DNA of 64,000 nt from Ionaspis alba (lineage: Eukaryota), in assembly GCA_964255285.1 (NCBI GenBank), contig CAXUUL010000004.1:1-64000 (forward strand), read 5' to 3'. Below are positions 1 through 64,000 of this stretch, in pieces; the first letter of the stretch is position 1, and every line of letters begins with the position of its first letter. The position numbers and the translations under genes were made by a program. The notes beneath the pieces are model-generated. The model saw nothing but the letters and a program-made list of their open reading frames with translations. It did no database searches and was not told the DNA's origin.

Positions 1-336
1 CTATAGATACGCTAACCCATTAATATTTTTCTTATAATATTTAAACCTGAGAGGTATATAGTCAATAGATTATTATTATATCTCACGACAATAGTCCCTT
101 TTCTAAAAATTGACCTTAGCAGATTTTTTTTTTAAAAAAAATTGTAGTCTTAATAGAAGGCTTTCTATACAGACTAGATAGATATTTAGTATTAGTTTTT
201 TTTTAAAAAAAAGTTTATTTTCGTGATTCTGCGATAAAAACTTCAAAAACATCAAAAAAACCATGAAATATTCAAAAATCGTGAAAATATTGATGTATTT
301 TGTCTTATTGTAAACTAGCTCATGACTGTGACTGTG
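1..336. mobile_element. AT-rich, probably RIP-affected transposon/MITE end, truncated by the window edge
   Basis: Much more AT- and TpA-rich than the rest of the window. Contains two T-run/A-run palindromes (124-141, 196-212) and an internal hairpin TAGTCT..ATAGAA-GGCT-TTCTAT..AGACTA. Composition returns to normal abruptly after GACTGTGACTGTG (324-336). No transposase ORF is visible. Confidence 0.45.
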
Positions 337-586
337 ATCCTCCCGAGGCACTTTGATCGAGTTTGACTGACTTTATTTTCCCACACTTATCCTACCACTA
401 GGCTGCGCCTTACCATAACACAGTCGCGCCATATCACTACCTGAACAGTCGTAGAACACCTTTCCTCACTCAAATGAGCTAGGAGACATAAACGCCCCAA
501 CTGATTGCTCGATCATACGAGTCTGCTAGAGCTGTCAGGAGAGCTAGCTCTGTTCACACGCCGCGCTGGACTGAGCTTGCTGAAAA

Positions 587-3500
587 ATGTCAGAGCCGGG
601 CCAATCTTTGTCACAGTCAGATGAGGAGGATGGAGACTCCGACCTGCTAACCAGCGTCGAGAAGCCGAGCGGACATTCCACGATAACGTCGAATAGCAAG
701 CCTATAGCCAAGAGCAATGCCGTTAGGCAGGCCGTTTGTAAGATGCATAAATTCTTACTTTACGAGACTTCAGCTCGGTTCTTCCTTGTCGGAGGGGACG
801 TTATGGACCGGAGCTTTAGGATCTTGAAGATAGATAGGACGGCCGAGTGCGGAGACCTCAGTATCGTGGAAGACGATATCATATATACCAAGAAAGAGAT
901 GAACCAGATCTTGAACGCTGTCGATGATGGCAACAAAGGCTCGGGTGGATTAACTCTTCGGAGCCATACGTGGGGTCTGCTGGGCTTCATCAGATTTACT
1001 GGCGAATACTACATGCTTCTGATCACAAAACGAAGCCAAGTTGCCATGATAGGCGGACACTACGTCTATCAGGTTGACGGCACGGAACTTGTTTCTTTGA
1101 GTTCTCCCTCTGCTGCTCGTTTCAAACCAGATCGACACCCCGAGGAGGCCCGTTTTGTTAGCATTCTCAATAATCTTGATCTGTCAAGAGCCTTTTATTT
1201 TAGTTATTCATATGATATAACTCATACTCTGCAGCATAACATTCGCCGTGAAAGAGATGCCCTACAGCAGAACCATTCATCCCCTCTTACGGGGCAAAAT
1301 GACATGTTTGTCTGGAATCATCATCTTTTGGAACCGGCGAAGCGGGCTCTAAAAACCACAAGTGACTGGTGCTTGCCTATTGTGCATGGCTTTGTGGACC
1401 AAGCTAGTACTTAGTTCTTCCCCTGTCTCCTTCTGTCATTGTATTGACCGCTCTCCAGCTTTGTCGGTATACGGCCGATCAGTGTACATCACTATCATTG
1501 CGAGAAGGTCGCGATTCTTCGCTGGAGCTAGATTCTTGAAACGTGGGGCCAACGACTTAGTATACCGTCACGCTCCTGCTGGCAACCTTACACATCTTTC
1601 GCCGACTAATGGTCTTTCAGGGCTATGTTGCGAACGATGTCGAAACGGAGCAGGTTGTATCTGAAATGCGCACAACGTCATTCCACGCACCCGGCCCCAA
1701 GCTATATGCTAACCCGAACTACACCTCATATGTCCAGCACCGAGGCAGTATCCCTCTCCACTGGACACAGGACAGCACGGGTGTCACCCCCAAGCCAGAT
1801 ATCGAACGTAGGCTGACCTCGCAAACCACTAAGATACCGCGAGTGTCGCTGAATCTGCTAGTCAACCTCGTGGATCCATTCTACAGTGCAGCCGCTCTGC
1901 ATTTCGACAATCTTTTCGAACGGTACGGAGCACCCATTTATGTTTTAAATTTAGTTAAGGTATGCAGGACAAGTCAAATCCAGGCAATTCGCTTCGCTAA
2001 ATTGCACAGGCCCGTGAGAGGACGCCTAGAGAATCAATCTTGCTCAAAGAATACACAAACGCCATAAATTATCTCAACCAATTTCTGCCGGTAGCCCAGA
2101 AGATAATTCACAAGGCATGGGACATGAGTAGAGCTTCTAAGAGGTGAGAACGAGCATTATGGCACCTCACCAAGATATCTGACCCTTGCTCAAGCCGAGA
2201 CCAAGATGTTATTGGCACTTTAGAGTCCATCGCCGAAGAAGTCATTAACAAAACGAGCTTTTTCCACAACGGAGATGGTCAGGATGAGGTGGTGAAAATG
2301 CAGAATGGTATTGCACGCACGAACTGCATCGATTGTCTGGACCGGACAAATGCTGCTCAATTTGTGATAGGAAAATTGGCCCTTGGCCACCAATTGCACG
2401 CTCTAGGCATCATCAGTGAGACGTCCATCGACTATGACACCGATGCCGTCAATCTTTTCATGCATATGTAAGCTGCTCTTCTTTGACCACCCCAGTGTAG
2501 GTCCTCGACGGCAATGATCTCAATTGCCACAGGTATCACGAGCATGGCGATACAATCGCAATTCAATACGGCGGTTCGCACCTCGTGAACACTATGGAAA
2601 CCTACAGAAAGATCAACCAGTGGACGAGTCACTCACGCGACATGGTTGAGAGTTTCAAACGCTACTATAATAACTCGTTCCTGGATGGACAGAGGCAAGA
2701 GGCGTATAATCTCTTCCTCGGCAACTACATATTTGTACAGGGACAACCCATGCTTTGGGATCTTTCAACCGACTACTATCTTCACCATTCGGATCCAAAA
2801 GCGTGGTCAGCCAATGCTAGCAGGAGCTACATTAAGTGGTATACCCCAGAGTATATGGCCAGACGAGAGATGCCTACCACGATCAAGCTCGAAGATGTCC
2901 CAGAGAGGTCAATTGAGTTTTTTGACGACTATTGGCTCGAATACTACCGGCCACTTGCCGTCTCGTCCTTTGTAAAGATCTTCTCGTTCAGAATGAACTC
3001 GACATTGCGAGAAGCTCCCGCCCGATCGACCAGAGAGGGCAAATATGACCTGAGCCCTTTTCATGTCCGAATCGGACATGAGCACGAGCCTCCTGAGAAG
3101 CCGCGCCCAAGGAAAGGAGTGACCATAATTGTGCCTCAAGACCGGCCCGGTGGGGATGACGGGGCGGGAAGCACGACAGCTGCGACTCCAATGCCGGCAA
3201 GCGCACTCCCTCAGTGGTTGCATTCCCAACGACAAGAGGCGATGCTGGGTCATCACAGCATCCTGAAAGACAGTCATATCGAACTGCCTGATACTCCCAC
3301 GACCGCCGGAAGGACTCTTCAGAGTGCCAAGACTCCCAAGGATAAATCTGCTATTGCTCAATGGACATTGAACCAATTCGTTGTCAACTCCCTCAATCCA
3401 TCTGTGACGGAAAGCGAGATGAATGAGTATGGTCGTTACATCAGCCATCCGCTGAATTTGCCGCTGGTTGTATCGACAGATGATCCGCCGATTCCCAGTC

Positions 3501-3715
3501 TGGATCTCATCAACTATGTTCACACCGGAACCATTAGCAATCTAGCCGATCTCCATACTACAGACGAGGATATGGCAGATTATGTGGAGTTTCTCGAGGT
3601 TGGAGAGGATCCCCTGACTGTCACGGAAGCTGACACACCGAAGAAAAGGTATAAGGCTTATCGACAATGGCTGAAAGGCAAATCGTTATTCAAGCAATCA
3701 CGCATTGATCTTTGA
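587..3715 (+). CDS. FIG4: SAC-domain polyphosphoinositide phosphatase (Fig4/Sac3)
   Basis: Motifs [38 protein letters not shown] and catalytic CIDCLDRT. Introns 1407-1458, 1560-1620, 1808-1861, 1960-2009, 2144-2194 and 2468-2532 join the ORFs in frame. Confidence 0.95.
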
Positions 3716-3860
3716 AGGTGCTCGACAAGATATTTGGGATTGCTCATCCGTGCATCTTCCAGTCGCGCATCCTAATGTCAACATTCCTCGTACACGTGAG
3801 GACTGTGTCAAACTCTACCATGTCATGAACGCATGGCTTCATCGCCGTTCAAAACCTGTT

Positions 3861-5723
3861 TCAATCTTGCAGCCATTGATCCCAAGGCCGCCATAACTCC
3901 TCGAGCCGAGAGTCACTTTGCAGAAGCTTTCTTATTTCCTCTGTTGCTTCAGCGTCTTCCTGAATGGTAGCCATCAATAGCTTAAGATCTTCTTGCAGCA
4001 ACGATTTAATAGCTTCCAGCTCGCTCGAAGGACGGCCGTCTTCTCTCATTCTGCACCAACAGATTACTAAACCTTTCAAGATTCCACCACGGTGATAGCC
4101 AACACGCGGCCAGTCGTTGAGTATGATAGTCTGCAGTGCCTGGAGAGCCGACTGCACCAGAAGTGGATGAGCGAAGGCGAAGGGTCCGGAGATAATGTTG
4201 GAAATTAGTGGCAATAGATGCTTTGATGGGACTCATATCAGCGGCTAAGGAAGAGAAGACAGCGGGAATGGTTGCAATGCTTGGTTCTGTACCATACCTT
4301 GAGATGCTTGACAGACATAATGCCCATTTCCTCGACGATATATGCCATTCGTTCCACTAAGAGGACTGCAATTTTCACATACTCCCCTGCATGAGAATAC
4401 CCGTTCAGAATTCCTACGCGTAGTATCTTGTCTAGCACTTGCATCTTTTCCGTAGTGTTTGCCGGACTAGGGTATCTAGCACGAACCAGTGCCAGTAGCG
4501 CTGGATATACGACATCAAGTAAGCGGAGGGACTCTTCCTCCGGCGTCAAGGAAGGCAGATACGAGAGGCAAGGCATCAGAGCATCGTGGAAGACTTCTCC
4601 GAGTCCTGTGCGTTGCAGAAGAGAGGACGGCGTGATCTTGAGGAACGAGATTAGTAACTCACACCCTCTGATCTTGTCTTCCGTCGCCTGATCGTCAACG
4701 AGAGCAAGCAAAGGAGGGATAACGAGCGGCCAATTGGCTTCTAGCATGCTCGTCTGCAAACAATGTCAGCCAGACTGTTGAAAACTCCTTGCGTCGAGCA
4801 CCTGCATCGAGATGGCTGAAAATCCACCGAAACACGCTGACGATGTAGACATTTTGAAACTTCCATGGCTTGCTTCTCGTTTCTGCATCCGCGGACTCGA
4901 CCATCCCAGGGAGTGGACTGATAGCTTTCCGACCCTGCTGCGTAATGGTGTTGCTCTTGCTCTTTGCAAACAACGGCTTCACGCGATCTTGGAGGAGACT
5001 GGTCAAAAGGTCACCCACGGATTTCGTGTTGTCGGTCGAAGCAGTTTTCGAGCATCCCTCGAGAAGATCTTCCGCCTCCCTTCGGGCTTCTGGTCTCGTC
5101 CAGGCATCTCTCTCATCGGTAAACGAAGCAAGGCACGTGACAAGATCAAGGTCACAATCGTTCTTGAGGACGGGCACCACTCTTCGGAGGTTGTGGATAA
5201 GACGTAGTCCAGCACATGCCATTAACTGCCATTGTAACTTTTCGACGGGACTGAACTGTTTTGAGGGATCTGCAGCAGTCTTAGCTGGAATACTGTTTAA
5301 TCGACACTTCTGACTTTACGGGCGTCAAAGGGGGATCGTCTGGCAAATTCTTTGGGAGGTAGAATGCTCCAAACAACCCACTGCTGGATCTTGACGGCGT
5401 GTTCCCGGTCACTCGAAACATCTTCGAAGCCGTCAGGATTCCGTAGGCAGGCCTCAACCAGGACTATCTTTTGGTGGAGCTGGTTGTTTTTGTCAGTCTC
5501 AAGGTGTGTATGGACATTGTCCCACTGTTTAGGAGGCTGAACCTACAACCAGCCGGTCCTCGTGCTCCTTGGGTTGACTGAGCCGATATATGGTTTCCAA
5601 GTCCAACGAGTGGCGGAGTTCTCCTACTTTCTGTTCAGGCAAGCAAAAGAGCGGCAGCTGATCTTCTTGTTTGATGGATAGGATTAACTTCTTAGCATCT
5701 TGCTGTAGCTGAGACAGACTCAT
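3861..5723 (-). CDS. TTI2: Tti2-like (TEL2-TTI1-TTI2 co-chaperone) helical-repeat protein
   Basis: Segments WPLVIPPLLALVDD...K.RG, LLQRTGLGEVFHDALMPCLSYLPSLTP and LQTIILNDWPRV resemble Tti2. Introns 5480-5546, 5270-5319, 4754-4805 (GC-AG) and 4221-4297. An alternative in-frame ATG lies at 5786. Confidence 0.75.
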
Positions 5724-7216
5724 GTCGTCTCGCTCTTGATAGTCTACCCCTTGGTTGATCGTCGATTGTTCTTTACGAGCCACCATTCTTGGCCTTGACG
5801 TTGGCCTGTCGGTGCCTCTGTATCATTGAAATGGTCAGAATCATCAAAGTTAATCGAGGTGATCACCATACAGAACGCACGATACGCATCGCACTGTTCA
5901 CTTTAACGGAAGATTTAGTGCTCGTATGATCTACTCTGTCATCAAATCTGTGGAATCCTATCACAGGATCAGTGCTGCCAGAGATGCAACGCCATATCGT
6001 CCTCATTCCACACACTCTCTCCGTTTTGGTTTCCTCTCTACGTCTACCGAGCTCCGTAATGACATATCCTCAGGTTGTCTGCATGCAACGAGTCCAAGCT
6101 TTGTTGGTGTTGGTGCTTGGGCCATAGGATGGCTATTACTCTCCACTGCAAGGACGATAGTCCCGACTGGAAGCTAGTACGCATAAGTGAAACCAAAACC
6201 CATCGTGCGAGAAATGCGGTATATGATGTTATCTATATCCGGGCAAGCAGCCGATGGCACACGCTTAAACATAATGGCGGGGTAGATAGAGTGGGGTTTG
6301 GATGGGCGAGGTGCCAAGATAACCGTACCGGGATGAGGCAAGGATCTTATTGGCTCAGAAACATGCCCGGCCCCTCCTTTCTCACGGTTACCCTTGGTCC
6401 CGGTTCATTCTGTCACGGTCATCCTACCATTGCCCACCGAACTCTACATGTATGTTCTGCATGTACGTCTGGCAGTAGTCAGCTGCAGCCGAAGAGCTGG
6501 TGGGCATATCATTATTGCCCCACCATCCCGTCCAGATCGAGTGTCGCCGGTCTACTCTGAAGGTAGTTGTTCACCACAGGTGACGGTAATCATGCTGTGC
6601 AAGAAGTCAGCTCCTATGCGAGCAGACACTTTTGATTGTGGTGAGGGTGGATAAGGAACATGACAATTATCAATCATTTCCGCCATCAAGATTATAGGGG
6701 CCCAGGCTGCTGCTGTGTCATCGTCCATTGCATTGCATCAGGGCACAAAAGGGCCGACGATAATGCCTAGCCTCTCTTGCTGACTGACTGGCGAGGTCAA
6801 ACTTTAGGCGGCAGAAGTAACATGGATGGCAACGTCCTACGGGCCAATAGCTCCGACTCTCCCCAGCCCGCTGGAGCGTCCGTCATGGTCCTTTCTCGTT
6901 GCTGCGCCCTCCTCCCCTATCGTCCGCGATCGTCATTGGATCGACGACACCTTTGGCTCTCTCCTGGCCCTGTCATATGCAGTCCCTCTCTCCTTGCCTT
7001 TGGCTCAGAGTGGCATAGTAGCAATCACTCTCCCCTACCTACCCCTCCTCCCCACGAACAGTTCCGTATAATAGGCCGACTCCTTCCCCGTTCCACCTCA
7101 TCATCACCTCCATCACCACCATCACGTCCTTCTGCTCGCTCCACCAATACCAAACCTCCCATCTCAATTAGACGGAAGCACCACTCCCCGGCTTTCGTAA
7201 GAAATAAGAAGTTGCG

Positions 7217-7708
7217 ATGGCTGCAGCTGCGGGTGCGGAACTACTTATCATCCGGATCAATCGATACGACATGCTGATAACAAAGCCTGAACAGACTCGA
7301 ACGCTGCGACAACGAATCCCATGGACATCAGCAAAGACCCCTTCGCAGCCCAGCGAAGCCCGAGTGAAGATCCCTTTGCCGGTCAAAGGGGAGAAGATAC
7401 CGTTGGTGAAATGGCTGCCTCTCCTCCAAGCAGTGCTGGCATGCCCCGCGACCGTCGGATGAGCAAGGAATGGGGTTCGTCGTCTCCTCCGCCAGGGCGA
7501 TCGTCCCTCTAGGTCCTCTTCTCAGCCAGTGCAAGTGCTAAACGGTGTCGACACCACAGATGCTTCCAAGGTTCCCCCGTCGAGATTCCAGAAGCGCGAA
7601 GGAAGTATTTTCTCGACGCCGGGTTCGCGCGATGCCCACACAGGCAAGGGAAACGAGCGCGACAAGAGCTTCCATGAGAAGCTGAAGGAGAAAGGCTGGT
7701 TGAAGTGA
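7217..7708 (+). CDS. Small hydrophilic fungal protein of unknown function
   Basis: Introns 7233-7294 and 7475-7559 give MAAAADSNAATTNPMDISKDPF...RRMSKEWDASKVPPSRFQKREGSIFSTPGSRD...HEKLKEKGWLK*. TATA-like TATAATA near 7067. The start could instead be the ATG at 7321. Confidence 0.75.
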
Positions 7709-8017
7709 AGCAGTAATCGGAGGGAGGAGTCTCTTTCGTGTTCGGTATTCGATCCGGTGGTCTTTGTTTTAGGGTCAACGGGCCCGGTCCCTCGTGATGA
7801 GTCTCAACTGTATAGTATACAAAGCAAACGCGGGCAGTCAACAAAGGAGCGGACAGCTACTAGATTGCCATATACAGAATCTCACTGTGCCACTAATTTC
7901 CTTGGATGTCAGTGAAAATACTTCTGTCAAATGGGTCGAAGGGAGATATACCTCCGTTGCGGGCAAGTTCTCGCCTCAATGGGTACAGTTCCACAACTGA
8001 TGGCTCAGTGGATTCCG

Positions 8018-10785
8018 TCACTCATCGTCCAATTCGATGTCAAGCGCGTCTGGGTTGGCCACCGCCGCCCCTGTTTCTCTTTTGGCCACGTTGCCACCCT
8101 CTGGCCCGCTGCTGGCTGCCACAAAGCCTTGGGGAGCGCGAGCCTGTCGATCTAACGCTGCCATCGCATCTGCTCGTGCACTACTATCTTCATCATCATC
8201 TACCATTCCCTCACCACCAGCCTGCTGACTCCTGGCAAGTGCTTGTGAGGCGATGAAACTGACGTCAGTGCTAGGGAATGTCAGCTTGCCCCAAGCGCTT
8301 CTGCTAGCCCCGGGATGTGGACTTACTTGTATTGTGCCTGTACGCTCCGTTTGATACGCAGCATTTCCCTGAAAGTGTCTTCGTTACCGTGTTGTACCTC
8401 AAATGCTTCCCACTTGGACCAGAATGCTGGCGTCGTTCTCGGATCACAGAATTGGGAGGCATGCCCGTAGATTGCACGGGCACGGTCGATTTCTCCAAGC
8501 CTCTTCTCCATATCTGCAAACTTGAGACACATGTCTTTGGCTTCCTTGTCCGGCAGCGCTGCGATGGCCGTTTCGTAAATCGGTCTCGTCGATGTGAGCC
8601 CGAAGTTCGTAGCCGATTTGGTGATATAAAAGTTGAACATTTCCTTGCGGTCCTCGTCCGATACCGCACGAGTTGCACGTTCGTAAATCCGCATCGCGTG
8701 TCTAGCCAGACCTCGCTCTTCCTCGAGATCCCCGTACATCAGGTAGAGTACCTTGGCAAACTTTGGAGGGCATCCTTCCACAGCCTGTTCAAATAGATCG
8801 CGTAGTCGCTCGATACCGATCTTGCGGTCGACCGCCTTTGTCAAGTAGAGATTCCATAACTCGAAAGCAACAGGATAGCTGAAAAGGTCCAGACCACGCT
8901 CGTAGACCTTGAATGACTCTTCGAAATATTGGTTCTCCTCCAGCAAGTTGGCGTAATTTACCACCGTTTGCGGAGTTGCTATGCGAAGCTCGAAAATCCT
9001 CTCGTAGACCTTCCTCGTCTCTTCCAGAGTGTTCACGCTTTCGACCAGATCAACATAGAAGCTCCACAGCTTCCAGCTTTTGTGCACACGCTGTTGCGGC
9101 GAAAGGCTCTCGTCGAAATAGTCCACCGTCGATCGTTTGGGTGCCAGAGTGGCTTTCGCCATGATAGCGACAGCCTTGTCGAAGTTCTCGTTCCGGAGTT
9201 CCATTTCCGCCCATTCGCACCACATCTCGGCCAACTCAGCCACTGATTTGAAGGGCACTTTGACGGCCTTCTCCATGATGACTCTGGCACTACGAAGATC
9301 GCCACCTTCCTCGTAGAACTTCGCGTAATTGGTCCACAGCTCATGAAATCTTCCAATGGCCTTTCGGGGTTGCACGGCGGCAATGGCATCAGTATATGTC
9401 TGCACAACCTCTTTCTTGTTGTCTCCCCAGAGCGTGACCCTTTTTTCCCACTCTGGAACATTGTTTGGATTTTGACGAAGAAGCACATCGTTGACCAGGA
9501 ACGGTCGCCGATCCATCAGTTGCTCGAAACGCATCATCCTGATGTCCAAGTCGAAATTGGTGTCTTCATCAACCTTCCCGTTTTCAGATCTTATTGTTGC
9601 AGACTCCATAAGCGTTCCGATGATGGATTCCTCGAACTCAGCATAAGAGTCAAAGATCAAGGTGAAGTCTCGGACTGTCATAACTGTAGTGATGCCTTCC
9701 TCAAAGATATCTCGAGCTCTCTCAAAGTTCCCTTTTGTGATCCAGTAAGTCGCAAGACCCGACCACAGCTTTCCTCGCTGGTCTGCGAATCTTTCTATGC
9801 CGCTGCGAATGATTCTTTCCACGCTGACCCCTACGGCATCTCCTAGCTGGACTTCTTTTGCGTGAGTAACAATAAGGTCTACCATGTCACTCCACAGTTG
9901 AAAGCTGCTCTTTCGATCCTTGCTGCGGAATCTTGTGTTATTGAGGACGTCGATATATTTCGTCACAGCCTCGGTATACTGTCCCATATCCACAAGCAGC
10001 TCGATGAACTCTTCGGCATCCTCTGGGTGTATTTGCATGTAGCGTCTCCATATTCTCAGCGCTGTTTGACCGGAGGCCGAGCTTGCAAAGGGTCGATACT
10101 TGGCCCATACACGATTGTGCTGTGTGAGGGGCAATGACCGGAGCGCGCGATCGAAGGTGCGCCTTGTGTGGGTAATAAGGGGTTGTTGCATCAGGAATGT
10201 CAGATATAGCTCCCATACTTTGGGCATCTTGTTGAGTAGGACAAGAGCACGCTCGAACAAAGCATTGACCTTCGCATATTCTGCGGCATGGAGAGCCGGA
10301 TTCTTTCCCCGCAAGTGCTTCGTCCTCATTTCGAGGTACTGTTCCACGCATCAGTAAGGGAGGATCGAAGGCGTCGGTGCATAATATACCATTTTCCACA
10401 ACTTGTAAGACCGGGGAAGCTGCGTACAGGCGCGCTCCAGGATCTGATTGCATATCAGCTTGTGATTAGTGAAGGATCGAATATCGCTGACGTACAAAAG
10501 CTTGCTCGAGTAGTGTACCATGTTGATGCTTGAAGTCTACATAAGCCAACCATGGTTTCACACTTCCTGGATCACGCAGGACATCCTGTTCATAGACCAC
10601 ATCATCGCTAGACTACATAGGAGTAATCAGTCAGGTCTCTAGCCAGGTCTCGAATTATAATTTCTTGTGTCGAAGATACATACGATCAAATATAGACAGA
10701 GGTCAGGCTTTCGTGGAGGGGATCTAGAGCTTTTGGTTTGTATTGTATCGTCGATGGCCATGGCCTGCAAGAGCTCGCCCGGCAT
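8018..10785 (-). CDS. SYF1: Pre-mRNA splicing factor Syf1 (HAT repeats, NTC complex)
   Basis: HAT-repeat protein with LLRQNPNNVPEW, RIFELRIATPQ and FEVQHGNEDTFREMLRIKRSVQA. Introns 10613-10683, 10444-10495, 10339-10389 and 8271-8326. Confidence 0.95.
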
Positions 10786-11074
10786 GTTGATGTCGCGTGC
10801 TTAGTCAATTCTCGATACTGTCTTACAGGACTGTGCTTCCCGTCCTCATTGCAAATTACTGGTCAAGGTCGGACAAGAAGGCTGGATATGCTACCGTGAT
10901 AAGCGCTTGGAACCCGAACTCTGTCGCAAAGCTTTAGCGCAGTCGCGGCAAAGTGGCCTATCGGAGTTGGCATTAACGCTCCTCGAATGACCGACGTAGA
11001 TTTCAATTGACCTTGATTGTTAGATACCTTTCTCAAAGCTACCAGGCGCATATTCACCTATCGGAGCCTGAAAT

Positions 11075-12322
11075 ATGTCCGGCGCGGGGGTAAGTTCCTT
11101 ACAATCTATACGATCAACTTGTACTAACGAGAAATCCGATGATCACAGGACAGAGAGGCTGTGTTTCCCACGCGGCAATCCTTGGGAGCTATGAAGACCA
11201 AGCTGAAAGGCGCCGAGACAGGTCACAGTCTGTTGAAAAGGAAGAGTGAAGCCCTGACAAAGTACGCATGCCCTCCTGTATAGATGATGGAGCTGTGCTC
11301 ACATTTGCCTAGGCGGTTTCGAGGTATGTCACCGCTGCACTGATTTCCTTCTTGTATACTGAACGCTGCAGAAATTACCAGAAGAATCGATGAGGCAAAG
11401 CGGAAGATGGGTAGGGTCATGCAAATAGCCGCATTCTCGCTGGCAGAAGTCACCTACGCTGTCGGTGGAGATATCGGCTACCAGGTCCAAGAATCAGCAA
11501 AGGGGGCCAGATTCCGTGTCAAAACAAAGCAAGAGAATGTGTCTGGTGTCTTTCTTCCTCAATTTGAGAGCTACACAACCGAAGGTAATGATGACTTTGG
11601 CCTGACGGGATTGGGCAAGGGCGGTCAGCAAGTTCAAAAATGTCGAGAGACATATGCAAGAGCAGTGGAGACTCTGGTGGAGCTAGCTAGTCTCCAAGTA
11701 ATGATTCCCTGATAAGATGCCTGATCTCATACACTGATATGGCAAAGACAGCATTCGTAATCTTGGACGAGGTCATCAAGGTTGTGAATCGCCGTGGTAA
11801 GTATTGGTCTTCCTCTAAACAATGATATGTCGCTAATATAGGCGTTTTAGTAAACGCGATGTGAGTAATTGAATGCTTCGAGGTAAAGATTTTCGATAGT
11901 AAGCTGACGAACTCTACTTTGGCAAATAAAGTGAACATGTAGGCATCCACTCAGGAATGGCACCTTCTGCTCTTACTGACCTCAACCAGGTCATCATACC
12001 AAGGACGGAGAACACGATCAAGTGTACGTATTGTATGGCACGCACCCCCACCAATCTAATGGTGGACAGATATCAACTCCGAGCTCGACGAGCTGGACCG
12101 AGAGGAATTCTACCGTCTCAAAAAGGTGGAGTCTGGGTTTTGTGATCTGGAGCGCACACATGCTGACATCAAAACTAGGTTAAAAACAACAAGCTTCGCG
12201 ACAACGAAGAAAAGGATCGGGAGAGAGTGGCGAAGGGAAGGGAGAGTGAAAAGGAGAATGAAGATCGTGTAGGGGCCTCAGACATTCTTGGCGACCAAGA
12301 AGATCAAGATGTCATCTTTTAG
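11075..12322 (+). CDS. VMA8: V-type proton ATPase subunit D
   Basis: DREAVFPTRQSL...GHSLLKRKSEALTKRFR...[59 protein letters not shown]...DQDVIF*. Nine introns: 11090-11148, 11262-11312, 11324-11371, 11698-11747, 11797-11850, 11861-11931, 11939-11989, 12024-12069, 12126-12178. Confidence 0.95.
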
Positions 12323-12554
12323 GGCCTGCATCGTTCGGCAGAAGCATACTTGAGGAGACGCATTGACGGCGTATGGCTGCAATCCTCGGCCTCGGCCTGA
12401 CTATTCCTGTATTATTCTCCCGCCTTCGCCTTGCTGCATGAATAGCCAATGCCAAGCGAATGCAACGATACTGGGTATCTCGATGTTGTACATGAAAAGT
12501 CTGGAAGGCAGCAGCCGGATTGCGCGCAACTAAGCCAATCTTTTTTGTAGTGCC

Positions 12555-13490
12555 TTACTTTCGTTGGTAGACCACTTTGATAACCCTGCCATCATCGCCC
12601 AATGCCATACCAGCCGTGCTCTCTTTCGCACTGATGGCACCAGCTTCGGCTTCATATTCTACGAAGGCAATTCCCTTCCGTCCGGGTACTAGTCGTACCT
12701 CCCGAAACCCTTCAAATCTTCCGAATATCGAGCTCAAGCTATCCACGTCGTAGTCTTCGGGTAAATTGGACAAGAATAGAATCTTGTTCGGTGGTAGGTA
12801 CTCGTCTGGAACGACTGCTCCTGCTCCAGGATTGGACGATTTGAGACCTGCTCCCCGAGTAGCTTTCGCGGGTCTAGCGGCAGGCTCGGCACCATTCGTA
12901 GCAGCGTTTCGTTTTTGCCTCTTCTGGGTCTCGATAGCCTCGCTAGCTTGCTTTCTCTCTAAGCAGCAACGAGATGGTAAGCTGTACCGTTCCAATTCTG
13001 ACCGAAGATATATTCTCCTCACCTTTCTCAGCAAGTCGTCTTCGTTTATGTGCCTCAAGCTCTTCCGCGTTGCCATCTCTTTGGACCGTAGCGTCGCTCC
13101 TTGTTTTGGCATAGTCTAGCACCATTGGCTTGTCGAAGAGCTCGAAGCCTTGCACCTCCTTCAATGCACGTTCTGCAGCTTGTAAGTCATCGAAGACGAC
13201 AAATGCCTGGCCCTTGGCCTTGATGTTGGATTTGGCAACCAAGTCAATAACTGTGCCATACTCCGAGAAGATCTCCGTCAGAGCTTCTTTGAGCTGATCG
13301 ACCTTGATCCTTTCTTCTAAGTTTTTGACCTTATTATCCACATCAGCCTGCACTGGGTACTAGTGGTGGAGATATACGTACGTAAATCCTAATACCATTA
13401 GTTCTTAAGCGTAGAAACCAAGCGGACATGGCCCACTCACGTCGAATTTGGGGGATTTGTCGGTCCCGTAGGCACAACGATGCTAGCCAT
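12555..13490 (-). CDS. MUD1: U1 snRNP protein A (U1A/U2B'' family, two RRMs)
   Basis: N-terminal RRM PNSTIYVKNLEERIK...AKGQAFVVF and C-terminal RRM PPNKILFLSNLP...EVRLVPGRKGIAFVEY. Introns 13389-13440, 13330-13381 (7-nt exon between them) and 12959-13022. U1A rather than U2B'' is inferred from the loop sequence. Confidence 0.8.
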
Positions 13491-13789
13491 GTCTCTGGTG
13501 AGGAGCGGGCAAAGAATCTAACATACAGGTAGAAGGCTGCAAGTAATGCAAAACCTCTGGCCAAAATCTGCCTGCAGGACTGTTTTACGCGAGTTTGGCG
13601 ACGGGTTTGTATCCGTAGTGACTAACAACAATCAATTCAGTGAACACACAAGACATTCCAATTGACTGTCAAGAGTACTCAAATTGTTTGACAAGCTTTT
13701 CAATTCGCCTGGTTTCTATGCTCGGCGTCTGGCTAATACTCCCATGCGCTTAGACAGTGCTTTCCCCGTTGGCTGACTGACATCATTGA

Positions 13790-15575
13790 ATGCAAAGCTT
13801 TCTTGTGACTCTGGCGCGTCCTCTACCCTTTTATAATATACGAAGCTTGTATATGGCATTCGGAACTTCTTCACCTGTCATGACGAGAAAAATTCGTCTC
13901 ACAGAGGAGGAGCAGAAGCTACGCCAACTTCTTCTCGACGTCTCAGATTACATTGCTGGCCAAGGATGTGCGAAGCCGGAGTTGAGGTTTACCGGCGGCT
14001 GGGTGCGAGACAAGCTGCTTGGGATCACAAGCAAGGACATAGACATTGGTATCAGCTCAATGACTGGTTACAGATTCGGCACTTTGATGAAGCAGTATCT
14101 TGAGAAATCCACCGGTTTTGCTAAATATGGCCAAGATGTTGTCAGCGGACTGGCCAAGATCGCGGCCAATCCTGAGAAGTCGAAACATCTCGAGACTGTA
14201 ACCACGAGGATCATGGGCCTGGATATTGACCTTGTGAACCTGAGGAGGGAAACATATGTGGAGGATAGCCGCAACCCTACCATGGAATTTGGAACTGCGG
14301 AGGAGGACGCTTTACGTCGGGATTCGACTGTCAATGCCCTCTTCTATAATCTGTCTACTGCAGAAGTGGAAGATCTAACAAGCAAAGGTCTAAACGACAT
14401 GGATCTTAAGATCATCAGAACACCCTTGTCGCCGTATCAGACTTTCAAAGACGATCCTCTACGGGTCTTGAGATGCATTAGATTTGCCAGCAAACTTGGG
14501 TACAGTATCGATATCGAGGCCGAACGATCCATGAGCGATACGTGTATCAAGGAAGCATTGCGAGCGAAGATTACTCGCGAACGAGTAGGACTTGAGATTG
14601 ATAAAATGCTCAAAGGTAAACTTTCTTTTTTGATTTCGAGCGATGCTATACTCGATTCATATCTAACCATCTTCCTAGGGCCACAACCTCATACAGCCCT
14701 CTCACTCGTTGACCGCCTAGGTCTCTATGATATTATTTTCACGGACCCTAACACAAAAGCAGCATTAGAGATTGATACACGCAACTGGAAGAGAGCATAT
14801 AACCAGCTCTTCGAATTATTGGAGGAAAGTAACGTGCGATCCCCAAAGCTTCGACACATGCAAGCTGTACGGGAACTACTTTTATTCAACCCTGAGCAAG
14901 AATACCTGGCTTGGCTTCTCTGTTCCCTCACTCCATGGGCAAGAATAGGAAATCCTAAGACACAGAAACCAGGGACTAAACGCCTTCCACCAATGGCAGC
15001 AGTCGTTGCTCGTGAAGGTCTAAAGCTCGAAAACAAAAGTCTCAATGTTGTTCGGGACAGCGTACTGCATCTAGACGAGATTATTGCCTCTAAGGATGCT
15101 TTGTCGAGCGAGTTTGAACCTGCGAGCGTTCCAACGAAGCGTAAACGAGGTCCTCTTACTCGAGACCAATTGGGAATGTGTATTCGCAGATGGGGCTCTC
15201 AGTGGCGCAGCAGCGTTCTTTTTGCTCTTCTTGTACAATGCATGGAGACGGACCACGAACATGGTGAGTGACATCCTCCAAGCCTATGGCCTCGATCTCG
15301 TTTCTTACACGTCAAAAGAACGATCAAAAGTCATAGAACAGTATGCAAATTGGCTTACTCTTATCAAAGAGCAAGACCTCTTGGAAGCTTACTCCCTGAA
15401 ACCTATTCTTGATGGCAAAAGGTTGCAAAAGGAGCTCGAAAAGAAGCCCGGTCCCTGGATGGTGACTGCTCTCAAAATGGCTATGGAATGGCAGCTTAGG
15501 AATCCAAAAGAGACGCAGCCTGATGGGGCAATCGAAGAAGTTTTAGCAAAATATAAAGATCTTGAGGTAGACTGA
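13790..15575 (+). CDS. CCA1: tRNA nucleotidyltransferase (CCA-adding enzyme)
   Basis: GGWVRDKLLG..SKDIDI, NPEKSKHLET, EDALRRDSTVNALFYN, DDPLRVLRCIRFA. Introns 14616-14678 and 15264-15318. Confidence 0.93.
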
Positions 15576-16021
15576 GTAGTCCATAAGGCATTCTGTCACC
15601 AGAAAGACATGGAAAAATGTGCAGTAGAATGAGTATTGGTAGACTGGGCGACACGGTGACAACCCTCCAGTACCTTGGGTGTACTTTCAATACCTTGAAG
15701 CTCTCTTTCCCGGCGCTGGTAGTCACTGTGCTGTGGTCCTGAGGGAGCGTATAATATGACTAAGTCTTCGATGGGGCCTTTTGATGAGATGGAATGCCCA
15801 AGCCTGCTGACCACGGCAGAGGTAGAGTTTAGTGTGAGGGTAACCAAGGTGTATCTTCAGACATTTCCTTACCAGAGCTGAGATACATTGAAACGAAGCA
15901 TTCTACCTATATCACACTAGTCTGCACGAAGTTCTTCGCTCCATGTTGATACAAGGCAGAACAACAACGACGCGGCTATGTATCACCGGCTGTGCGAAAT
16001 TTTTTTGCATGACCTTTGAGC

Positions 16022-19000
16022 CTAAGTTTGCGTCTTCTCCTTGCTCGCTCCCCTTTTGGTGTCAACGCCTATTCCTTCAGTGTGCAGAGTTGTGTCTTTC
16101 ATTACGGACGGCACCACCGCAGCTGGTTCTGGGAAGATCTCTCCGAACATCCCTGGCAGGAAACGTTCAAGTCTCTTCTGAGTTTCGTCCCAGAGTCTTG
16201 CATGTTGTGTGTCCTCAGAGGGAGGGATCAAAATTCCGCCATTAGCCATAACCAGGAGAATATTTTTGAGACTTTCCGGTACGGCTTCGTTCTAGTTGAT
16301 GTTAGACGCTCTCTCAAGAGCTCGAAATTGATGTAGGGTGGGTCACTTACTAAACTATTACTCTCACCACTGTTCATCAGACGGTCCATGATATCCAGAA
16401 TCCTTAGCCATAGCTCTAGCATTCCGTCCCATTCCGACAGTAGTATTAGGTAGTGCAAGAAGATCTTGCAAAGTAGAGTGGCTGCTTGGACCCGTGTCTC
16501 ACTCATTCCGACGGGATCGGAATGGTAGACTTCAGGTTTCAGAAGTTTTAGTATGAGGGGAAAAAGAACTTCGCCGAAGATGGCCGTCCATTCCTGGTGA
16601 TCAGTTGAGGCTAATTCAGACGTGAGAAGGGTTCGTTGAAGTCCTGAGAAGGCCTGGTGTCGTATATCTCGACTCGGATTGATGCACTGGCTGCTGAGAG
16701 CAAGGAATATTGGCGACCAGTATGTTGACCAGGCTGGACGTTGTTAGCTTCTGGTCGAGCGTGTTCGTGAGCAAATTTACCTTCGTTTCGTTCCAAATGG
16801 GACTGCTCGATCAGCGCAGGTACTCTGCTGCTCAATTGATAGATCATGGTAATGGCCCTGACACCTCGATTGACGAGCTCATTGTTGCTGGACAAGTCAG
16901 AAACGTATATCACTCGACTTGTGGGATACCAACCGTGGCTCAGCTTGTTTGTTCGATTTCGACCTTCGAACATTTCGCTCTCCTTTTTGTTCAGTGACGG
17001 CGCCTGCACTGCCGGCTGTGGCGAAATCGTTCAAAGACAGTACGGCAGATTCATAATTATCGGCTGTTACGGCTGATGGGTTGTCCGCCATTATGCCAAC
17101 TAGCAGATCGAACACAATCCGAGCTGCTTCACCATGGTTGTGCAGATTACGTATGGTAGACCAGAAGTCCGGTGTGTTGGCGATCTCATTCCTCAGCCGC
17201 CGGGGTCCGCTCATGCACAGAGCTAGACCTTTCATGATAGGTAAAGCAGCCTTTTCCGCTGTGGCTGTATCTAGGCTCGAGATTGTATGTAGAACTACAG
17301 GGGCTCGAATGAAAGATTGCTCCTAACATGGTCAGATGCGAAGATGAAAGGGAGAGCTTAGCTCAGACAGTGTGAAGGACTTACATGACTCGCTTGGAGT
17401 AAGTGCAGTAAGTAGAAGACCGCTCTGGAGACTATCAGTGGGTGGATATTGCTAGCGTCTCGGACCACATTCTGGAGAGCTTCTGCTACATCTTTGCCAA
17501 TATCAGCGGAAGCCGCTTCGCCCCGTATAGCAAGCAGAGTCGCAACTTCCAGAATGTACACCACCGAAGGATCGTAGAAGATAGCAGAACTAGTCCTGTG
17601 GCCGTTAATTTTGGACGAATTCGGTGATCCCACATCCGGCTTTACCACGATGACCACAGGAGACGACTTCTGAGGTAGCTGGTCTAGAAGTGTATGTACC
17701 ACAATATGTAAAGGTTCCGGAGGTAACGTCCTGCTATCGTTAGCAATTTACCGATGCCCCATAACGGAAATGGTTACATGAGGTTAGCGTAGATCGCCTC
17801 GAGAGGACAAGCATTAATGCAATCTACTGTGCAAAGTGTATCGCTCAGCTCCTCATCGGAAGGCTCTGGGGGTTCGTCCGCGGCGTAGCTTGTCAAGTAA
17901 GAAGTGAAGCTCTGGAACAAACCACTTTCGTTGGGTCGTTCCGTTCGGTTAATGACTTGTGAGGGTGATTGAATTGGTATTGGGGGAAGCTCAAAGGAAG
18001 CTTGTGATGGGAAAAGAGGACCTGGGATAAGAGAGTTGATGAATAGGTTCAGCCAAATCCGAACAATCTGATTGCATATTAGCCAAGCTCCCTTGGATGC
18101 TGCGTTCCAACTCACCTGTCTCCAGCCGCCCCTGATACTCGCCTCATTTCCTGCCACCACCCCCTTGAACAGCACAACAGTCGCCAGTTGCGCTTTGTAA
18201 TCACGGCCAAACTTGACCGCTAACTCACTAACCATCACACTCTTTTTGCCAGCCTGAACCTCGGTGTTTAGGGTAGTGTTCGGAACTGTCTCTGAAGCCA
18301 GAGTCGTGATGGTGCCCAGGCAAAAGATGATATGGTCAAGAGCGTCAGTTATGCCGTAGGATGCAGCAATTTGTGCACATTGGTCGAACCCAGCCACAAC
18401 CCTCTGATACACCGCATCTTCCGATGCAGACATGAACACATACGAGAGAGTGGCGATCACCGGCTTCCAAGTAGCCTCGAACATATCTGCATCATAAATG
18501 TTGGTGTCGCAAATCACCAGGTCTCCAGATGTATGAGCCTTCAAAAGTAGCTCTTTCCATGCATAGTCAAATGCGTGTTTGTTGTCATGCTCATCAGGGA
18601 GAATAATCTCGTTTGTTTTGATGGAGTCGTAGATATCTCGCAGGTAATCTGGATCGAAGTCCTTCCCTCCATTTACTCCTCGAAGATTCCTTGCAAAATC
18701 GTTCAGCGCCATGCGATTCTGGCCCTTGACGTTTGGATTGTGCTGGTCGGTATTGAGCATGATTATCGCGTAAGTTAACACATAAACACTGTCCTTGTCG
18801 GCTACGTCCTCTGGCGTGGAGCCAGCAAAGTATTTTTCAGAAAAGACGGTAACGATACGTTCGATCAGGGGCGATTCTCCAGGCAATCGAAACGCACCCA
18901 GTAAGTCCCGCAATGCCTCGTCGACTCGTTTCGCGGAGAAGTCAAAGAGGTCCATAAAAGCCCCAAGAAGATGTTCGTTGGCCTTTTTGGAGAGGTATTC

Positions 19001-21297
19001 ACCTAGCATTTTCTTCGATATCCGACTCGTGCCCTTCAAAAACTTCGCGATCGAATGCGGATCATCAGCAGATCGGATGATACCTTGTGAAGTCAAGTAG
19101 ACGATACCCGCTTTTGGGTTTTCATTGAACTTAGTCGCCCCTTTGATAATGATTTTCTTTCGAGCCCGTTGCTCGCGAAGTTTGTTTCTGTCCGGAAGAC
19201 TAGCAGATATCGGCTTGTCATCAAGTCGATCCGCAATGAACTGGACATATCCAAGTAAAGAGTCGAGGCACAGCGGCGGGACATTTGTGGTACTCCACGT
19301 CGCTGAGTCTGGGAAAGCGTTCCTTGATAGCAAGCCAACCATGTCCTCACACAGATCGCTTCGATCAACCTCGCAATCGTAATTTACAAATAGTTCGGCC
19401 AGAAAGCTAGGTATCCTTGTTAGAGCTCCGATGCTCTCGATCATAGCCTCTCTTGCATCCGGTGATCGAGCTCCTCCTTCCATACCGAGTTTCTGTCGAT
19501 CTTTCACAGGAACAGGAGTCGATCGACCGCTGCTACTGGAAGAAGGGGGTTGCTTTACTAGCTTGGGTACGTTTGGAACACCTTCATACAAGGCCGGATC
19601 TATACCCGTTTCACGAGGAATCTCGACACGGGGATGTAAGCAGGCAACGAGATAGGAAAGAAACAGCTCTTGCTGCAGTTTGAGCACTGAACGGCATGTT
19701 GCCAGAAGTGTCCCAGCAACTCGAAGAGATTCGTTTAAGAGATTCATATTATCGGAGCGTACAAGCTGAAAGAGATTGCGGCACAAATGGTCCTTCGCCA
19801 GAGACGCGAGGCTTGGGTGCTTCGCAATGGAAGGACCAGCAACTTCCAATGCAACGTCGATGATCCTTAAGGCCATTATTCGCATGGAGTCGGTATGTTG
19901 ACGATCGTGCGGCTCCAACAAATTCACTAAGACTCGAAATAATTCCCTGATCGACAAAAGTGAGTACGGTTTGATTTCCAGTACATCTTCTGGGGTGGAG
20001 GAAGGGATCTGTGTTAGATTGACGGCACTGCTGTTGAGGTCTTTCCTTATTCCAATCTCATCATTCACAGGCTGTTGCTCGAGGTTCAGTTCCGACGAGC
20101 TCGCTGAAATCTTTTCTTGCGGCTTCTCGGGCAGATCGATTCTCGTCGACAAAGGTGCATTGACCGTGCTTGGTTGAGGAGAAGCCGTATTCGTACCTGT
20201 CAGTGGAGTATCCATCTTCAGCTCGCTCTTTTCGACATTTTGGGTCGAAGCTTCCAGAACGGTTAGATCGCCGCCGGCTTCGTCCTCTAAATGTTTCAGG
20301 CGTTCGAAGACTACCTGGCACATTGTGATCATTGACATTTCCGCAGACCGACGAAGAAGCTCGGAGAGCCGCATTTGGCAACACATGCTCAAGCCAGTTT
20401 CCATCATCTCGCAGACACTCTCATCACCAAGCAGATTTCCACCAGGACCAGAAAGCATATCTTCCATCAGCTTGAGTATCCGTAGTAGGACAATCTCGTC
20501 AGCTGCCGAGTCACTGGCTTCAAACCGGCAGTGGGTTATGGCTGCGGAAAGAAGCTGCATGCCCAATGACAAGCGAGGGGATTCGATGCTAATCAGATTG
20601 TAGGCAAAGAATTTTGTGATAGCTACAAGAGCCAGAGAAGTAATAGGAGCCGAAGTTGACGAGGAACGAATGACCTGCAGGAAAGGGTGTAGCAAAGATG
20701 GAATATCAAATACCCGTATATCTGGGATCATTAGTATAAATTGCAGAGAGTTCTTCAATAGTTCAAACCAGTGCAGCCTCTTAGATCACTTCTCAGCCGT
20801 GCAAATGCCGACATCAGCGGGTTGTCCTGCATGCTCTTGCCTCTCTTCCCACGCAGGCCCCAACGGCTCTGCAGACTATCATCCTCGCTTCCGCCAAGAC
20901 TACTTCTTGCTCCAATGGCTTCTCTTCTTCCAGCTGTCTGTTGACTTCTGGTATGTGGTAGACTGGACGTCGTATATCGATAGGAAGTTGTAACTCCACC
21001 CAGTATTGCAGAAACCGAGGAGTGTGCCCACCTGGCATGCTTTCGCATGGCCGAAGTAACCGTAATACATTCTGTCGTGATCAATGCCACAGGGTCTATG
21101 GCAATGGCTACTTTAGCAGGCGTGACATCGAAGTGTTTCGTTCCACGTAGCTGAGGCCCGTCAAGTACTATGGTAGGCACTCCGGTGCTCAACGGAGAGC
21201 TTGGGTAGTCGGCCGAACTATCTTGATCTGAAGTGCTCAGCGCAATGTCTTGTGACGATCGAATCCTCATTGGACTAGAAGTGTCATCTAGTGCCAT
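16022..21297 (-). CDS. GEA2: Sec7-domain ARF guanine nucleotide exchange factor, GEA/GBF1 subfamily
   Basis: DCB region (THCRFEASDSAADEIVL), HUS box (LFVNYDC) and Sec7 motifs FRLPGESPLIERI and YAIIMLNTDQHN. Introns 20722-20768, 18068-18115, 17731-17777, 17323-17384, 16888-16933, 16734-16780, 16292-16350. Confidence 0.9.
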
Positions 21298-22081
21298 GTA
21301 GAAATCGGAAGCGGAAGCTGAAGCCGCTCCGCTGTTCCGCAAGGGCTTCTCTGCTTGTCAAGGACGACGAGACTCATGCTTCAAATACTTGGCCATTTCC
21401 AGCCGGTCGACATGTTTCAATATGTGTCGACTAATGTGCCGTTGTATAGCTTAGCATTTTCTTGGGGTCAGGTAGCAGTAAACCCAATGCTTCGAAGGCT
21501 ATAGTAGAGATGGTCTTAAGCGAGATGCCTAAATTATAAGTCACTACATTGAAAATGGACGCCCTCGGCCAGGCGTCGTCTGGGTTCGGTGCACAATCAA
21601 TCATCACTGGTTTAAATACTTATTAGATTAATTTTGACCCCACAAAAATCTGTATTCGTAGATACCAATATCTGTCACCAATCCTGCACCATGGCGAAGC
21701 GCAAAATATACTCGTGACGTGCCGACTCCATCGCAATGCACCGAAAGTCCCTATAGCCAAGCCTACATTGCTCCATCATAACAAGCTATATGACATGTCT
21801 ATTGTACGCCGGTTGGTTTCCTCCAAAATCATTGCGGTCTCTTTTGCTCATTCAGAAAAACAGGACTCGTACATCGAGCTCTGAGCTGAGAAAGGTCAAT
21901 GGCGACCATTTAGCCTCAGACGCCGAGTTAGATCACATGACAGCTCCGAACGCCAGGTAAACAGGGCTGTAGCGCGAGGAAGAAGAGCTTCGTCTGTTCG
22001 ATGGACGAAGACAGTCTTGGCAATGATACACTTCTGCACGGATAATGGCTAAGGAGTATAGCTTGAATCATGGTTTCTTCT

Positions 22082-23953
22082 TTACAGTAGAGGCCTGTCC
22101 TGATTTCTTGACCCAGCTTCGGTAACCGTCTTCTCCGCAATTCCTTGTGCTTTTGCGGCTTTCTGTGCACTCTCCGCATCCGATGTCGTGTCAGCTTCTG
22201 CAGCCGGGACCTTTGGCTGCGATTTTTCTTTGGGAGACACCAAATTGGCGTTGGAATTGCCCTTAGGACTCTGTGCCTTGGTATCCATGGCTTTCTTGAG
22301 GTCCTCCGAAGGAATGCCTCCTTTATCCTTCGAACTTTGAGCCATGGGATCAGTGGGATCTTTAGTAGGCTGCGCGATCGGACCTTGTTCGTCTCCGACG
22401 TGAGCTATTCGCTGAGTGTCGGCCTTCTCTTCTTCTTTTTGGGCTATGTCCTTAAGTTCCGTTTTGTCCTTTTCCCATTGACTGTTTGGTTCATGGAATT
22501 CATCCTTGATCTTTTTCAATCGATCCGCTCGCTCCTTTTCTTCTCGTTCCCGGTTCTTTCGTTCTTGCTCCATCTCTTCCATGTGGCGGATATCGTCAAC
22601 GCTAGGTTCATATAAATGCCAGACGGTATAATGCGGTAGTCCGATGACGGAGAATTTCATCCGTTTTGCCATCTGTTGACTTTCAGTAACGAGTGGGGGA
22701 GGAATGCAATGTTTGAACATATTACCTTGCCGAATCCTTCCGTCTCTGCGTGCTTCTCGAAACTGAAAGCTGGGAAATGGACGCCTGACCTAAAAACCTT
22801 CGCCTTGGCAAGGATGCTAACACCGCCCACACCGTCGATCTCCATTTCCATATCAGGATCGCCGTAAGGATCTCGTAAGTACGCCAGATGCGGTCTCCAT
22901 GTCGCATATTCTGCGTAGCCCTCCACTATTACGGCGTCCTCATCCAGTGTGTCCGCTAACGCCAATGCAGTCTCTGACTCTTGCCATGAATTCAGGTCGT
23001 AAGGTTGTTCTCCGCCCAACCAATCAGGTAAGGGTCGCCAAACATCTGGGATGGATGGTATTAGAGCACAGTGGTACAGCTTGATCCGTAGGTACAGCAA
23101 CTTACTCGGCACAATGACATCTTTGTTGTGTCTCATGAGATCTTCCAAGATTGTAAATGGGGCGGTCTCCACATCCACATCCCTCCAATAGACCCAGCTA
23201 TGAGTTGGTCTGAGTGCTGAGCTAAGTAGCCAATTCCGAGCTTGAGCCATCAACTTTCTCCTGCTGGCTTGGGCGGCGAAACCATGACGGCTTTCAACAT
23301 CCTGATTGACTTTCTGCCCAAAGTCCTTTTCGATAATTGAGATTTCTCCATACGGCTGTTTCGGGTCATCGTCTTCTTGTTGTTTCGTAAGTAGCTCTGA
23401 GAGGAGAGTTAATGTACGGTCTTTCGAGTCCGAAACGAGGAAGGCTAGGTCAATCAGATGGTGTGGGTATGTGAAATTTCGTAGGTGTGAGAAAAACATT
23501 GGAAGGTGGGATTCGGCGTCTCTCAGAGGTGCGCAGAGCAAAACCCGTTCCTCACGCTCCCATCCCTTCGCCGTCCCTTGTACGTTGGATAAATCGTAGT
23601 ATCGCACAGTCTCCAGCTGAAAGTGTCCAGGCTCCGATAAGAGACCCAAGCTCATCGTTGGAAGAACAGAGGACCTTATATCAGGGAAAAACAAGAGGAT
23701 GAGGAAGAGGGAGGCAGTGGTCATGAGGGCCAATCGTAGTATTAGTTGTCTCCGCCTCCGAAGTGCTGGTTGGGATCGCATCTGGAATCTAGGAGTTAGG
23801 ATTCAGTAAGCCTCGTTTTCCAAGAACGGCCACTGGGCGATAGGAGCGGACATGTTAGGAGTTATGTGCATACCTATGCGGTGATATAGAAAGCCCTCCA
23901 CTGCCTCTGGGGTAGGCTTTTTGTCCATTTGCGTAGGCATGACGCCGGTCCAT
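22082..23953 (-). CDS. ANP1: Golgi mannan polymerase subunit, Anp1/Van1/Mnn9 family (GT62), type II membrane protein
   Basis: Basic stretch plus TM helix, then YPHHLIDLAFLVSDS, RRKLMAQARNWLL, WRDVDV (DxD), PYDLNSWQES, DGVGGV, AETEGFGKMAKRM. Introns 23789-23873, 23046-23105, 22673-22725. Long charged C-terminal tail. The ANP1 vs VAN1 call is uncertain. Confidence 0.85.
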
Positions 23954-26222
23954 GCTTTGCGGAATTGTGCCTGAAAAGTTCTGATGGATCCACCAGATAT
24001 GCAAGGGTGTCTGTCTCCAACGAGGCTCTCAGGCCATTGCAGGCTGGCGACCCCTTCGGGCTTCACGGCTTATATTAGAGATCTTGCTGCAATCCTCCGT
24101 GCTTGCAACTACAGGAAGCCTGGAGAACGGTGCTGATATGAGAATTCTGTTACTAGAATCGACGACTCGAAGGGGACGGAAGCCTTGTGTAGATTGGAAG
24201 GTAGTTGTGAATAAAGTGCTCGAAGCTGATAAAAGGTTACAACGTACAAAGTAGTGGCATCGAGAGGATCCCGGCGAAGCTTACACCCCTGGACCATCCT
24301 TTCTGGTTCAAACGCAAACGCGGGCACAAGCGCGAATGCAAAGGCGCCAAGACTGCAAACCCAGCAAATATCCAGATCTGCTCATTGGATGAATGCCTCC
24401 TCGGCCATGGAAGAAAGGAATTGTGGACGACTACTGGAGACTTGGCCATGGTACGTAAGTGGTAATATTGGCCCAAGAGATTATCTTCTGCTGCTAGATT
24501 ACCTGCCAGCTAGTCGGCAAGACGCTCCTCAACGGATACGTGTTTACCTACGACAGAATTGAATCTTTCGGCGCTAATAGTCGGAAGTGGACTCTGTTGA
24601 AAGCTGACTATGGCAATTTCTACTTGTTCTATCTGGTAATCTCCAAGTCTCGTAGGAGTACGCATTCCCGAAGCACAAAGATTTTGGTGCGATTCCCACA
24701 TCCCTTCACAGGTAATCATCGTGTTCAAGAAGAAAGAGCAAGATGCATTTGTGACTTCGGGAAGCTCCCAGACTTCAGACATCAGAGTGCGATGACTAAG
24801 GCACGAAGACACATATGACAAACGAGAAAAGGCTACATCTGACGTCAGTAAACGTCAGACCAGGATATCTCGTTGGAAAAGTGGAGAAATCTGTGCTCAG
24901 AAAAGCCGGATTATTCAAACAAACACTATCGGCCAGAGTCCTGCACAGGCCAGGACGACCTGCACAGAACCATGACACTGAAACCACATGACGAGCTCAT
25001 GGTAGAACAAGGCCGAAACCAGGTACAGCAGAGCAGACAACTCCACAACCTATCATCCCGAGCACAAGGCTCAGTCCGGTGCGGGAGGGTGGCTTGACAG
25101 CAGGAGACTTCATGGAATGGATTGACTGCTGTCATCGTAGCACACGAGATAGAATAGCAGAAAGACTTACTCGAAGAGCGTACAACAACCGATCATCCTA
25201 CGGTGATGTATTTAGCCTTTTCGTATCATGTTCTTGGGCTCTTCTTCTTGCTGTGACAAGGTTCCGTAGCACAACAGGATGTTGCCTCTAAGTCTGTGTA
25301 GACTGTCAGTAAGGAATTGGTCCGGTACGCGTATAAGTGGCGTAGAAGTGAAAGGTATAATCAGAATGAATGCATTTTGGTATGGAGTATCATCAAGACT
25401 GTTCAGTAGCAGAACTGATAATAAAAGGGTTTCATCACAGTAGAAAAGGATGTGAGAATACGTAGGCTATTGAACTCGTAACGTACCATTGAAGTAGTTA
25501 GAGAATCACAACCTACAGGCAGATTGATTAGCTCTATATACTTCTTCGTCTCCGGCCTCAACCGTTTGTAGCAAGTCATCTAGATGTCAGATGGTAGTGC
25601 ATGTTGTTCAATGGCTCATCGTGATATCGCCGGAACTGGTGTGTCAAGGATTCATCATATGAAAATGACTATAGGCATAGGTATATGGGGGGGAAGTGAC
25701 GTACGGCTTCTGTGTAGCTTTGTAGTACTGCAGCATGAGAGCAGAGGTCATTCTCTAGCTGCTCCACACCTGGGGAATGTAAACCACTCTGCGCAACTAA
25801 CGTACTGGCAGCCCTTCACAGCACGTATCGTACAACATATATAGAGCCTCTGAGGTCTTACCTGCAAGAATGTTCACAGTGCTGATTGTGAAGTTTAATG
25901 CCGAAAGCAAGAATTGAACCAAAATGCGTGGCAGAAAATTCTCGTTAGGCTGTCCGCATTCCGCATTCGAGCCGGATTAGACAGAAATCGTTGCCGAGCA
26001 GTTTTAGCATGTTGGGGAAACGTTGTTAGGTGGCGGTCCTCTAATCCTCTTCCCCTCGGGGATTTGTTAGCTGCAAATGACGCTAATTATGTTCACCGGC
26101 CTGGTACCAAACGATACCTCGAGCTTTTTTCGAGGTATCGCTGGCGAAGCTTTTTATCCGCGACCAGCTCTATTTGATCATCGAGAAGCCGTAAAGTCCA
26201 GGGAATGACAGCATAAGCTTCC

Positions 26223-27282
26223 ATGAGTGACCGACGGCGCATCAATGGCCCAGCTGGTGGAACTACGCCCCCCGTCTTCTCATCTACACTTCTTCGGGAC
26301 ACAACACCACTCAAGCAACGTCCAGGGCACTCCAAAGAGCCAAATGACTTGAAGAAAATATGTAGGTGCACGCTTCGGATATACGTTGCCCGATCTAGGA
26401 CTTGAGCTGACCTGACTCTCAGTCCTCAAGACCGGTCTCACTCCTTCTGCCTCTGGTTCAGCTTACCTAGAGCTTGAAGGGGCTTCGGAAGTAGACAAGA
26501 GTGGGGCTTCACTCGCAACTCCCTCTCCCACCATCAAACTGACCTGCACCGTTCATGGACCACGACCTCTTCCCCGCTCTGCCCCGTTCTCACCGAATGT
26601 CCTTCTCTCAACGCACGTCAAATTCGCACCCTTTGCTGCCAAGCAGCGCCGCGGATATATCAGGGACTCCAGTGAGCGTGATCTTGCTGTGCACCTAGAG
26701 TCAGCTCTTCGTGGTGTCCTCATTGGCGAGAGATGGCCCAAGAGTGGAGTTGATGTTGTCGTAACAATTCTGGAAGGACAAGAAGACAGTCTAAACAACG
26801 GAACTGGAGATGAAGAAGTCAAAGCCCATGGCTGTTCTGGAGCTCCCGGGATGATGTCCATTCTTGCTGGATGCATTACCGTTGCGTCTGCTGCCATCGT
26901 TGATGCTGGTCTGGACTGCGTTGACCTTGTCACTGGTGGAGTAGCTGCCATCGTACGCCAATCCCTGGACTCAAAAACAATCCTAAGACCCAATGGAGGT
27001 GGTCTTCCAACACAGGTTGTGCTTGATCCGGCTACATGTCCAGGCACAGACGTGATGGCTTGCTGTGTTCTCGGCTACTTGAAATCTCGGGATGAGATCA
27101 CTCAACTGTGGATAAGAGGTGGAATACCAACATCAGGGCCCGGCGAGCAAGACATCGTCGAATCTCTGATCGATGGAGCTGTCCGAGCTGCTGTTGCAGC
27201 AAGGCTTGTGCTGGTGGACGCTGTCAAAGAAGCGACCATGTTGAGGCTCCCTACTGCCAGCCCTAGACCAGATGAAGCTTGA
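26223..27282 (+). CDS. MTR3: Exosome RNase PH-like subunit Mtr3
   Basis: MSDRRRINGP...IFLKTGLTPSASGSAYLE...KLTCTVHGPRPLPR...ERWPKSGVDV...DAGLDCVDLV. Intron 26362-26422. Confidence 0.88.
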
Positions 27283-27695
27283 ATGGTTGGACAATTTGGT
27301 GTCACGATTCGTAGAGAATGGCATAAGAAAGCGCCTGTTTATGATACCCACTAAACTCTTGAGATAATCTCCAAGCATATGCAGAATTCAAGTATCCGAG
27401 CAGTCGACTCTTAGGCACATCTACCTGTGGCTGTGAGCATTCGCAATGTCGCAGCGGCTATGTGTATCTGTCAATGCATTGCTTTTGTGTTTGTGTGAGG
27501 CATCAAGATGTTGCAGCGCATTGAACGCTTTGTTCTTCTTCATCTCAATTAGATGCGAGCTGTTTCCCAACGATACCTCAGATTCCGCCGCCTGAGCGAT
27601 CTGGCTTTGCCCACATCCCAGGACCAGCTGCCACCGAACTACGGTTGAGCAGACTAGTTCAAACTTGAAAATCTAAATGATCACTATTGTCCTTC

Positions 27696-28489
27696 ATGCC
27701 CTCCAAGATCCAGCTAGACGAAGCACTGTGGTTTCTCCATATTTGCATGCAGAAATCGGACTACAAATGCGTGAGTGCAATCTTCAACAGCATCTCCCTT
27801 GGGCTAAGCTGAAATCGCAGATCGACTTCAACGCTGTGGGCAGAGAGACCAATCTCAAACCCCCAGCGGCTCGAATGCGTCTGACACGGTTGCGGCGGGA
27901 CATCGAGAATGGTAACCTGGTTGGTACTCATGGAACACCATTTCTAGGAGCTGCCGACCGGATTGCCGAAGCACGAAAGAAGAGAAAGAGACCTGTCTAC
28001 GAGATCGAAGCCCGTGAGGAAGATAAAGTTGATCGCGTGCGCACACGAAGTGGTAATTGGGATCCAGGAGCCTCGGGCGAACCCCTTTTACGAGAGCAAG
28101 AGCATCCTTCGAGCATTAGAAGCCAAGGTGAAGAGGAAGGTCATAGGCTCAATGCAACACGATGCTTGCGAAGAGCTCACCGACCATTGAAGAGCAGATA
28201 TGCAGTCAATCGATCCCCCGAACACGGTGTGGACGACGAGCTCTCCAAGGAGGGGCCCGATCTCGACATTCCCGGCTTCGAGGGTAGTATTGGGTTGCAC
28301 ATATCTGGAGGTGACGGTAGGCAGGAGCGGAAAGTCTCAAATGGCTCATCCCTGGAGAAGTGCGGTGATGGGACTCTGGGACTGGATACGGAACATAGAT
28401 ATCTGACCAACTGGCTACAAATGCCCAAAGTAGGCTACGTCGGAGGATCTGCTGGGAAAGGTGTGATTGAGAGGAGGATTTCATTGTGA
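27696..28489 (+). CDS. Small fungal Myb/SANT-like helix-turn-helix protein with a disordered C-terminus
   Basis: Intron 27771-27820 (GTGAGT...GCTAAG...CAG) gives MPSKIQLDEALWFLHICMQKSDYKC|IDFNAVGRETNLKPPAARMRLTRLRRDIENG, the D(F/W)xxVA...AARMR(Y/L)xRL pattern, followed by NLS-like RKKRKR. The ORF-track start at 27677 reads the intron and is probably wrong. Confidence 0.7.
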
Positions 28490-29338
28490 GCAACGTTCTC
28501 CGTTTTCGAATGAGGCATCTTTTCCGGAAGGAGCGTACCGGTCGTGGAAGGGCTTGTCAGTGTTAGGCACGCAATTTCTTCCATAAAGACTACATGGTTG
28601 ATGAGTTGATTTCCTACCTGATGCGGTTTCCATCCGAGAATTGTCGTCTGGATGAATTTACTCCTTTCTTGAATCGAATACAGTTCAATATTCATGCTGG
28701 CAACTTTCAGCGCTAACCACAAGCTGCCCTGCACTCATCTGTACGACCGAAGACTTGAATGGAACGACCACACATCGAGCTTTGATGCGAAATTATCACA
28801 CTGACAAGCATGCAGCTGTTGCCATAGGCCCATACACATACCGATGCTTTTTGGCTAGTTTGAGGTCTACCACAAGAGTCTACCTCTACGGAATTTGGGC
28901 CTGATCAGCATTAGAGGCAGCCGAGGAGGTGATGCGAACTATCTCAATTCCCGCTACCTACGGACAGCATTATTGTTGCGCAAGACACAGCAAGAGATTT
29001 GACACTTCTGGTCCTTGTCTCTCCAGGGAAATGGACGTTCGTGCTACCGAGCCGGGTCGGGAGAAGGCACCACACCGTGAAGGGATGACGTATGCTTGTC
29101 ATTGGTTGCTGGAGGTTGTCGTTACCGCAGGTATATTTTCGTACCCATGCTGTACACGTAAGCAAAGAGGCTTTCTGGTAGGCGATTCTGTTTGCTTCGT
29201 TTCTGAACCCGAAACTTCCCCGCAGGATCGGGCGCAAGACGAATGCAGAGCTTGCCTTAAGTAGGTCGTGGTACTAGGCAGGTAATCCCCCAAGTCGGAT
29301 CCAGGATCTCACATGTCGTGTCCCTTGGGATCGGGAAT

Positions 29339-29365
29339 ATGCAGGCAAATGCAGGCAAATGCAGG
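29339..29365 (+). repeat. Short tandem repeat (ATGCAGGCAA) x ~2.7
   Basis: atgcaggcaa atgcaggcaa atgcagg is directly visible in the intergenic region upstream of the aspartic protease. Confidence 0.7.
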
Positions 29366-30481
29366 GAGAACTCCATCAGATGCGGTCTGGAGTCTCTGAT
29401 CGCCTATAGGAGCAGTCACAGACATATACCCCTTGATATCATATGGCGAGGAAAAGTTGCGGTTGCAGATCGACAAGGTTGTGGAATGTTTCATGCCGTG
29501 GCCGAGCTGCAGGGTCGAGATGCCGATTGGTCAAGCATCCGCCAGACCCTTGCCTCCCCGGTCGGGTATGCATGATTCAGGCACAACAGAAGGCACGACG
29601 GCCACTAGTCCCGTAGCACGCGTTTCACGTAGAACTCAGCCTAAAGAAATTGCTGGCAGCCGATACGTTTTGCACGTCTTGCATCTCCTACCTTGGGAAC
29701 GCTGCTCTGGTACACACCCCGTGTATGCTAATTTCCAGCATGCTCGGATGCTTCGTGTGCTGGTAGGGGGGTGGAGCATCGGGAGGTTTCCCCCCTTCCC
29801 CCTCCCCCCATTACATGCGAGCAACCTTACTGGTCACCCCTCCAGCGTCAACAACAATAACTATGATAATAATGAAGGGGCCTCACCTCTAACCGGGCCT
29901 TCTGCGGGAGACTACCGCCGACCAGCTACTATCTTGGCCAGCTTGCATCCTGACCTATGGTCCAGCCGGATTCCTTCCAAGGCGTGACTTTGTCGATACC
30001 AGATATGCTTCACAATAATCTAAATAGCACATTCCCCCGCAGTCCTCAAAATCATCCCTTTTCGGCCCGTCACTTCTCACACCACCCATCTCTTTCCCCA
30101 TCGTGGCCCTAACGTGTTTCTCATGGGTGCCGCGAGATCGATCGTCCTCCCAAAGCCAAGCATTCGGTCCTGCCCTTGAAAGACGCTGGTGCCCTCCGCA
30201 CGTCCTGAGTTGTTTGACTTCACATTTCACTTCACCTCTTTGCCCTTCGAACCTCATCTCCTTCTCTTTCCTCTACACCATACCTCACTCATCACCGATT
30301 TCTCATCACAGATACACTCACTTTCATTTACGGGCCTTCACTTCCTACTCTGACCTACTTTGATTCATTCACTTCAGAGAAGCTTCCTACCTTAACATTC
30401 TACACGCTCTTTAAAATCCCAGACTACTTGAAGTAGTCCTTGTATCTCACCTGCTGGTCAGCTTCAACAACCTTCTCAACC

Positions 30482-31865
30482 ATGTACCACCTGTTGAACC
30501 TAGCACTTTGTGTGCTTCTTCTATTGCTCGATCACGCCTCAGCTGCCCCAACCAGCAAGCAGTCTCTCGTGCCTCGTTCCTTCAAGATCCACCACCATCC
30601 ACACGCCAAAACTGTTCGTAACGCTCATCGTGCGATGAGGAAGGCTTACGGCAAGTGGGGCATTCCCTTGCCAGAAGGCCTGACTGTCGTCCCTGCCGCA
30701 CGCAACAAAGCTTCCGATCCCTCCGGACAGACCGGAGAAGTCACGAATACCCCCACCCAGTATGACGCCTCTTTCGTGAGTCCGATCGAGATTGGAGGTC
30801 AAACTATCATGATGGATTTCGACACCGGTTCTGCCGACCTGTAAGTTTCATTCTCCTAGCATGGTGCGAGTTCGAGCGGTGGCTGATGGATTTTTGGCTC
30901 TTTAGTTGGGTCTTCAGTACATCCCTTCCTTCTGAGCAAGCGACTGGCCATACCCTATTCGACCCGGCAAAGTCTTCCACTTTCAAGCCCATAGATGGCG
31001 CCTCGTTCAAGATATCCTTTGGTGATAACTCCCGCGCGAACGGCATCGTTGGAACAGACACCGTTAATATCGGAGGCGCCATTGCTAACAATCAAGCGGT
31101 CGAGCTTGCGACGAGCGTCTCATCTTCCTTCACTAGGGACACCGCGTCGAACGGACTGGTGGGCCTCGGCTTCAGCAAGGTCAACACCGTCAAACCGAAC
31201 AAGCAGCTGACCTTCTTTGACAACATTCGCGATTCGTTAGCCAAACCAGTCTTCACCGCAAATCTCAAGCACGCCGCAACGGGTTTCTACGAGTTTGGCA
31301 GGATCGATACAGCCCAGTTCAAGGGCGACCTCACTTTCACCCCTGTGGATCCGTCCCATGGCTTCTGGCAATTCCCATCGACTACCTTCTCTGTGGGCAA
31401 AGGGCCAGTTCTGCCGAATCTCGAATCCAGTCCAGCCATCGCCGATACCGGTACGTCGCTACTGCTGGTCGATGACTCGTTGATCAATGGCTACTATACT
31501 CAGGTTGAGGGAGCCGCGTATGATCCATCTCAGGGAGGCGTTACTTTTCCTTGTAACTCCTCCCTGCCGGATTTGCATATAGCACTCGGCCCTACGTACG
31601 TGGCTACCATTTCCGGAGGATTAATGAATTTTGCACAGGTAACGTCTGAGGCCAGTGATCAACCAGCGTGTAAGTTTTGAAATACCCTCCGACCTTGTAT
31701 GCAGTGGTAACAGCCAGAACTAACTCGCTTGGCCTAGTCTGCTTCGGTGCAATGCAAGCTTCGAAGGGTGCTGGTGTCCAGATCCTAGGGGACGTTCTCT
31801 TTAAGGCGCAATTCGTCGTCTTCAACAATGGAGATACGACCATTGGCTTTGCGGACCATGCATAG
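30482..31865 (+). CDS. Secreted A1-family aspartic protease (aspergillopepsin/endothiapepsin-like)
   Basis: Signal peptide MYHLLNLALCVLLLLLDHASA, basic propeptide, catalytic DTGSADLW and DTGTSLL, C-terminal ILGDVLFKAQFVVF. Introns 30841-30905 and 31670-31737. Confidence 0.93.
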
Positions 31866-32401
31866 GATTCCATCACGCTAAGACCCCGGATCGGATCGGA
31901 AAACATCACGATAAAATCTTGCATCATGGATGAGAGCTTCAGATTCATGGTGGACTTGGAATTGCTCGTACAAACGACTTCAGGCTGACATTGGCTTGGG
32001 ATTCGACCTTTGATTCTTGTGCATAGACTCTTTCTTTTAGAGAGCTCCTATAGCCAGCAGTGCCAAACACTTAATGCTCAATCGTGACGCAAGGCTCCTC
32101 TCACCATACTGTGAAATGATTTCTAATGCTTGACTGATGAACCCCGTAGCCGATCTCAAAACTTAGTGGAGAGAGACCAGGATTGCCGAATCCTTACTCA
32201 TCGCCTTAGTCTCCCCGCGCCGGTCCGGCGTCATAACGAACACTACGCGATACACATACTTTATATATCCCACGAGGCCACTCCCTCTCCCTCTTCACGA
32301 TTTTACCATTTTTTATGAACATCGTTTTACGGAGGACGCTGTTTCCTGAATCTCAACTCATCGTCAACCAAACCAAAAGATTGATAGACCATTCCGCGAT
32401 C

Positions 32402-33664
32402 ATGTCTACTAACACGGTATGGTACACAGAACCCCATAGCGCTTTCGCTAATTCAATTGACCAAACGAATCCTTCTAGTCTGTGCAGAAAGGGCAAATCA
32501 CCAACTGGGCCGATTCGAAGACGGGAGAGTTCAAGCGTGGTCAATCTGCCTTTCGAAATTTCATTTCCAAGAAGCCTGGCGCCGAGTTTCCAGCAGAGAG
32601 GGGCAGATATCACCTCTATGTCTCTTACGCATGTCCCTGGGGTGAGTGGCCATTCGACGTCGACCAGATCGGAGTCCGAGTTAATCCGGATTGTAAGCCC
32701 ACCGAACACTCATCGTGCGGAAGCTGAAAGGCTTGGAGGAGATTATCCCATTCACATCTGTCCATTGGCATATGCAAGAGAAGGGTAAGGGCGGCTTCTC
32801 TTATACTGTTTTCTCCAATCCAGGTCCTTGGACTGACCTATCCTGCTCCATAGGCTGGCGCTTTGTGACCAAGGACGAGGAGCTTCCGGGAGAGAATGTC
32901 ACCCCCGATCCCATCAACCCCGCTTTCACTCATCTCCGAGATATATATTTCAGCGTCGATCCCGACTACTCAGGCAGATTTACGGTACCGACCCTGTACG
33001 ATGTAAAACAGAAGAAGATCGTCAGCAACGAATCGAGTGAGATCATTCGGATGTTCTACTCCGAGTTCGACGACATATTGCCCGAGAAGTACAAGAATGT
33101 GGACCTCTTCCCCGAAAAGCTGCAAGGGAAGATCGAAGAAACAAACAAGTGGACTTACGACGATATCAATAATGGCGTCTACAAGAGTGGCTTTGCGACG
33201 TTCGTAACCCCCACTCATTCGTCGAAGCCAAGCTAACCCCTACCAGGACGCAAGAAGCTTACGAAAACGCCGTCCAGCCCCTCTTCAAATCCCTCGACCG
33301 CGTCGAAGCCCACCTCGCCGCCAACGCCTCCCCCTTCTACTACGGCGCCAACATCACGGAAGCCGATGTTCGACTCTACACGACGATCGTCCGCTTCGAT
33401 CCCGTGTATGTTCAACACTTCAAGTGCAATATCCGCGATATCCGCAGCGGCTATCCGGCATTGCACAAGTGGTTGCGTACTTTGTATTGGGATGTACCCG
33501 CATTTGGCGAGACGACACAGTTTGAACACATCAAGAGACATTATACTAGGAGTCATACGCAGATAAACCCACCTAGTATCACACCGGTTGGACCTCTTCC
33601 GAATATTCTGCCAAAGGACAAAGAGGTTGCGGCTGTAGAGGAGGTGATGAAGTCCAAGAAGTGA
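32402..33664 (+). CDS. ECM4: Omega/Xi-class glutathione transferase (glutathionyl-hydroquinone reductase, Ecm4/Gto type)
   Basis: GRYHLYVSYACPWAHR, RFTVPTLYD, IVSNESSEIIR, INNGVYKSGFA, RFDPVYVQHFKCN, HIKRHYTRSH. Introns 32417-32478, 32642-32697, 32785-32853, 33200-33246. Upstream in-frame ATG at 32315. Confidence 0.9.
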
Positions 33665-34653
33665 AGTGTCTCGGAGAATGGCTCTGCTACTCGGTATCCC
33701 CTCAACATTGAACGCAATCGGTATCGAGATTGGATGAATCGCATTGATTGTTTCTCCTGTACATAATTACTTTTTCCCCTCCCTAACTGGCACAATTTTT
33801 ACGAAGGGTTGTCGATCACGATTCCAAATATATCTCACGCACCAGGGCAGAATTTAAGTATTATCGTTCTACAATTAACCGGGACAAACCGTAGTATGGG
33901 CCTGGAGAGGGTTCTGTAGTGTAACGATGGCTCGAACTGTCCTGTTGAGCGGTAAGTCTTGTTTGCGCATGGACACAGGCATGATCTAATAGAACTTTAT
34001 TGTAGCTTGAGCAGTATATGAGATTATCAAGTAGAAGCCGTACTTTAACGTCCTGGAGAGATGTTAGAGCTTCTCAAGCTTACAAGTAGATTAGTATGGG
34101 AAGAGAGAAACATTCGAGAGTTGTTAATAATGTCGTAGGCAGTCGCTGTGGTCAGCCTTAGCTTGCAAGCCTGGAGTTGAGGACCCCGGCCTGGTCAGTA
34201 ATCCTCGATTGCATCAGAGCCCGGAGGTAGAGCGTCTAATCTATTTTGGCCGTATCTTCCTGTCCATTCTTTCCAATTCCTTAACTCCTTGAAATCATTT
34301 TGAGCAACCGCGAAACTTCTTGTCACTGCTCCGCTGGTATATGCTATCCAACATTCTCTGTCCACAAAGGCTAACAGTAAGTCGGATCGTCACCCATAGC
34401 TCCAACAATATTCTCACAGCCGTTTCTAACTCCTTTTGCTCCTAGGAAGATAGCCACCGGTTACTCCGAGCGTTTTCACAACCCTTTCTCTTTCACCGTT
34501 ATCCTCGGAATCCTCATTACCAGACATTCAGCTCGCACGTGTGCGAGCAACGTACGAGTCACCAACATTCACTCCCACGCCGATATTCCGGAGGCGGACA
34601 AAGTGAGCAAGAGGAAGGCGTCCAGTGAAGATCTACGCCCTTCCAAGAAGATC

Positions 34654-37600
34654 ATGATGGTGAGTCGAGAAAGCCGAGCAATCAGACACATGACTCCTGC
34701 CGCTTGCGATCCGTTCGTCTGTTACTCTTCGAGCACTATATATCTGGGAGAACACTCTCAAAGCCTATCCACAGAACCTACAGCTCTTGACTTTGGAGCT
34801 GCGTTGTGCAGAACCTTTTTTCCAACTTCAAGCACTAACGAAACCAAACTAGGACACCAAAATGGAGGTCGATAGTCCTCCGACTAACGGCGCTATGGCA
34901 CCCAAGGACGCGGACATCGACGAGTCGCTCTATAGCCGGCAACTGTACGTGCTCGGTCACGAAGCTATGAAGCGGATGGGCTCTTCGCATGTCTTGATAG
35001 CCGGTATGAGGGGGCTCGGTGTTGAGATCGGTATGTACCCCCATCTGTGTCTAATGCTGTAGTCTTGTGGTGAACATTTACAGCCAAGAATATCGCTCTC
35101 GCCGGCGTCAAATCATTGACACTATGGGATCCTGCACCAGCCGCGCTTCCAGATCTTTCTTCTCAGTTCTTTCTACACCCTGAAGATGTTGGCAAGCCCA
35201 GAGCCGAAGTCACAGCTCCTAGGGTCGCGGAATTGAATGCATATACACCCGTCTCTGTACATCCTTCAAAAAGTCTGACAGCCGATCCCAGCCACCTGGA
35301 CCGTTTCCAAGTCGTTGTTCTCACAGGCGTACCGCTCAAAGACCAAGTGATCATCGCCGACCATTGCCACAAAAACAATATCTTCCTAGTGATCGCCGAT
35401 ATCTATGGGCTGTTTGGCTCTATTTTCACGGACTTTGGCAAAGAGTTTCCTTGTGTGGACCCTACAGGGGAAGCTCCACTGAGCGGTATTGTTGCCGGTA
35501 TCGACGAGGAAGGACTGGTTTCGGCCCTCGATGAGACTCGGCACGGTTTGGAAGACGGGGATCTCGTGACTTTTTCGGAACTTCAGGGCATGGAGAAGCT
35601 GAATGATGCCGAACCGAGGAAAATTACTGTGAAAGGCCCGTACACTTTCTCCATCGGCGACGTTTCAGGACTTGGGAAATACGCACGCGGAGGTTTGTAT
35701 ACTCAAGTCAAGAAACCCAAACTCATCCATTTCGAACCACTGTCGGCACAACTTAAGAAGCCTGAATTGATGATCTCCGACTACGCCAAGTTCGATCGTC
35801 CTCAACAGCTTCACATTGGTATCATGGCCTTGCACACATTCGTGGAACATCACAAAGGGCAGCTCCCGCGCCCGTACAACGACGAGGATGCCACCGATGT
35901 TCTGAAGCTTGCTAAGTCTTTGGCAGGAAATGGTGAAGATAAGGTTGAATTAGACGAGAAGTTGATCAGGGAACTAAGTTACCAGGCTCGTGGTGACCTT
36001 AGTCCAATGGCCGCTTTCTTTGGAGGTCTCGCCGCACAGGAGGTCCTGAAGGCCGTGTCAGGAAAATTCCATCCTGTTGTGCAGTGGCTCTACTTTGACT
36101 CTCTGGAATCGCTCCCAACCTCAATCAGACGCTCGGAAGAGCTGTGTAAACCTCAAAACACGCGCTACGACGGACAAATTGCTGTATTCGGCAAAGAATT
36201 CCAGGAGAAGATCGCCAATACCAAGCAGTTCTTGGTTGGTGCTGGTGCCATTGGCTGCGAGATGTTGAAGACATGGGCAATGATTGGTCTAGCTACTGGA
36301 CCGAATGGGAGGATCAGCGTTACCGATATGGATCAAATAGAGAAGAGCAACTTGAATCGACAGTTCCTCTTTCGACCAAAGGATGTCGGGAAGATCAAGA
36401 GCTCTTGTGCCGCGGAAGCCGTGCAAGCAATGAACCCGGATCTGAAAGGGAAGATTTTCCCACTGACCGATCGAGTGGGCCCAGATACCGAGCACATTTT
36501 CAACGAGGATTTCTGGGAGGGACTCGATGGAGTCACCAATGCCCTGGACAACGTGGACGCGCGGCAATATGTTGACCGACGCTGCGTGTTCTTCCGTAAG
36601 CCTCTGCTAGAAAGCGGGACTCTTGGGACCAAGGGTAATACGCAAGTCGTTCTTCCAAACTTGACGGAGTCCTATTCGAGTTCTCAAGATCCTCCGGAGC
36701 AATCGTTCCCACAGTGCACCTTGAAGAGTTTCCCCAACAAGATTGAGCATACGATAGCGTGGGCCAAGGAGAAATTTCATTCATACTTTGTTGGACCACC
36801 GGAGACGGTCAACTTATACCTGTCGCAGCCAAACTACTTGGAGCAGACACTCAAGCAGTCTGGCAATGAGATCGGAACGCTAGAAAATCTGAGAGATTTT
36901 TTGGTCACAGAGAAACCGGCCAACTTCGAGGACTGTATTGTCTGGGCACGGCTTATGTTCGAGAAAGAATACAACAACGCTATTCGCCAACTACTCTATA
37001 ACTTCCCAAAAGACTCGAACACAGCCACCGGTGTGCCGTTTTGGTCCGGCCCGAAACGTGCTCCTGACCCGTTGAAGTTCGATATTAACAACCCTACCCA
37101 CATAGGATACGTAGTTGCAGCTGCCAATCTTCATGCATTCAACTACGGCATCAAAGGCAATGGAGCCGACAAGAGCCACTACGTCAAAGTCTTGGACACC
37201 ATGACCATACCCGAATTCAACCCAGACCCTAATGTCAAGATTCAAGCTGACGACAAAGAACCTGACCCAAACGCGCAACCTACTGGATCTCGTTTTGATG
37301 ACAACGACGAACTGCAGAAGATCGCTCAGCAATTGCCACCTCCGAAGTCGCTTTCGGGCTTTAAGCTTGAACCCGTCGAGTTTGAGAAGGACGATGATTC
37401 GAACCACCACATCGATTTCATCACTGCAGCTAGCAATCTCCGAGCCGAGAACTATGCAATTGCCCCTGCCGATAGGCACAAGACCAAGTTTATCGCGGGA
37501 AAGATCATTCCTGCCATAGCAACGACCACCGCCCTTGTTACAGGCTTGGTTGTCCTTGAGCTCTATAAGATTATCGACGGTAAGGATGATATCGAGCAAT

Positions 37601-38061
37601 ACAAGAACGGCTTCGTCAACCTCGCTCTGCCCTTCTTTGGCTTCAGCGAACCGATTGCTAGCGCTAAAGGGGAATACATGGGCACGAGTGGAAAAGTGAC
37701 GGTTGACAAAGTGTGGGACCGGTTCGAGCTCGGCAACGTTACCCTCACAGAGTTCCTCGAACACTTTAGGGGACTTGGTCTCGATGTCATGATGATTAGT
37801 TCTGGAGTCAGCTTGCTGTATGCTAGTTTCTACCCACCGAAGAAACTGGCAGATCGTATGGATTTGAAGTGAGTCATCATTTTACGGTGCTTCTCAAACA
37901 TGTGCTAACACTCTCAATATAGACTGGACCAGCTTGTCGAGACCATCAGTCGAAAACCAATTCCCGAGCATCAAAAGAACGTGATCTTCGAGGTCACGGC
38001 AGAGGACCAGAACGGGGAAGATGTAGAGATTCCCTTTGTTCAGGTTAGGGTCAAGGAGTAG
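34654..38061 (+). CDS. UBA1: Ubiquitin-activating enzyme E1
   Basis: [40 protein letters not shown], catalytic [31 protein letters not shown]. Introns 34660-34852, 35031-35083, 37869-37922. A further 5' intron lies at 34377-34445. Confidence 0.96.
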
Positions 38062-38543
38062 ATCTGCGGATTTAGGGAACAGTATACTTCGACATGGGTA
38101 TTCAAACCGGGCTTGTATAGATTCAGGGAGTGAGAACGGTTTGGAATGCGTGCATGGTTGCTTCGGGATAAGACTGTATTCACCAATGCTATAATGGGCC
38201 AGAGAGAGTTCGGTGCGCATGCATTAGATAGATCTCAATCAGATTCACATTCAAAATATCAAGGAACTTCTGGTTCCAGTCAATTGCAAAAAAGTTTTAC
38301 TTTCAGGAGCCATCGGGGGGTTAGAGATCAATCATCAAGTGAATCCACATGTGGTAGTTGAGCTTCTACGAACGCCGTTGCCAAGCTATACTGTGATTTG
38401 TCAAGCTCCACGGAACAACACACGGTGGTAGAGGAGCTCAATGTCTTTGGAGCGCTCAGACTTGAGCCGTTTCATTGAAGAATGCTTCCCCTCTAGAAAT
38501 CAATAAATGAGCTCGGTAGTCCAGCAGCAGAGTCTCTATAAAC

Positions 38544-40297
38544 ATGCTGTTCTCCTACCGAGCTATTTTGCTGGTTGCACCGAGTCTTCTTGCCGGCCTA
38601 GCCCGAGGAAGTCGAGCAGATGTGCAGGATGTTCTCGAAGACGACTTGGACCTTGAGAGGTTTAGAGCAGCCTGTCCCGACTATCAACACTATGCTGTGT
38701 TTCCTCAGTAAGTCTGTTAGAGAGGTCTCCGAATCCTGTGTCCTGACTCAACACCAGTCGACCATGGAGCACTGGCACACTTGGTCTACCATACCAGCGG
38801 CCTGTCTCGCACTGCCGTACCTTCTCCTCGTCTCTAGTCGAAACAGTTATCGAAGACGTGACGTCTCGGATGAAGGACAAGGATCTTGCGAGGCTCTTTG
38901 AGAATGCTTTCCCCAATACACTAGACACCACAGTAAAATGGCATGTGGATGGAAGACAAAAGACGCACAAGGTCAAGCATAGCAAGGGACAAGGAAGGGA
39001 CGGGGCATGGCAAGGACCCCAGAGCTTCATCGTCACTGGCGATATCAACGCCGAATGGCTACGTGACTCGACGAATCAGCTCGCACAGTATCAGGCGCTA
39101 GCCTCGAAAGACAAGAAGATTGAGAATCTCATCCTAGGGGCGATCAACACCCAGGTCGAGTATGTGATTGAGTCGCCGTACTGCAATGCTTTTCAACCGC
39201 CTCCAGCAAGCCACATACCAGCAACAAGTAACGGGCAGAATGACGATGTCCATCCTGCTTATGAATCGAGCCGAGTATTTGAGTGCAAATATGAACTCGA
39301 CTCCTTGGCTCACTTCCTTGCACTCGGCAATCAATTCTATGCCAGTTCCAAGTCTACTGCCTTCGTTACGCCACGCTGGTACATGGCATTGGAGACTATA
39401 CTGGAAGTCCTCAAGGAGCAGGCCAAGCCGACGTTCAATTCTACGACTGGAAAGTTCGAGGTCAACGAGTACAGGTTCCTGAGGACGACGAGCACCGGTA
39501 CGGAGACTTTGAATCTTGCAGGCATTGGGAATCCTCTCAATGAGGGTACTGGACTCATCCGCAGTGCTTTCCGTCCCAGTGACGACGCCACCACTTTCGG
39601 CTTCTTTATACCTGCTAATGCTATGATGGCCGTTGAGCTCAAGAGGGTTGCAGAGATAGTAAAATTTAACGGAAAGCGTGATCTATCAAAGTCTTTGCTT
39701 ACGCAAGCTGAGAGTATTGAAAAAGGCGTTTGGGAGCATGGAGTCGTTCCACATAAAAAGTATGGCAACGTCTTCGCCTTCGAAGTCGATGGCTATGGCT
39801 CTCAGGTTCTGATGGACGACGCCAACTTGCCTTCCCTGCTGGCGCTACCCTTGATGGGCTTCGTCGAAGCGTCTGATAAGACATACCAGAACACCCGGAA
39901 AATGATACTAGAGCAAAATGGTAACCCGTACTACTTGAGCGGTAAAGGCTTCTCCGGTATTGGAGGGCCTCACATCGGACTTCAGTACGCTTGGCCAATG
40001 AGCCGACTGGTGCAGGCAATGACGAGCGATGACGATGAGGAGATACTAGATAGCCTCGAAGCGGTGTTGAAATCGAGTAAGCTGGGATTGGTGCATGAGA
40101 GTATTAATGTTGACAGAGTGGCCGATTATACCCGTAGGTGCCTCTCCGCTGGCTTCATTGCAAAGGATATTGACAATACTGTAGGGAGTTGGTTTGCTTG
40201 GGCAAATTCTGTCTTTGCACAGGCGATACTAGACGTAGCGGCCAGGAAACCGCACTTAATATTTGGTAAGGGAGCAGAGCCATATCGCATAGGATAG
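38544..40297 (+). CDS. Secreted glycoside hydrolase family 125 (exo-alpha-1,6-mannosidase-like)
   Basis: Signal peptide, CPDY, LFENAFPNTLDTT, TGDINAEWLRDS, FECKYELDSL, SAFRPSDD, MDDANLPSLL, WFAWANS. Introns 38708-38757 and 40134-40184. Confidence 0.9.
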
Positions 40298-40490
40298 GAG
40301 GTCTTCAGCATCTTTGGTATCTTCCATCATTGCTACACGATGCCCATAGTGGCAACAGTTTCTTGCGCGGAATGTTCGCTTAATACAGCTCTCTTGATCT
40401 CTGGCATCCCCAGGGTCAATGAAACGCGGAAAGCCATTAAAGTGTTATGTGACGAGATGGAGCTAAGTCTACAGCACAGCTTCAACCATT

Positions 40491-41274
40491 CTACGGACTC
40501 AATCTCTCCATCTTCCACTCACCATCACCTCCCTCAACCCTCGTGTACCGAAACCGATCATGCAGCCTACTCTCCCTCCCCTGCCAAAATTCCACCAACC
40601 TGGGCACAACCCTAATCCCGCCCCAAAAATCCGGCACGGGAATCTTCCCATCCTCCACGCCCTCGAACCTCTTTTCTACATCTCTAACCCTCCTCTCAAG
40701 CACCTCCCTACCACCCTCATCCTCTGGCAGAACCTTACTTTGTTCGCTCGCCCAAGCCCCGACCTTACTTCCCCTCGCCCTCAAATCGTAGTACCTCTGT
40801 GACTCCTCCTCACTCAATCTCTCCACACTCCCCTCGACTCTCACCTGCCTTTCGAGCTCACTCCACCAGAACGCCAAACTCGCCTGCGGATTGGAGGCCA
40901 CGTCTGCTGCTTTGCGAGAGGTGCCCCAGTTACTGTAAATAACAAAACCCCGTGAGTCGAGTTCTTTGAGGTAGACGAAGCGCGAGGATGGGGCACCGGA
41001 AGGGAGGGCGGCAGTGGAAAGGCAGACAGTTTCGGGTTGGTAGACCTTGTTTTGTTGGGCGTGGGCGAACCAGGTTTGGAACTGGGGGATGGGGTCGGAG
41101 AGGAGTTGGGAGCGTGAGAGGGTGCCTTTAGTGTACTGATCAGCGCGGGCGGAGTTCTGAGCACCGGCTGGGGCGACTGTAGTCAAGCGTTAGCTGGTTA
41201 GTATGTGGGGTTGGGATAGCGATGCGAAAGCTCGTACATATCAGCTTGTCGTTTTGGGGAGCTGTAGAAGCCAT
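40491..41274 (-). CDS. PDX3: Pyridoxine/pyridoxamine 5'-phosphate oxidase
   Basis: PSSRFVYLKE, ERQVRVEG, GAWASEQS, WGGIRVVP..VEFWQGRESRLHDRFRY, ERLSP*. Intron 41177-41237 restores KLI|FAP. Upstream in-frame ATG at 41313. Confidence 0.93.
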
Positions 41275-41827
41275 GCGAGACAATCGAGAGAGTGTAGGGA
41301 GCAGTTCGCGCATCGAAGGTTGATGGAAATCATAATGCAGTTGTGTTAAAGTTCACTATTTACTTGCTGATGTCATTTTATCACCGGGTGCCTAGCTGCG
41401 GGAAGACTCAGGTCGAAGAATTTCGATAACATAAAGTGTTTAAATCACATTCCATAAAGCGGGATTTGATGTTCAATTCCTTATATGGTCTACCTAGATA
41501 CTAACAAGTAGATCTAGCTTTGAGTCGAGATTCACTTCCGTCCAAAAGTATCGTACAGCTTTTGCCCTTCCGTCCCATGCAATTCCCAATCATAAAAAAA
41601 CTCCAGCAATTCGCCCAAGCTCAACCGTGATAATACAGGAGCACTACCAAACTGAACGCCACGCATGCTAAACAACCATTCTTAGAACACCATAAACTCT
41701 CAGCATCAAGGTAGCAAATTCCGCCAAAATTATATATCCCAGGGTATCATATACAGATGAAAGAGAAAGTGAGCAAAAGCTCTATATAGAAGCGACAGCA
41801 GGAGCCAGCATTGCCAGAGAAGCCAGC

Positions 41828-44800
41828 TTAGATAGTAAATTGAGGATTACCCGCAGGTGCCACACTACTCGCTCGACTCATGCCATGGCCGAGTAGCTCT
41901 AAGATCTTGCCCGACACGGCAGCAGGGTATCCGCGAGAGAGCATCTCACGAACGACTTCCGACGCACTATCACGAAGCTCTGCAGCTAAAAAGGCTCTTG
42001 TCATTGCCTCGTATGTGCTCGGTTCTCTCTTCTCCTTACCGACACTATCATATATCTCTTTAGCTTTTGTGACTTTGTTCTCTGTTGCCCAGCCGTGGAT
42101 TAGTGTGTTTGCGATATAAGGTGTCATCTCGATGCCTCTCGTCGCCATGTCTCTTAGGACTTCTGGAGTTTCTTTGACGCTGTGGTTTGCCACCATTGAT
42201 TCGAACAGAGCTTGGTAGAGGCAGGCATGCGGCCGGATGCCCGAACTTGCAATGACTTCGTCGAAGGTCTGACGAGCCCCGGCCACGTCGTGGAGAACAC
42301 AGCCTTTGGCGTGGATAAGGGAAGCGTAGTGCACTGCCTCTGGCCGTTGACCAGAAGCACGAATGGTATCAAGCACACCTTCAGCAGCATCCAAATTGAT
42401 CGGCTCCAGTGTGGCGTAGGTATCAATGAGAAGCTTGTAAGTATGCATGGTTGGCTGAATATTCCTGGTCCGCATACGCTCATAGTATTCTAGGACTTTG
42501 CTACTATCGCGCTTCGTGGTCAGGAAAAACTGCATCAGGCTATTGTAAGGCGCTGGTCGAGGCTTGTAGTTCGGCATGGACTCCATCTCATCAAAGAGCT
42601 CCTGTGCAAATCTTTCGTCGCTGACACGGCACAGAGCATTGACGATAGTCCCGTAAGTGACACTAGTCGGACGAATGCCTCGTGCGCGCATCTCGGCGAA
42701 GTAGAAGAGACAATCGTCGATGCGTCGAGCCTTACCCAATTTGCCGATCAAGGCGTTGTACAAAAAGCTCGATGGTTCTACACCCTCGGTTTTGGCACGA
42801 TGAAAGATCTTCACAGCTTCAGTGGCCTCGTCAAACGTCTTCGTGGACTCCTTCAGTGTGGTAATGTAGAGACCGAATGTGTTCGCCGTAGGTGCAGCAC
42901 CGATTCCAAGAAGTTCTTGATGAAATTCCGCAGCCATACGTCGATTGCCAAGGGTGAGACAAGCGCCGACCATAGCATCTAAAATAGATGCCCATCCATT
43001 TTGGACGACGGGATATTGGGGAAGAAATGGCATATCCTGTTTGGCCATACCTAAAATGTCATGAACCAGATTTGCACGTACATCTTTCGCCGCTGCCGAT
43101 ATTAACTTAGCATAGACAATGTATCGGGGATGTCGGCCAGCCCGACGAATATTTCGGAACCTCATAAGAGCCTCATTTAGGCTGCCACTGTTCTTTGAAC
43201 CTTGCTTCTCGAGCTCGTCGACGATGATACTTGAGCCCCTGTGATCCGCTGTCGCAGCATAAGGGTCGAAAGACTCATTGTATGTCGGAAGAGTGGCAGC
43301 CACAGGAGTTGAAGAAGCATTGAGAGCCATCGGATGGACAGCTTGGTGCAGAACGGGTGAGGTGTGGCTGTGCCACTTTTCCGCCAAATCCGGACGCTGT
43401 TGGCTTAGTTTTCGGATGGTGCGGTCAACGAGCTCTGATGTCCGCGAATCGAGAGGCATGCGATTAGCAAGTGCAGTCTCCAGAAGATGAGCAAATCTGG
43501 CAAAGTGGGCGATGTCAAGCACACCCTGTTCATGACCGATGATTCCCGCTTCGATTTGAAGGGCAAGCTTGAGATCTTGCCAACTAAGTGTGGCGATATC
43601 TTCCGGACCCAATCCAGCGAGCAGTCGTTCTGCTACTGGAGAAACGAGGCCGCCATTCTCGATCATTGCCCACATGAAACTCATGCTCGCTTGTGGCGAA
43701 GGAAGAATGCTATTCTGGGCCAGGAAGGAACCGATAAACTCGATTCCCTCGTCGATATGCTCGGTTGTATCTGACCGAGCAGAAGAGGTGTTCACTGAGG
43801 ATCGGATCCGGCTGAATGATTGACGAGCTTCCATAAGACCCTCATCGACATTGCCGCTGCCGATGAGACCGACTGCATACATTGCAGTCGGTTCGACGAA
43901 AGCGGTGGTCGGCCTGTTTACAGCAGTCAGGGTAGACCAAGCACTTCGAGCAGCATCCACGTCTCCGTGTCGGATGTACATGGCAAGCATCGCAATTGAT
44001 GCCGTTGGCGTGTCATCGACAATGGAGGAAGTATGCAGATAGGCTCTTGAGGCGACATCTATATCTCCGTGATCGGCAGCCTTCACGCAAATCAAGGCCA
44101 TTAGGCGAGCACGAGTGGTTGCACTTGTCTTTTGCTCATCCGCAATGCTGAGAGCCTCTCCGAAATTCCGCGATTCTAGACGTTCTTGGACAAGAGCATC
44201 GAGGACAATAGTATCGCGTATAGTTTGCAAATGGTGCTCTGTAGAAGTAGTACCTGGGAAAGAGTCGATAATTTTGTTGAAGAATTTGTGAGCTCCTTCG
44301 TGTTTACCACACATGGCGTATGCCTTGACCACAGCTGCATAGACCTCATCATCGGTGCGTTGAATGATGGCCAACTGCCCTTGATCGTCAGCTACGGCAA
44401 GATTCTTGTATTCGTTGTAGCACTCCACTGCACTGCGTAGATCGCCCGAGGCCGCAAATGCTTTAATCATTGGCGGGTAGATCGAAGCGTACGGTAAGAC
44501 CTTGAGAGATTCCATGTGTGAGTAGATCTGTATCATCTGCTCCACTTCGCCGTGAGCAGCGCAGGCGTTGAGAAGCAGGCGGTACGTCTCTGAGGTATAC
44601 TTGCGTGTGCTCGAGGACGCTGTTGATGATTTGAACATTTTGGTCGCAACGTCCAAAGCACCATCTTCGGCCAAAATATCGTGCTCGGCTTCCTGCGAAC
44701 GAAACATGAAACGTTCTGTCTCTTTAAAGCCACCAAAACGGAGTCTCTCATCGTCGAGCGTCAATTTCATTTGAGAGACTTCCAAGGCTCTTCGGGACAG

Positions 44801-45808
44801 CATCTCCAGCAGAATGGTGTATGTCGTCGTGTCTGGCAAGACATTTCGTCGCAGCATATCAGAGTAGACATCAAGTGCCTTGAGAACAACCTGATGCTTG
44901 GCTGTTGGCAGATTGATGGCCGATGTAAGAAGTGCATTATATGCTCTAGGTGGCGGTAGTACACCTGCGTGGAGCATAGACTCGAAGACGGGAGGAATTT
45001 CTGCATAGCGCCTGGCTTCCTGCAGAGAAGAGATGTGGTCTAAATGTGTGGTCCAGACTGTGCCTTCCGTGGACGTGATACCAGTCTCATGGCTGACAGT
45101 TGACAGTGCCGGCGTGGGCGATCTGAGTGTGACAGACGATGAGCCTGAGCCCTCTTTGGTAGCGACAGCCTGTGTCTCCACCTCTATCTCATCTTGTGAA
45201 ACGGGAAGGGCTGTTTCCAAGTCGCTTGCTGCTTCGTTGGATTGTCGGATGTCGGAGATCTCCTTGGCGATAGCTTCATTGATCTTAGCCAAGGCCAGAT
45301 CATCCGCCGTGTCCTCGTCAGCTTTCTTGATGTCGTCGACGGCACTGGTGGTATAGGCTCGCTCGGCTCCTCCTTGTCTGCGGCCAGGAACGACGGTCGA
45401 TCGAAGCACATCCTCCTCCTTCTCCTTGCCCTTGCCTTCGAAGGCAACAGTCGGACCTTTCCATCCTATCCTCTTTGTGAACTGGAATTGCTGCCACTCA
45501 TGTCCATCTACACCCCGCTGCTCTTTCTGTGATGCAGTGTAGGCTGCATAGTAGCGGTCTAGGTCTGCATCGCCGCTAGTCTTTGGCCCTGTGCTGGACG
45601 AGCCGGAATTGTTCTGGAGAGCATCTCGTAGTTGTGAAGAGCCAGTCTTGCTGAACTTGCTAACGGAGTGATGGCTGAACGGGTGGAGCTGGGTAGTCGA
45701 TGTGGCGTGTGACGACTGACTCGCTGCAACAAGAGACTGGGCGTAACCGTGGGTAACACCTTTGGGAAAACCTTGACGCGCGAGATGGACAAACGATTTG
45801 AGAACCAT
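41828..45808 (-). CDS. Mitochondrial pentatricopeptide-repeat (PPR) protein (Cya5/Ppr5-type, putative RNA regulator)
   Basis: 1326-aa intronless ORF. Presequence-like N-terminus (MVLKSFVHLARQGFPK...). Tandem PPR motifs such as FLYNALIGKLGKARRIDDCLFYFAEMRARGIRPT and VTYGTIVNALCRV. Confidence 0.85.
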   Translation of the reverse strand: MVLKSFVHLARQGFPKGVTHGYAQSLVAASQSSHATSTTQLHPFSHHSVSKFSKTGSSQLRDALQNNSGSSSTGPKTSGDADLDRYYAAYTASQKEQRGVDGHEWQQFQFTKRIGWKGPTVAFEGKGKEKEEDVLRSTVVPGRRQGGAERAYTTSAVDDIKKADEDTADDLALAKINEAIAKEISDIRQSNEAASDLETALPVSQDEIEVETQAVATKEGSGSSSVTLRSPTPALSTVSHETGITSTEGTVWTTHLDHISSLQEARRYAEIPPVFESMLHAGVLPPPRAYNALLTSAINLPTAKHQVVLKALDVYSDMLRRNVLPDTTTYTILLEMLSRRALEVSQMKLTLDDERLRFGGFKETERFMFRSQEAEHDILAEDGALDVATKMFKSSTASSSTRKYTSETYRLLLNACAAHGEVEQMIQIYSHMESLKVLPYASIYPPMIKAFAASGDLRSAVECYNEYKNLAVADDQGQLAIIQRTDDEVYAAVVKAYAMCGKHEGAHKFFNKIIDSFPGTTSTEHHLQTIRDTIVLDALVQERLESRNFGEALSIADEQKTSATTRARLMALICVKAADHGDIDVASRAYLHTSSIVDDTPTASIAMLAMYIRHGDVDAARSAWSTLTAVNRPTTAFVEPTAMYAVGLIGSGNVDEGLMEARQSFSRIRSSVNTSSARSDTTEHIDEGIEFIGSFLAQNSILPSPQASMSFMWAMIENGGLVSPVAERLLAGLGPEDIATLSWQDLKLALQIEAGIIGHEQGVLDIAHFARFAHLLETALANRMPLDSRTSELVDRTIRKLSQQRPDLAEKWHSHTSPVLHQAVHPMALNASSTPVAATLPTYNESFDPYAATADHRGSSIIVDELEKQGSKNSGSLNEALMRFRNIRRAGRHPRYIVYAKLISAAAKDVRANLVHDILGMAKQDMPFLPQYPVVQNGWASILDAMVGACLTLGNRRMAAEFHQELLGIGAAPTANTFGLYITTLKESTKTFDEATEAVKIFHRAKTEGVEPSSFLYNALIGKLGKARRIDDCLFYFAEMRARGIRPTSVTYGTIVNALCRVSDERFAQELFDEMESMPNYKPRPAPYNSLMQFFLTTKRDSSKVLEYYERMRTRNIQPTMHTYKLLIDTYATLEPINLDAAEGVLDTIRASGQRPEAVHYASLIHAKGCVLHDVAGARQTFDEVIASSGIRPHACLYQALFESMVANHSVKETPEVLRDMATRGIEMTPYIANTLIHGWATENKVTKAKEIYDSVGKEKREPSTYEAMTRAFLAAELRDSASEVVREMLSRGYPAAVSGKILELLGHGMSRASSVAPAGNPQFTI

Positions 45809-45964
45809 TTAGCCCTTACTGAAATCCTCTCCAAATGAGGGACTCGGTCTAGCCAGGAAAATATGTGAGAAAGAACTCAGATTGTCGCCATTCGCGGTTT
45901 AGACCAACGTCTGGAGAAGGATGACTGACCTTGAGGAAGGACTGAGAAATGAATGCAGGATCAT
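45809..45964 (-). promoter_or_regulatory. Spliced 24-codon uORF in the 5' leader of the PPR gene
   Basis: ATG at 45964, intron 45849-45929 (AG|GTCAGT...TAG), peptide MILHSFLSPSSRPSPSFGEDFSKG, TAA at 45811-45809 directly followed by the PPR ATG. Confidence 0.45.
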
Positions 45965-46834
45965 CTGACGACACCGAGTCGACGATGAACGCGCTGTACT
46001 GAGTGGAGAAATGTTGTGACGTGCTTCACTGAGAGCTAGTTGGTTTTATTGTATTGGCACGGACTCGAGCTCGGTCCGCTGTCTCTTCGGGTGTATGAGA
46101 TGAAGTGCAGAACGAGATACGAAGAGCAGGTCCTAAGGTACGAGATGAAGTGCAATAGGTCAATGGGTATGAAGGGAACAAAATGCCTAAGTGATTGTGG
46201 GGGAATGGTGTTGGTGCCTGTGAGAGTAAAAGTAACAGTCGAAGACCGGATGACGAGTATACCGCTCGATGCCAAACTAGACCGGGAGGCTGAGGATTCA
46301 GTCGGAATGCGGAGGGAAGAAGGTCAGCTGCTCGAAGGAGAGGCCCGTTTGGTCTGCCAAATAACAACCTGGAAAGACAGAAGCACCAAGGAAAGTGAGA
46401 ACACGGATGCGATAATACTCGAGGAAGATGTCCAGCCCGTCGACTTTCCTCGTAATTTTCGTGGAGGATTCATAAATGGCGCGCTAACTATTGCCCGGAG
46501 GTCGGTCAGCCACGCCATTGGTGCTCGGATCGGTGAGGACCGGCCCGTGAGCCTTGTGGCTGATTAATACCTCACGCGCGAATTTCGTCTTCTCCCGGTT
46601 TGTGCCACACAGAAAATCAGCTGCCTTTGCGCCACGGTCAGCTCGAGGACAACATGGAATGGAATCTTTAGGAAACAAAAGACAATTGGAAGCAAAGGAC
46701 CACCGTGAGGGTGCAAGAAGCATTCGGTTGCTAACACTATTTTCCATCGATCACCAATCTGCAGGATCTTTAAGTGTGGGATATCGTAGTGCCTACAATC
46801 CGGGATCGACACGGCTGAGAGAGCTTCTATCAGA

Positions 46835-48452
46835 ATGAAGGAGGCAACTCGGGGAACTGCGGTGTCAGCACCGGGGAAGGTCTTGCTTGCTGGAGGCTAT
46901 CTGGTCGTTGATAGAGCACACACTGGCCTTGTCTTCGGACTTGATGCCCGTATACATGTCCATGTCGAGCCACTCGACACCTCGGCAGGAGTATCACTGT
47001 CCGAAATCATTGTCCGCTCTCCACAATTTAAGGCCGCGGAATGGAGATATGGCTATCGTCTGAGTGAGGAAGATGGAGGCGTGGAAGTGGTCCAGTTGAA
47101 AGGGTCAGCTATGAATTTCATCATGTGATACTATACAAAAATCAATCATCGATGTCGTTGCTGCATTTCTGAATGTCTATTCTCCTCATGGTCATGTGTT
47201 TGTCTGTGGTTTCATTCACTGAAACCGAACCCTCTGGGATACTCATTTTTGCAAGATCGATTCCAGCTCATTCATCTCAAGTAGGCATCACTGATTAGCC
47301 GATGGTATACATAGACATTCCACATCGACTCAGACTCGCAACAAATTTGTCGAGACTGCTCTAGCCTACGCCTTGTCATATGTTTCATGTCACTCCTCTG
47401 CAAAGATTGGCCCCACTACCATTACCATTCTCGCGGATTCAGATTACTATTCCCAGCCGGCGAGATCGCCCGTTAACCCAGTAGCCCACGACGATCGATT
47501 TGCTGATTTTGGGGTACCTCTCTCTGGAGCCCACAAGACCGGTCTGGGTTCATCTGCGGCGTTGGTAACCGCCTTCACGGCTGCCGTGCTTGCTCATTAC
47601 CTGCCAGTAGATGTAAGCTCTATCAAGACGGATGTCGGGAAGACCAGAATCCACAACCTTGCTCAAGCGGCTCACTGTACTGCTCAAGGCAAGATCGGAT
47701 CTGGATTTGATGTCGCTGCTGCAGTATATGGCTCGTGTATCTACCGACGATTTTCTCCGTCTGTCCTCGAGAGCGTGGGCGAAATTGGCTCCAAAGGATT
47801 CTCGGAAAGGCTCAAAATGGTCGTGGATGATTCTGGATTTGCAAAACTGTGGAACACTGAAATTGACAAGGCTGCGGCGAAAATTCCCAATGGTCTAAGA
47901 CTGGTCATGTGCGATGTCGATTGCGGATCCGAGACTCCAGGAATGGTCAAAAAAGTGTTCGCCTGGCGTAAGGAGAACGCAGAGGAGGCAGCGCTGTTAT
48001 GGGCCACTTTGCAGAAAGGCAACGAAGATCTTGCAACAGAACTTCAAAAGCTAGCTGACAATGATTCCGAATTGTTGAACATATCCAGCTGTGAAAATCT
48101 ACGCACCACAATACTCACAATCCGTTCTCTAATCCGAGAGATGTCTTTCAAGACGGGGGTGCCCATTGAGCCAAAAGTGCAGACAGAGCTTCTGGACTCA
48201 TGTTGCCGTCTGCAAGGGGTCGTTGGCGGAGTGGTACCGGGTGCGGGCGGCTTCGATGCTATTGTGCTATTAGTAGAAGATCGTCAGGCGTCTTTGCAAG
48301 AGCTGAGTCGCTTCCTCGATGATTACAAGGTCACTATCGAGGAGGAAGACCAAGGAAGTAGCATAGGCAGAGTGAGGTTATTAGGTGTTAGACAGGAAAT
48401 GGAAGGTATCCGGGCGGAATATTCAAAGACATACGGGAATTGGCTTCAGTAG
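46835..48452 (+). CDS. ERG8: Phosphomevalonate kinase (GHMP family)
   Basis: SAPGKVLLAGGYLV, KTGLGSSAAL, AHCTAQGKIGSGFDVAAAVYGS, VPGAGGFDA. Single 211-nt intron 47104-47314. Confidence 0.94.
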
Positions 48453-49434
48453 GGGATTGTGCATCGGAAATACGTCGAGGAGATACACAAATGATAATGA
48501 TAATGAGCATATCAAACAGTACCTGACTCAACTTAGTAATGACAATTAGAGAATGCCGGTCGAAGATGAGCAACAATGATTTGCAATATACCAGCTTGCT
48601 TAGTAGATTGATAGACATTATTGTTGATCGATCCGTGCTTTTCCGTGAGACGGACTCGCTGTGACTATCACAACCTGCATGAATTTTAGTGGGGGAAGAG
48701 TGTCAAGAACAACGGGGATTCGTGCACACTGGGGAAGGGTCGAGGAAGTCCCTGCTGCTGCTTCCCATTAACGCCTCTTTTCCAAATACAAGGCAAAGGC
48801 AGGACCATCGCCTCCAAGGACAAGTACGAACCACCTACTTAATTAGCCGTCTGTATGAATTCTCCATCCAATACTTGTCTCATTCATTCCACGCTCTGAT
48901 AAAAGGTCGCATCTTTCCCACCATTTCAACCACTCTCCAATCTTTCCTTTTCGGTGCTATCCGACAGAATCACTATCGTTCATTCGAGGCACGAGGAGGC
49001 ATTTCTTGGTCATCACGCGGTCATCGGCAGTCCACGGTTCGACGGCAAGATAGGGAGAGCTTGCTGAACCTGCATCAACGTCAGAACCCTGATGATCAAC
49101 CGCGCGACCTAATAACTAGGCTTGACAGCTACAACTTTCCTTCTCGATCCATTCTTTTAGGTTGCAGGAGATTTTTGTTTGGCCTTCGGGCGTTCAGTAC
49201 TGGGATCAGTCTTGATTTCGTGTTTGATTAGTAGAGTCCATGCCTGATGATCTGTGAGGGATGCTACTAGCTGGGTTGTCAATTCCACGAACTGACTTTG
49301 ATGCAGTGGCCACGCGACATCACCTACCTGCCGTTTACTGAGCATTGTTTGCGAGCATCAATTACAACACTCGATACAAAGCAAGCTTCGTGGGTCCGAG
49401 TCGAGCTATCGTTCCTGGCAGAAGAGCAGCCAAC

Positions 49435-50408
49435 ATGGCGACATCCATGACTGATGGCACCAATGCGCCCATGGACGTTGAACCTACAAACAGCAATGCC
49501 GTCGGAACTGTAGATAACGGCGCAATGTCCCCCACGGCTATGCCCTCTGCAGCAACGGAACCATCATCCACTTCAGCTCCGATGGAGATGGACGACCTCA
49601 GCTCATCCTCGGCGGCTCAGAATCTACAGCCATTGGGAGAAACAATCCCTACTTTTACCCCCGAATCACCCACTAATTCAAAAGAGAATCGAAAACCATC
49701 GACTAAAACATCGATACCTCCCCCAAATATCAATCCACCTACGTCGTCATCACCGCATGCGGTCACAATAAAGGGCTCGAATCCTCAATCACCACCCGTC
49801 CTTACACGTGAACAAACCACTGCAGCAATAGGTCCTGCGACGGATGAGCCGATAACACCACCAAAACCGTCAACCACGACCGGGCCACAACTGATCATCA
49901 CCTTACTCATCCACACCGGCGCCAGACATCCTTATCGGATCGACGAGAAATACCTGAAAAAGCGGAACGTCAACGTTACAGACAATAACCCTGTGAATAT
50001 GAGCGTATACACCTTGAAGGAGTTGATATGGAGGGATTGGCGGGATGGTGAGCATCACCTTCATCCGACACAATGATGATAGATATCTGACGTTGAGTTG
50101 TAGAGTGGGAACCCAGACCGTCCAGTCCGAGCTCGATACGTCTTATTCATTTTGGTAAGCTTCTCGATGACAAAGCCCACCTTAAAGGTAAGTGCACAGT
50201 GTATACAATCCCATCCAAGGTTGGTAACTATAGCTGATTCATATCAACAGACGGAAGATTCGCTGTTGGTGAATCGCCCCATGTCGTCCATATGACAGTC
50301 AAGCCCCAAGATGTTGTCGACGACGAGGATGCTCGGATCGCCAAAGGAGGGACAAGGGATCGAGACGGCAGTGAGCGAACGCCGGGGTGCCGTTGTGTGA
50401 TTCTGTGA
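49435..50408 (+). CDS. UBL3/MUB-like membrane-anchored ubiquitin-fold protein with a CaaX box
   Basis: Disordered P/S/T-rich N-terminus, then SVYTLKELIWRDW|REWEPRPSSPSSIRLIHFGKLLDD...VVHMTVKP and C-terminal GCRCVIL*. Introns 50048-50103 and 50188-50250. Confidence 0.85.
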
Positions 50409-50948
50409 TCCCGCATTTTCCGTGCTCTTGGTGGACTCAAAGATGGTAGCCACCTGCGCTTCCCTCGAGGTTCCTTGGCGTAGAGCTATTACTCGTATCT
50501 GAATTTGACCCTCCTTGCACGCATGAAACCGACCATCCAAGAGTTTATTAGGTTAAGCATTGATGGGCGAAGGCTTGGCGTCTGGGTTATATTGGCAGCC
50601 GAATGGAATCTGTTTCGGAGTAGGTGGGAAGGAGGACTGAGAACTGGACATATAAGGTGTCTGTATCTAAGTCTGTCTGCGTTGTACTATAGAATGGTCT
50701 GGCTTGACCACTCTCGTAATCCCTCTTCCACGATCGTGACCTCATAGCAGCCTTTCATACTTCGGCTCAAGGCTTTTGAAAAGTGAGTTTTGTGGTATCA
50801 GGCTTGGCAGCTAATAGGTCCTATCCTGACGGTATAAGGAATCTAAGAGCACAATATATCATGCTAAACACTGCCTTGATTGCCTACTTTCTTGCTTCTT
50901 TATGGTCTTTTGAGCACATGCCAGACAATCCTCGATCCCACACTCATC

Positions 50949-51616
50949 TCACCAATCCATCTTCAACCTCGCCTCCATTTCCGAATGGAAATCAACCGCC
51001 TCTCTTGTCTCATCACCTGCAGTGCAACACAAGTCAGCCCACATCCCTAACGCACTCTTATCCATTCTACCCGACTCCATTGTACTCCTGCCTCGACTCC
51101 TCGGAAGGGACAACCGAAACATACCAGCAAAGATATCCTCCCACTCAACACTAATATCCCTTCCCTCAAGCACATCTCCACTAACTCCTGCACTGCCCCC
51201 CAAAGCCTGCGCCCTCCACTCGCCCTCCCTTGCAATCTTCAACTCCATGCCCCTCCTGACCGGTTCCGCGATACCGAACGTGCGCCGGAGACCTTCCATC
51301 TTTAATGCCTGTTGGGTAGATCGCCAGTGGGCGAGACGGGACTCCAGTGGATGAGTGGAAGTAATTGGAGCTGGAGTATTGTGAGGGGAGAGGGTGGAAG
51401 TGGATGGGGTAAGGGAGGTGCGCAGAGTGTCAGGGAGACCTGGAGCCGAGGGGGCGGAAGGCGCGGTGTTTGGGGTAGTGGAGGCGAGGCGGGTGGTGAG
51501 ATTTGTTGTTGAGGCTGCGTGAGAGGAGGAAGGGGCGATGCGGAGGGACTGCGTGAGGTTGGTTAATTCTATGGTGTGGGATACGGCGAGTGAGGAGAAG
51601 GAAGAGTGTGTACCAT
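50949..51616 (-). CDS. UMP1: Proteasome maturation factor Ump1
   Basis: M|SLRIAP...HPLESRLAHW...MEGLRRTFGIAEPVRRGMELKI...DVLEGRD..VEWEDIF...FHSEMEARLKM. Introns 51549-51613 (coding exon 1 is the ATG only) and 51017-51124. Confidence 0.9.
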
Positions 51617-51867
51617 GGTAGCGATTTCAAATGTGGGATCTCAGCACAGTTTACGCAAAATAAATAGAGTAGAAACCGAGATTTCAGTGCCAATAAGTGA
51701 TGGAAGTTGTGGCAATGACTTTGAGCAGAGCTGGAGTTTGATTCGACAGCCGGTGTACGAATCGCGAAGCTGCCTTGAAATCTAAAATCGTAGCGCGACG
51801 ATTAGCCGCGAGTCTATATGGTAGTTCCCGGATCTCATTTTGACCACATTCTCTCGTGATCAAAATA

Positions 51868-52476
51868 ATGCTACAACGAATTACGCCTACCTGTAACGTT
51901 CACTCCGAGAGAAACATTATACCCTAGTATCTGTTATGACTCCCTGTCATTTTCTTTTTGGAGGCAGCCTACGTGGTAGTGCTAGCATATGAGTGTGTGG
52001 TCCAAAAGATATCTGCGTGATTAAAAATGGAGTGATTTTACAGTGCACATGCTACCATACACTACCATCGAACCTGTTTTGTCGTCAACCGTCAAGACTT
52101 GCAAGTCAGTCAATACCGTTGGCCTAATCTAGATGATTCGTTTGATGAGCTAATTGTTCGGTATTTTTCCTAGCAAGATCGTCTTATATGCTTTGCACTT
52201 CTTAGGTCTCTACAAAAAGCCGCAATCCTTTTACTCACGACCGCGACGGCTAAAGCATTAGCAGTCTCAGCTTTAGTCGAGATTGTTATTCAAGATCGGA
52301 CCAATTGGCTCGACGTTGAGAGAATAATCTGTTTACAGACTGATGGTGTCTCCTCAGATTTGTTATTAAACAACCCGTTTCAGACCTTGGGCGGCTCTCC
52401 TCCCGGAGCAGTTTTTTTTCGCTTGTCAGGACAGAAGGTCCATGGATGGATCATTCCAAGCACGTCGAAAAGGTGA
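51868..52476 (+). CDS. Hypothetical 137-aa protein (4-exon model, not in the ORF track)
   Basis: Exons 51868-51892, 51968-51992, 52044-52104 and 52174-52476 join in frame via GT-AG introns. The last exon is a 100-codon stop-free frame behind GCTAAT...TTCCTAG. No family recognised. Confidence 0.45.
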
Positions 52477-52895
52477 ACGCAACAGCCACGCGCGTCAGCT
52501 AAGACATTACGAGATCCTTCTATTCAGTACAGAAACTCTATATGATGTGCAATCTGCTTTACTGCTAAAGTCTTAACATAAGCCAAAGAGAGCATTCAAT
52601 CCATAAGATTGTTCCCTAGATTCCAAAACAGAGTTGCCGAAGCGAGTGGGTATATACCATGACGCCTTCCTGTAAACCCTGGTACCATATCATACCATGC
52701 CGTGCTGTGTCATTCCCGGCAATGCTATGCGAACAGACGCCACTGACTAGATATAATTATTACACCCCGAGCACGTCAATCGTTTCTCCATGCCGAAAAG
52801 CAAATACCATGCTGTCCATCCTGTAGAAGCTTTTTGTAATCCAGAGCTCCATTGCGCGAAGCACAATCCAACCGATAACGAACACACCGGGATGG

Positions 52896-55800
52896 TTAGT
52901 ATGAGTCTTCCCCATCCTCGACACTCTTCCCGCTCTTTCTCCTCCCGCCCCACGACGGTCGTCCCCTCTTCTTCTTTTGCGGTGTGCCAGAACCAGAAGC
53001 AGATCCTTTTCTCTTCCCAGCCTTTGATTCAACACTGGCTGGAACTACAAGAGAATCGCCATCACCGTCCGCGCTCGGCGTGCGTAGACCTCTTTCGTCT
53101 TCGTCGTCACCTTCCGCGGAAACCTTGACCTCGCTATCGACGGCGAGCAACTCGGCAAAGTCTTTGCACTGCTGGAGAGCTAGGTCGCGGTTGTCCAAAG
53201 ATATAGAGATTTTCGTTATCGCGTCTACAATTCTGTCGCCAGAGACATTCTGAGCTTTGGTGGGAGGTTTCGAAAGATCCTTAGCCGTGGATTTGGGTTT
53301 GCTTTCGCGGCGTTGTTGGTTCGCATTCACACCATAAAGACGACGTATAAAGGTTCGGGTCTCCCAAAGCATAGATAAGATCATAGAACCAGTAGTTAGA
53401 AGGAGAAGCCGCGACGGGTCGATATCTGAAGTGGGAACTTCACTTGTGACGGATGAGCCTTGTTCAGCGTCCGTTGTGGGTACCATAGAGTCTAGTTGTA
53501 GTTTGAAAATATCCGTATTGATCGAATGAGCAATTCCAGCCCCACTGCCGGCAACAGTTTTCTCTATGCATGAAGTGATATGCACAACATCTTCAACGCG
53601 GCCATACTCGAAGAACGCCAAGTTCTCAATTAGGAATTTTGCATACTGGAGATGAAATGGAGGGCTCATGGATAGATCTAGCTTGGTGATGTCGAAGTCG
53701 ATTTTGGAGCAGAAACTCGACAGGAACTTAAACTGGTACTTGCTCTTACTCGTCTTTATGACTTCGTACATGGAGTGTAGCTTCGACCGATAAGGAGGAC
53801 CAGTAAAGCCGTTGGGGTCCTGGACAATATTCTTTTGATACATAAAAGCCTCATGAATGGCTCGCATGTATTCCCTCTCAAACATGGATTCATGTTGGAG
53901 ATGAAGATTATGGTGCTGTTGAAAAGCGATGTCCGCGATTCTCGGATTTGTAGAGGTCTCCAGTGCAACGAGCGCAGGCCCACATTCTTTGGGATGGACC
54001 AAACCTTGTCGAGTAATGCTTGCGATGACTTCGGTAGCCGTCACTGCATCAGCACCCTGGCTACTTAAGGCAATCCTTAGGATATCCTTCAGAAACCCTT
54101 GAGCGATCAGTGCCGCTGCTCCGTCGTTGTCACTTGCTGTCATTGAACCACCAAATTTACCACTCGCAAGCGGATCCTCCTCGCCAGACACCACTTTTGC
54201 CTCCACATGGTGATCTTGCGCCGCAAAAAAGTCTCTGAAGCTTGTCAACACTATTCGCTGCAGATCTGTATGGTCATCTCGCAGGACGTTTTGGAAAGCA
54301 AGCGCAGTGTCTCTACGATTGAAATTGCTTGGCCAAGCCTGGCAGATCATGCCAATTCCATCCAACGCCACAGACCTCAGATCCAAAGGTTGATATTTAC
54401 TGCAGAAGGGTCTGATCGATTCGACCACGTTTGCCGCGACAGAGTTGATAGCCCACCAAGGTAAAGAAGCTTTGAATATACTGAGATGTGGCTCAAAGTC
54501 GCAATGCTTTGCAAAGTAGCTGGCCAGTTGAATGTACCTCTTGAGCCGCGAAAGTTCTTGTTGGCGATTGCTCGCAGAGAAGTCGTTCGAATCCAGTTTA
54601 TGCATTTCCTTCAGTACGCTTAACTCGAGCTTGATTAGTCTGTCGACATTTCGCAACACGCCATTGATGGTCCACAAACACTCACAAACCTCGTCGAGTT
54701 CTGTCTTTGCGAGCTTTGTGACATTTTTGAACAAATCATCTTGGACCTGCTTTAGGAAGTCATTCTGCGTGGTGGAAATTGACGGCAAAACACATCGAAG
54801 GATAATTACCACAGACCGAAAGATGTTCAGGTCTTCGGCAGTGGCTAGGTTGGTAATGTATGGCTGTAGATGTCGTAATTGCTGAGAGGTGAACAATTCC
54901 GGACACACACGGGCAAAGATGGTGAGTGTGTGTAGAATAAGCTGCCGTTTCCCGCTCTCAGCAAGTTCTCCAGCACTGATGAGTTCTTCCACAGCCTCTA
55001 CTACCATAGCTTTACACGCGTTCATGTTCGCTAACCCGTTCTTCCATTCCTTTGACAGGAGCTGACGCAGCACAGAGTATAACACAGAGACCACGCTATT
55101 TCCGCGCTGAACTGTTCTGACAATGAGCGCCACTTGCTCTGTCAATCTGACCTTGTAGGCTGCTGATTGATCATCTCCCGACCTGGCTGTCCAGAAAGGG
55201 ATTAACCACAGCTCTTCGATAATCTGCTTTGCAAGATCAGCAACTCCTTCTTCTGGATCTTGAGCTTTCTGAAGAAGACTATCTGCAATTACGGATCTGA
55301 CGTCCTTTTCTGAATGGCGAAGGTAGATGTCTTTCAGGTATTTGATTGATCGCTTTCGAATGCCAACAGTTGTATCATTGGAGCAAGTCAGGACCGACTT
55401 CAAAAAATCAAGCTCGAGTGCGGGTTTGAGGAGGATGCATTTGCCGATCAATACCAGTGCGGAGTCCCGAACCATGGGCGATTGGTCGGAAGCACAATTG
55501 GCGATGAGAACAATCACTTGAGGTGTCCGCCCAAGCAGCGATGGATCTTTCTCCAACATTTGGGCAACGCTCTTCAAGCTTCGCGTCCGGATCGAGATGT
55601 GTTCGCTGCTGACAGAGTCGAGAAGGACCTTGACGATGAAGCCAAAGGCCCGACAGAATCCTGTATTAAGAAGAACGAGGCTGTATGCTAGACGACATTG
55701 GACGCGTGAGACGGGATCGAATTCACTACACGAGCATCAGTAACGAGCATGAACGTTGGCTTGATGCGCAACATACTCTCTGCTAGCCCATTGACCTGTA

Positions 55801-58671
55801 CTTAACACTTCACACAAGTTTACCGCTATAGGCCCAAATTTGTTGTCAGTATCAAAGTCCCTGATACCTTCGGTAGTCGCATGATTCCCCCACAACACGA
55901 CTTTAGCCCACTGCGTAATGATATACCCCTCGGCGCTTGCAGCCTGGAGGTCTGACCTATTTGCGCTAAGGTATTCCACAACAGCTCGGTAGGGTCCAGT
56001 CCACTCGAGAAGCATACCGTTTTCGTATTCGCCACCTAGATGATTAGCCAGTTCATCTGATAATTGAGTAGTGAGCGTAGAGTCGTCGTTCTCAAGTGTT
56101 CTCATGAGCTGTTGAGCCCCAGCTGTTACATCGGATATGGCAGCCCCCATAAAACCAAGGGTTTCCAGAGCCATAGTCTTTGCTGGTGCTGTGCTCTTAT
56201 CATATGTGATAATCTCGTTCATCTTGGACACCAAGGCTCTCAAAATCAATTCCGATGCCGGCCATTCCGGCAGACTGAGAACCGTGGTGAGGTCTTCCAC
56301 AAAGATATCCAGCAGGTGTCGGTGTGGTTGATCACCTGTTTTGGAAGCAGTTGATGCTCGTGTGACAAAGAAATTGACTATATATTGAGCATCTCGAAGA
56401 GCAGATTCGTAAAGAGTTTTGGCAGCATGGACTGAACGACCCGACGGTCCACTGGAATGCGCTGTTCTAAGCCCGTTCGCTGGCTCTTTCGCCTTACTAT
56501 CGTCAAAGTTGGACTCTAAATCCGACTCGCCAGATTGAGATGCTTCGTCCTCTGAGGAACGGTCCGCCTCGGACGCACCATTCTTGAGCTCTGAAAGAGT
56601 GCGTTTTCCTTTCTTCCCAAATTTCGCAGCAGACGGCATGCCACTTGACTGAACCAGTCTCATCAACAAGGCTGAGACGAGCTGCATGCTCTTGCCGTCG
56701 CCAAGCTTGAACTGTCGCGCATGTTGTCTGGTGGTCGGAAGTCTCTGCAAAGATGTCAAAACCTCATCCAAGATATACCTCCGTTGTTCCGGATAACGGG
56801 AAAAGACTTGAGCAACAACGTTCATCGCAGTGCGTCTGAACGTCTCGAACTTGTTTGATCCCAGTACAGATTCCTTCTCATTGTGCGCATTCTCGACGAA
56901 CAGTAGACTCGAAGCAAAGAATTCAATGGAGGTCACGGTACTCTCAGCCAACTCGACTTTCGCCAGCAGGTCCAGAAGGAGTTGCATGATCTTGCTGGAA
57001 TTGTGTAAAAGTTGAGAAATAACTCTTTTGTGAGATGATGCCAGTTCAAATACTTCGGATCGAGAACCAGATGGTCGTGCTTCAACCACGGGAATGAGGC
57101 AAGACTCCATGACTCCGCGTGTCAGTTCAAGTATCTTCTGTATCAGCTCTTCGGAATAGACCTGCTTTTCTTCTCGGCCACCGCTCATGATACGTAGAAC
57201 TGTTCGAGCGGAGCGCAAGCCTGCGTCAACTTGATCAGTCCGATCGACCCAGCTAGAAATGTCATCGTCCATCCAACTCGATTGAATGCCAATGTCGACT
57301 GCCTCTGCTGTAATCAATGCACCTTCGCACAGCTTCTGAAGCTTGCATAAATGATCCACTGGCACCTCTCCTAATCGATTCAACGAAATCACTTTGTGAA
57401 GGCAAGAGTCCAGCTTAACATGGATGGAAGGCGCCAATGTCAACTTAGAGCCTCCGGATCCCTCGCTCAGAACGAAGAATGAATCTGCAGCAGAGGACTC
57501 AAGAGCGCCGTCAAGCTGTGAGTTGTTTTCAGCTTCGAACACTTCGGAGACCAAGTCTTGCAGGGTGCTAAAAGCTGCATCAGAGACCGCCCTTTGATCT
57601 TTGACTTGCCCAATGGGCTCTTCGTATCCTGCGTCCTCCCGTTTTCGCTTTTTGGTTAGAGCTGAAACTCTTCCATCTTTGGTTGAGTCACTCCCAACGA
57701 TGGGATACTTTGAGACATCAAATGAATCGGGTAGACGTGGTACAATTACTACTGGCTTCAGCTGAGTCCGCCAGACAGCTGAGTTAGAGTCGCTGTTAGA
57801 AGATATGCTGGCGTTATAGGAATAGGCCAACTCATTGTGGAGATGGTTCTTAGGAGTCTCCGGAGTCACTGGTGGTTTGTAGGGCCGATTTCGAGTTTCG
57901 TCAGTTGTAAAAGTGGCTCTCGAAGGCCTAGTGCTTGGGCTATCAGGCGTAGGGTCTGTTTGTGAAAAGCATGAGCTATGGTACTCGAGTCTCAATCACA
58001 GAGAAACTCACAACGAAAGGTAATATTTGTAGAGTTCAAGATCATGTTTGCAAATGGACCTAGTCTAGTCGACGGCTTGGTATTGCTAGATCCCGGATAG
58101 GAGACTTGTTGAGAGGCGCTTTTGAGTCCTCGAGGGACCTTGAATTTGCTTATATTCGAGGTCAGTGAGAGCAAAAGATAAAATACTTAGAACCCTCACA
58201 ATGCTGGTATAGTGTCTGGATCTAATAATGAACGTAGTGTGTCATGTGCATGCTGTGCAGCTATTGAGCTCCCCCTACTTTGTATCAAGCTTACATCTAG
58301 TCGTTCGATGGACTGCCTTGCCGCATGTCTTTCGTATGGAGTTGTAAAGATTGGCCGGGAGCTGGGAGTATCAACGTGAGGCAAAGGGACGATACCTGGA
58401 GAGTCAGCGCTAATTGGGCCAAGGGCATGACGCGTTCACCTGAATCGAAGGGAATTATGGATGAAAGTGGAGAGTATTGAAGACCCTCGTTGACCGTCAA
58501 GGGTCTAATCTGTCGATGCTTGAGGGTGGTGCCATTAAGCTGTCTGACCTGGGTCGACTGCGAGGGCGAATGGTAGTGGGGAGTCTTCCTCTGTGGCATG
58601 CCTCGATTATCAGAGGTTGGAGTAAGGGAAGTCGAGGAGGGCAAGCCGCCATAGTAAGTGAGTGGGGGCAT
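52896..58671 (-). CDS. SCC2: Cohesin loader Scc2/Mis4/NIPBL
   Basis: HEAT protein with PEWPASELIL, DQSPMVRDSAL, VGIRKRSIKYLKDIY, RQGLVHPKECGPALVALETS. Introns 58396-58439, 58149-58199, 57956-58011, 55726-55776. Confidence 0.92.
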
Positions 58672-58975
58672 GACTGCTCGACATTTGTGGCTATCAGCCT
58701 ATGTGGTTGGCATAAACAACTTCCTCATCCTTGCCCTACAGACGCACAGTTCCCATGCTCCAGGTTCCAACAAGGTGTTGTTGACAATAGAGCCTCAATC
58801 CCGCCATAGCCTTAGATCCCTGCAACCTTGAAGTCCTTCGGAATCTTCCTTATGCGCGCCTGTTCGGCTAGGGGAGATCTTAGATTCAGCCCTGGAATGC
58901 CAGGTACAGAACCTCAACCCCAACTCTTTGACCTACAACAGGGAAGTACCTTGTGAAGGACAGTCTTGAAATACG

Positions 58976-59469
58976 ATGTCTGCCATCGGATCATTGGTAT
59001 TTTGTACCGCATGCGGTGACCTTCTCGAAGGCTCCTCTGGAGACGACAAGGCTATACTGGTGTGCAATGTCTGCGGAACAGAAAATACTGGTTGATAACT
59101 ATCCAGCCGGAAACGAATGTCAATCAGATGAGTCTGACCTCACTTCATAGATACATCATCCAAAATTATCACTACGAAATCAAAGCCCAACGCATTCCCC
59201 TCCGCACTAAGGTCCAAGAAGTCTGCCGTACAAACCCTGACTGCGGAGGACGTCCAGACGGATGCTGTGATTCGCCAAACGTGCTCTGAGTGTGGCAGAG
59301 AGGAGATGAGATACCATACCCTTCAGCTACGTGGCGCGGATGAAGGTACTACAGTATTTTACAGCTGCGAATGTGGTCACAAGTGAGTACTTAAATGGTT
59401 TGATCTGATCCTTGAGACTTCAGTCACCGACGACAGTTTGCAATTTCCAGGTTCAGCACGAACAATTGA
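58976..59469 (+). CDS. RPA12: RNA polymerase I subunit A12.2 (two Zn ribbons, TFIIS-like)
   Basis: MSAIGSLVFCTACGDLL...CNVCG|...FPSALRSK...CSECGREEMRYHTLQLRGADEGTTVFYSCECGHKFSTNN*. Introns 59091-59150 and 59383-59450. Confidence 0.92.
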
Positions 59470-59549
59470 TATGAATCACACTCGAGCAGACAGCACAAGC
59501 CTCCATCAGCAAAGAGCGTCAGAGGAAGCATCAAGTATCTGGCATTGTT

Positions 59550-60648
59550 TCAAGCCTTAACGGCAGCTAAAGGCGAGAAGTCCTGGGCGTCCTTGGGAAT
59601 TATTGCATACTCCAACTCGCCGTTCTTCTCGAACTCAGCCATATCTAAAGCAACGATCACACTATCCCTCACAATCTGCTCCGGATCATTCAGAAACCTC
59701 CTCAACGTGTCCTCCACACCCGCTTCGTCTCCCAAACTTCCAAGCGCTTCCGCCGCTTCGTGCCGCACCATGCTTTCCTCCTTCACATTACTCAATGTAG
59801 TGACAAGGCTGGGTATAGATGCGGGGTGAGATAATTGTCCAAAGACAAAGGCTATTTCGTGTCTGAAGAGGGCGGAAGGGTCGCTGAAACCTGAGGCTAG
59901 CGCATGAACAGCAGCGACTGCGGTGGATCGATCAGGAGGCGATGCTAGATCTCGAAGTGCAAACATGGCTCTGTATCGTTGAAATAGTGGGAGTTTTGTG
60001 TCTAAAAGATTCCCTTGTAAGACGGGAATGGAAGGCTGTTGGATTGTTTGTGGCAGAGGTGGTGCTGGATCTATTGAGGCGAAGTCACTAGAGCCGATAT
60101 TAGCATACATCCAGCCATGATTGCTTCTCTGATATGTCGCTGTACCTTTGCCGCAATTTCTCTTGCTTCCTCTCCTCCGATCTTTCCCATTCAATTCTCT
60201 CAACCGCAATGTCGCATGTCTCTCTCACAACCGATATCTCGCGCCTATCGTCTCTTATCCTTCTCAAGAGTTCCAGGCTCTTTGTATCCCCAAGTGCTCC
60301 CAGCGCCTCCGCCGCTTCGTGTCTGCACATCGAGTCCTCAGTTCTATCCTCTAGCACTTTTCGTAGGAACGGGACTGCGTCTAAATTGCGCGTTTGTCCA
60401 AGGCAGTATGCTAATTCATGTTTGAGGAGTGCGGACGGAGAAGAGAATGCGGCGGCTATGGCTTGTATGGCATAGAGCGTCTGAGGTGTCGGAGGAGATT
60501 GACATGCTAGATGCTTGAGGGAGAAGAGAGCGCGAAAGCGGCGAGCAAGCGGGACCGATTCCGAGATCAGAGCTTTGCGTAGTGGAGTTATCGTTTTGTC
60601 ATCCAAGGAAGTGAGAGAAGTCTCGGGCTCTCTTGCTGAAGGCGCCAT
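59550..60648 (-). CDS. LIA1: Deoxyhypusine hydroxylase
   Basis: Four HE iron-binding motifs (LKHELAYCLGQ, CRHEAAEALG, FRHEIAFVFGQ, VRHEAAEALG) and SDFASIDPAPP. Intron 60088-60145. Confidence 0.95.
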
Positions 60649-61022
60649 TGTGGAGTATGTGAACAGTCTCCAGGCGACGTAGAGTAGATGGAATTTAGGA
60701 AAGTCTTAGTGGGGGTTGGTGGGGGTAACATGCCAAGGCCGCTGCTGAGTCTGCCGAGGTGGGTGACAAAAAATACCCCAAACCAAAGCAAGATAGGGGC
60801 CCAATATAGGGCCTCCTCCCCAGCCTCGCTGAAATATAGTTAAGCTTCCCACTGTTTGGGCATTTGATGCCTTTGGTGCGGGATTTTTTCTGTCATCCGC
60901 CTCGTCTGTCACAATATTGGAGATATATGTTCAGTCCCATCAACAAAGATGAATCGACGACAAACAGAAGCATTGTGGGTATCTAAGTCTACAACTCACG
61001 ACATCATAACAAAAAGTCATAT

Positions 61023-63358
61023 TCAGTTTCTCCTCACCGTCGCTGTCTTACCACGAACTCTGTCCACCAATTTCTTCAAATCCTCCTTTCCCTTCCCGAC
61101 CGCGCCATTGCTCCCCCCCTTGTCCTTTTTACTCTTTCTACCTTCGCTATCCTCCCCAACATCCCCATCTCTCGTCCTTTTTCTCCGTCCTTCCTCCAAT
61201 AAAGCCTTCATCCCTTCGGTCCCCTTGAACCGTGGGTTACTTGGATCGACTGCGAACTCACTTTGCTCAAAGACAGCACTGAATCTGGGATCGCTGACAT
61301 CCATTTTAAATTCGTCTTTCGCCTTGGTTTCCAGTGCTGCTTTTTCTCTGGTGCTCAATTTCTTACCCTTCTTCATCAGAGCTTTTTCGGCTTTGGCGAT
61401 CTCGTTGATGTCGAAGTGATTGACCTTGGACTGAGTAGTCGCTCGTTTGTCAGCATTAGACGCGTCATCGTCAACCATCAACAGCTCGAGCTCTGCTCGC
61501 TGAGCTGAGGCCGAAGCGTCCGCTGCCGCGCGCTCTGACTTCTTAAGCCGCATTTGTTCCTTGCGAGCAGCTGTGGCTGCGACTTTGTCGTCGGTAGGGG
61601 CGGTGAAAAAGGGATCGTCGAAGCCGAGGTCGCCTCTTTCAGCCTCGTCTTCCTCGCCATTTCCAGGTGTTGCTTCCTCTGTGCCATTGCGGACGGCTTT
61701 CATTTTCTCTTTCCTTCGTGCTTTGCGTTCCTTCTCTTTTCGGACGTATTTTTCTACTGTTGTTTCTTTAGGCTCCGGCTCGTTTTCGAAGACGGAACCT
61801 TTGTTATTCGCGGTAAGGCCAGACGCGAAGGTGATTTGCATGTCGCCGATGGGAGCGGTTGATCCGGATCCTGATTTCTTGCTTGGTGCTGGTTCAGCGC
61901 CGAGACCGAAAAGGGCGCGCATTCGTTGTCGATCCTCTTCTTTTTTGGAGAATTTTGGGTTTGGAGATTTGTGGGTCGCTAAGTCGTGTATGACAGTAGA
62001 TGTGTCTTGTGTAGAGTCAACGACGATGGGTTCCGGGGCTTCGCCTTCCGACGAGGTGTCGCTACCTAAGTAGGCCTTGAGGTCGTTCGCATCAATGTCA
62101 GCTCTGCTGCCTGAGAAAGCCCTTTTCTGGACTTCCTTTCTTGCATTATCCTCAGCGTCCCAAGTTAGGCGGACTTTGCTATGTTGAAGCGCGTCTGTGA
62201 CGAATTCGTTGGGACGATACCCGTTAGGTATCCGTTCACAGACGTCCCGGGGCTTGTCGTCCGAGAAGTCCATTCCTTCCGGTACGAATCTCAGATCGAA
62301 GAAATTGGCCGTGGTAAGATACTCCGTACCGTCCACTGCATTGTAGATAGCTTCTGCCACAGCTTTTGACGAGCAGGTGAGCACGGCGTAGTAGTATCGT
62401 AATCTCTCGAGCTGGTATCGACGAAGCCTTGCGGAGTCGAACTCCTCCCCCTGATCCTCTTTCAGTAAAGATTTCCTGATCTTATCGTCTTCCTCCTCGC
62501 CATCGCCTTCCTCCCCTTCCTCCTCTTCTTCCGAGGAGAAAGCATGCACATCACTTTCTTGTTCCTGGACCGCATTCTTCACGAAGATCTCCTTCGGTGG
62601 CCCCTCCATCTCCTCTCTCTCCATTCTTTCCTTTCCAAACTCGCTCGGGAATACATCAACTCTGACAATTCTTCCACTACCCGCAGGCACAAAGCTCTCA
62701 AATACAGCCATTAAGTCGAACGCACGAATATTATCCCAATCCAGGTTTACAACTGCAATGCGCGAACTGACCTCCCCCGCTTGCACACCATTTCCATCTT
62801 CACCATGTTGATCCGCAAACCCAAAAACCTCTTCCTCCTCGACCTCTACATCTGCTTCTTCAGATGACGTCTCATCGCTCGAGGATTCGTCAAATCCTCC
62901 GCTCCTCGCGGGATCATAGTCTGGCCTGCCCTGCCCTTCCATTCGTCTCAGCTCTTTCTCGACCTCCTCATCGTCGTCTATCTCAATCTCTTCCTCGCTA
63001 TTCTCGTCCTGCTCCACATCCTCGACCCGGTAAAACCTCTCCAGTTCTTTTCTACCAGATCCCTTTGCCAGTTTCCTTCCGTAGCGATCTACTTTTGCTC
63101 GAGAAGAGAAGCGCTCATCTCTGAGCATGTGCGCAAAGCGCTTGTCGATTTGGACATGGGTGTTCCATTTCGAGGGAAGTCGAAAGCGAGGATCGGTTTG
63201 GATACTTGAGAATCGGGGATCCGCTGAATAGAATTTCATCAGTGAGATTTAGGGAGAGAGAGGGGCCTAAGGGAAAGCATCATACTTATGGGTGAGTCTA
63301 GGTTGTGGGGTTTGGATTGGGCACCCTTCGGAACTTTTTGGGAACGTGCTTTTGACAT
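61023..63358 (-). CDS. ESF1: Pre-rRNA processing protein Esf1 (NUC153 domain)
   Basis: DPRFSSIQTDPRF, RIAVVNLDWDNIRA, LRRYQLERLRYYYAV, FFDLRFVP, DPRFSAVF...FAVDPSNPRFK. Intron 63224-63285. Confidence 0.93.
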
Positions 63359-63787
63359 TGTTCTTGGCTGTGGAACGGAAGATGGGCAACAGAATAGCTC
63401 TTGTGCACAATGATCATTTGTTGGGGAGATCAGCTACGAATATTGATTTTCTGGATTGGTGTGGAGATATTCACAGCCGTATTGGCACTTCGTAGGAATT
63501 CTTCCAAAACGTTTGATGCCAAGGAAAGCAGCCGGGGGTGGTTTCCACAATGACAGCGACGAGGCCCAGGGGGGGAAAGGGCTCGGACTTAAGCGTTCTC
63601 TACGCGTTGTTGAGTAATGATCCCCTGGAATAAAGTTGACGACTTAGGAACCACATTAGTTGCAGTGGCGTGCGACAGACATAAATGAGATGTTGACATA
63701 AATTATTCGATATCATTTCTATATCGTTCACAAGCCTCCATAATTTCACCGCGTAGCCTAGACTTTCTTTACCTTATCCTTCCATCG

Positions 63788-64000
63788 TCAGAATACAGCA
63801 TATGAAAAGAACATAAAGGCGAATAGAAGAGCCAAAGGGCGACCAGATCCCCGGACACCAAAGCTCGGACAAACCTTTCTCGCATCTGAAATTTTGTCTC
63901 CGCCAGATGCACCGCTAGACGTAGCCGCAGTTGGAGAAGTTAACGTAGCTGGAGGACCGAACGTCTTCTGTGCACCATCATAGCTCAGACAAGCTGTGGG
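63788..64000 (-). CDS. 3' end of a probable GPI-anchored or membrane protein (gene continues beyond the window)
   Basis: Stop-free minus frame from the window end: PTACLSYDGAQKTFGPPATLTSPTAATSSGASGG...RPLALLFAFMFFSYAVF*, i.e. an S/T-rich linker plus a hydrophobic C-terminal tail. Confidence 0.55.
   Translation of the reverse strand, partial: PTACLSYDGAQKTFGPPATLTSPTAATSSGASGGDKISDARKVCPSFGVRGSGRPLALLFAFMFFSYAVF

Follow-up and report, generated by a model that had tools for sequence, protein, structure and literature searches.

A putative non-AUG-initiated UBA1 isoform with a nuclear localization signal-like tag in Ionaspis alba and other filamentous ascomycetes

The gene for the ubiquitin-activating enzyme E1 (UBA1) in the lichen fungus Ionaspis alba probably gives rise to two forms of the enzyme from one mRNA: a tagged form, likely nuclear, that would begin at near-cognate start codons, and an untagged form that is likely cytosolic. 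A longer UBA1 of this kind, started without an AUG and carrying a tag that resembles a nuclear localization signal (NLS), is very probably also made in most filamentous ascomycetes. We infer initiation itself, the ratio of the isoforms, and tag-driven nuclear import from sequence comparison. A near-cognate-initiated, NLS-bearing E1 isoform had been proposed in a preliminary description of this DNA, and at the level of such comparison the proposal is well supported by conservation, reading frame, selection, and start codon usage. A full-text literature search found no paper on a non-AUG-initiated or NLS-bearing fungal UBA1 isoform.

Under the proposed mechanism, a minority of the ribosomes scanning an ATG-free leader would initiate at near-cognate codons in strong context, namely at GTG 34603, a position occupied by CTG in most relatives, and at ATT 34567, which lies further 5'. 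Starts at these codons would add 17 and 29 residues, respectively, including a KRK-x10-KK motif and a conserved Ser. Ribosomes that pass the weak starts would reach the first AUG (34654), which directly follows the basic segment, or the AUG at 34862. Initiation at either of these sites would yield the bulk enzyme lacking the tag.

Gene structure and the ATG-free leader

The window analysed here is a 64,000-nucleotide stretch of I. alba DNA; all positions refer to it, and all features lie on its forward (+) strand. The gene is identified as UBA1 from the sequence of its product, which has the full E1 domain set (PF00899, PF10585, PF16190, PF16191, and PF09358 in Pfam) and is matched by fungal E1 proteins with E = 0 in similarity searches. 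The yeast, S. pombe, and human UBA1 chains likewise match the N-terminal region of a relative's UBA1.

Exon 1 ends at 34659 (ATGATG|gtgagt) with the first AUG (ATG ATG, 34654..34659), whose frame was read from the sequence and which marks the start of the annotated-type short isoform. Intron 1 (34660..34852, 193 nt) has recognizable splice signals (GTGAGT...ACTAAC...TAG), and the corresponding junction is spliced in the relative's locus L030. Exon 2 (34853..35030) includes the further in-frame ATG at 34862 (MEVDSPP...). Intron 2 (35031..35083, 53 nt) is placed such that the joined protein agrees with relatives, and exon 3 (35084..37872) carries the UBA1 body through the stop codon, as judged by domains and similarity. 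Given the end of exon 1 at 34659 and the start of exon 2 at 34853, the leader frame runs in frame into the UBA1 body. Gene models of relatives read across the same junction (...KKIMMDSR.., ..RFMMDNNM.., and ..KRVMMDINM..), and the equivalent of the Met at 34654 is the start of standard models in Aspergillus, Exophiala, Capronia, Xylona, and many Sordariomycetes.

The leader 5' of the first AUG (34344..34653) contains no ATG. Within positions 33900-34662, ATGs occur at 33927, 33969, 33981, 34018, 34061, 34096, 34130, 34341, 34654, and 34657, which leaves none between 34341 and 34654. The frame of ATG 34654 is open, stop to stop, from 34381 and is devoid of ATG before 34654. The preliminary description was borne out on two points. 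Translation of 34381-34659 shows the KRK-x10-KK motif encoded at 34609-34650, in frame and directly 5' of ATG 34654, and in the nucleotide sequence the ATG-free frame is closed by a TAA whether a 5' intron is spliced or retained. Both stop codons were located, at 34372-34374 for the spliced form and at 34378-34380 for the retained form. The candidate intron itself (34377..34445, 69 nt), also taken from the preliminary description, has splice-like signals (GTAAGT, CTAAC, and TAG). Our finding does not depend on it.

Among relatives, an in-frame ATG is absent from the open frame in 47 of 50 unique sequences and present in the other three (L019, L046, and L049). The 200 nt 5' of KRK contain far fewer ATGs than shuffled sequences do (1 versus 34.2, 4 versus 30.1, and 6 versus 36.2), and no such depletion exists from -400 to -200 (103 versus 117). 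In-frame stops are present 9-16 codons 5' of KRK in L031, L035, L043, L041, L050, and L078. Locus L030 is a spliced form of a gene that keeps intron 1 in L032 and L038. It reaches 147 nt upstream of CTG and has 48 open codons before the start position with no in-frame ATG. Because this sequence is spliced and also extends that far 5' of CTG, the extension lies on a contig that resembles a mature transcript.

Conservation of the basic tag and selection on the extension

The tag, KRKASSEDLRPSKK (34609..34650), is NLS-like in having two basic clusters 10 residues apart, and it includes a near-invariant Ser after KRKx. A metagenome scan yielded 74 fungal UBA1 loci with usable sequence, and the same in-frame motif precedes the first ATG in 72 of them, a count drawn from samples that are not independent owing to kinship among loci and to their selection by exact peptide words of the window's protein. 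Six of these loci carry a KRQ/KRP variant that fell outside our motif regular expression and was added to the count by eye. In the remaining two loci, the DNA 5' of the gene amounts to just 74 and 114 nt. Placed solely by the nearest named relative's protein, the loci fall into five Pezizomycotina classes: Dothideomycetes (32), Lecanoromycetes (25), Eurotiomycetes (8), Leotiomycetes (8), and Sordariomycetes (1).

In a classical bipartite NLS, the second cluster has at least three basic residues of five. The KR-x10-KK spacing in the window lies within the 10-12 residues expected of a bipartite signal, and the second cluster (KKIMM), with two basic residues of five, is below the consensus of at least three. 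This cluster is stronger in some relatives, where it reads KKK, KRK, or KKGK/KKAK. In relatives, a linker of usually 10-13 residues separates KR[KR] from the following pair of basic residues; it is much longer in L017. Ser follows KR[KR]x in at least 90% of alignment A1, with Asp in its place in L009 and L018. The resulting KR[KR]xS resembles a basophilic-kinase site.

Selection on the extension acts at the protein level, as judged from the pattern of change among relatives. Variation falls mostly at third codon positions, Arg codons alternate between AGR and CGN, and differences in length are whole codons. In the 17 sequences with a gap-free alignment, and over short stretches of 5-14 codons, pN/pS across KRKxS was 0.15 in the UBA1 frame, and the shifted frames gave 2.09 and 1.07. 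The corresponding values between ATT and CTG were 0.64 in frame versus 1.20 and 1.00 shifted, whereas upstream of ATT the value was 1.04, with no coding signal there. The amino-acid-level conservation across Pezizomycotina on which the preliminary description had staked its proposal was thus found, both in the recurrence of the motif (72 of 74 loci) and in frame-specific selection.

Candidate start codons and an adjacent hairpin

The main conserved near-cognate start candidate is the GTG at 34603..34605 (context gacaaaGTGa), which has a homologous codon in relatives. The second conserved candidate is the ATT further upstream at 34567..34569 (context caccaacATTc), where the coding signal begins. 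Three in-frame near-cognate codons had been listed previously: aacATT (34567), aaaGTG (34603), and ACG (34537). All three are indeed in frame, and ATT and GTG prove to be conserved in strong Kozak-like context, whereas ACG is not. We rejected ACG 34537 as a likely start since it is not conserved in relatives; it lies inside a conserved hairpin.

At codon 2 (sometimes 3) before KRK, 55 unique sequences have CTG (38), GTG (4, the window included), TTG (2), ATG (5), or another codon (6), and none has CTC, CTT, CTA, or TTA at codon 2-3. As a control, 15 columns of conserved Leu in these genes were examined. CTG made up 140 of 630 codons there, and the top codon never exceeded 52%. The CTG, GTG, and TTG codons occur in a Kozak-like context, with A at -3 in 44/44 and G at +4 in 43/44; the GTG of the window has A, not G, at +4.

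The five ATG cases belong to a Cladosporium-like clade and occur at exactly the CTG position. Their context is weak (C at -3 and A at +4), as expected if the start must remain leaky, and a TAG stands 3 codons 5' of this ATG in L044 and L064. Gene models from Cladosporium and Mycosphaerellales begin M-T-K-R or M-K-R-K. The 5' edge of conservation is marked by a conserved near-cognate codon in good Kozak context that is swapped for AUG in one clade.

AUU is in general a weak initiator. Approximately 12 codons 5' of the CTG/GTG position, ATT with A at -3 is present in 31 of the 55 unique sequences, and all six sequences that have no CTG, GTG, TTG, or ATG carry ATT with A at -3. In a control set of six conserved-Ile columns, ATT accounts for 84 of 254 codons. 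The CTG-type codon is also missing, as read from annotated proteins only, in Penicillium angulare and Aspergillus affinis (K-P-G) and in Purpureocillium and Claviceps (Q/R/P-G). Given these proteins and the 6 of 55 sequences, no single start is universal.

A conserved 7-bp hairpin (GCTCGCA-CGTG-TGCGAGC, 34531..34548) is located 18 nt before ATT and is present in both the MFE and centroid folds. An equivalent stem with C:G/T:A covariation occurs in 15 sequences (Lecanoromycetes-like, Chaetothyriales-like, and L020), as counted by a stem-anchored script whose regular expression fixes three of five core pairs, so that covariation can be judged only at the other two core positions and at the flanking pair. 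The segment 34515-34625 folds no more stably than shuffled sequences (z = -0.92). RNAalifold predicted no pairs from a MAFFT alignment of this region, in several rows of which the 5' arm is shifted by one base, and no Rfam family matched within 34000-35200 at E up to 1.

Alternative explanations, known systems, and implications

Among the circumstances that the preliminary description named as refuting its proposal is that the tag is translated from an AUG in an unrecognised upstream exon or alternative transcript rather than from a non-AUG codon. We consider this very improbable. Several public gene models do reach the motif via upstream ATGs, and an in-frame ATG exists in 3 of the 50 unique sequences. 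However, the upstream parts of those models are mutually dissimilar beyond the ATT motif, 47 of the 50 sequences have no such ATG, the frame is interrupted close to KRK in the six loci listed above, and the pN/pS of 1.04 upstream of ATT also argues against coding. An upstream AUG would moreover not account for a Leu codon confined to CTG and TTG and flanked by A at -3 and G at +4, and the transcript-like L030 offers no in-frame ATG 5' of the start position. It is likewise very improbable that the leader is untranslated and owes its conservation to RNA or DNA regulatory elements in a 5' UTR or promoter. The covarying hairpin just upstream and the nucleotide-level conservation of ATT would suit such elements, but third-position variation, AGR/CGN switches at Arg, a pN/pS of 0.15 in the UBA1 frame only, whole-codon indels, and the replacement of CTG by ATG in one clade all speak against them.

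Another explanation accepts that the extension is translated from near-cognate codons and assigns the basic segment a role other than import, such as a phospho-regulated interaction or stability element or some other tuning of the enzyme. The nearly invariant Ser and the short second basic cluster are in its favor. Nevertheless, we regard it as unlikely, given that two basic clusters are kept at a fixed 10-13 residue spacing in five classes and that the tag is directly N-terminal of the start of a cytosolic-type isoform, as in human UBA1a/b. The import and non-import readings of the tag are mutually compatible.

The reading we prefer, a near-cognate-initiated E1 isoform whose tag probably directs nuclear import, can be compared with known systems. 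Human UBA1a is nuclear and begins at M1, and UBA1b is cytoplasmic and begins at M41 (PMC11099125). The proposed fungal arrangement would be analogous in that the same enzyme is made from one mRNA with two nested in-frame starts and a basic N-terminal tag on the longer product. Unlike the mammalian starts, which are both AUG, the fungal upstream start would in most lineages be GTG, CTG, or TTG and/or ATT. A further difference is the length of the tag (17-29 residues in the fungus versus 40 in mammalian UBA1a). When the N-terminal region of a relative's UBA1 was compared with the full-length human chain 9mc4_A, the best stretch paired query residue 16 with chain residue 9; extension-weighted queries gave either an alignment starting only at chain residue 29 or no human hit. 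The extension alone had no significant match to the human UBA1 N-terminus, so that the comparison does not establish it as a homologue of the UBA1a NLS.

Extensions of cpc-1 in Pezizomycotina have conserved AUU, CUG, and ACG starts (Ivanov et al. 2017, PMC5487733). That case shares with UBA1 the fungal group, an open frame 5' of the annotated AUG, in-frame purifying selection, and conserved AUU/CUG with A at -3 and G at +4. However, cpc-1 is a different gene in which uORF bypass is at issue, whereas the UBA1 extension would be a localisation-type tag. In addition, the cpc-1 starts are backed by in vitro and ribosome-profiling data, whereas those of UBA1 are proposed from comparing sequences. 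UBA1 is not mentioned in the text or the examined supplements of that report. Cryptococcus ArgRS has an AUU start in the context cccaccAUU (Wallace et al. 2020, PMC7049704), and in fungal dual-localised aminoacyl-tRNA synthetases weak AUG and near-cognate codons interchange between lineages. As proposed for UBA1, a weak upstream start in strong context adds a targeting peptide to these synthetases, and leaky scanning produces the untargeted form (PMC7049704). Their extensions are mitochondrial presequences, whereas the UBA1 tag is basic and NLS-like and belongs to an E1.

A more speculative proposal, which we put forward tentatively, is that the UBA1 leader in most Pezizomycotina forms a three-step ladder (AUU, then CUG/GUG/UUG, then AUG) that acts as a rheostat. 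The nuclear share of E1 might then track start-codon stringency as set by eIF1/eIF5 levels, stress, or starvation. The covarying hairpin would precede this ladder in Lecanoromycetes and Chaetothyriales, and the invariant Ser could be a kinase switch on import. Such an arrangement would couple global translation to nuclear ubiquitylation capacity.

E1 is the entry point to all ubiquitylation, and disturbance of the mammalian nuclear/cytosolic E1 split causes VEXAS syndrome. The annotated proteins of most Pezizomycotina begin immediately behind the basic tag, which standard annotation overlooks, and they leave the supply of nuclear E1 unexplained. If our proposal is correct, thousands of fungal UBA1 models, including those of Aspergillus, Colletotrichum, Aureobasidium, and lichen fungi, would be missing a functional isoform. 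Likewise, a mammalian-type nuclear/cytosolic E1 split would be maintained in fungi by a different start-codon device. The UBA1 leader may also serve as a clean and deeply conserved test case for near-cognate initiation, with CUG, GUG, UUG, AUU, and an AUG in weak context replacing one another at fixed positions.

UBA1 and its leader in the window

The forward strand of the window carries a gene for ubiquitin E1, UBA1, recognized by its similarity to fungal E1 proteins. Exon 3 (35084-37872) matches these proteins at E = 0, and its product has its nearest named relatives in the lichen-forming Lecanoromycetes Lignoscripta and Xylographa (81-82% identity). Exon 2 spans 34853-35030, and exon 1 ends at 34659 with ...AAG AAG ATC ATG ATG followed by the donor gtgagt (both on the + strand). 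The preliminary description had placed an NLS-like peptide, KR-x10-KK (34609-34650; the tag), in frame directly before the first ATG (34654; AUG1, the start of the short isoform) and had proposed that a near-cognate codon adds it to a nuclear E1 isoform. The in-frame tag was confirmed, and the coordinates, TAA stops and candidate codons (ATT 34567, GTG 34603 and ACG 34537) all match the sequence. The frame of ATG 34654 is open from 34381 onward without any upstream ATG, and the sole ATG between 34130 and 34654, at 34341, is out of frame with it.

A candidate 69-nt leader intron (34377-34445, + strand) had also been proposed and has plausible splice signals. If it is spliced, ATG 34341 would open an out-of-frame uORF ending at the TGA near 34626, and this putative uORF would overlap both near-cognate starts. 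Transcription may begin downstream of 34341, because the depletion of ATG in relatives reaches only ~200 nt before KRK, the first basic cluster of the tag.

Conservation and coding character of the tag

Relatives were sought without bias in JGI metagenome contigs; the query was the first 338 residues encoded by exon 3. Of the 80 loci recovered (L001-L080), 74 contain the IDESLYSRQ anchor; L021, L024, L073, L077, L079 and L080 were left out for missing it, the last four being only 30-40% identical. Their nearest named proteins assign the 74 loci to Dothideomycetes (32), Lecanoromycetes (25), Eurotiomycetes (8), Leotiomycetes (8) and Sordariomycetes (1; L042, ~95% to Colletotrichum). In 66 of the 74, a search found KR[KR]-x(4-34)-[KR][KR]-x(0-3)-M immediately ahead of the first ATG and in frame with it. 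Of the remaining eight, L005 and L068 offer no more than 74 and 114 nt of upstream DNA, and the other six (L026, L033, L037, L044, L062 and L064) carry the variant H-M-T-K-R-Q/P-L-S-E-A-E-A-...-K-K-I/V-M-T, then gt. The motif matches and variant carriers therefore place the extension in 72 of the 74 anchored loci, and the in-frame conservation that the preliminary description had suggested examining is borne out.

The tag is also in frame in some public Teloschistales lichen gene models (...FTIHSHADIP..GKRKAS.EHARPEKRFMMDNNM...) and is contained in extended protein models of Aspergillus, Chaetothyriales, Drepanopeziza, Lachnellula, Chlorociboria, Purpureocillium, Claviceps and Metarhizium. The standard models of Aspergillus, Exophiala, Capronia, Xylona and most Sordariomycetes begin at the Met directly after it. 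Start errors or fusions affect many public UBA1 models (P0056, P0132, P0135, P0142, P0216, P0233 and P0238-P0241), and in several the fusion partner is an adjacent glutathione-S-transferase-like gene (PF13409/PF13410; 1362-1472 aa). In the model of Aureobasidium pullulans, the initial MLTLWQD.. is translated intron sequence, as seen by comparison with L032 and L030.

On sequence evidence, the extension before AUG1 is coding. Lys is encoded in the tag by AAG or AAA and Arg by AGA, AGG, CGA, CGC or CGG, and tag length varies among relatives by whole codons only. Values of pN/pS from 17 gap-free aligned sequences, which are indicative rather than exact for such short stretches of related sequences, are 1.04 in the UBA1 frame for the 14 codons before ATT, 0.64 from ATT to CTG (versus 1.20 and 1.00 in the shifted frames) and 0.15 for KRKxS (versus 2.09 and 1.07).

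Candidate start codons in an ATG-poor leader

Start codons were counted in 55 unique sequences drawn from the 72 loci and the window. The codon two (or three) positions before KRK is CTG in 38, GTG in 4 (L053, L055, L058 and the window), TTG in 2 (L047 and L051), ATG in 5 and another codon in 6, and no Leu codon besides CTG and TTG occurs there among the 55. At 15 control columns of conserved Leu, the same gene bodies draw on the full set of six Leu codons; CTG accounts for 140/630, and the commonest codon makes up at most 52% of a column. The near-cognate codons have A at -3 in 44/44 cases and G at +4 in 43/44, the exception being the window, which carries A.

The five unique sequences of a Cladosporium-like clade have ATG exactly at the CTG position (L030 and L026 compared), and two of its loci, L044 and L064, have TAG three codons before it. 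This ATG (L026, L033, L037, L044, L062 and L064) lies in a weak context, with C at -3 and A at +4, which fits the need for a start that must stay leaky. The inverse relation between good-context near-cognate codons and a poor-context ATG suggests that selection favours leakiness at the upstream start. Annotated Mycosphaerellales proteins start M-K-R-[KR]. The contigs L020 and L023, both intron-less and transcript-like, encode Leu where the second basic cluster is otherwise followed by the first Met (..KKVLSAEE.. and ..KKLAISS..); their lineages lack the AUG1 start and have their next in-frame AUG much further downstream.

A second candidate, an ATT whose -3 base is A and whose -4 base is usually C, stands 9-20 codons ahead of KRK (14 codons for ATT 34567). 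It is present in 31 of the 55, and the six sequences without CTG, GTG, TTG or ATG are all among these; ATT makes up 84/254 codons at six control columns of conserved Ile. A second Ile, six codons past ATT in Lecanoromycete sequences, interchanges freely among ATT, ATA and ATC. Because the coding signal begins at ATT, use of this codon as a start is also suggested. For L031, L035, L043 and L023, CTG is predicted to be the sole usable start: the first three have in-frame stops 9-10 codons before KRK, so their open frame is too short for ATT at its usual distance, and the only ATT available in L023 has T at -3.

A perfect 7-bp hairpin (34531-34548, + strand) lies 18 nt before ATT in the window, its loop forming CACGTG, and a CT-rich block (~34483-34512) lies 5' of it. 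An equivalent C-Y-Y-G-C/G-C-R-R-G stem, with a loop of 4-11 nt, occurs 11-22 nt before the conserved in-frame ATT in 15 sequences (the window, L001, L003, L008, L010, L020, L025, L027, L029, L036, L039, L053, L055, L059 and L061). These are Lecanoromycetes-like or Chaetothyriales-like, plus L020; the stem was not seen in those sequences of the set that resemble Dothideomycetes, Leotiomycetes or Sordariomycetes. Among the core pairs, one covaries (C:G in 4, T:A in 11), and a flanking pair is G:C in 8, C:G in 2, T:G in 3 and mismatched in 2, the T:G pairs being compatible only with + strand RNA. The hairpin accounts for an apparent ‘GLA.GKA’ conservation through stop codons in Chaetothyriales. 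Within 34569-34608 of the window only, the predicted fold pairs CACUC, just past ATT, with the GUGAG of the GTG start; this pairing is probably incidental, because relatives with CTG GGN are unable to form it.

The distribution of ATG indicates that the leader is scanned by ribosomes. Counted in any frame relative to KRK and compared with the mean of shuffles of the same sequences, ATG occurs once at -60 to 0 (34.2 in shuffles), 4 times at -120 to -60 (30.1), 6 times at -200 to -120 (36.2) and 103 times at -400 to -200 (117). An upstream exon that supplies an AUG for the tag is unlikely, since the open frame is free of in-frame ATG in 47 of 50 unique sequences (all but L019, L046 and L049), several have stops closely upstream and the upstream portions of public extended models are mutually dissimilar. 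A GTGAGA...CAG intron kept in L032 and L038 is precisely absent from their relative L030, whose junction, ATGACT|GACATC, is homologous to ATGATG|GACACC in the window. L030 extends 147 nt 5' of CTG, as expected of a spliced transcript.

Possible roles of a predicted extended isoform

The tag comprises two basic clusters 10-13 residues apart; in the alignments, KR[KR]x is followed by an almost invariant Ser, and the second cluster of the window is KK only. The KR[KR]-x-S sequence resembles a basophilic-kinase (PKA/AGC-type) site, and Ser is replaced by Asp in L009 and L018. The sequence hints at phospho-regulation of the tag.

The signature of the UBA1 leader matches that of cpc-1 in Pezizomycotina, which has conserved AUU, CUG and ACG extensions; the text of that report (PMC5487733) and its searched supplements do not mention UBA1 or ubiquitin. 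An AUU start in the context cccaccAUU is documented for Cryptococcus ArgRS (PMC7049704). A full-text literature search, covering few subscription journals, turned up no publication that describes a non-AUG isoform of UBA1 in fungi.

Human UBA1a is nuclear and starts at M1, and UBA1b is cytoplasmic and starts at M41 (PMC11099125). The fungal tag, directly N-terminal of the short-isoform start, has the same layout, and the tag alone gave no significant match to the human UBA1 N-terminus. A near-cognate-initiated, NLS-bearing E1 isoform, as had been proposed, is supported by the comparison of sequences, and we infer that its tag would have a nuclear role.
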